Assembly: GCA_030167145.1 (NCBI GenBank)
Contig: CP126532.1
Location: 2,790,001-2,822,000, forward strand
DNA length: 32,000 bases
Reading direction: 5' to 3'
From: Ktedonobacterales bacterium
GTDB taxonomy: Bacteria; Chloroflexota; Ktedonobacteria; Ktedonobacterales; JADMIN01
Both the position numbers and the translations under genes were made by a program. The notes under the pieces are model-generated. The model did no database searches. It was not told the DNA's origin and saw only the letters and a list, made by a program, of their open reading frames with translations. This document shows positions 1-32,000 of this stretch, one piece after another. Every line of letters begins with the position of its first letter. The stretch's first letter is position 1.

Positions 1-49
1 GGCGCATTGGCGACATAGCCAAATCCCTTCCAACGTGTTGTATATATCG

Positions 50-88
50 GCACGTGAGCATGAGTCGTCATTTCTCATGCTCACGCGC
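50..88 (-). terminator. GC-rich stem-loop downstream of the 159..1004 gene; possible terminator
   Basis: Perfect 12-bp inverted repeat CGTGAGCATGAG (53-64) / CTCATGCTCACG (74-85) with a 9-nt loop, read directly. No clear U-tract on either strand. Confidence 0.3.
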
Positions 89-158
89 AATGACCTAAGA
101 ATCGCCTAACTGGGATGGCTTACGTTTTCCATATCCCATCCCGTAATAGTTGGGCGGG

Positions 159-1004
159 CTAGACGGATATGGGCAACTGACTCGTGTAGTATACATGCCC
201 ATCAACACCTACCACGTGATCTTTGCCATCTGCACCTGGAACCAGCCAAACCGGATCACCAGCATATTCTCCGCCCGATACCCACACGATTTTTCCCGTT
301 TGTTGGGCATAGGCGTTGACGGGGAAATAGACGAGTTGGGGTTGGGCGGAGGCGCGAAGAGAGGTGTGATGCTGCGCCATTACCGCAGCCGTAGCATCCT
401 GCGCGGACATGCGAGCGATGACGTTGTGAGGATGCGGCTTGGTGTAGGTCACGATTGCCTGGACGAGAATCGCGGTGCTGTTTGGGTTCAGCTCAAGTTC
501 CGCAGCGCCAATCGTTGCCCCGGATGTGTCATTCACTGGGATAACGTAGAAATTCGGCATCGCGTATTTGCCAGAACTCACCAGACAGCGGACAAAGAGC
601 GGCGGGCCGAGGTGGGAAAGATCCTTGATATAGTCGCCGCCCCCTGAGCGATCTACATTGAAGAGCGGACTCTGGCGCGCGGCTGCAATGATGTCGGCTG
701 GCGAATGAGACTTCAAGGTAATCCACCTGGCGGTTGTTGGACATGCTGGCAGACCAGCTGTGCCACAGGTATCCTGGGTGGGACCCTGACTCATCACTCC
801 GCTAGCTAGCCCTGATGGTGAACCGTGGCCCGAAGCTGAGGCTGTCGAGAGATTGTGTGCGACGATGCCAATCGTACCGAGCGTGAATACCATTGCCGCT
901 GCTAAAACTACAAAGGCGAAGTTGCCTGCGGTATGCTTCAGGTTCCGCTGTAGCTTGGAACCGCGCTTGGATTGCCGTCTTGCGGTACGTGCTGACACTT
1001 TCAT
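159..1004 (-). CDS. Membrane-anchored exported protein of unknown function (281 aa)
   Basis: ORF-track frame 159..1286(-) trimmed to the ATG at 1004, preceded by AGGAGA 8 nt upstream. Basic N-terminus, then one hydrophobic helix (FAFVVLAAAMVFTLGTIGIV), a Ser/Gly linker and a globular C-terminal part. No family recognised. Stop TAG at 159-161. Confidence 0.6.
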   Translation of the reverse strand: MKVSARTARRQSKRGSKLQRNLKHTAGNFAFVVLAAAMVFTLGTIGIVAHNLSTASASGHGSPSGLASGVMSQGPTQDTCGTAGLPACPTTARWITLKSHSPADIIAAARQSPLFNVDRSGGGDYIKDLSHLGPPLFVRCLVSSGKYAMPNFYVIPVNDTSGATIGAAELELNPNSTAILVQAIVTYTKPHPHNVIARMSAQDATAAVMAQHHTSLRASAQPQLVYFPVNAYAQQTGKIVWVSGGEYAGDPVWLVPGADGKDHVVGVDGHVYYTSQLPISV

Positions 1005-1056
1005 GCGATGTTTCTCCTCTCTGATGCGCTTACCGTTTCCTTTTTGCTGGGGTGGC

Positions 1057-2091
1057 TTACTCGTAGAGTATTTGTTGTCCATTGATCGAGTTGTAAGCCC
1101 AATCTGGACTCCACTGCCCATTGGTGTAGTTGTTATCCAGCCGGATCCAAGTGAAGCCGCCGTACCAATGCTTTTTGCCCGCGCCTGCATAAGGGCCAAC
1201 GGAAGGCTCAGGGTCGAACGTGTTAAGGCCATCGCCCACTGCGTATTTATCACCGTAGTAGAGCGACCAGAGCGAGTATGTGCCAAACTGGTTGCCTAGC
1301 CCGCTACCGTAGTTGCCTCCGGCCCACACACTGTAGTCTATCTCTTCGCGGTCACTACTATAGTCCCCTTCTGGATCGCGGTAGACCAACCCCTGAATCT
1401 GTGCGGGAAAGCTCGTCATCGGATCAGTCGCAGACCACAGGCCAGTGACCAGGACTAAGTGCATACCACCGTTGATAGCTACGCTCACCGGTTCGCTGTA
1501 CTGTTCGAGCGCGACCCCCAACTTCGTTGTCGCTTCGAGTACCTGCTGGCTGAAAGGCGGGGGTATTTGGCCAGCATGCGCGAAGGTCCAGCGATAGATG
1601 TAATCGTGATAGAAGGTGTTAGCGATCGTGTAGTTCCATGCCATGTAGGCCACAGAACGTGGATCGGTGCCGCCATCAGGAGCAATGTTGGTATAGCCAG
1701 CCCACGTATTTTTGGGGGTTGCGTAACCCCACTGGCTTTCACCACTCGTTTGTGTCTGATTGTTGTGCTCAACAGTGGTTTGAGCTGACGAGTTGGTGAA
1801 TGGTTGGGTTTGACCTTTGTTGATGGAATCGTAGTTCGCCATTGCAATAGCGTTCTCGACGCCACAGGCGTTGCTGCCAGGTGCTTGTGGCCAAATCCCA
1901 TTGTCGATGGATTCGATCATGATATTCGACAATGCCCCATACCATGCGCCTGTGCAGCCATGACATGCAGCATGCGCTACTGGATTGGGTGATAACCAAG
2001 GGAGTTTCGACCATCCCGTGGCAAGCAATGCTCCTGAAACAACAAACAAGGCCATTGCCAACTTCAGAGCACCGCGTTGGTACTTCGTCAC
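1057..2091 (-). CDS. Secreted protein, probable papain-fold / C39-like cysteine peptidase (344 aa)
   Basis: Frame of ORF 1057..3342(-) trimmed to the GTG at 2091, preceded by GAGGAGGAAG. Signal-peptide-like N-terminus (KYQRGALKLAMALFVVSGALLATG). Candidate catalytic motifs are Q-x6-C (QAPGSNACGVENAIAMANY) and GGMHLVLVTG, resembling C39-like domains from memory. The family call is an inference. Confidence 0.55.
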   Translation of the reverse strand: MTKYQRGALKLAMALFVVSGALLATGWSKLPWLSPNPVAHAACHGCTGAWYGALSNIMIESIDNGIWPQAPGSNACGVENAIAMANYDSINKGQTQPFTNSSAQTTVEHNNQTQTSGESQWGYATPKNTWAGYTNIAPDGGTDPRSVAYMAWNYTIANTFYHDYIYRWTFAHAGQIPPPFSQQVLEATTKLGVALEQYSEPVSVAINGGMHLVLVTGLWSATDPMTSFPAQIQGLVYRDPEGDYSSDREEIDYSVWAGGNYGSGLGNQFGTYSLWSLYYGDKYAVGDGLNTFDPEPSVGPYAGAGKKHWYGGFTWIRLDNNYTNGQWSPDWAYNSINGQQILYE

Positions 2092-2126
2092 GCACTTCCT
2101 CCTCACGAACCAAAAACAATCCTGCC

Positions 2127-3213
2127 GATACGCGGGGATACGCGGGGATACGCGGGGATACGCGGGGATACGCGGGGATACGCGGGGATACGCGGGGATA
2201 CGCGGGGATACGCGGGGATACGCGGGGATACGCGGGGATACGCGGGGATACGCGGGGATACGCGGGGATACGCGGGGATACGCGGGGATACGCGGGGATA
2301 CGCGGGGATACGCGGGGATACGCGGGGATACGCGGGGATACGCGGGGATACGCGGGGATACGCGGGGATACGCGGGGATACGCGGGGATACGCGGGGATA
2401 CGCGGGGATACGCGGGGATACGCGGGGATACGCGGGGATACGCGGGGATACGCGGGGATACGCGGGGATACGCGGGGATACGCGGGGATACGCGGGGATA
2501 CGCGGGGATACGCGGGGATACGCGGGGATACGCGGGGATACGCGGGGATACGCGGGGATACGCGGGGATACGCGGGGATACGCGGGGATACGCGGGGATA
2601 CGCGGGGATACGCGGGGATACGCGGGGATACGCGGGGATACGCGGGGATACGCGGGGATACGCGGGGATACGCGGGGATACGCGGGGATACGCGGGGATA
2701 CGCGGGGATACGCGGGGATACGCGGGGATACGCGGGGATACGCGGGGATACGCGGGGATACGCGGGGATACGCGGGGATACGCGGGGATACGCGGGGATA
2801 CGCGGGGATACGCGGGGATACGCGGGGATACGCGGGGATACGCGGGGATACGCGGGGATACGCGGGGATACGCGGGGATACGCGGGGATACGCGGGGATA
2901 CGCGGGGATACGCGGGGATACGCGGGGATACGCGGGGATACGCGGGGATACGCGGGGATACGCGGGGATACGCGGGGATACGCGGGGATACGCGGGGATA
3001 CGCGGGGATACGCGGGGATACGCGGGGATACGCGGGGATACGCGGGGATACGCGGGGATACGCGGGGATACGCGGGGATACGCGGGGATACGCGGGGATA
3101 CGCGGGGATACGCGGGGATACGCGGGGATACGCGGGGATACGCGGGGATACGCGGGGATACGCGGGGATACGCGGGGATACGCGGGGATACGCGGGGATA
3201 CGCGGGGATACGC
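2127..3213. repeat. Perfect tandem decamer array (GATACGCGGG)n, ~108.7 copies, 1087 bp
   Basis: Read directly: 108 consecutive identical CGCGGGGATA blocks from 2131 to 3210, plus partial units at both ends, with no substitution or indel. Open in all reading frames on both strands because the unit has no stop in any phase. Confidence 0.98.
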
Positions 3214-3465
3214 CCCGTCTTGCTGAACCTCCTCTCGAAAACTAATGACTTTGATGGTTTGGAGTGCTACTGTGAGGGATAACCCTCCTGTTGCTGCATC
3301 TCCTCTGGGTGAGAGTTTACCTACTAGATTACAACTTGTCAACCCTTTGTGTCTTCTTCTTAAAAATTGCCAAACTTGTGCAATCCGTTAGTGGGTTTCT
3401 GCGCTATACTGATGGGTAGCGAGAGCGAGCGGCAGAAGCAAGCAGAGACGAGGGGGCAGGAGCGG

Positions 3466-3966
3466 ATGGCGACACCAACTGAGGCGAAGGTGTCGGTGCG
3501 TCCAGCGTCGGATGCGGACCGTGAGGCGGCGTCGGCGTTCATTACGGCGGGGACGGCGCGGGGGCGGGCGAGTCTGGCGCTGTTGCGGCTGCGGCAGGGG
3601 TTGCTGTGGGTGGCGGTGGAGGAGAGCGCGGATGGCGAGAAGAGCGAGAAGCTGGTGGGGCTGCTGCTGGCGACGGTGCAGATCGAAGGGGATGACGCAG
3701 AGCCAGCGGGATATATCCATGAACTGCTGGTACACCCAGCGTACCGGCGGCTGGGGGTGGCGATGCACCTGTTGGATGCCGCTGAGCGCTTTTTTCTTGA
3801 GGAGCAGGGGTTTGCGCAGGTGTATCTGGTGACGTCGGCGGATAATGAGGCGGCGCTGCGGCTGTATCGCAGCCGTGGCTATCATATTCAGTCGGTGCAA
3901 TTGACCAAGCTGGGGTCGTCCGCCACACGCGAGGTGCGCGACGATGATGGCACAGTGGAAGAGTAG
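3466..3966 (+). CDS. GNAT family N-acetyltransferase (166 aa)
   Basis: ORF 3367..3966 trimmed to the ATG at 3466 (GGAG 4 nt upstream; start uncertain). Acetyl-CoA binding motif A region HELLVHPAYRRLGVAMHLL and a C-terminal NEAALRLYRSRGY, both typical of GNAT. Confidence 0.8.
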   Translation: MATPTEAKVSVRPASDADREAASAFITAGTARGRASLALLRLRQGLLWVAVEESADGEKSEKLVGLLLATVQIEGDDAEPAGYIHELLVHPAYRRLGVAMHLLDAAERFFLEEQGFAQVYLVTSADNEAALRLYRSRGYHIQSVQLTKLGSSATREVRDDDGTVEE

Positions 3967-3978
3967 GAGCGCAACACG

Positions 3979-4800
3979 ATGTCACAATCCATTTCGTTCG
4001 ATCCGGTGGCGGACCGCTATGATGCGACACGCTATCACCATGCGGAGGTAAGTGAGCGTATCGCGGCGGGGCTGATGGCGGTGGGGCGCATACCAGCGGG
4101 CGGGAGCATGCTGGAGATTGGCATCGGCACGGGACGGATTGCGCTGCCGTTGCTGGCGGCGGGCATCAACGTGACGGGGGTGGACATCTCGACGCGGATG
4201 GTGGAGCGGCTGTGGGCGAAATATGATGAGCGACGGGCCGCCGCGCCGGAGCGGACGTGGGGCACGCTGACGGTGGAGATGGCGGATATGACGGCGCTGC
4301 CGTTCGCGGATGGGGCATTTGATGCGGTGGTGGGGGTGCATGTGCTGCATCTGGCGCCGGAGTGGCGGCGGGCGCTGGCGGAGGCGTTGCGCGTGACGAA
4401 GCGTGGCGGTGCGGTGTTGATCGGGCAGGATGTGCGCGAGGATGAGGCGCGGAGCCGCATTCACGAAGAATGGGACGCGATTGTGGAAGACCTGGGCTAT
4501 AATCCGGATCCGGTGGGGGCGGCGAGCTTTCAGAGCATCGTGGATGAACTGCGGAGCCGGGGCGTGCCGGTGGAGATTCGCACGCTGGCGACGTGGCAGG
4601 AGGAGAATGCGCCACGCGAGGCGTTGCTAAATATTACGGAGCGGCTGTGGTCGCGCACGTGGGCGGTGCCGGATGATCTCTTCGCGGAATCGTCGCGCAG
4701 GCTGACGGCGTGGGCCGAGCGGGAGTACGGCGATACGCTGGACACACCACATGTGGCGGCGTATTCGTTCAGGGTGGCGGTGGGACGCGTGGGGGCGTAG
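3979..4800 (+). CDS. Class I SAM-dependent methyltransferase (273 aa)
   Basis: Motif I LEIGIGTGRIALPL, an acidic residue after beta-2 (GVDIS) and a post-I/II region FDAVVGVHVLHL. GGAG RBS 9 nt upstream. Starts 13 nt after the GNAT stop, so likely co-transcribed. Confidence 0.85.
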   Translation: MSQSISFDPVADRYDATRYHHAEVSERIAAGLMAVGRIPAGGSMLEIGIGTGRIALPLLAAGINVTGVDISTRMVERLWAKYDERRAAAPERTWGTLTVEMADMTALPFADGAFDAVVGVHVLHLAPEWRRALAEALRVTKRGGAVLIGQDVREDEARSRIHEEWDAIVEDLGYNPDPVGAASFQSIVDELRSRGVPVEIRTLATWQEENAPREALLNITERLWSRTWAVPDDLFAESSRRLTAWAEREYGDTLDTPHVAAYSFRVAVGRVGA

Positions 4801-4831
4801 GATATGCGCGCGCTTGCGGGTCATCTGGCAG

Positions 4832-6073
4832 TTATGGCAGCGTCAGTAGGCCTAGCTGCACTTTCAGGAGGATGATGCGATGCAGCGCCTCGTGCAGTCG
4901 CGCCTGCGAGATGCGGCCGGACTGCACGGCTTGGGTCATGGCCGCGACGGTGGCGGCGAGGCGGTCCTGTTCGATGGGGGCTTCGATGATATCGTCGCCC
5001 GCGAGGAACGCGCGTACACAGGCTTCGGCGATACCTTGTGTGGGGTCGTTGTAGCCCTGCTGGCGCATGTAGGCGATGACGCCCTGGGCGTCCATCGCGT
5101 CGGTGACGACGGCGCCCTGGTAGCCAAGTTGTCCGCGCAAGACCTGCTGCACCAGCACCGAGGAGAACGCGGCGGGGGTCTGCTGGTCATAGGCGGGGAC
5201 GAAGACGGTGGTGACCATGATGAGGTCGGGTTGGTGGGGCAGCAGCGCGCGGAATGAGGCGAAGTCTATGGCGTTGAGCTGGGCCTGAGTATGGTTGACG
5301 GTGGGGAGGGTGAAGTCGGGGTTGCCGGTGGAGGCGCCGAGACCCGGCCAGTGTTTCAGCGTTCCGGCGATGCCGTGCTGCTGCAAGCCGTCGAGGAAAG
5401 CGCCCGCGTAGCTGGTGACTTGAGTGGGGGTCGTGCCGAACATACGGCTGGGGTCAATACCGCCGCCCTGGGAGATGTCGGCCAGCGGGGCGAAGTCTAC
5501 GTTGAGGCCGACCTGCTGCATGCGCTGGGCGTCGGTCTGGGCCTGGAGATAGGCCTGGTGGGGGTCGCCGGTGGCGGTGAGTTGCTGGGGTGAGGGGGTA
5601 TGGCCGTAATAGAAGGAGAGGCGATCTACCAGGCCACCCTCTTCGTCGGTCGCGAGGAGCAGCGGGGTGTCGGCGTGCGTCTTGAGGTCGCGCACGAGTT
5701 GTTGCATGCCAGCGAGTGTGCTGGGCATGACCGGACCGCCGTTGTAGTTGGGGAAGATGATGGCGCTGCCGAGATGCCATTGGGTGAGCGCCTGATCGAG
5801 GTTGGCGTTGTAGCCGTTGGCGTAGACCGCGAGCATGAGCGTCTGGCCGATCTGTTGCGCGGGGGTGAGTGTGGCGATATAGGCGTCTATGCGTTGGTCG
5901 AGGCTGGGCGCGGGTGTGCTGGTGGCGGTGGGAGCGATGGTGGGTGTGGCGACGGTGGTGGCGGTGGGTGTCGCCGTTCGCGCTACAGGTCCGCTGGCGC
6001 AGGCGGAGAGGACGATGAGCAGTGACAACATCATGAGCGCGGCGCGAGATTGGCGTGGCGGGCGCTTAATCAT
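4832..6073 (-). CDS. Glycoside hydrolase family 3 N-terminal-domain lipoprotein (NagZ/beta-hexosaminidase-like, 413 aa)
   Basis: ORF 4832..6418(-) trimmed to the ATG at 6073 (GGGGAGTG RBS). Lipobox LSAC after a hydrophobic signal. GH3 hallmarks TDEEGG, KHWPGLG and VVTDAMD. The NagZ D-[ST]-H dyad is not obvious after KHWPGLG, so substrate is left open. Confidence 0.8.
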   Translation of the reverse strand: MIKRPPRQSRAALMMLSLLIVLSACASGPVARTATPTATTVATPTIAPTATSTPAPSLDQRIDAYIATLTPAQQIGQTLMLAVYANGYNANLDQALTQWHLGSAIIFPNYNGGPVMPSTLAGMQQLVRDLKTHADTPLLLATDEEGGLVDRLSFYYGHTPSPQQLTATGDPHQAYLQAQTDAQRMQQVGLNVDFAPLADISQGGGIDPSRMFGTTPTQVTSYAGAFLDGLQQHGIAGTLKHWPGLGASTGNPDFTLPTVNHTQAQLNAIDFASFRALLPHQPDLIMVTTVFVPAYDQQTPAAFSSVLVQQVLRGQLGYQGAVVTDAMDAQGVIAYMRQQGYNDPTQGIAEACVRAFLAGDDIIEAPIEQDRLAATVAAMTQAVQSGRISQARLHEALHRIILLKVQLGLLTLP

Positions 6074-6406
6074 GGTCACTCCCCAGTCTGGTGCAACATC
6101 CGTATCATGCGGGTCACGTTGCTTTGTTGGTCGTATAACCCTGCTATTGATAAGATGCTTGCGGTGGCGCAGGTGTTCACGACGAGCGAGAAACAGAGCA
6201 AGGCTACCACACGGCGCACCCAGGCGCAAGGCCAGTCCAGCGGGATGTGGGGGTTCACGTATCGCGTGGCGTGCGGCATGCGCAGAGCGGGCGGTTGAAA
6301 CCGCGCCTGGATGGCGTGCCGCCGCGAAACCCGCCTGCGCGGGTTCGGAACAGAGTGTGACAATGGAAAGACCCTGCGCGGAAAAGTGGGTTTTGCGGCG
6401 AAGATG

Positions 6407-6472
6407 GGTTGGGCGCAATCACTTGGGCGCAATCACTTGGGCGCAATCACTTGGGCGCAATCACTTGGGCGG
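6407..6472. repeat. 14-bp tandem repeat (ACTTGGGCGCAATC) x ~4.7
   Basis: Read directly: GGTTGGGCGCAATC, then three perfect ACTTGGGCGCAATC units, then the partial unit ACTTGGGCGG. Lies between the divergent GH3 gene (start 6073) and the ECF sigma gene (start 6544). Confidence 0.95.
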
Positions 6473-6543
6473 AGCTATCTCGTCCCTCTCTATGACGGCG
6501 TCGTGATACCTGGGTAGTGGCGTGCGTCGAGAGGGGAGTGAGG

Positions 6544-7158
6544 ATGCAGTGGTCGCAGAGCGAGGAGAGCATGCGCAGTGACGATCCGGCGGCACAACGC
6601 TGTGAGCCGGACGAGACGCGGAACGAAGCATACATACGGCTGGCGCAGCCGCACATGGCGGCAATGCTGCATGTGGCGACGGCGCTGGTTGGTCCAGCGG
6701 ACGCTGAGGATGCCGCGCAGGAAGCGCTGCTGCGCGGGATGCGGTCGTGGGGGACGCTTCGGGATGTGGGTGCGCTGCGCACGTGGCTGTTTCGCATCAC
6801 CTACAACGTCTGCACCGATTGGCAGCGTGGCCGCTTTGGCACGCAGCGCCATCTGACACAGCCGTTGCCGGATGATGACGAACTGGCATTCGCGTCGCTG
6901 GATGACGATCCAGGGGCGAGCGATCACGCTGCCGCGCTGGACCTGCGCCATGCGATCAACCGGCTGGATGCAGGTCTGCGGCTGGTGGTGGTGCTGCGCT
7001 ATTACGCCAACATGGATGCGGCGGAAATCGGCGTGATGCTGCATCTTCCCTCATCTACCGTGCGGACACGGCTGCGCCGTGCCCTTGCACTTTTACGTAC
7101 TGATCCACAGATTGCGAGCGATGTTGCGACCTCGCGGGCAGAGAAAGGGGGACGGTGA
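6544..7158 (+). CDS. ECF-type RNA polymerase sigma-70 family factor (204 aa)
   Basis: Region 2 (DAEDAAQEALLRGMRSW ... RTWLFRITYNVCTDWQR) and region 4 HTH (VVVLRYYANMDAAEIGVMLHLPSSTVRTRLRRAL). ATG at 6544 preceded by GAGAGGGGAGTGAGG. The GTG at 6517 is a less likely start. Confidence 0.9.
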   Translation: MQWSQSEESMRSDDPAAQRCEPDETRNEAYIRLAQPHMAAMLHVATALVGPADAEDAAQEALLRGMRSWGTLRDVGALRTWLFRITYNVCTDWQRGRFGTQRHLTQPLPDDDELAFASLDDDPGASDHAAALDLRHAINRLDAGLRLVVVLRYYANMDAAEIGVMLHLPSSTVRTRLRRALALLRTDPQIASDVATSRAEKGGR

Positions 7159-8876
7159 TGTCGAATCAGTCCCATGAGCCTTCGCTGAATGGCACAGGGC
7201 CGGAGGCGGCGTCTTCGGATCCCCTTGAACGCTGCCTCCTGGCGGATGGAGTGCGCTGGCGCACAGCAACGCCGCCACCCGCCGAACCGTTCGAGCGGCG
7301 TATGATTGCGTCGCTGCGGCAGGAGGCGCAAGCCGTGGTCGAAGCATCCTCCATAGACGAGGATAAAAGCATGTCAGATCAGTTTGATGGAGAGATAGGG
7401 AATCAGCCTTCGCAGCGGCCAACGTCGCGCCGAGCGGGCAAGCTGAGCGCATTCGCGGCGCTGGTGGCGGCGGCGCTGATCGTGGCGCTGATGGCGCTGG
7501 CGTTGCATACGCTCGCGCCTGCCAGCAGGGTGGGCACGCATGCGAAGGGGACGCCGACCGTCGCGGCACATGTGACACATGCGCGCGGCCACTGGAGCGA
7601 TGTGGCGCGGTATACATTGAACGGATCCTCTTCCATATTCATCTCGCCCAGCAATCCCAACGTGGTCTATGAGGCGGTGGTGCCGCTCACGAATGCGACG
7701 ACCTACACGCTGCGGCGGAGCGATGACGGAGGGGCAACGTGGGTGAGCCTGCCCAACCCGACGATAGATGATCCGGCCTGGTTTGGGCAATTGTTTGCCA
7801 GTCCGCTCGATGCGCAGGTGGTATTTTTGACGCTCGGCTCGAACCAAACGAATGCGCAGTGTCCGAAGCCGTCGGGCCAGCCGGGGGCGTATGCGCGGCC
7901 CGATGATGGCGGCGCGGCACAGGCGTATCGGGGGCTGGCGCCCTTGTCCGGCGGCTATTCATGCTCGTTCCAGTACGTGAGTCGCGATGGTGGCCTGCAC
8001 TGGAGCCAGCCCGATTTTCCGCTGCCTGGGCAGCATTTCACTGGCGGCTTTCGTTTGACCGATGCGGCGCAGGCGCAGGGCAACCGGCTGTACGCGACGA
8101 TCACGGGCGACCTGAATGGTGTGGCGTACTTTGGCTCGCGGCTGGTGGCCAGCGACGATGGTGGCATGACATGGAGCGCGGCGGACAGCGACATACAGGC
8201 GCAGGGCGCTACCGTTGTCAGCTATCGCGCGATTCCTGGCGGCACGACACTCTTCGCGACGACGATGCCGCAGGGTACAGAAACCAACAATATGTCGCCG
8301 CCACTGCTCTGGCGGAGTGACGATGGCGGCGCACACTGGAGCCGGGTGGGTGCGCTGCCGCATGCGCAGACGCAACTGATTGGCGCGGGGACGGGGCCGC
8401 AAGGGATGCTGCTCTACGCGGCAATTCTGGATGGGTCAGCCCGGATGCCAGGCATCCTCGCCAGCGCAGACGGCGGCGCGACATGGCGGGCCGCACCCTC
8501 GGCGGGTTTCCCAGCCACGCCCACGACGACTACGGTTGGTAGCTCACCTGCGCCAACGCCGATTCCCATCCTGGTACCTGCGGCAGGTGTGGCGGCCGTA
8601 GGGATGCTGGCCGATGGCTCGCTGGTAGTGGAGTATTCGCCGCCGTGGAACCTGCAGAATCAGCCAGGCGGGGAGATACTTATGAACTACGATGTTGCCT
8701 ATTTCGGCTGGCGTCCAGGCGATAGCTCCTGGTTTCAGGTGACGCCGCAGCCCGGAAAAGGCGTGATCAACGAGGCGTGGATTGATGCGCCAGCGGACCA
8801 GCCGCAGGCCATCTGGATCGTCTTCGTGACGGCGGACAACACGACGTTCACAGTGCGTAAGTGTGTGTTGGGGTGA
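7158..8876 (+). CDS. Putative anti-sigma factor: cytoplasmic N-domain, one TM helix, extracytoplasmic BNR/Asp-box beta-propeller (572 aa)
   Basis: The start ATG overlaps the sigma stop (TGATG), indicating translational coupling. TM helix LSAFAALVAAALIVALMALALHTL. Five S-x-D-x-G-x-T/H-W Asp-boxes (SDDGGATW, SRDGGLHW, SDDGGMTW, SDDGGAHW, SADGGATW). The anti-sigma role is inferred from position and topology; no zf-HC2 motif was seen. Confidence 0.7.
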   Translation: MSNQSHEPSLNGTGPEAASSDPLERCLLADGVRWRTATPPPAEPFERRMIASLRQEAQAVVEASSIDEDKSMSDQFDGEIGNQPSQRPTSRRAGKLSAFAALVAAALIVALMALALHTLAPASRVGTHAKGTPTVAAHVTHARGHWSDVARYTLNGSSSIFISPSNPNVVYEAVVPLTNATTYTLRRSDDGGATWVSLPNPTIDDPAWFGQLFASPLDAQVVFLTLGSNQTNAQCPKPSGQPGAYARPDDGGAAQAYRGLAPLSGGYSCSFQYVSRDGGLHWSQPDFPLPGQHFTGGFRLTDAAQAQGNRLYATITGDLNGVAYFGSRLVASDDGGMTWSAADSDIQAQGATVVSYRAIPGGTTLFATTMPQGTETNNMSPPLLWRSDDGGAHWSRVGALPHAQTQLIGAGTGPQGMLLYAAILDGSARMPGILASADGGATWRAAPSAGFPATPTTTTVGSSPAPTPIPILVPAAGVAAVGMLADGSLVVEYSPPWNLQNQPGGEILMNYDVAYFGWRPGDSSWFQVTPQPGKGVINEAWIDAPADQPQAIWIVFVTADNTTFTVRKCVLG

Positions 8877-8907
8877 TGCAGGTAGCATGATGTAGCACAA
8901 GTACACG

Positions 8908-8950
8908 GAGCCGGGCGGAGTAGGGAGCTATTCGCGCCCGGCTTCTTCGT
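8908..8950 (+). terminator. Stem-loop between convergent genes, possible terminator of the sigma/anti-sigma operon
   Basis: GCCGGGCG (8910-8917) pairs with CGCCCGGC (8935-8942) and is followed by TTCTTCGT. It overlaps the last codons of ricT on the other strand. Confidence 0.35.
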
Positions 8951-9875
8951 GGGCGCCAGGGGGAGTGGTCAGGCGGTGGCGGTTGCGTCCGCAGTTGGGC
9001 TTGCCGCAGCCTTCGCCGTTGTGGACGGGGCGTGGCGGCTCGGCGGGTTTGTCGTAGCCGGGGAGTTCTTTGACGGGCATGGTGATGACCGCGCCGCTCT
9101 CCAGCATCAGGTCTACGGTGGCGCGGGGGACGTTCATGTTGGTGACGCGGCCCGCGCCGGAGGGGGTCATCAGCACTTCGCCGATGCCGGGCATCTCTTG
9201 CTTGGCGGCGATGTAGTCATCGTTTTCATAGGCCAGGCAGCACATCAGGCGGCCACAGACGCCGGAAATCTTGGCGGTGTTGAGGGGCAGGCCTTGCTCT
9301 TTGGCCATCTTGATGGAGACGACGTTGAATTCGGTGAGCCAGGAGCTACAGCAGAGAGTTTTGCCGCAGACGCCGACGCCGCCGAGTATTTTCGCGTGGT
9401 CGCGTGCGCCGATTTGGCGCAGCTCGATGCGGGTGCGGAAGAGTGAGGCGAGGTCGCGGACCAGCGTGCGGAAATCTACACGCTGCTCGGCGGTGAAGTA
9501 GAAGGTGAGGCGTGCGCCGTCGAAGGTGTATTCGGCCTCGACGAGCTTCATGGGCAGATCGTGGAAGGCGACGCGTTCGGCGCAGCGCTTCAAGACGTCT
9601 TTCTCTTTGGATTTGTACGCCAGCATCTGGCGTAAGTCATCCTCCGAGGCGAGACGCTGAATTGGCTTGAGGCCACCCTCGCCGGTTTCGGCGGCTTCGA
9701 CCTGGCGCGGTGCGATGACGACGCGCCCGCACTCGGCGCCTTTGGGGGTTTCCACGACTACCCACTGGCCGGTCTTCAGGTCGTGCCCGGCGGGATCGTA
9801 GTAATAGATGCGGCCGGTGGGGCGGAAACGGATGCCCACGACGCGAACCGCTGTGGTTGTCGCGACTTGTGACAT
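8928..9875 (-). CDS. ricT: PSP1-domain protein RicT/YaaT (315 aa)
   Basis: Close similarity along the whole length to B. subtilis YaaT as recalled (VVGIRFRPTGRIYYYDP, FYFTAEQRVDFRTLVRDLASLFRTRIELRQIG, CGKTLCCSSWL, ISGVCGRLMCCLAYEND). Confidence 0.93.
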   Translation of the reverse strand: MSQVATTTAVRVVGIRFRPTGRIYYYDPAGHDLKTGQWVVVETPKGAECGRVVIAPRQVEAAETGEGGLKPIQRLASEDDLRQMLAYKSKEKDVLKRCAERVAFHDLPMKLVEAEYTFDGARLTFYFTAEQRVDFRTLVRDLASLFRTRIELRQIGARDHAKILGGVGVCGKTLCCSSWLTEFNVVSIKMAKEQGLPLNTAKISGVCGRLMCCLAYENDDYIAAKQEMPGIGEVLMTPSGAGRVTNMNVPRATVDLMLESGAVITMPVKELPGYDKPAEPPRPVHNGEGCGKPNCGRNRHRLTTPPGAHEEAGRE

Positions 9876-9886
9876 AGGATGGAATC

Positions 9887-10465
9887 TCAGGCGTGCAGTT
9901 CTTCGGCCAACAGAATCGCGTCCGCAATTTCTTTCATGGATTTGCGGTTATTCATGCTGGCTTTCTGAATACGGCGAAACGCCTCTTGTTCGCTGATGCC
10001 ATGCTTCTGCATCAGCACGCCTTTTGCTTTCTCTACCACTTTGCGTGTCGCCAGGAGATCTTCGAGGTCTTTGACCCGTGTCTCCATCGCACGGTATTCC
10101 TGGAAGCGGCTCAGCGCAATCTCGATGGCGGGCTTGAGGTCGCTCTGACGCCAGGGCTTGGTGACGTAATGAACGACGCCAGCGTTGCGTGCGCGCTCGA
10201 TCAGCTCTTCATCGCTGAATGCGGTCAGCAGCAGAACGGGGGCGAGTTTCTCTTTGGTGAGGATCTCAGCGGCGGTGATACCGTCCATTTCGGGCATGCG
10301 GATGTCCATGACGACGAGCTGCGGGCGCAATTCGCGGGTGAGGTTGACCGCGCTCTGGCCGTCACCTGCCTCGCCGACGACGAGATAGCCCTGGCGTTGC
10401 AGTTCTTCTTTCAGATCCATGCGAATGACGGTTTTGTCTTCGGCAATGACTATTCGAGTGGGCAT
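9887..10465 (-). CDS. Response regulator with ANTAR RNA-binding output domain (PdtaR/AmiR-NasR type, ~192 aa)
   Basis: REC domain (RIVIAEDKTVIRMDL ... VVMDIRMPEMDG ... TKP) plus ANTAR (ATRKVVEKAKGVLMQKHGISEQEAFRRIQKASMNNRKSMKEIADAIL). The ORF-track start at 10597 is rejected. Two ATGs, at 10471 and 10465, follow GAGGG; 10465 has the better spacing. Confidence 0.9.
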   Translation of the reverse strand: MPTRIVIAEDKTVIRMDLKEELQRQGYLVVGEAGDGQSAVNLTRELRPQLVVMDIRMPEMDGITAAEILTKEKLAPVLLLTAFSDEELIERARNAGVVHYVTKPWRQSDLKPAIEIALSRFQEYRAMETRVKDLEDLLATRKVVEKAKGVLMQKHGISEQEAFRRIQKASMNNRKSMKEIADAILLAEELHA

Positions 10466-10593
10466 TGGCATGTCCCTCACGGCTTTGATGACAGGAAATT
10501 GACAGCGGAGCAGAGAAGTGCCCGGCAGGCTGTTGCGCCCCCGCGGACGCTGCCTTGGCGGCAGTATAGCACATCCAGCCGTGATGATGCGGC

Positions 10594-11130
10594 TCAACGC
10601 TCTGGCTCAGGATTGAGGGAGCCGTGTGTGCCCGCGCGCAAGCCGTCGTATATTTCGTACCGCACTTCACGGTGCGAGCGATAGACTTCACGGGTCGTGA
10701 TCAGCACGCCAGTCAGCAGTATCGCTGTTCCAAGGAGGAAGATAAACTCGGCGGCAATGGCGATGAGGATGAAGCCGGTGAGCGTGGCCGCAGCAATGAC
10801 GAACATACTCAGTACAAACGTGGCAATAGCGATCTGGAGTGTCACGATGGCGTTGCGCATCATGCTGAAGCGATATAACAGTTTCGGCAATTGCTTATCA
10901 AGTTCGTTCAGGCGTATCGCGTAAATGCCTGTGACTGCCGCAAGCGCTTCATCAACAGGTTTGTTGGTTTTCCGCAGAATCTTCAGGCGCTCGCGGTGCA
11001 TTTGTCGCAGCCGGTCGCTGAGAGAATTGTAGCGACTTTGCAGCCCGTTCAAGAAGACCGCGCAACTACTCACCATGACGACCGGAGCAAGGATCAGCGT
11101 GATGGCGCGAACGATGTTTTCGATCCTCAT
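10594..11130 (-). CDS. DUF2721-like membrane protein (178 aa)
   Basis: N-terminal hydrophobic segment followed by LSDRLRQMHRERL, then two C-terminal TM helices. This layout matches DUF2721 from memory. Confidence 0.6.
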   Translation of the reverse strand: MRIENIVRAITLILAPVVMVSSCAVFLNGLQSRYNSLSDRLRQMHRERLKILRKTNKPVDEALAAVTGIYAIRLNELDKQLPKLLYRFSMMRNAIVTLQIAIATFVLSMFVIAAATLTGFILIAIAAEFIFLLGTAILLTGVLITTREVYRSHREVRYEIYDGLRAGTHGSLNPEPER

Positions 11131-11230
11131 CGCATCTTTCCATCTCCCCTAGGGCCAGCGTCGCCTCTGCTGGCAAGCCACAGACTGGTTTATCGCCGGC
11201 ATGAATGCTCAAGGTATCGAGAGGAGCATG

Positions 11231-11275
11231 TTGAATAATCAAGAGAGCGCCCAGAAACCTTCTGAAGGCGCTCTC
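11231..11275 (-). terminator. Rho-independent terminator downstream of the HdeD-like gene
   Basis: GAGAGCGCC-CAGAA-ACC-TTCTG-AA-GGCGCTCTC (11243-11275). On the minus strand the hairpin is followed by TTGATTATT. Confidence 0.6.
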
Positions 11276-11301
11276 GTTTCAGTACACGATCCGGCAAAAT
11301 C

Positions 11302-11880
11302 TTACATGGCTGGCGCGGCGGTCGGGGGGAGATCGCGGACGGCAAACGCGCTGACGATGAAGGAGACGCCGCTGAAGATCAGGTCAATGCCGATGAAGAT
11401 GCCGATGGCATAGAGGCCGCTGACGGGCCAGTTGGCGAAGAGCAGGATGCCAAGCACCAGGGCGGCGAAGCCACCGAGCATCATCCAGCCCCAGCCTTGT
11501 CCGCGTTCGAGCAGCGCCAGGATCATCCGCATGACGCCGATGATGAGGAAGAAGATGCCGAGCAGGAAGGTGATGGTGAGCGCGGCGATGCTGGGACGGG
11601 TAATGAGCGCTAACCCGGCGAGCAGGAACACGATGCCGACGATCACGCGCAGCACGACCATAGCCGCGCCGCCACCGCGAAAGGCCCAGGCAAACTGCAT
11701 GACGCCGCCAATCAGCAAGACGATGCCGAGCAGGACCGTGGAGACGAGTGTGGTGGCGACGGTGCTGCTGAGGGCGATGAAGCCGAGAATCAGGAGAACG
11801 ATGCCCAACGCGAGGAGCCAACCCCAACTTGAGCGCATGCTTTGGAGGTCGTAGCCCTTCGTGGTATTTGAGAGGCTCAT
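11302..11880 (-). CDS. HdeD/DUF308 family membrane protein (192 aa)
   Basis: ORF 11302..11991(-) trimmed to the ATG at 11880 (AAAGGA RBS). Six predicted TM helices with the repeated G-rich pattern and size of HdeD. Confidence 0.7.
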   Translation of the reverse strand: MSLSNTTKGYDLQSMRSSWGWLLALGIVLLILGFIALSSTVATTLVSTVLLGIVLLIGGVMQFAWAFRGGGAAMVVLRVIVGIVFLLAGLALITRPSIAALTITFLLGIFFLIIGVMRMILALLERGQGWGWMMLGGFAALVLGILLFANWPVSGLYAIGIFIGIDLIFSGVSFIVSAFAVRDLPPTAAPAM

Positions 11881-12051
11881 CGTGCGTATCCTTTCTTGCG
11901 CGCGTCTAGCACGACCAGTGGAGTACCATGGCCTGTCTCCGCGCTCCCTCCTCAGAGCGCGGATGTGCGGGAGGCCGGGGTGGAACGTCACCCTATCGGC
12001 CCCTCATTTCAACTTCCGTACCACTGTTGGGGTGCTGGCGCGCACACGATG

Positions 12052-13371
12052 TCATCCCTGAGGGTTCGCCGGGCGCTCGCCAAGCGTGACTTTGACATCG
12101 TGCTGGCTGCCGCTGCGCACCACGGTGATGGTGACTTGCGTGCCTGGTGAAAGCCCCAGCAGCGTTCCCGCTAGATCAGCGTTGGAGGCGACGGCCTGGC
12201 CGTTGACGGCGACGATGATGTCGCCTGTCTGGATGCCCGCCTGTTGGGCCGGACTCGCGCCCGCTGCGTCGTTGCTGAAGCCAAGCACCAATACGCCGCT
12301 CTGCACGGGGAGGTTGTAGGCGCTGGCGAGCTGAGGGGTGACGTCTGTGCCGCTGATGCCGAGATAGCCCTGGCCGGTGTTGACCAGTTTGCCATCCTTG
12401 ATGAGTTGATCGGCGACGAAGATGACGCGGTTGGAGGGAATGGCAAAGCCGATGCCGTTGGCTGATGCGTTGGTGCCAGGGGAGACGGCGCCGAGGGTGG
12501 GCACGCCGATCAGCCGTCCTTGCAGGTCTACCAGAGCGCCACCGCTGTTGCCGGGGTTGATGGGGGCGCTGGTCTGGATCAGGCCGGTGAGTATCGGGGC
12601 AGGCCCGCCTGGGCCTTCGCCAGCGGTGCGATCCAGGGCGCTGACGATGCCGGTGGTGGCGGATTGCGTCAGGCCGAGCGGGCTGCCCATGGCGATGGCA
12701 AACTGCCCTACCTGGAGGTCGCTCGAATTGGCGACGGTGATGGGGTGGAGGTTGGGCGCATCAATTTTGACGACAGCCAGATCATCCTGTGCGGAGGCGC
12801 CGACCAGGGTTGCTGGATAGATTTGCGGGTTGCCCGCCAGGAGAACCGAGAGGTTGGAGAATCCGGTGACGACGTGGTCATTGGTGACGATATAGCTGCC
12901 GCTGCCATCGGAGCGGAGGATCTCGCCGGAGCCAATGCTGCCGCCGGATTGTCCGCCCTGGCCCATGACCTGCACGACGGATGGCTGCACCGTATGAATC
13001 ACATTGATGACCGTTTGCTGGAGGTCGGCGGCGCCAGGGGCGACGGCGACGGTGGCGACAGCGCCTGAATTGGTGGTCTGTTTGGCGCTACTCGCGCCAA
13101 CGGCGCAGCCACCGACAAACGCGAGCACGACGGCGACGAGGCCGCCGAGCAGCGCGAAGAGCGGGGTTCGATTCGGGCGCGGTGGCGTGGTGGGCGGTGT
13201 GACGGGAGTCGCGGCTTGTTGCTGTCCATCGTGCGGCGGCTGCATGGCGCTCGTGCCTTCGGGCAGCCCTGGGGTGAGCGGCGCGGGCTGGCCGTTCACG
13301 CCATCGCGCTGCGCGGCGTTGTGGTCGGTGTAGCCAGACTGTGGGTTCTCAGGGATCGGCGGGGTGGACAT
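12052..13371 (-). CDS. htrA: HtrA/DegP-family trypsin-like serine protease with C-terminal PDZ domain (439 aa)
   Basis: Pro-rich N-terminus, one TM helix, catalytic motifs TNDHVV, DLAVVK and GNSGGALVDLQGRLIGV, and PDZ (YLGISG ... GDIIVAVNG). AAAGGTGA RBS. Confidence 0.92.
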   Translation of the reverse strand: MSTPPIPENPQSGYTDHNAAQRDGVNGQPAPLTPGLPEGTSAMQPPHDGQQQAATPVTPPTTPPRPNRTPLFALLGGLVAVVLAFVGGCAVGASSAKQTTNSGAVATVAVAPGAADLQQTVINVIHTVQPSVVQVMGQGGQSGGSIGSGEILRSDGSGSYIVTNDHVVTGFSNLSVLLAGNPQIYPATLVGASAQDDLAVVKIDAPNLHPITVANSSDLQVGQFAIAMGSPLGLTQSATTGIVSALDRTAGEGPGGPAPILTGLIQTSAPINPGNSGGALVDLQGRLIGVPTLGAVSPGTNASANGIGFAIPSNRVIFVADQLIKDGKLVNTGQGYLGISGTDVTPQLASAYNLPVQSGVLVLGFSNDAAGASPAQQAGIQTGDIIVAVNGQAVASNADLAGTLLGLSPGTQVTITVVRSGSQHDVKVTLGERPANPQG

Positions 13372-13384
13372 AGTATCACCTTTT

Positions 13385-13427
13385 GCGGCGCGGAGGCCCT
13401 GCCCGTGAGGGCGGGAGTAAGCGCCGC
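13385..13427 (-). promoter_or_regulatory. Stable stem-loop immediately 5' of the htrA RBS (5'-UTR structure)
   Basis: GCGGCGC (13385-13391) pairs with GCGCCGC (13421-13427). An inner CCC(T)GCCC / GGGCGGG helix is capped by GTGA. On the minus strand it is followed directly by AAAAGGTGATACT-ATG. Confidence 0.3.
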
Positions 13428-13759
13428 TCTCCTTTCGTGTGCTAAACTGTCGGTGTGCTCAGGCACCCCAGTTTGCTGGGGACAACGGTTCAAACAGCAC
13501 GTGCACAACTGCACATTGATGGCGTTGCTGGCAGAAATGGTTGCCAGCGTCACATGTCCAACAATGGCTAACGTGGCAAGACGGGCCTCAATCCTCTTGC
13601 ACCACACGCGGCAGTGCTCACAAGAGTTGCTGCCGGGCCTTAGTCATCAGGCCAGACGCGGACACTCAGTGATGGGTGAACTGCAAGCCCCTGGCTTTCG
13701 CCATGGGGTAGATGACTCACTTCCTTCGCAAACGGGCATCTTTTAGAGGCTGGATTGAT

Positions 13760-15412
13760 TCAAGTTTCCGTGTGCGCGGATGCTATCAGCGCGTGCGGAG
13801 CGTGCGGGTGTCCGTCCGTGGCGTGGGTGGCGCGGGTAGGACGCGGCTGCCCCGGCCAGACTGCCGCCGCGTCGCGCAGTTGGTGGAGCATCCAATCCGC
13901 CAGTGTATCGCGCTCCACATCTTCGCGGGCGAGCCGCGCCAGGTTGGCACGCGCGTCGGTTGCCATTGTCAGCGCGCGGTAGAGCTGGTCTTTCGTTTCG
14001 ACGAGGTCGGTAGCCGTAACGGGCAACACGGCATCGGCCATTTGCAGGTAGGCGCCAGCGGTGCGCGAGAGTACGATCACGCCGTGGTGGGTGTTGGCGA
14101 CGGCGCCCTCCTTTGCTACCAGATTCATGCCATCAATAATGGGATTCACCAGCACCGCATCGGCGCGGCGCAACGCGACGAGCGCGCGGGCACGGTTGTT
14201 GTCGAAGTAGGCATGCACGGGCTTCCATTCTGGTGTGCCGTAGACTTTGTTGATGTGGTGGATGAGTTTGCGCACGTCGCGCCCATAGGCGCGATAGATG
14301 TCGAGACTCTCGCGGGAGGGCACGAGAAAGACGAGATGGCAGACCTTGCCATGGAGTTCGGGATGCCACAGGAGGAGATTTTCGTAGGCTAGGAGGCCGC
14401 GGATGATGTTCTTGGCTGGCTCAAGGCGGTCTACGCGGACGAGGATGCGCAGGTCGCTGTCGAAGAGGGGCGCGAACTGCTGGGCGGCCTGATGCGCCGC
14501 CGCCGAGCGTAGCGTGCGATGCACTTCGTCGGCGTCAATGGTGATGGGATAGGCGCGCGCCAGCAGCCGTTTGTTGCGCCAGCGCATGCGTCCTTCATCG
14601 TGATCTATGCGCGAGCCGGGGAGGACTTCGCGGGCGCATTCGAGGAAGTTGTGGGCGTCGCGCTCGGTCTGGAAGCCCAGGACATCGCAGGCGGCGAGGC
14701 TGGTGTAGATGTCGGTGAGGAAGGATTCGGGCAGGAGCCGCCAGTAGGTGAGTTCGGGCCAGGGGATATGGATGAATTGCTGGATAGAAGCGCGCGGCAG
14801 GCGCTGGCGCAGGTAGTGGGGGGTGAGGTAGAGGTGATAATCCTGCACGAGGACGATGGTGTTTGCGCCAGCGGTGTCGCGGGAGCGTTTGCTGGCGCCA
14901 GAGGCGCTGGCCAGCGCTTCATCGGCGATGGCGGCGGCGAGGGCGTGATTCACGAAATGATAGCCCTCATGCCAGGCGAGGTAATCGGCCTCGGTGAAGT
15001 TGGGTGTGCGGGTGGGGTCCCAGAGGTGGTGCTGTAGAAACCAGAGCGTCTGATTGCTGATGTGGTCGTAGTAGTGCGCATAGTTCTGGGGCGGCGTGTT
15101 CACGTAGCGCACGCGCACGTGCTGGTGTCCCAAGCGCACCTCGCGTGCTGGGGCAGCGGCGTCGGGGAAGACCTCGCGGTCGGTCTCCGACATGGCGACG
15201 GCGATCCAGGTGAGGGGAATATCGCCCGCAAGCGCGCCTAGCGCCGTAACCAAGCCACCCGATCCGCGTTTGGTGGTGAGTTTGCCGTCTGGCTCGCGAT
15301 GGTATTCTACGGGGCCGCGGTTGCTGGCGACGATCACGTGGCGGTCGCGCACGATCTGGGCGATGCGCCCGGCGAGTTGATCGTGCGAAACCGCGTGTGG
15401 GGACATTGCCAT
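13760..15412 (-). CDS. otsA: Alpha,alpha-trehalose-phosphate synthase (GT20, OtsA-like, 550 aa)
   Basis: GT20 signatures: VASNRGPVEY, SGGLVTAL, LVQDYHLYL, FIHIPWP and NPIIDGMNLVAKE. GAGGGAGAG RBS. A related GT20 specificity (for example glucosylglycerol-phosphate) cannot be excluded. Confidence 0.85.
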   Translation of the reverse strand: MAMSPHAVSHDQLAGRIAQIVRDRHVIVASNRGPVEYHREPDGKLTTKRGSGGLVTALGALAGDIPLTWIAVAMSETDREVFPDAAAPAREVRLGHQHVRVRYVNTPPQNYAHYYDHISNQTLWFLQHHLWDPTRTPNFTEADYLAWHEGYHFVNHALAAAIADEALASASGASKRSRDTAGANTIVLVQDYHLYLTPHYLRQRLPRASIQQFIHIPWPELTYWRLLPESFLTDIYTSLAACDVLGFQTERDAHNFLECAREVLPGSRIDHDEGRMRWRNKRLLARAYPITIDADEVHRTLRSAAAHQAAQQFAPLFDSDLRILVRVDRLEPAKNIIRGLLAYENLLLWHPELHGKVCHLVFLVPSRESLDIYRAYGRDVRKLIHHINKVYGTPEWKPVHAYFDNNRARALVALRRADAVLVNPIIDGMNLVAKEGAVANTHHGVIVLSRTAGAYLQMADAVLPVTATDLVETKDQLYRALTMATDARANLARLAREDVERDTLADWMLHQLRDAAAVWPGQPRPTRATHATDGHPHAPHALIASAHTET

Positions 15413-15497
15413 GAGCGCTCTCCCTCGCTGGCATAGAGGTGGAATCGTTATGTGGAGTCGCAGAGGCTATGCCAGCCGTGTTGCGGCGGCATGGACA

Positions 15498-17390
15498 TCA
15501 CTCGTCAGTTGATTCGTCCCACGTGCGCCAGGTGTTCCATTCATCCCATGGGAGCGCGGACTGGCGCGGGCCACGGATGGCCGGGCTGGCGGCGCGCGTG
15601 GGCACGGGTAGCGGGCCGCTTTCTTGGGAGGGCGTGGATGATGAGCGCAGGCCGGTGAGCGGCGACAGCGGGTGCAGTTTCGGTTCTTCCCAGGGGGGTG
15701 GTGTGCTGGTGGGGTCGCGCGAGGGGATCGGCACAATTGGCGGCATTGCCGCGCCAGTGCGAATGGATTGCGCATCACGCGGGTTCGGCGTGCGCAGCAG
15801 CGCAACGACATCGTCGAGCGCGGTGTCGGAGGGGTCGGGCCAGTCCCAGGGGAGGCCCATCCAGGCGCTTTCCAGCGCGCGGGCCAGCCGCCGCACAGCC
15901 TGGGAGAGCCGGTTGTGTTCCGCGTGTTCGCTCTGTAGCAGGAGCAGGCGCACAGCCAGCGCCTCGACATCTTGGGCGAGTGGGCTGAGCGGACCCTCTA
16001 CTTGTCCCGGTTTGATGGGACGCCCGGCTTGCGCGGCGCGCAACGCCAGCCGCAGCCATTCGGAGTCGTCGTGGATGTGGCCCTGGAAGGCGTGCATCTG
16101 TGCGCGCAGTGTGCGCAGTTCGTAGTCGTGCGCGGCGGCGAGCGCGACGGCTTTGGCGCGGCGGGCGTGGAGGTCGAGCGCGGTGAGCAAGAATGCGAGC
16201 AGCCCAACAAACAGCACAGCGCCGTCAACGACGGCGCTGGCATTGGAAGAAAGCGGGAGGGATGCGTGGAATGATCCAGAGGAGGAGAGTAGCGACAGGG
16301 CGGCATAGAGCGCGAAGGGTGTGAACGTGGCGACGATGGCGGCAGGACGCCCGACCAGCCGCAGCGCCAGCAGCGCCAGCACTGGCGCGAGCGCCAGCAG
16401 CGCCGGACGTGGCCCCAGCAAGGCCATGCTCCAGCCGATGATACCGATTTGCGAGAACAGGAGCGCGCGCCCAGCCGCGCGTGCATGTGCTGGGCGCTGC
16501 GAAAGGACGTAGCCCAGCCAGCCGCCGATGCCAGCGATGGCCGCGAGCGTGAGCGGCCAGAGGCCGCCCTGGTGGCCGAGCAGCAGCAGGACTGAGCCGG
16601 AGAGCGCGCTGACGACGGCGACGGCGGTGTGAATGCCCGCGATGGGCAGCGCCAGATTCGCCTCGGGCAATGGGGCGGGGCCAACAGGGGCTGGTGTACG
16701 CAGCACGCGCGCACGCCGCGCGGCGTGCATGCGCCAGAGGCGCAGGTCGAGCGGTTCGGGCATGTCGCCGTCGGCGGAGAGGTCGAGCGGAGCGGAAGCA
16801 GGGCGCGCGTCTGCGGTGGGTATATCGTTGGGGAGCGCGGCGGATTCGGTGGCTTCGTTTGGCGTGTCCGCAGTGGTTGCGCTGGCGTCGGCGCTGGCTG
16901 AGGCGGGTGGTTGCGCGTGGGGAATGATGGCTGCCATGCGCGCGAGCGTGGGATACTTGCGGCGTGTGGCGGTGGGGGCTTCCGCGCGTGAAGATGCGGG
17001 CGCGTTGGTGCGCTTCGTGGTGCGTTTGGTGGGTGATTTCGCGACGGAGGCTTTGGCGGCAGGTGGTTTGGTTGCGCGCGGGCGTCCACCGGACGCCCCT
17101 ACGGGAGCGGCGGGAAGCGGGTTGGTGGCTGACCGGCGGACAAGAATGTCCGCCCCACTAGAGGTGATGTCAGCCCCATCAGGGGCGGTATTCGCCGCAG
17201 TGGAAATGGTCTTTTGCCGCTGGGGTGATGGAGTTACGCGCGGGGGTGTCTGCTCGCGGACTGTCGTGCGTGGTTGGGATTGCGATTGGGTTCGCTGGGC
17301 GGCTGGCTGAGAGCGGCGCTGGGCACGCTTCTTCGCACGTCGGGTCAGGGGAGGGGTACGCCGCGATGCGCCCGATTGTGCATATGCCAT
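15498..17390 (-). CDS. Hypothetical polytopic membrane protein with a long basic/Ala-Pro-Thr-rich N-terminal region (630 aa)
   Basis: ATG at 17390 preceded by GTGAGGGTGG. About 230 aa of low complexity, about 6 hydrophobic helices (aa ~270-440), a helical Arg/Ala-rich segment and a Pro/Ser-rich C-terminus ending in W-rich DEWNTWRTWDE. No family recognised. Ends 85 nt upstream of otsA on the same strand. Confidence 0.6.
   Translation of the reverse strand: MAYAQSGASRRTPPLTRRAKKRAQRRSQPAAQRTQSQSQPRTTVREQTPPRVTPSPQRQKTISTAANTAPDGADITSSGADILVRRSATNPLPAAPVGASGGRPRATKPPAAKASVAKSPTKRTTKRTNAPASSRAEAPTATRRKYPTLARMAAIIPHAQPPASASADASATTADTPNEATESAALPNDIPTADARPASAPLDLSADGDMPEPLDLRLWRMHAARRARVLRTPAPVGPAPLPEANLALPIAGIHTAVAVVSALSGSVLLLLGHQGGLWPLTLAAIAGIGGWLGYVLSQRPAHARAAGRALLFSQIGIIGWSMALLGPRPALLALAPVLALLALRLVGRPAAIVATFTPFALYAALSLLSSSGSFHASLPLSSNASAVVDGAVLFVGLLAFLLTALDLHARRAKAVALAAAHDYELRTLRAQMHAFQGHIHDDSEWLRLALRAAQAGRPIKPGQVEGPLSPLAQDVEALAVRLLLLQSEHAEHNRLSQAVRRLARALESAWMGLPWDWPDPSDTALDDVVALLRTPNPRDAQSIRTGAAMPPIVPIPSRDPTSTPPPWEEPKLHPLSPLTGLRSSSTPSQESGPLPVPTRAASPAIRGPRQSALPWDEWNTWRTWDESTDE
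17080..17158 (+). repeat. Two REP-like hairpins (palindrome plus C(T/C)AC tail) inside the 630-aa ORF
   Basis: GGGCGTCCACCGGACGCCCCTAC (17080-17102) is identical to 31178-31200. GGCGGACAAGAATGTCCGCCCCAC (17135-17158) shares 20 nt with 19029-19048. Confidence 0.8.
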
Positions 17391-17628
17391 AACCACCCTC
17401 ACTTCCACCACATTCGCCGTATTACCATATCACATTGAACAAACGGACGCACAAGACACAGCAAAACGGAGGCCAAATCCAGAGCAATGCACATGCACGA
17501 GGATGTTCTCACAATGGGCGGGCGGCTGAAAACCGTGCCGTTGTGAACTCTCGCCACGCTTTCCGCTGCCACGCGATTGAGAGCAGCGAGGCGAGAATGA
17601 GATGATACGGTCATCTTCATGCATGAAC

Positions 17629-17658
17629 TTGACATTTGGTTGCTGTGTATGTGATAGT
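17629..17658 (+). promoter_or_regulatory. Candidate sigma-70 promoter for the T-box/alaX/ileS transcript
   Basis: TTGACA (17629-17634), an 18-nt spacer, then TGtGATAGT (extended -10-like, hexamer 17653-17658). Pattern match only. Confidence 0.35.
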
Positions 17659-17721
17659 AGGACGGAGCGCGTCGCCCATCGGCGGCACACTCGCGCCCGT
17701 AGTGGCGCTATTCTTATTCGC

Positions 17722-18070
17722 ATCGGCAAAGACGGAACCAGTAGGTTTGTCGAGCGCGCCCGCAGAGAGTCCGGGGTTGGTGCAACCGGATGGCGCAGGC
17801 GGACCGAAGATCATTCCTGAGCCGCCACCCGAACCGCCGTTCGCCCAATGGGCAGACGTGGAGGCGTGGCCGGTACCCGTCCGTTATCACGCGGGGGGAC
17901 ATGAACACGTGTCCCGCAAAGTGGGTCAGGCTGTTGCCTCGCTCTGTCGCCCGTGATGGGTGGGAGTTTCGAGTCTTGTTATAGAGACGAAGAGGTGGTG
18001 GCGCTGGTCAAAATGGGTGGTACCACGGGAGAGACTCTCGCCCCTATCTGGGCGGGGGTCTTTTGTTTTG
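17722..18070 (+). promoter_or_regulatory. T-box riboswitch leader, isoleucine (AUC) specifier, with intrinsic terminator
   Basis: Stem I AG-box AGAGAG (17764-17769). Distal loop GGTTGGTGCAA closed by TCCGG/CCGGA. Specifier context GAAG-ATC-A (ATC at 17810-17812). F-box CCGTTA (17881-17886). T-box sequence AAATGGGTGGTACCACGG (18011-18028), whose UGGU fits an A73 discriminator. Terminator GACTCTCGCCC / GGGCGGGGGTC (18033-18060) followed by TTTTGTTTTG. Confidence 0.85.
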
Positions 18071-18178
18071 CGCTTTTGCTGTGTTTGCGTAGCGATATAG
18101 CTCTCGGCCATGAATGGCCGGAGCACAGTGATGTGCGCGCCATATGTGCGGCGCGGTGTACGGGAAGGATGGCTTGCG

Positions 18179-18934
18179 ATGCAGTCCACTGAGACAACCC
18201 ATGTAGCGCCGACCCGGCTGCTGTATCACGAGGACAGCTATCTCAAGAGCTTCGACGCGACGGCGCTGGCCGTGGAAGGCAAGGAGATCGCGCTGGATCG
18301 CACAGCGTTCTATCCTGGTGGGGGCGGGCAGATGGCCGACCGTGGGGCGCTGATCTTTCAAGGGCGGCGGTTGCCGGTGGTTGGGCTGGCGAAGCGTGAC
18401 GATGTGGTGTGGCATGAGGTGGATGCTGGCGACGGACCGCTGCCCGCCGCTGGCGAGGTGATTACCGGCGAGCTGGATTGGGATTTCCGCTATCACATGA
18501 TGCGCACGCATACGGCGCTGCACATGCTCTGCGGTGTCATCTTCCGCGACTTCGGGGCGCAGGTGACGGGCGGCCAGATGTATGCCGACCGCGCTCGGAT
18601 GGATTTCGCGATGGAGACATTCTCGCCGGATACGACGCATCTGATCGAGCGGTGTGTGAACGATGAGGTGGCGGTGGGGCGCGAGATCAAGGCGTATACG
18701 CTGCCACGCGCGCAGGCGTTCGAAATTCCCGACCTGATTCGCACGAAGATTAACTTGCTGCCGCCGGGGATTGCGACGATACGCATCGTGGAGATCGTGG
18801 GGCTGGATCTGCAAGCCGATGGCGGCACGCATGTACGCGATACGCGCGAAGTTGGCGGCATTGCCGTGGTGAAGACGGAGAACAAGGGCCGGGCCAATAA
18901 GCGTATGGAGATCGTTCTGGTGGATGGAGAATAG
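18179..18934 (+). CDS. alaX: AlaX-M-like free-standing Ala/Thr-tRNA synthetase editing-domain protein (251 aa)
   Basis: ORF 18110..18934 trimmed to the ATG at 18179 (GGAAGGA RBS). N-terminal LDRTAFYPGGGGQ, an HxxxH motif (HTALHMLCG) and a second zinc-motif region that reads QADGGTHV (DxxxH instead of the usual CxxxH). Confidence 0.8.
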   Translation: MQSTETTHVAPTRLLYHEDSYLKSFDATALAVEGKEIALDRTAFYPGGGGQMADRGALIFQGRRLPVVGLAKRDDVVWHEVDAGDGPLPAAGEVITGELDWDFRYHMMRTHTALHMLCGVIFRDFGAQVTGGQMYADRARMDFAMETFSPDTTHLIERCVNDEVAVGREIKAYTLPRAQAFEIPDLIRTKINLLPPGIATIRIVEIVGLDLQADGGTHVRDTREVGGIAVVKTENKGRANKRMEIVLVDGE

Positions 18935-18938
18935 CACG

Positions 18939-21900
18939 ATGGCAGAGAAGAAGAAGGGAACCACAAGCGGCGGAACGGCGCGCAAGGGCGCAAAGTCCAC
19001 CGCCGTCGCGATGGAAGGGGCGCGGGCAGACAAGAATGTCCGCCCCACCAATAGAGCCGACAAGAATGTTCGCCGTACCAGAGAGGCCAGCGGGACGCCA
19101 GCGGCGCGGGCAGAGGCCAAGGGGAAGCGGCAGCTTTTCGCTCCGGTGGTCGCGCCGACACGGGTGGATTATCCGCAGCTCGAAGAGGGCGTGCAGCGGT
19201 GGTGGGATGAGCACGATATTCTCAACAGGTATCTGCACCGCAATGACGGGTCGGAGAAGCGCTGGTCGTTCATAGATGGGCCGATGACGGCGAACAACCC
19301 GATGGGGGTGCATCACGCCTGGGGTCGGACATATAAAGATCTGTGGCAGCGCTTCAACACGATGCGCGGCTACCGTCAACGCTATCAGAACGGCTGGGAC
19401 TGCCAGGGATTGCATGTGGAGGTCGAGGTCGAGAAAGACCTGGGCTTTAGGAACAAGCACGACATTGAGGCGTATGGCGTTGGCGCGTTTGTGGAGAAGT
19501 GCAAAGAGCGGGTGCTGCACTTTGCCGATGTGGCGACGCATCAATCTATCCGTTTGGGCGAGTGGATGGATTGGTCCGACTCGTACTACACGATGTCGAA
19601 CGAGAACAACTACACGATTTGGGGCTTCCTGAAGAAGTGCTGGCAGGAAGGCTGGATTTATAAGGGGCATGATGTGATGCCGTGGTGTCCGCGCTGCGGC
19701 ACGGGCATCTCGGATATGGAGATCAATGAGGGGCGCAAGAAGGTGACGCATACCAGCGTGTATGTGCGCTTTCCGCTGGTGGGCCGCCTGCACGAGTATC
19801 TGCTGGTGTGGACGACGACACCCTGGACGCTGCCCGCGAATGTGGCGGCGGCGGTGAATCCGGCGCTGACGTATGCAAAGGTGGAGCAGGATGGCAACGT
19901 CTACTATCTTTCTAGCGATGTTGTGCCGAAGCTGAAGAAGCTGCGCGGGCGCGAACATGGCGAGGCGAAGGTGGTGGCGACGCTGCCGGGGAGCGAATTG
20001 CTCGGCTGGCGCTACACGGGGCCATATGATGAGCTGCCCGCCTGGAACAACACGCATACGGAGCATCGTGTCGTCGCGTGGGATGAGGTGAGCGCGGCTG
20101 AGGGCACGGGCATCGTGCATATCGCGCCGGGGTGTGGTCGCGAAGACTACGGGCTGGCGAAAGAGGATGATCTGGCAATCCTCGCGCCGGTGGACGAGAA
20201 CGGCGTGTATGTGGACGGCTACGACTGGCTGACGGGGATGCAGGTCGCGGATGTGGCGCGACCGATCTTCGATGATCTGAAGGAGAAGCGGCTCTTCTAC
20301 CAGACGGAATCCTACGAGCATGTGTATCCGCATTGCTGGCGCTGCAAAACGGAGTTGATCTTCCGGTTGGTGGAGGAGTGGTTCATTGCGATGGGCAGCC
20401 TGGACGCGCCCGGCGACAACCCGCGCAAGCGGCTGGTGCGCATCGTCGAAGACCCAGCGATGACGTGGATTCCTGGCTTCGGGCGCGAGCGCGAGCTAGA
20501 CTGGCTGCGCAACATGGAAGACTGGATGATCTCGAAGAAACGCTACTGGGGGCTGGCGTTGCCGATCTTCGTCTGCCCGAAGTGCGATGCGTTCGAGGTG
20601 ATCGGCAGCGAAGATGAGTTGCGTGAGCGCGCAGTGGCGGGCTGGGAGGAGTTCGCGGGGCATACGCCGCACCGCCCGTGGGTGGATGCGGTGAAGATTC
20701 GCTGCGCGGCCTGCGGCGAGGTGGCGAGCCGCATCCCAGACGTGGGCAATCCGTGGCTGGACGCGGGCATCGTGCCATTCTCGACGCTGCACTACCGGCA
20801 CAATCGCGCGTACTGGCGTGACTGGTTCCCGGCGGACTTCATCACCGAGAGCTTTCCGGGGCAGTTCCGCAACTGGTTCTACTCGCTGCTGGTGATGGCG
20901 GCAGTGCTGGAAGATACCGCGCCGTTCAAGACGGTTCTGGGCCATGCGACGCTGATAGATGAATTCGGCGAGGAGTTCCATAAGAGCAAGGGCAACAGCA
21001 TCCCGTTCGACGAAGCGGCGGCGGTGGTCGGCGCGGATACGATGCGCTGGCTCTACGCGGGCGCGGCGCCGGAGCAGAATCTGCGCTTTCCGCGTATCCC
21101 CACTGAGTCGGAGGCGGCGGAGTTGCGCGCGGTGGGGCAGCCGCCACGGCTGAATGAGAAGTGGATGGAGGCGCGGGCCGCACTGGACAAGCTGTGGAAC
21201 GTGTATTCGTTCTTCGTGACGTATGCCAACATTGACGACTTCGATCCGACGACACGCGCGCTACCGGTCAGTGAGCGCACCGACCTGGACCGCTGGGTGC
21301 TCTCGGAGTTGCAAGAGACGATGCTGATGGTCGAGGCCGGGCTGGTGACCTTCAACGCGCAGCGCGGGGCAGGGGCGATCAGCGCGTTCGTGGAAAATCT
21401 GTCGAACTGGTATGTGCGCCGGAGCCGCAGACGGTTCTGGAAGAGCGAGGAGGATGCTGACAAGGTGGCGGCGTACCTGACGCTGTATGAGTGTCTGGTG
21501 ACGCTGGCGAAGTTGCTCGCGCCATTCACGCCGTTCCTGGCGGAGTCGCTGTATCAAAATCTGGTGCGGTCGGTGGATATGGCTGCCCCAGAGAGCGTGC
21601 ATCTCTGCGATTGGCCGGTCGCGGATAGCGCGCTGATCTCGCCGCAATTGCGCGATGAGACGGCGCTGGTGCTGCGGCTGGTGAATCTGGGGCGGGCGGC
21701 GCGCGAGAAGGCGCAGATTCGCGTGCGGCAGCCGCTGGCCGTGCTCTACGCGCGTGTGCATACGGATGCGGAGCGCGAGAGCCTGACGCGGCTGGGCGAG
21801 CAGGTGTTGGAAGAGTTGAACGTGAAGCGATTGGAACTGCTGCCGCTGGAGAGCGACATGCTGCGCTATACGTTGCAGCCACGCATGCACGTGCTGGGTC

Positions 21901-22436
21901 CGAAGCATGGCAAGCTGCTGCCGAAGGTGCTGGCGGCGCTGCGCTCCGGCGATATGCAGGCGAAGGCGCGGACGCTGGCGGATACGGGACGGCTGCCGCT
22001 GGATGTGGAGGGGCAGGAGGTGGTGTTGACGCCAGATGAGGTAGAGGTGGAGGCGAGCGCACAAGAAGGCTACACCGCCACTGAAGAGCGCGGCTATGTG
22101 GTCGCGCTGGATACGACGATCACTCCGGCGCTGCTGGCCGAGGGGCTGGCGCGCGATCTGACCCGGCTGGTGCAGGATGTGCGCAAGCGCGCGGGGCTGG
22201 CTGTGGAGGACACGATAGATACGTGGCTGCTCACCGACGCTGAACTGGCTGAGGTGGCGCGCACGCATAGCGCGTACATCAAAGATGAGACGCTGACCCG
22301 CGAGCTGACGGTGACGGCGTTGGATGCGAACGGGCAGACGGGCGTGTCCGTGCCACCGGCGGAAGGCTACACCGAGGTGGTTCCGGCGGCGAAGCTGGGC
22401 GGACACGAGGTGGTGGTGACGGTGCGGAAACGGTAG
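18939..22436 (+). CDS. ileS: Isoleucine--tRNA ligase (type-2-like); start codon uncertain
   Basis: HIGH-region PMGVHHAWGR, KMSKS-region FHKSKGNS, CP1 editing domain and CxxC pairs. Candidate starts are the ATG at 18924 (overlaps the alaX end), the ATG at 18939 (GGAG 9 nt upstream) and the GTG at 19146 (just before the conserved VDYPQLEE core). Confidence 0.9.
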   Translation: MAEKKKGTTSGGTARKGAKSTAVAMEGARADKNVRPTNRADKNVRRTREASGTPAARAEAKGKRQLFAPVVAPTRVDYPQLEEGVQRWWDEHDILNRYLHRNDGSEKRWSFIDGPMTANNPMGVHHAWGRTYKDLWQRFNTMRGYRQRYQNGWDCQGLHVEVEVEKDLGFRNKHDIEAYGVGAFVEKCKERVLHFADVATHQSIRLGEWMDWSDSYYTMSNENNYTIWGFLKKCWQEGWIYKGHDVMPWCPRCGTGISDMEINEGRKKVTHTSVYVRFPLVGRLHEYLLVWTTTPWTLPANVAAAVNPALTYAKVEQDGNVYYLSSDVVPKLKKLRGREHGEAKVVATLPGSELLGWRYTGPYDELPAWNNTHTEHRVVAWDEVSAAEGTGIVHIAPGCGREDYGLAKEDDLAILAPVDENGVYVDGYDWLTGMQVADVARPIFDDLKEKRLFYQTESYEHVYPHCWRCKTELIFRLVEEWFIAMGSLDAPGDNPRKRLVRIVEDPAMTWIPGFGRERELDWLRNMEDWMISKKRYWGLALPIFVCPKCDAFEVIGSEDELRERAVAGWEEFAGHTPHRPWVDAVKIRCAACGEVASRIPDVGNPWLDAGIVPFSTLHYRHNRAYWRDWFPADFITESFPGQFRNWFYSLLVMAAVLEDTAPFKTVLGHATLIDEFGEEFHKSKGNSIPFDEAAAVVGADTMRWLYAGAAPEQNLRFPRIPTESEAAELRAVGQPPRLNEKWMEARAALDKLWNVYSFFVTYANIDDFDPTTRALPVSERTDLDRWVLSELQETMLMVEAGLVTFNAQRGAGAISAFVENLSNWYVRRSRRRFWKSEEDADKVAAYLTLYECLVTLAKLLAPFTPFLAESLYQNLVRSVDMAAPESVHLCDWPVADSALISPQLRDETALVLRLVNLGRAAREKAQIRVRQPLAVLYARVHTDAERESLTRLGEQVLEELNVKRLELLPLESDMLRYTLQPRMHVLGPKHGKLLPKVLAALRSGDMQAKARTLADTGRLPLDVEGQEVVLTPDEVEVEASAQEGYTATEERGYVVALDTTITPALLAEGLARDLTRLVQDVRKRAGLAVEDTIDTWLLTDAELAEVARTHSAYIKDETLTRELTVTALDANGQTGVSVPPAEGYTEVVPAAKLGGHEVVVTVRKR
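19024..19078 (+). repeat. Doublet of REP-like hairpins at the alaX-ileS junction / ileS N-terminal extension
   Basis: GGGCAGACAAGAATGTCCGCCCCAC (19024-19048) and a degenerate copy GCCGACAAGAATGTTCGCCGTAC (19056-19078), in the same orientation. Confidence 0.75.
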
Positions 22437-22464
22437 GGCGGCGGGCAGGAATGTCTGCCCTACC
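22432..22464 (+). repeat. REP-like hairpin immediately after the ileS stop
   Basis: GGGCAG-GAATGT-CTGCCC-TAC (22443-22463), nested in a GGTAGGGC ... GCCCTACC inverted repeat (22432-22464) that includes the TAG stop. Confidence 0.7.
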
Positions 22465-22470
22465 ACTGAG

Positions 22471-22507
22471 GCGTCGCGCTTCTCCCACATGGGGATAGGC
22501 GCGACGC
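22471..22507 (+). terminator. Long stem-loop downstream of ileS, possible terminator
   Basis: GCGTCGCGC (22471-22479) pairs with GCGCGACGC (22499-22507), with an inner TCCC-ACAT-GGGA helix. Only a weak T-rich tail (TTCGGCGTT). Confidence 0.4.
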
Positions 22508-22674
22508 TTCGGCGTTCATCATGCATCGTGTACGCCAGAGTCTGTAGGGAGAATGGCCGTTTGACATGACGTGTGTATCTCCGATACCCTGCATGCGCCA
22601 GGGACCGCCAGCGCCCTGGACATCGGGTGTGGCTGGCGAGTTTGCACGCATCACGCATATCGAAGGGAATACGT

Positions 22675-23268
22675 ATGTCCGTTTTCTGGCGTCTCGCGCT
22701 GTCGCTGGCTCTAGGCGCGCTGGTGGGCGTCTACATTGGCATGCCGCTGGTGGATTCGGCGATCTCGCTGGCGGTCTTCATATTGCCGCCGGTACTGAGT
22801 GTCGCGCTGGATGGCGCTATCGTGCGGAAACGGGCGGCGGTTCTGTGGGTGGTGGGCGTGCTGGTGGGTGGCTGTGTGCTGCTCTCGGTAGGTGATCTGC
22901 TGCTCAATGTGCTTCAGGGCTACCAGAAATTCGATAGCGACCTCTTCATCTATACCGCGATTCTGGCGATTCCGGGATCGGCGGTGTTTGCGCTGGGCAG
23001 TCGGGGCACGCGCTTCGGTGGCACGATAGGGCTGGGCCTGGGCTGCGGCGCGCTCGCCTGGCTCGGCGTGGGACTGCACAATCTGCTGATCCCGTATCTG
23101 CTCGGCTATTATTCAGATCGCGGGCCTGCTGGCGGTATGGGGAGCCTGGTCTTCGTGGTGCTAGTGATGCTGTACGTTCTGCTAGGGTTTGGGCTGGCGC
23201 TGCTGCTGGCGGCGCTGGGCGTGGCGTTGCGGGTGTGGGTGGCGCGGGAGTTCGGGAGCGGGAAATAG
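22675..23268 (+). CDS. Hypothetical multi-pass membrane protein (197 aa)
   Basis: ORF 22573..23268 trimmed to the ATG at 22675 (AAGGGA 6 nt upstream). About 6 hydrophobic segments. No family recognised. Confidence 0.6.
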   Translation: MSVFWRLALSLALGALVGVYIGMPLVDSAISLAVFILPPVLSVALDGAIVRKRAAVLWVVGVLVGGCVLLSVGDLLLNVLQGYQKFDSDLFIYTAILAIPGSAVFALGSRGTRFGGTIGLGLGCGALAWLGVGLHNLLIPYLLGYYSDRGPAGGMGSLVFVVLVMLYVLLGFGLALLLAALGVALRVWVAREFGSGK

Positions 23269-23376
23269 GATTGGCTGTTGGACGCTCATGCGCCACATTC
23301 AACAGAAGCCCATGCCGGTGCGTACATGTCTCGCGTGCGCTAGTGCGAATACTATGTGTCAAGGTGGCGCGCGTAG

Positions 23377-24246
23377 ATGCGAGCAGTCTCATCCCAGAAA
23401 GGATATCGCCTCGTGGCTTCGGAACCTCTACTACCCTATCCGGTCAAAGAAGTGGCGCGTGTGATGTTGGGTACGGGCGATGTGCCCGCGCTGCTGGTGC
23501 GCCCGGACGTGCCTGGTCCGCATGCGGCCGCTGTCCTTCAGCATGGCTACGCTTCGGAGAAGTCGGCGCTGCTGCCCTTCGCGCAGCAGCTTGCCGCGCT
23601 GGGCTTTGTGGTGTTGCTGGCGGACGCCTGGGGGCACGGTGAACGCTTTCCGACGAGCGGGCCAAATTGGATGACCGATATGCACGCCGATTACGCGATG
23701 GAGGTGGTGCGCCATACGGTGGAGGATGTGCGTGAGGGCATCAATACGCTGATCGAGCAGCCAGATGTGCGCGAGGATGCGGTGCTGGTGGGCGGATTCT
23801 CGCTGGGCGCTATCGTGGCGCTGATTGCGGGCACGGAGGATGCGCGGGCCGCTGCTGTCGTTTCGTTGGCTGGGTCATCGCTGCCGGATCTGCTGGGCGT
23901 CAAGCATTTCAATAGCCGTCCGCCCAGCGCGGATACGGAACGTTATGGCCTGGAGCACGACGCCGCCGCGCATCTGGCGCAGTTCGCGCCGAAGCCGCTG
24001 CTGCTCTCGCATGGGCGCAACGATGATCTGGTGCCGGTTGGCGGCACGCTGCGGCTGTATGAGACGGCGCAACCGCTCTACGCCGAGCATCCTGACCGGC
24101 TGGCGCTGAATCTGTACGAACATCGCCATGACATCAGCGAGCAGCAGATCATGGACTGCATCACGTGGGTGACGCACGTCGTTCCGCTGGCCACACGCGA
24201 GGAATGGCTAGCGCGGATGGACGGACCCGAACGGATGATCGGGTAG
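23377..24246 (+). CDS. Alpha/beta hydrolase (dienelactone hydrolase / S9-like, 289 aa)
   Basis: Nucleophile elbow GGFSLGAIVAL (G-x-S-x-G), acid HGRNDDLVP and a His near YEHRHDI. AAGGTGG RBS 9 nt upstream of the ATG at 23377; the start is uncertain. Confidence 0.75.
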   Translation: MRAVSSQKGYRLVASEPLLPYPVKEVARVMLGTGDVPALLVRPDVPGPHAAAVLQHGYASEKSALLPFAQQLAALGFVVLLADAWGHGERFPTSGPNWMTDMHADYAMEVVRHTVEDVREGINTLIEQPDVREDAVLVGGFSLGAIVALIAGTEDARAAAVVSLAGSSLPDLLGVKHFNSRPPSADTERYGLEHDAAAHLAQFAPKPLLLSHGRNDDLVPVGGTLRLYETAQPLYAEHPDRLALNLYEHRHDISEQQIMDCITWVTHVVPLATREEWLARMDGPERMIG

Positions 24247-24345
24247 TGCGGGATCCCATAGATGGGCGTGGACAGACACGAACGGATGATCGGCTAGCCA
24301 GGGGTCCCATAGATGGGCGCGGACAGACACGAATGTCTGTCCTAC
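24219..24345 (+). repeat. 51-bp tandem repeat (~2.5 copies) spanning the hydrolase stop codon and ending in a REP-like hairpin
   Basis: Copies start at 24219, 24270 and 24321 (period 51). Copies 1 and 2 are ~84% identical. Copy 3 diverges after 13 nt into GGACAGACA-CGAA-TGTCTGTCC-TAC (24321-24345). Confidence 0.85.
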
Positions 24346-24380
24346 CGCTGTATCCGGTGCGTCTACCTGGGCAGAGTGGG

Positions 24381-24398
24381 GGGCAGGAATGCCTGCCC
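24381..24398. repeat. Perfect 7-bp-stem palindrome GGGCAGGAATGCCTGCCC at the 3' end of the zinc-ribbon gene
   Basis: Read directly. Differs by one base from the element at 22443-22460. Lacks the TAC tail. Confidence 0.6.
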
Positions 24399-24404
24399 TG
24401 ATGG

Positions 24405-24665
24405 CTACTGTTGGCCGGGGATCACCGGCGCCTGCGCTTGCGCCAGCACGGCATCGGCTTGTTTGTTGTTTACCTTCTCCTGGAAGCCGCATTTCTGGCA
24501 GCGGGCGGTGGTGCTGGTGCTGAAGGGGAAGATGGGGATAAAGAAGAGCGTGAACCAGTATTTCGACCGCACGATGCCGTGATAGGTCGGCTGGTGGCAA
24601 CCTGGACAGACATACTGCATCTGCCCCAATGCCGCGTTGCGTCGTCGTGTGCCCCAAATAATCAT
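24405..24665 (-). CDS. Small zinc-ribbon membrane-associated protein (86 aa)
   Basis: Two CxxC pairs (CPGC ... CQKC) flanking a hydrophobic WFTLFFIPIFPF segment. ATG at 24665 chosen over the GTG at 24686, which has no RBS. Confidence 0.6.
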   Translation of the reverse strand: MIIWGTRRRNAALGQMQYVCPGCHQPTYHGIVRSKYWFTLFFIPIFPFSTSTTARCQKCGFQEKVNNKQADAVLAQAQAPVIPGQQ

Positions 24666-24875
24666 GGAACGATACACTCCCTCCACTGGAGGATAGGGCG
24701 CAGTGCGGCGCTGGCCGCTGTGGCGCCGGTTCGGTATCCGTACCGCGCCCGTCCGTGAGGATACCTACGCGGCATGGGCGCTTGCCGTGGAGCGAGTGTA
24801 GCGCCGTGATGATTTCTTGTCAAGCGGCATTTCTGATTTGGCTGGAAGCCGTAGAGAATAGCCTTTGGGCAGCGT

Positions 24876-25280
24876 CTATGCGGTGAGGATGAGGTAGATC
24901 GCCAGCACGAGTCCGGTGAGCAGCAGCAGACCGCCAAGGGCCAGCCCCAGCCCTGGCGACCAGCGGAAGGCGCGATTTTGGATGGCTTCGCCGACGCGCA
25001 AGTAGCGGACTGTTCCCAGCACCAGGAGCGCAGTTCCGAGGAGCACCAGCACGACGCCGAAGACGGTGGAGGTTCCGGTGGGCAGGCGTTGCGGCTGGCC
25101 CGGCCCCAGCTCGCGGATCAGCAGGCCGAAGCGGGCGACGACGAATCCCAGGGCCATGATGGCGACGGCGGTGCGCGACCAGGCGAGGAGGGTGCGCTCA
25201 TTGGCGAGGTGATCGCGGACGTTGGTATCGCTGGCTGGTGGTGTTGTGTCTTGTGGTTGTGGCGGGGTGTCGTCATTCAC
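24876..25280 (-). CDS. DUF202 (YidH-like) membrane protein (134 aa)
   Basis: Signature LANERTLLAWSRTAVAIMALG followed by two more TM helices. GTG start with GAGGAA 9 nt upstream. Confidence 0.7.
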   Translation of the reverse strand: MNDDTPPQPQDTTPPASDTNVRDHLANERTLLAWSRTAVAIMALGFVVARFGLLIRELGPGQPQRLPTGTSTVFGVVLVLLGTALLVLGTVRYLRVGEAIQNRAFRWSPGLGLALGGLLLLTGLVLAIYLILTA

Positions 25281-25332
25281 GTGGCCGTGTTCCTCATGCT
25301 GTTTGAGCGACGCTGGGCGCCCGTTTGGGTTG

Positions 25333-26319
25333 TCATATGCGCGGGTTGGGGCGCACGATGCAGCGGAAGCCGATGTGGCAGGTGGCGGTATCGGCCATTT
25401 CGGGCGAGCGCGCGGCGGGTCGGTAGCGCAGGCAGTAGTTGGGCGCGCAGAGGTATGAGCCGCCTTTGAGCACTTTGCGCGGGATGTGGATCTGTGGCTG
25501 GGCGGGGTCGTAGCTCTGCTCTATCGCGCCGCCGCGTGGGTTGTGGGGGATACAGCAGGGTTTGGCTGCATCGTCGGGGTGGCGCGGCGCATACCAGTCG
25601 CTGGTCCATTCCCAGACGTTGCCTGCCATGTCGAAGAGGCCGTAGCCATTGGGCGGGAACGCGCCGATGGGCATCGTGCTGGGATGGCGGCCCTGGCGCA
25701 TATTCTGCCAGGGGAACTCGCCGTGCCAGGTGTTGGCCATGATCTGGCCAGACGGCATGAAGTCGTCGCCCCAGGTGTAGGTGGCGCCGTCGAGGCCGCC
25801 ACGCGCGGCAAACTCCCACTCGGCTTCGGTGGGGAGCGCCTTGCCCGCCCAGGTGGCGTAGGCTTCGGCGTCGGCGTAGGCGACATGGGTGACGGGATGC
25901 TGCTCACGCTCGGTGAGGTCGCTCTCTGGCCCGCAGGGATGCCGCCAGTTCGCGCCAGGGACGTAGGCCCACCATTGCAGGGGATAGCGCAGGTCTACGC
26001 GCCGGGATGGCTGCTGGAAGACAAGTGAGCCAGGGACGAGCAGCGCGGGGTCGGCGCCGGGGTAGTCGGCGGGGTTCGGGGGGCGCTCGGCGATGGTGAC
26101 GTAGCCTGTCGCGTCTATGAAACGCTGGAACTGCTGATGGGTGACGGTGTGCTGATCCATCCAGAAGCCATCTACGGTGACGCTGTGGACGGGAGCTTCT
26201 TCAGGGTAGAAGCGGGCCGATCCCATGGCGAACGTACCGCCGGGAATCCAGACCATAGCGGGATGTGGCGGCGGGTCGGGCAGGGGAGCCGACACCGTTG
26301 ATGTCGCGTCTGCGCGCAT
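25333..26319 (-). CDS. Formylglycine-generating enzyme (FGE/SUMF1 family, 328 aa)
   Basis: ORF 25333..26682(-) trimmed to the ATG at 26319 (GGAGGA RBS). MVWIPGGTFAMGS, WEWTSDWY and the active-site pair in KGGSYLCAPNYCLRYRPAAR. No signal peptide. Confidence 0.9.
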   Translation of the reverse strand: MRADATSTVSAPLPDPPPHPAMVWIPGGTFAMGSARFYPEEAPVHSVTVDGFWMDQHTVTHQQFQRFIDATGYVTIAERPPNPADYPGADPALLVPGSLVFQQPSRRVDLRYPLQWWAYVPGANWRHPCGPESDLTEREQHPVTHVAYADAEAYATWAGKALPTEAEWEFAARGGLDGATYTWGDDFMPSGQIMANTWHGEFPWQNMRQGRHPSTMPIGAFPPNGYGLFDMAGNVWEWTSDWYAPRHPDDAAKPCCIPHNPRGGAIEQSYDPAQPQIHIPRKVLKGGSYLCAPNYCLRYRPAARSPEMADTATCHIGFRCIVRPNPRI

Positions 26320-26348
26320 GGTTGTTTCCTCCACATAGTCACACATGC

Positions 26349-26753
26349 TCAAAGGCGTAGCGCTCGAAACACCAGTATGCCCGCCAGAACTGCCAGCGCC
26401 AGCCAGATAGCGAGTATGCCTATCGCCACCATGATGCGCGCAGTGGTCGGTACGCCCGTTCCATCGTTGAGCGCCGTTGCCGCACGCTCGCGGCACTCCT
26501 CGATCACGGTTCGCGGCGTCAGCTTGCGCGCCAGCGCCAAACCAAGGGATACGGCGGCGAAGTCGTCCAGCCATCCAATTACCGGAATGAAGGAAGGGAT
26601 AAGCTGCACCGGGCTGAAGACATAGCCGACGCCGCAGGCCGCGATGAGCTTGGCATACCAGGGTGTGCGACGGTCGCGACACACCAAGACCGCGATGTAG
26701 ACATCATGTTTCAATTGTTTCAGACGCCGTGTACCCTGCTGTGCTGAGTTCAC
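26349..26753 (-). CDS. DUF1232 (YkvA-like) membrane protein (134 aa)
   Basis: Core TPWYAKLIAACGVGYVFSPVQLIPSFIPVIGWLDD. GTG at 26753 follows GAGAGGGAG; the ATG at 26840 has no RBS. Confidence 0.65.
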   Translation of the reverse strand: MNSAQQGTRRLKQLKHDVYIAVLVCRDRRTPWYAKLIAACGVGYVFSPVQLIPSFIPVIGWLDDFAAVSLGLALARKLTPRTVIEECRERAATALNDGTGVPTTARIMVAIGILAIWLALAVLAGILVFRALRL

Positions 26754-26900
26754 ATGCTCCCTCTCAGGTCGTACCTGTGGATGTCTACCGGGAGAGGCGA
26801 TGCGCGACGGTTTCACCAATGCAAAGCGACCGCCGCGCATACACGCATCAATTCGCGACGCACTACGGGATGGAAAGGCGCATACGACTCTTGCACACGA

Positions 26901-29228
26901 CTATTCGCGTGAGAGCATGCTCTGCGCTTCGAGTTCCTGGTTGATGATGTGTTCGCCGCTGATATCCACGGTGATACGCTTGATCGTGCCGCCGACGAAG
27001 GCGAAGGGCGATGTGTAGGCTTTGCTCACCGGGTCGCCGGTGTCGCGCCCGACGGCCAGACCTTCGCCGTCCAGTGCGAAGAAACCCGGTTGGGTCCGCA
27101 TCTTGCCCTGGCCGACGAGTTTGTCGTTGATGAAGAGGCTGAGCACGCCGTTGGCGACGAACTTTGGCTCCTCGTGGGTCTTGGTGAACTCGGCGCGCAG
27201 CTTCGCATCTCCGGCTGGCAACGTGACGTCAGAGGTGAACGTCTGCTCTTCCATGCCCAGGAAGTTGTAGACGTAGTGCAGCCTGCCCTCCTTGATGAAG
27301 AGGGTGTGGCCGCCGAAGCGTGAGCCTTGGGCGAGGAGGACACCCGCTGCTTCGGGGGTGTGGAGTGTCACCTCGGCGGTGATGCTGTAGGACTTGTTGC
27401 GAATGTTCGGAGCTACTGCTTCGGGGGTTTCAGTGGTGTTGGGATAGTAGGTGTAGCTGGTGCGCGGTTTCGTGGGTTGTGGGCGTGGAATGGTGAGCAG
27501 TTCGAGGGCGGTGCGGTCGTCGAGCGGGAGCGCCTGGTTGCGTCCGGCCTCGGAGAACCAGAGGGCCACCAACTCCAACAGTTTGTCGCGGTGTTGGGCG
27601 GCGAGATCATGCACTTCAGAGCGATCCTGTTCGATGTGGTACAGCTCCCAGGGGTCTTGCATGAAGTTACCCTTGCCGGTGAGCGCGCCGTGGCGGGCGA
27701 CGGCCTTCCAGCCTTGGTGGTAGATAGCGCGGGTGCCGAGCATCGAGTAGAATTGGGTGTCGCGCCTGGTCTTTGCCTGGGCATCGGCGATGGTGTAGCG
27801 CATGCTAACGCCTTGAATGGGGGTTTGGCTATAGCCTTTGATGGCCGCTGGCGCTTCGACGCCGCAGCAATCGAGGATGGTGGGCACGATGTCAATCGCG
27901 TGGTGATACTGGTCGCGTATCTGCCCGGCTACGCGCTGGGTCTCCTTGGGCCAGGCGATGATAAAGGGATCGGCGACGCCGCCTTCGAGGGTGAAGCGCT
28001 TGAACATCTTATAGGGGGCGTTGAAGGCCCAGGCCCAGCCGGTGGGGTAGTGGTTGTAGGTGTTGGGAGTGCCCAACTCGTCGAGTTTGGAGAGGTTCTC
28101 TTGCAGATCGTCGGGCCAGTTGTTGAAGAACTTGTTTTCGTTGACGGTGCCAGTGGGGCCACCTTCGCCGCTGGCGCCGTTGTCGGAGACGACGACGATC
28201 ATGGTGTTGTCGAGCTGGCCGGAGGCTTCTAGATAGTCTATCAGGCGGCCAAGCTCGTGGTCGGTGTAGCTGGAGAAGCCTGCGTAGACTTCGGCCATGC
28301 GGCAGAAGAGCTGCTTTTGTCCGTCGGAGAGGGAATCCCACGGCAACACCTGATCAATCGGGGCGATGACTTCGGGCGTGGGCCAGGGGTTAATCGGCGA
28401 GGCTTCGGTGGTGGGAGGGACGAGGCCCATGCGTTTCATGTTCTCGGTGACGATCTCACGATAGCGTTCGTAGCCCATGTCGAATTTGCCCTTGTATTTG
28501 TCGGACCACTCCTTGGGGGCGTGGTGCGGGGCATGGTTGGCGCCGAACGCGAGGTACATGCACCAGGGTTTCTCTGGGGCGATCTGTACGCCATCCTGGA
28601 TGTATTGGATGGCTTTGTCTACCAGATCTTTGGAGAGGTGATAGCCTTGCTCTGGGGAGTAGGGTGGTTTGGTGTAGTGGTTGTCCGAAATCAGGTCAGG
28701 GTACCACTGGTTGGTCTCGCCGCCAAGGAAGCCGTAGAAACGCTCGAAGCCCCGATTAATCGGCCAGGTGCGCCGGGAACTGGACATGTTGGATTCAGTG
28801 GTGGGGGTGAGGTGCCACTTGCCGACGCCGTAGGTGCTGTAGCCGTTCTCGACGAGCATTTCGGGGAGCATGCCGTTCTCGGGCGGGATGACGGCGCTCA
28901 AGCTTGGGAAGCCGTTGGCGCCCTCGGTGACACAGGCCATGCCATTCATGGTGTGGTTGCGGCCGGTCATCAGACAGGAGCGCGTGGGCGAGCATAGGGC
29001 GGTGGTGTGGAACTGGCTGTAGCGCAGGCCTAAGTTGGCGATGCGGGTGGTGGTGGGCATCTCGATCAGGCCGCCAAACGTATCCCATGCGGCGATACCG
29101 GTGTCGTCCCAGACGATGTAGAGGACGTTGGGCGCGCCCTCGCGCGCCTGGGGTGGCAGGAAGGGCTGCCAGTCCGCTTGTGAGTCGCGGACATCAATGT
29201 TGACGGTGCCTTTGAAATCCTTGGCCAT
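26901..29228 (-). CDS. Type I arylsulfatase (AtsA-like, 775 aa), FGly-dependent
   Basis: ORF trimmed to the ATG at 29228 (AAGGAGA RBS). NVLYIVWDDTG metal site and sulfatase signature CSPTRSCLMTGR (C-x-P-x-R). Long C-terminal domain as in ~780-aa actinobacterial AtsA. No signal peptide. Confidence 0.9.
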   Translation of the reverse strand: MAKDFKGTVNIDVRDSQADWQPFLPPQAREGAPNVLYIVWDDTGIAAWDTFGGLIEMPTTTRIANLGLRYSQFHTTALCSPTRSCLMTGRNHTMNGMACVTEGANGFPSLSAVIPPENGMLPEMLVENGYSTYGVGKWHLTPTTESNMSSSRRTWPINRGFERFYGFLGGETNQWYPDLISDNHYTKPPYSPEQGYHLSKDLVDKAIQYIQDGVQIAPEKPWCMYLAFGANHAPHHAPKEWSDKYKGKFDMGYERYREIVTENMKRMGLVPPTTEASPINPWPTPEVIAPIDQVLPWDSLSDGQKQLFCRMAEVYAGFSSYTDHELGRLIDYLEASGQLDNTMIVVVSDNGASGEGGPTGTVNENKFFNNWPDDLQENLSKLDELGTPNTYNHYPTGWAWAFNAPYKMFKRFTLEGGVADPFIIAWPKETQRVAGQIRDQYHHAIDIVPTILDCCGVEAPAAIKGYSQTPIQGVSMRYTIADAQAKTRRDTQFYSMLGTRAIYHQGWKAVARHGALTGKGNFMQDPWELYHIEQDRSEVHDLAAQHRDKLLELVALWFSEAGRNQALPLDDRTALELLTIPRPQPTKPRTSYTYYPNTTETPEAVAPNIRNKSYSITAEVTLHTPEAAGVLLAQGSRFGGHTLFIKEGRLHYVYNFLGMEEQTFTSDVTLPAGDAKLRAEFTKTHEEPKFVANGVLSLFINDKLVGQGKMRTQPGFFALDGEGLAVGRDTGDPVSKAYTSPFAFVGGTIKRITVDISGEHIINQELEAQSMLSRE

Positions 29229-29502
29229 GTGTTGTGGGTCTCCTTGGGGGGTGTGATGTGTTGTGGCATGGTGACGCGCGGATCGCACGTGCTGGTTTAA
29301 CGCGCAGGTCTTACGCGGTGGATGTCATGCCCTTCCTCCTTACTTGGAACATTGGGCTGGCTGCCGACATTGCTGGTAGCGACGACATAGACCATAGCCA
29401 TACTGCGGTGGATGGCCCGCTCTGGCAAGGCTGGCGCGCTCCACCGCCAAGCAGTGTGCGGCAGAGCGCGCCATACGTCCACTCGCGGGATGCGCCTCCA
29501 TC

Positions 29503-29931
29503 TTACATTTCGGGGGCGCCGGTTGCGCGCGAGGAGCCGGAGAAGTAGTCGGCGCTGGCGGTGAGGCCGTAGATGATGAGGATGTCTACGGCGATGACGA
29601 CGAGGGCGAGGATGGGCGCCGCTGGGAGGTAGAAGAACCAGCGAATGGCGCTTAGCCCGGCGAGCACGATGGCGACGATGAAGCCGAATGCACCGCCGCG
29701 CAGCAGGTCATAGCCAGCGTAGAAGAGGAGCACCGCGAAGATCAAGTCAACGATGCCCCAGATCCAGAGGTTGCCGCTGAAGTTGCCATAGACGGTTCCA
29801 GAGAACCAGATGGCATTGACAAACTCGGAGATGGCGAAGACCAACTCGAAGCCGGCGCCGATGAACAACATGATGGCGGCGAACGTCACCAGGCCGGGAC
29901 GCCGCGTGAGCATTTGATTCGCTTGAGACAT
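29503..29931 (-). CDS. Hypothetical 4-TM membrane protein (142 aa)
   Basis: Strong RBS AGGAGGAA 5 nt upstream of the ATG at 29931. Four hydrophobic helices. No confident family. Confidence 0.6.
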   Translation of the reverse strand: MSQANQMLTRRPGLVTFAAIMLFIGAGFELVFAISEFVNAIWFSGTVYGNFSGNLWIWGIVDLIFAVLLFYAGYDLLRGGAFGFIVAIVLAGLSAIRWFFYLPAAPILALVVIAVDILIIYGLTASADYFSGSSRATGAPEM

Positions 29932-29958
29932 GGTAATTCCTCCTGTAGCTTCTCAGAG

Positions 29959-30273
29959 TTACGCAGTGGCGCGGTAGCCGCGTGACATGCGGTCGCGATT
30001 GCTGTAGGCGCTGCTGGTGTAGGAGCCAATGTCGAGCAGCAGCCCGAGGCCCACCCAGAACCAGCCCCATCCGGTGACGCCGAAGGGGGCCGACCAGACG
30101 AGGACGTACATCAGGGTGGTGAACGGTAGGAAGATGATGCCAAGCAGTGGCACGATGAAAACGCTTTGGAAGGCGCGGCTCACCAGTGGCGTGAAGATCC
30201 AGGTGAACAGCAAGACGAGGCGTGGGAAGGTGGCTGCTCCGAGCGCGAAGAGGCACCCACAACCGAGTGGCAT
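29959..30273 (-). CDS. Hypothetical small membrane protein (104 aa)
   Basis: RBS AGGAGGGAAA upstream of the ATG at 30273. Three hydrophobic segments. Its stop lies 27 nt upstream of the next gene's start. Confidence 0.55.
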   Translation of the reverse strand: MPLGCGCLFALGAATFPRLVLLFTWIFTPLVSRAFQSVFIVPLLGIIFLPFTTLMYVLVWSAPFGVTGWGWFWVGLGLLLDIGSYTSSAYSNRDRMSRGYRATA

Positions 30274-30439
30274 AGTTGTTTCCCTCCTGAACTCCCATCA
30301 TCCTGTGGTTACGAGACCGCTGTGTGGAACAGCCGCATGCGGTTTGGGGCCGGGATGAGCGCTGACTCTAGCTCCCAATGGGGAGGGAATGGAGCAGAGC
30401 TATCCCGGCGTTACTGCTGTGCGCGCCCACCTGTGTGCG

Positions 30440-30979
30440 CTAGTGCTGGACTGTAGGCCCAGTGGACGGCTCTTCTGAGGTGAGGTCGGCGAGCACCTCG
30501 CTGTACGCGGCCAGCGATTCTGGCTGGACGAGACCCTGGGCAAGCACGACGCCGCCCGCGCTCATGAGGGCGTCTTTCAGGGCGACGGCCCAGTGATGCT
30601 CGAAGAGCACCATGAGAACGGTCTTGCCGGCGGGAATGTCGCGTGCGATGTCCTGGATGTCGGTGTCGGAGAGGCCGAAGTTTTGGTCGGCGAAGGCTTC
30701 GGCGCCCATCTCGGCGCCAAGTTCTGCGCCTTCTTCGCCCCCGGCGCTCATGCCGAGCAAACCGCCGACAACCGCGCCATAGGCCATGCGCTCGTCTTCG
30801 GAGAGATCGGAGGCGCCGAGCGAGATGACGGTGCCATCGGGTTCTCTGCGGATGGCGAGGGCGTCGAGCACGCGGATGATGCCCTCATCGCTGACGTTGC
30901 GTAACTCGGCGGCGACCTGGCCGCGCTGCTTGTCGTTGTCGAGGCCGATCATGACGAACTGTACGGGTCCGAGGGTCAT
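30440..30979 (-). CDS. Hypothetical soluble protein, DUF1269/DUF6325-like (179 aa)
   Basis: RBS AAGGAGAC upstream of the ATG at 30979. N-terminal MTLGPVQFVMIGL ... IIRVLDALAIRREPDGTV and a second similar half (VLMVLFEHHWAVALKDAL), joined by a Gly/Ala/Glu-rich linker. Family assignment is from memory only. Confidence 0.55.
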   Translation of the reverse strand: MTLGPVQFVMIGLDNDKQRGQVAAELRNVSDEGIIRVLDALAIRREPDGTVISLGASDLSEDERMAYGAVVGGLLGMSAGGEEGAELGAEMGAEAFADQNFGLSDTDIQDIARDIPAGKTVLMVLFEHHWAVALKDALMSAGGVVLAQGLVQPESLAAYSEVLADLTSEEPSTGPTVQH

Positions 30980-31135
30980 GCTGTGTCTCCTTGTTCCTTA
31001 GCTGTTCCACAGTTGTTTCACAGTCGCGGCGGCCTACCGCTTAGACCGCTTTCCTTGTGTATTGCACGTTCCATGCCCCGTTTGGTTGCAGGGGTGTCTG
31101 CTGGACGCCGGTACGCCGTTTGGCGGAGGGCGGGC

Positions 31136-31200
31136 GCCGGATGCCGGTACGAACAGAGAGCGGCGTATCCGGCGGCAGGGCGTCCACCGGACGCCCCTAC
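31136..31200 (+). repeat. Cluster of two REP-like hairpins between two minus-strand genes
   Basis: GCCGGATGCCG ... CGGCGTATCCGGC (31136-31173) and GGGCGTCCACCGGACGCCCCTAC (31178-31200, identical to 17080-17102). Confidence 0.75.
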
Positions 31201-31217
31201 ACACAGGGAGCGGACGG

Positions 31218-32000
31218 TTAGGCGGTGTGGACTGGCGCTCGTTGCGCTTCTGGTGTTCCTGCTGGCGCGGTGGGTTTGGGCAGATAGCGTTCGGCGTGGC
31301 CGAGGGCGGTGAAGGAGAAGGCGAGGGGGATCAGGAAGGTGATGATGCCGATGACAAAGTAGATGAGGGCGACATTGCCGGTTTGCTCGATGGCGAAGCC
31401 GCCGAGGAAGGCGCCGAGGGGGATGGCCGACCAGGCGAGCACGCCAGCGATGCTGATGACGCGGCCCAGCAGTTCGTTGGGGACGATGGCCTGGCGCAGG
31501 CTGCCGGTGTTGATGTTGAAGAGGATGCCGAGGCCGGAGGCGAGCGCCCAGAGCGGCAGGGCGACCCAGTAGGCGTGTTGGGTGGCCATGATGGCGGTGA
31601 TGATACCTTCGAGCATGAGCGCGCCAAGGGCAACGCGGCTGAAGGTCCAGCGTTTTCGGAGCAGGCCAGCAAGGAGCGAGAGGACGACGACACCGGCGCT
31701 GCCTGCCGCGAAGAGCCAGGCAACCTGGGCATTGTCGGCGCCAAGGCGGACTTTGGCGAAGACGACGAGCTGGGTGTAGACGGTGGTACCGAAGAAATTG
31801 ACGAGGGCCATCATGGCGGAAATGTTACGCAGTACGGGATGACGCAGGACGTAGCGCAGGCCGTCGGCGACATCGCGCAGGATGTGGGTGCGCTTTGGTT
31901 CGCCTGGTGCGGTGTTGAAGCTGGCGCGGATGAGGGTGAGGGTGATGGCGGAGAGGAAGAAGGAGATGGCGTCGAAGGCCATGAAGCTGGCGACGGGGAG
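31218..32000 (-). CDS. MFS transporter, C-terminal half (partial; continues beyond the window end)
   Basis: The frame stays open from 31982 to base 32000 (LPVASF precedes the listed M). About 6 TM helices with an MFS-like cytoplasmic loop (RDVADGLRYVLRHPVLR). Confidence 0.75.
   Translation of the reverse strand, partial: LPVASFMAFDAISFFLSAITLTLIRASFNTAPGEPKRTHILRDVADGLRYVLRHPVLRNISAMMALVNFFGTTVYTQLVVFAKVRLGADNAQVAWLFAAGSAGVVVLSLLAGLLRKRWTFSRVALGALMLEGIITAIMATQHAYWVALPLWALASGLGILFNINTGSLRQAIVPNELLGRVISIAGVLAWSAIPLGAFLGGFAIEQTGNVALIYFVIGIITFLIPLAFSFTALGHAERYLPKPTAPAGTPEAQRAPVHTA

What the first reader, a model, noticed from the sequence alone, without database searches (positions are those of the whole stretch)
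2127..3213. Error-free 10-bp x ~109-copy tandem array filling a divergent intergenic region
Read directly: GATACGCGGG repeats 108.7 times over 1087 bp with no substitution or indel. The unit is not a multiple of 3, so this is not an ordinary coding repeat. The array occupies most of the gap between a secreted peptidase gene (GTG start at 2091, minus strand) and a GNAT gene (start 3466, plus strand). Kilobase-scale perfect decamer arrays are very unusual in bacterial chromosomes, because slippage and point mutation normally shorten or degrade them. Perfection implies one of three things: very recent expansion, ongoing homogenisation or selection (for example a protein-binding iteron or centromere-like array), or an assembly artefact. 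I know of no described element with this unit.
Basis: seen in the sequence. Interest (0 to 1): 0.85.

Follow-up and report, generated by a model that had tools for sequence, protein, structure and literature searches.

The report
Kilobase perfect decamer minisatellite, Ktedonobacterales chromosome
A soil-type bacterium's chromosome has a 10-letter DNA word repeated about 109 times without error between two genes; it is most likely a freshly expanded slippage-prone repeat, unusually large for a bacterium, and nothing shows it has a function.

Summary
GATACGCGGG repeats 108.7 times at 2127-3213 with no substitution or indel, and it fills 79% of the divergent gap between a membrane-anchored papain-like protein gene (GTG 2091, minus strand) and a GNAT gene.

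The window comes from a 5.07-Mb contig of a Ktedonobacterales MAG. Two k=31 contigs from one SRA run match both flanks at 100% identity and stop 29 nt and 19 nt inside the array. Both junctions are therefore corroborated. The copy number is not, and the left tip carries one 9-bp unit.

The array is absent from the nearest orthologous loci (64-66% protein identity). It is not at a GC-skew switch, and no mobile, partition or replication genes lie near it.

Related decamer arrays occur elsewhere:
- Two Longimicrobium MAGs carry one at the same locus, each with a different dominant unit variant.
- Orthologous gut-metagenome contigs differ in copy number.

Best reading: a real, recently hyper-expanded long simple-sequence repeat (VNTR) inside the 5' leader of the left operon. 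The unit fits the G-quadruplex motif and can form slipped hairpins. Remaining risk: the length and perfection rest on one assembly. A protein-binding or centromere-like role has no support. Interest is moderate.

The parts
2127..3213 (+). Perfect tandem array (GATACGCGGG) x108.7. The G-rich strand is the + strand, with a GGGG run every 10 nt.
   Evidence: TRF, sequence, pattern search. G4-motif count: 210 overlapping starts inside the array, against 3 elsewhere on + and 0 on -.
2092..2126 (-). 35-bp spacer between the array and the left gene's GTG. It contains the Shine-Dalgarno sequence GAGGAGGAA (2096-2104, minus strand) and has no room for a promoter.
   Evidence: Sequence. The orthologue has an equivalent AGGAGG-GTG arrangement.
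1057..2091 (-). Left gene, 344 aa. It has an N-terminal membrane anchor or signal sequence and belongs to a family named only as Ktedonobacterales. The predicted fold is a weak match to papain-like cysteine peptidases. C76 and H211 are invariant.
   Evidence: no Pfam, NCBIfam or PDB sequence hit.
159..1082 (-). Partner gene, 307 aa. It overlaps the left gene's end by 26 nt, and the pairing is conserved in the orthologue and in the paralogue pair.
3314..3342 (-). Promoter-like site TTGACA-17-TAAACT pointing leftwards into the array. If it is used, the array lies in a leader of about 1.2 kb for the left operon; without the array the leader would be about 130 nt.
   Evidence: one site found against 0.9 expected in shuffles, so the evidence is weak. 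The position and orientation are suggestive only.
3466..3966 (+). GNAT acetyltransferase gene. JGI calls the start at 3412. It forms a GNAT-methyltransferase pair (methyltransferase at 3979-4800) that is conserved in relatives.
   Evidence: Pfam; contexts.
1989..3245 (+). 418-aa ORF called by the JGI annotation across the array (DTRGYAGIRG repeats). It is almost certainly spurious.
   Evidence: (gene table).

Best explanation
This is a real, lineage-specific, recently hyper-expanded simple-sequence repeat (a decamer minisatellite, LSSR or VNTR). It sits in the 5' leader and promoter-proximal region of a Ktedonobacterales-specific operon that encodes a membrane-anchored papain-like protein.

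Inferred origin: replication slippage and/or unequal sister-strand exchange amplified a seed unit. The unit favours this because single strands can misalign through the palindromic CGCG core, forming slipped hairpins. In addition, the G-rich strand fits the G-quadruplex motif (GGGG-N6)n.

Inferred age: perfection means the last expansion or homogenising event is young. At about 6e-10 substitutions per bp per generation (Drake's rule, my own knowledge), 1087 bp takes about 1.5 million generations to receive its first substitution.

Inferred consequence: the array leaves only 35 bp, with no room for a promoter, between itself and the left gene's start. Transcription of that operon must therefore cross about 1.1 kb of untranslated, C-rich, G-poor RNA (CCCGCGUAUC)n, copied from a G4-prone template. 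Such RNA is the classic substrate for Rho-dependent termination. The expansion therefore most likely lowers or silences the left operon, and copy-number changes could tune it.

Shown: the array, both junctions, its absence from the orthologous loci available, and the existence and variability of similar arrays elsewhere. Inferred: the expansion mechanism, the age and the effect on expression.
For: - The array is perfect and far beyond chance.
- k=31 contigs from SRR22113990 match the left flank over 6,941 nt, with a 1-nt gap inside the repeat as the only difference, and match the right flank exactly over 3,119 nt. They end 29 nt and 19 nt into the array. That is the expected behaviour of a de Bruijn assembler at a repeat longer than k (PMC6868369).
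- The array lies in an ordinary intergenic region of a core chromosomal neighbourhood: ftsZ and ftsA on the left, ileS on the right, and no mobile or partition genes.
- It is lineage-specific. The closest orthologue of the left operon (64% identity) has a 195-bp upstream spacer with no array, and the GNAT-methyltransferase pairs of relatives have none either.
- The kind occurs in nature. Two Longimicrobium MAGs, 83% identical over 7.9 kb, both begin inside 10-bp arrays of at least 14 and at least 26 units at the same locus. Different unit variants occur in homogeneous blocks (AATACGCGGG; GATACGAGGG; GATCCGAGAG), the signature of slippage with concerted evolution.
- Orthologous gut-metagenome contigs carry 2 or 3 copies of GATACGCGGG plus a variable number of variant units, which is copy-number polymorphism.
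- Another metagenome contig has about 8 units in a divergent intergenic region.
- A second perfect intergenic array (14 bp x4.5) lies 3.2 kb away in the same window.
- The unit is predicted to form CGCG-paired slipped hairpins and G-quadruplexes.
- LSSRs with 5-11-nt units are an established class in prokaryotes (Mrazek 2007, as summarised in PMC4679880).
Against: - The copy number and perfect homogeneity come from a single assembly whose read type I could not establish.
- The short-read-style contig shows a 9-bp unit, second from the left edge, that the long contig lacks.
- Both k=31 contigs stop earlier than a perfectly clean array would predict (30 nt). This hints at heterogeneity or at sequencing difficulty.
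- No second genome of the same species was available, so polymorphism at this locus is not shown.
- 109 perfect copies is well above what the literature I read reports (up to 43 heptamer copies).
- The promoter call behind the 'leader' reading is no better than chance expectation.
- The Rho, G4 and expression effects are untested.
Confidence: 0.6

Rival explanations
1. Partial assembly or polishing artefact. A tandem array exists here, but its length and/or perfect homogeneity are products of consensus building. The true tract could be shorter, longer (collapsed), heterogeneous in the population, or contain variant units that polishing homogenised.
For: - Only one assembly carries the full array.
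- The k=31 contig L032 has a 9-bp unit near the left junction where the long contig is perfect.
- Both k=31 contigs end 19-29 nt into the array rather than the 30 nt expected for a clean perfect repeat.
- The protein database records this contig as 5,069,607 bp, whereas the JGI record is 5,069,600 bp. That suggests two versions of the sequence.
- Tandem repeats are a known source of assembly error (PMC6868369).
Against: - The usual error at repeats is collapse, not expansion.
- Random consensus errors would create imperfect units rather than remove them, so 1087 flawless bases argue for good spanning data.
- Both junctions and both flanks agree exactly with independent contigs.
- The 1-nt difference lies in a C4 homopolymer at a contig tip, where errors are typical.
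Confidence: 0.25
2. Functional protein-binding or structural array: an iteron, a centromere-like or nucleoid-organising site, or a G4/i-motif regulatory element, kept homogeneous by selection or gene conversion.
For: - The 10-bp period is close to one helical turn. A wedge model gives uniform curvature of 10.3 degrees per turn against a window mean of 5.9.
- The G4 motif is dense in the array and almost absent elsewhere in the window.
- In Longimicrobium a related array persists at one locus across two species.
- Arrays in three unrelated lineages lie about 110-250 bp upstream of a gene whose coding strand is the G-rich strand.
Against: - No partition, replication-initiator or mobile-element genes lie nearby.
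- There is no GC-skew switch.
- The array is absent from the orthologous loci of relatives.
- There are no other copies in the window.
- The predicted curvature is below the window's 95th percentile (12.0) and well under a phased A-tract reference (23.8).
- Known centromere or iteron arrays have about 4-12 sites, not 109 contiguous ones (my own knowledge).
- There is no Rfam match.
Confidence: 0.08
3. Coding repeat. The array is translated as an N-terminal (PRIPAYPRVS)n extension of the left protein, because the 761-aa minus-strand ORF 1057..3342 is in frame with it.
For: - The ORF 1057..3342 is open and in frame.
- No frame on either strand of the array contains a stop codon.
Against: - A 10-bp unit is not a multiple of 3, and the repeats are identical at the DNA level.
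- The conserved Shine-Dalgarno-plus-GTG start and the N-terminal anchor are shared with an orthologue that lacks any extension. Family members are 190-394 aa long.
- The absence of stops follows simply from the unit's sequence, and being in frame has a 1-in-3 chance.
- A signal or anchor helix placed after 400 residues would not work as a signal peptide.
Confidence: 0.03

Closest known systems
Prokaryotic long simple sequence repeats (LSSRs, units 5-11 nt; Mrazek et al. 2007) / VNTR minisatellites
   Same: Both are head-to-tail direct repeats of a short unit that is not a multiple of 3. Both are intergenic, lineage-specific and prone to slippage. Related loci show copy-number and unit-variant polymorphism.
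   Different: The scale differs: about 109 perfect copies over 1.09 kb, whereas the literature I could read mentions arrays of up to 43 copies (PMC4679880). Polymorphism at this particular locus has not been shown.
Cyanobacterial / Beggiatoaceae heptanucleotide repeats (STRR, TAACTGA arrays)
   Same: Both are intergenic tandem short-unit arrays, often just upstream of start codons, with a sporadic phylogenetic distribution.
   Different: Those are heptamers present as many short arrays per genome (2-6 copies, rarely up to 43). Here there is one very long decamer array, and the unit appears nowhere else in 42 kb.
Phase-variation contingency loci (SSR in a promoter or 5' region of surface or secreted protein genes)
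   Same: The repeat lies between a putative promoter and the start of an operon for a secreted or membrane protein, so changes in copy number could alter expression.
   Different: Classic loci use 1-7-nt units with about 5-30 copies and act through -35/-10 spacing or through the reading frame. A 1.1-kb decamer array cannot work by either route. No ON/OFF variants were observed.
G-quadruplex-forming minisatellites of eukaryotes (e.g. human CEB1, insulin-linked polymorphic region)
   Same: Both are G-rich tandem units whose G-runs fit the G4 consensus, and both are highly unstable and expandable (motif tested).
   Different: This one is in a bacterial chromosome. G4 formation is only predicted, and there is no evidence for Pif1-type dependence or instability.
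Plasmid partition centromeres and iterons (e.g. parC of R1 or pSK41, with 10-11-bp or 20-bp direct repeats)
   Same: Both are direct repeats with a period close to one helical turn.
   Different: There is no adjacent parMR, parAB or rep gene. The array has 109 contiguous units rather than 4-12 sites, and it sits in core chromosomal context.

Membership tests
Long simple sequence repeat (LSSR) / VNTR | Uninterrupted head-to-tail repeats of a unit of 1-11 nt, longer than chance would give in that genome | tested here: met
   10-nt unit, 108.7 copies, 100% identity; 113 matches against 4.6 expected, with 0 of 100 shuffles reaching that number.
Long simple sequence repeat (LSSR) / VNTR | Copy number varies between strains or within populations | tested here: inconclusive
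   No second genome of this species was found. k=31 contigs stop in the array, and one carries a 9-bp unit. Variation is seen only at analogous loci in other taxa.
Long simple sequence repeat (LSSR) / VNTR | Lineage-specific: absent from the orthologous position in relatives | tested here: met
   The orthologue loci L034 and L035 (64% identity) and the GNAT-methyltransferase loci L029 and L030 have no array. These relatives are distant.
Phase-variable contingency locus | The repeat sits inside the -35/-10 spacer or inside the reading frame, so that single-unit changes switch expression | tested here: not met
   The array lies outside the conserved start (GTG 2091 with its Shine-Dalgarno sequence). 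It is 1087 bp long and no promoter hexamers flank it.
Phase-variable contingency locus | ON and OFF length variants coexist in a population | not testable with these tools
   This needs the raw reads or isolates.
Partition centromere / iteron array | Adjacent cognate partition or replication-initiator genes (parA/parB, parM/parR, rep) | tested here: not met
   Pfam annotation and gene tables covering about 10 kb to the left and 29 kb to the right show none.
Partition centromere / iteron array | Specific protein binding to the repeat | not testable with these tools
   This needs DAP-seq, ChIP or EMSA.
Replication origin or terminus repeat cluster | Coincides with a GC-skew sign change and with ori or ter marker genes | tested here: not met
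   GC skew is positive in almost every 1-kb bin, from 9.8 kb left of the window to about 28 kb right of the array. The only exception is about 0 over the two left genes.
G-quadruplex-forming minisatellite | At least four G-runs of 3 or more Gs separated by loops of 1-7 nt, repeated in tandem | tested here: met
   (GGGG-N6)n; 210 overlapping motif starts in the array. With G-quadruplexes allowed, ViennaRNA (default RNA parameters) places them in the minimum-energy fold at 8 units or more. This is a motif-level prediction only.
G-quadruplex-forming minisatellite | G4 formation and G4-dependent instability demonstrated | not testable with these tools
   This needs CD or NMR, polymerase-stop assays, or genetics.
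CRISPR array | Repeats of 23-50 nt separated by unique spacers | tested here: not met
   The units are contiguous 10-mers with no spacers.
Known RNA family (Rfam 15) | Match at or above the gathering score | tested here: not met
   The only match is Hrs1, at 24 bits against a gathering score of 56.4, E 0.067.

The most novel reading that the evidence does not exclude
Decamer arrays of the GGGG-ATAC-NN type are a maintained bacterial 'satellite'. On this reading they are promoter-proximal tracts that form G4 or i-motif structures. They persist at fixed loci across species, as in the two Longimicrobium MAGs. Concerted evolution keeps them homogeneous. They act as tunable structural or transcriptional insulators, for example through Rho- or G4-mediated attenuation of the adjacent operon. 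They have been invisible until now because short-read assemblies break at them.
Probability: 0.12. Interest if true: 0.7.

Novelty: new member of a known kind. Interest (0 to 1): 0.4.

Why it matters
If the length is confirmed, this would be among the largest perfectly homogeneous short-unit tandem arrays I know of in a bacterial chromosome. It would also illustrate what short-read assemblies hide. Every analogous array found here in short-read data is either tiny or cut off at a contig end.

The locus offers a natural test of how far replication slippage can run in a bacterium, and of what a kilobase of G4-prone, C-rich-transcript DNA does to a downstream operon. If the array is instead heterogeneous or mis-sized, it becomes a useful warning about tandem repeats in 'closed' MAGs. 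Either way, the gene caller's 418-aa 'protein' across it is a database artefact.

Tried and rejected
- **Origin, terminus or telomere-fusion idea.** Rejected. GC skew stays positive on both sides over 42 kb, and the array has a single orientation.
- **Horizontally acquired island.** The left genes have GC 0.55 and skew near 0, which suggested acquisition. Rejected as evidence, because low GC is a family trait: the orthologue has 0.58-0.59 against 0.63-0.67 for its neighbours, and the paralogue pair has 0.50-0.54. The family is also Ktedonobacterales-wide.
- **Array upstream of the paralogue.** The Logan contig ends 41 bp upstream of the paralogue but shows no repeat there.
- **Strong intrinsic curvature from the 10-bp phasing.** A wedge model, with Bolshoy-type parameters recalled from memory, gives only 10.3 degrees per turn. 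That is below the window's 95th percentile and well below a phased A-tract.
- **Homology between the array-deleted intergenic region and the orthologue's upstream region.** None above shuffled controls.
- **Inverted repeats or terminators around the array.** Nothing meaningful.
- **Rfam.** No match.
- **Viral contigs.** No match.
- **Literature.** Searches for the sample, the locus tag and the repeat sequence found nothing relevant.
- **Protein-level search for ORFs called across similar arrays.**
  - The word-indexed search found nothing, not even the window's own ORF, so that negative is uninformative.
  - The exhaustive HMMER search returned mostly unrelated repetitive proteins, such as mucins. 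It also returned a few ORFs that back-translate to related decamers (GATACCTGGG, GATACCCGGG, GATACGAAGG) in AT-rich, apparently eukaryotic contexts. The longest of those is about 76 imperfect units.
  - That search is biased towards GATAC-containing units by construction.

Full report
**Observation.** The window holds a flawless tandem array of GATACGCGGG at 2127-3213. It has period 10 and 108.7 copies, with 100% matches and no indels (TRF; raw sequence). A pattern search allowing one mismatch finds 108 exact in-register copies inside the array. Elsewhere in the 32 kb there are five one-mismatch hits and no exact copy, against 4.6 +/- 2.3 matches expected for the whole window; none of 100 shuffles reaches 113. 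The array ends in a partial unit (GATACGC, 3207-3213). It fills 79% of the 1374-bp gap between a minus-strand gene starting at GTG 2091 and a plus-strand GNAT gene starting at ATG 3466.

**Source and independent corroboration.** An exact-protein look-up places the window on JGI metagenome 3300045419, contig Ga0494333_323 (5,069,600 bp; window position 1 is record position 2,790,001). NCBI names the same protein 'MAG: Ktedonobacterales bacterium', locus tag OJF49_002682. One other data set, SRA run SRR22113990 as assembled by Logan (k=31), carries the same organism.
- Contig L032 (6,970 bp) matches the left flank with no mismatch. Its only difference is a 1-nt gap inside the repeat. It begins with 29 nt of repeat.
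- Contig L002 (3,119 bp) matches the right flank at 100% and begins 19 nt inside the array.

Both junctions are therefore seen independently, and both contigs break at the array. That is what a de Bruijn assembler does when a repeat exceeds k (PMC6868369). This implies an array of at least about 41 bp in that data, but it says nothing about 109 copies.

There is one discrepancy. In L032 the second unit from the left edge is 9 bp (CCC instead of CCCC), while the long contig is perfect there. This may be a homopolymer error at a contig tip or a real variant unit. Both contigs also stop earlier than the 30 nt a clean perfect repeat would allow, which hints at heterogeneity or sequencing difficulty. 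I could not learn the read technology, and no paper mentions the sample.

**Context.** The neighbourhood is core chromosome.
- To the left lie ftsZ, ftsA, a BNR/sortilin-like protein, and then a two-gene operon (partner 159-1082, left gene 1057-2091, both minus strand).
- To the right lie a GNAT, a class I methyltransferase, a GH3 glycosidase, an ECF sigma factor, a BNR protein, PSP1, an ANTAR regulator, an HtrA-like protease, GT20, isoleucyl-tRNA synthetase, a sulfatase and its maturase.
- No transposase, integrase, partition or replication-initiator gene is present.
- GC skew is positive (about +0.1 to +0.3) on both sides for 42 kb, so the array is not at an origin or terminus.

**The left gene.** It has no Pfam, NCBIfam or PDB sequence match. 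Its homologues number 103, and every one that carries a source name is from Ktedonobacterales. They share invariant C76 and H211. An AlphaFold model is confident (mean pLDDT 87.8). It gives only weak Foldseek matches (E 0.07-0.5), and the top ones are mostly papain-like cysteine peptidases: IdeS/Mac-1, ZUP1, UfSP and cruzain. 'Secreted peptidase' is therefore plausible but weakly supported. The low GC content of this gene pair is a family trait, not evidence of recent transfer.

**Lineage specificity.** The nearest orthologue of the left operon has 64% identity (L034, L035). It keeps the order peptidase-like gene, partner, BNR protein, and it keeps the same Shine-Dalgarno-plus-GTG start. Upstream it has a GerE regulator and a 195-bp spacer with no tandem repeat. 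The GNAT-methyltransferase pair is conserved in relatives (66% and 61% identity) with unrelated upstream genes and no array. A paralogous pair in the same genome shows no repeat in the 41 bp available upstream. The array is thus a derived feature of this lineage. No closer relative was available.

**The same kind of array elsewhere.** Scanning one genome per species (GTDB) and the JGI metagenome collection for two exact units gave 12 and 13 loci, none with a long perfect array. Several of them sit inside larger decamer arrays.
- Two Longimicrobium MAG contigs are 83% identical over 7.9 kb. Both begin inside a 10-bp array cut by the contig end, upstream of a threonine-aldolase-like gene and recA.
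  - One has at least 26 units, in blocks: GATACGAGGG x14, a mixed run of GATACGCGGG and GATACGAGGG units, then GATCCGAGAG x8.
  - The other has at least 14 units of AATACGCGGG and GATACGCGGG.
  - A shared locus with different dominant variants in homogeneous blocks is the signature of slippage or unequal exchange with concerted evolution.
- A group of orthologous gut-metagenome contigs carries 2 or 3 GATACGCGGG units, plus a variable number of variant units, between a stop codon and a terminator hairpin. That is copy-number polymorphism.
- Another metagenome contig has about 8 units in a divergent intergenic region.
- Viral contigs have none.
- An exhaustive protein search with the translated array found only a handful of ORFs that back-translate to related decamers, mostly in AT-rich, apparently eukaryotic contexts. 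The longest is about 76 imperfect units. That search is biased by construction.
- Within the window, a second perfect intergenic array (TTGGGCGCAATCAC x4.5, 6409-6471) lies between the GH3 and ECF sigma genes.

**Physical properties.**
- The G-rich (+) strand is (GGGG-N6)n, which fits the G-quadruplex consensus. There are 210 overlapping motif starts inside the array, against 3 elsewhere on the + strand and none on the - strand.
- Without G4s, either strand is predicted to fold through the palindromic CGCG cores into slipped hairpins.
- With G4s allowed, they enter the minimum-energy fold at 8 units or more.
- A wedge model, with parameters recalled from memory, predicts uniform but modest curvature of 10.3 degrees per turn. 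The window mean is 5.9, its 95th percentile 12.0, and a phased A-tract reference 23.8.
- There is no Rfam family, terminator or meaningful inverted repeat.

**Likely mechanism and consequence.** I read this as a recently hyper-expanded LSSR/VNTR. LSSRs with 5-11-nt units are an established, phylogenetically scattered class attributed to polymerase slippage (Mrazek 2007, as summarised in PMC4679880). That paper notes arrays of up to 43 copies, so 109 perfect copies is extreme.

Perfection is less restrictive than it looks. At about 6e-10 substitutions per bp per generation (Drake's rule, my own knowledge), 1087 bp waits about 1.5 million generations for its first substitution. Slippage in long arrays is orders of magnitude faster. 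So the array need only be young, or recently homogenised, and its length is probably in flux.

Position matters. Only 35 bp, holding the Shine-Dalgarno sequence, separate the array from GTG 2091, so no promoter fits between them. The only promoter-like site in the gap is TTGACA-17-TAAACT at 3342-3314 on the minus strand. It lies beyond the array and points into it (the evidence is weak, with one site against 0.9 expected). If it is used, the leader would be about 130 nt without the array and about 1.2 kb with it.

That leader RNA, (CCCGCGUAUC)n, is 50% C and 20% G, untranslated and weakly structured. From general knowledge these are the properties of a Rho-utilisation site, and its template strand is G4-prone. 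I therefore infer that the expansion attenuates or silences the left operon, and that contractions would restore it. None of this is tested.

**Rivals.**
- (a) The length or perfection is an assembly or polishing product (0.25). Support: a single assembly, the 9-bp unit in L032, early contig stops, and two recorded contig lengths (5,069,600 and 5,069,607). Against: the usual error is collapse, consensus errors would add imperfections rather than remove them, and both flanks and both junctions agree.
- (b) A protein-binding or structural element (0.08). Support: the helical-turn period, the G4 density, locus persistence in Longimicrobium, and the recurring position about 110-250 bp upstream of a gene on the G-rich strand. 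Against: no cognate genes, absence from orthologous loci, modest curvature, and a scale unlike known iterons or centromeres.
- (c) A coding N-terminal extension (0.03). The 761-aa ORF 1057..3342 is in frame. However, the conserved Shine-Dalgarno-GTG start, family lengths of 190-394 aa and the 10-bp unit argue against it. The JGI-called 418-aa plus-strand ORF across the array is spurious.

**Verdict.** In kind it is a member of a known class, the bacterial long simple-sequence repeat or minisatellite, with a new unit. Its exact size awaits read-level confirmation. Interest is moderate (0.4). The most novel reading not excluded is that maintained G4-type decamer 'satellites' act as promoter-proximal regulators across phyla. 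I give that about 12%.

Noticed in passing
window 6409-6471: A second perfect tandem array, TTGGGCGCAATCAC x4.5 (100% identity). It lies in the divergent intergenic region between the GH3 glycosidase gene (minus strand) and the ECF sigma factor gene (plus strand). It suggests this genome is prone to intergenic short-unit repeats.
   Followed up: partly
window 1-32000 and 9.8 kb to its left (L031); compare L033: The + strand shows unusually strong positive GC skew (about +0.1 to +0.3 per kb), regardless of gene orientation, over 42 kb. The two genes at 159-2091 are the exception, with skew near 0 and GC 0.55. Another 11-kb locus of the same organism (L033) shows skew of only about -0.04 to -0.07. 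Unexplained.
   Followed up: partly
window 1989-3245 (+) and 1057-3342 (-): The public annotation calls a 418-aa 'protein' made of DTRGYAGIRG repeats across the array. A 761-aa minus-strand ORF also runs through the array in frame with the left gene. The array has no stop codon in any of the six frames, so it generates spurious database proteins.
   Followed up: yes
L009 1-260 and L004 1-140 (Longimicrobium MAG contigs DASUVG010000078.1, DATABT010000193.1): Orthologous loci in two Longimicrobium MAGs (83% nucleotide identity) start inside 10-bp arrays of near-identical units (GATACGAGGG, GATACGCGGG, AATACGCGGG, GATCCGAGAG) arranged in homogeneous blocks. The arrays lie upstream of a threonine-aldolase-like gene and recA and are truncated by the contig ends.
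   Followed up: partly
L016, L017, L019, L020, L023, L024, L027 (gut-metagenome contigs): The same decamer occurs 2 or 3 times, plus a variable number of variant units, at one orthologous locus between a stop codon and a GGCCTTTT..AAAAGGCC terminator hairpin. This is a small VNTR of the same unit in an unrelated gut bacterium.
   Followed up: partly
window 159-2091 (-); L034, L035, L033: The left gene and its partner form a conserved two-gene cassette whose named homologues are all from Ktedonobacterales, with a paralogous pair in the same genome (OJF49_002150). The cassette has consistently lower GC than its neighbours. The predicted fold gives only weak matches to papain-like cysteine peptidases, with invariant Cys76 and His211. 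No family is curated in Pfam or NCBIfam.
   Followed up: partly
window 24218-24333: A 51-bp unit repeated 2.3 times (87% identity) at and just beyond the 3' end of an alpha/beta-hydrolase gene (23377-24246).
   Followed up: no
P0225, P0250, P0271 (protein-library hits): ORFs made of 10-residue repeats back-translate to related decamer arrays (GATACCTGGG, about 76 units; GATACCCGGG; GATACGAAGG) in AT-rich, apparently eukaryotic contexts. GGGGATAC-type decamer minisatellites therefore also exist outside bacteria. The search was biased towards such units.
   Followed up: no
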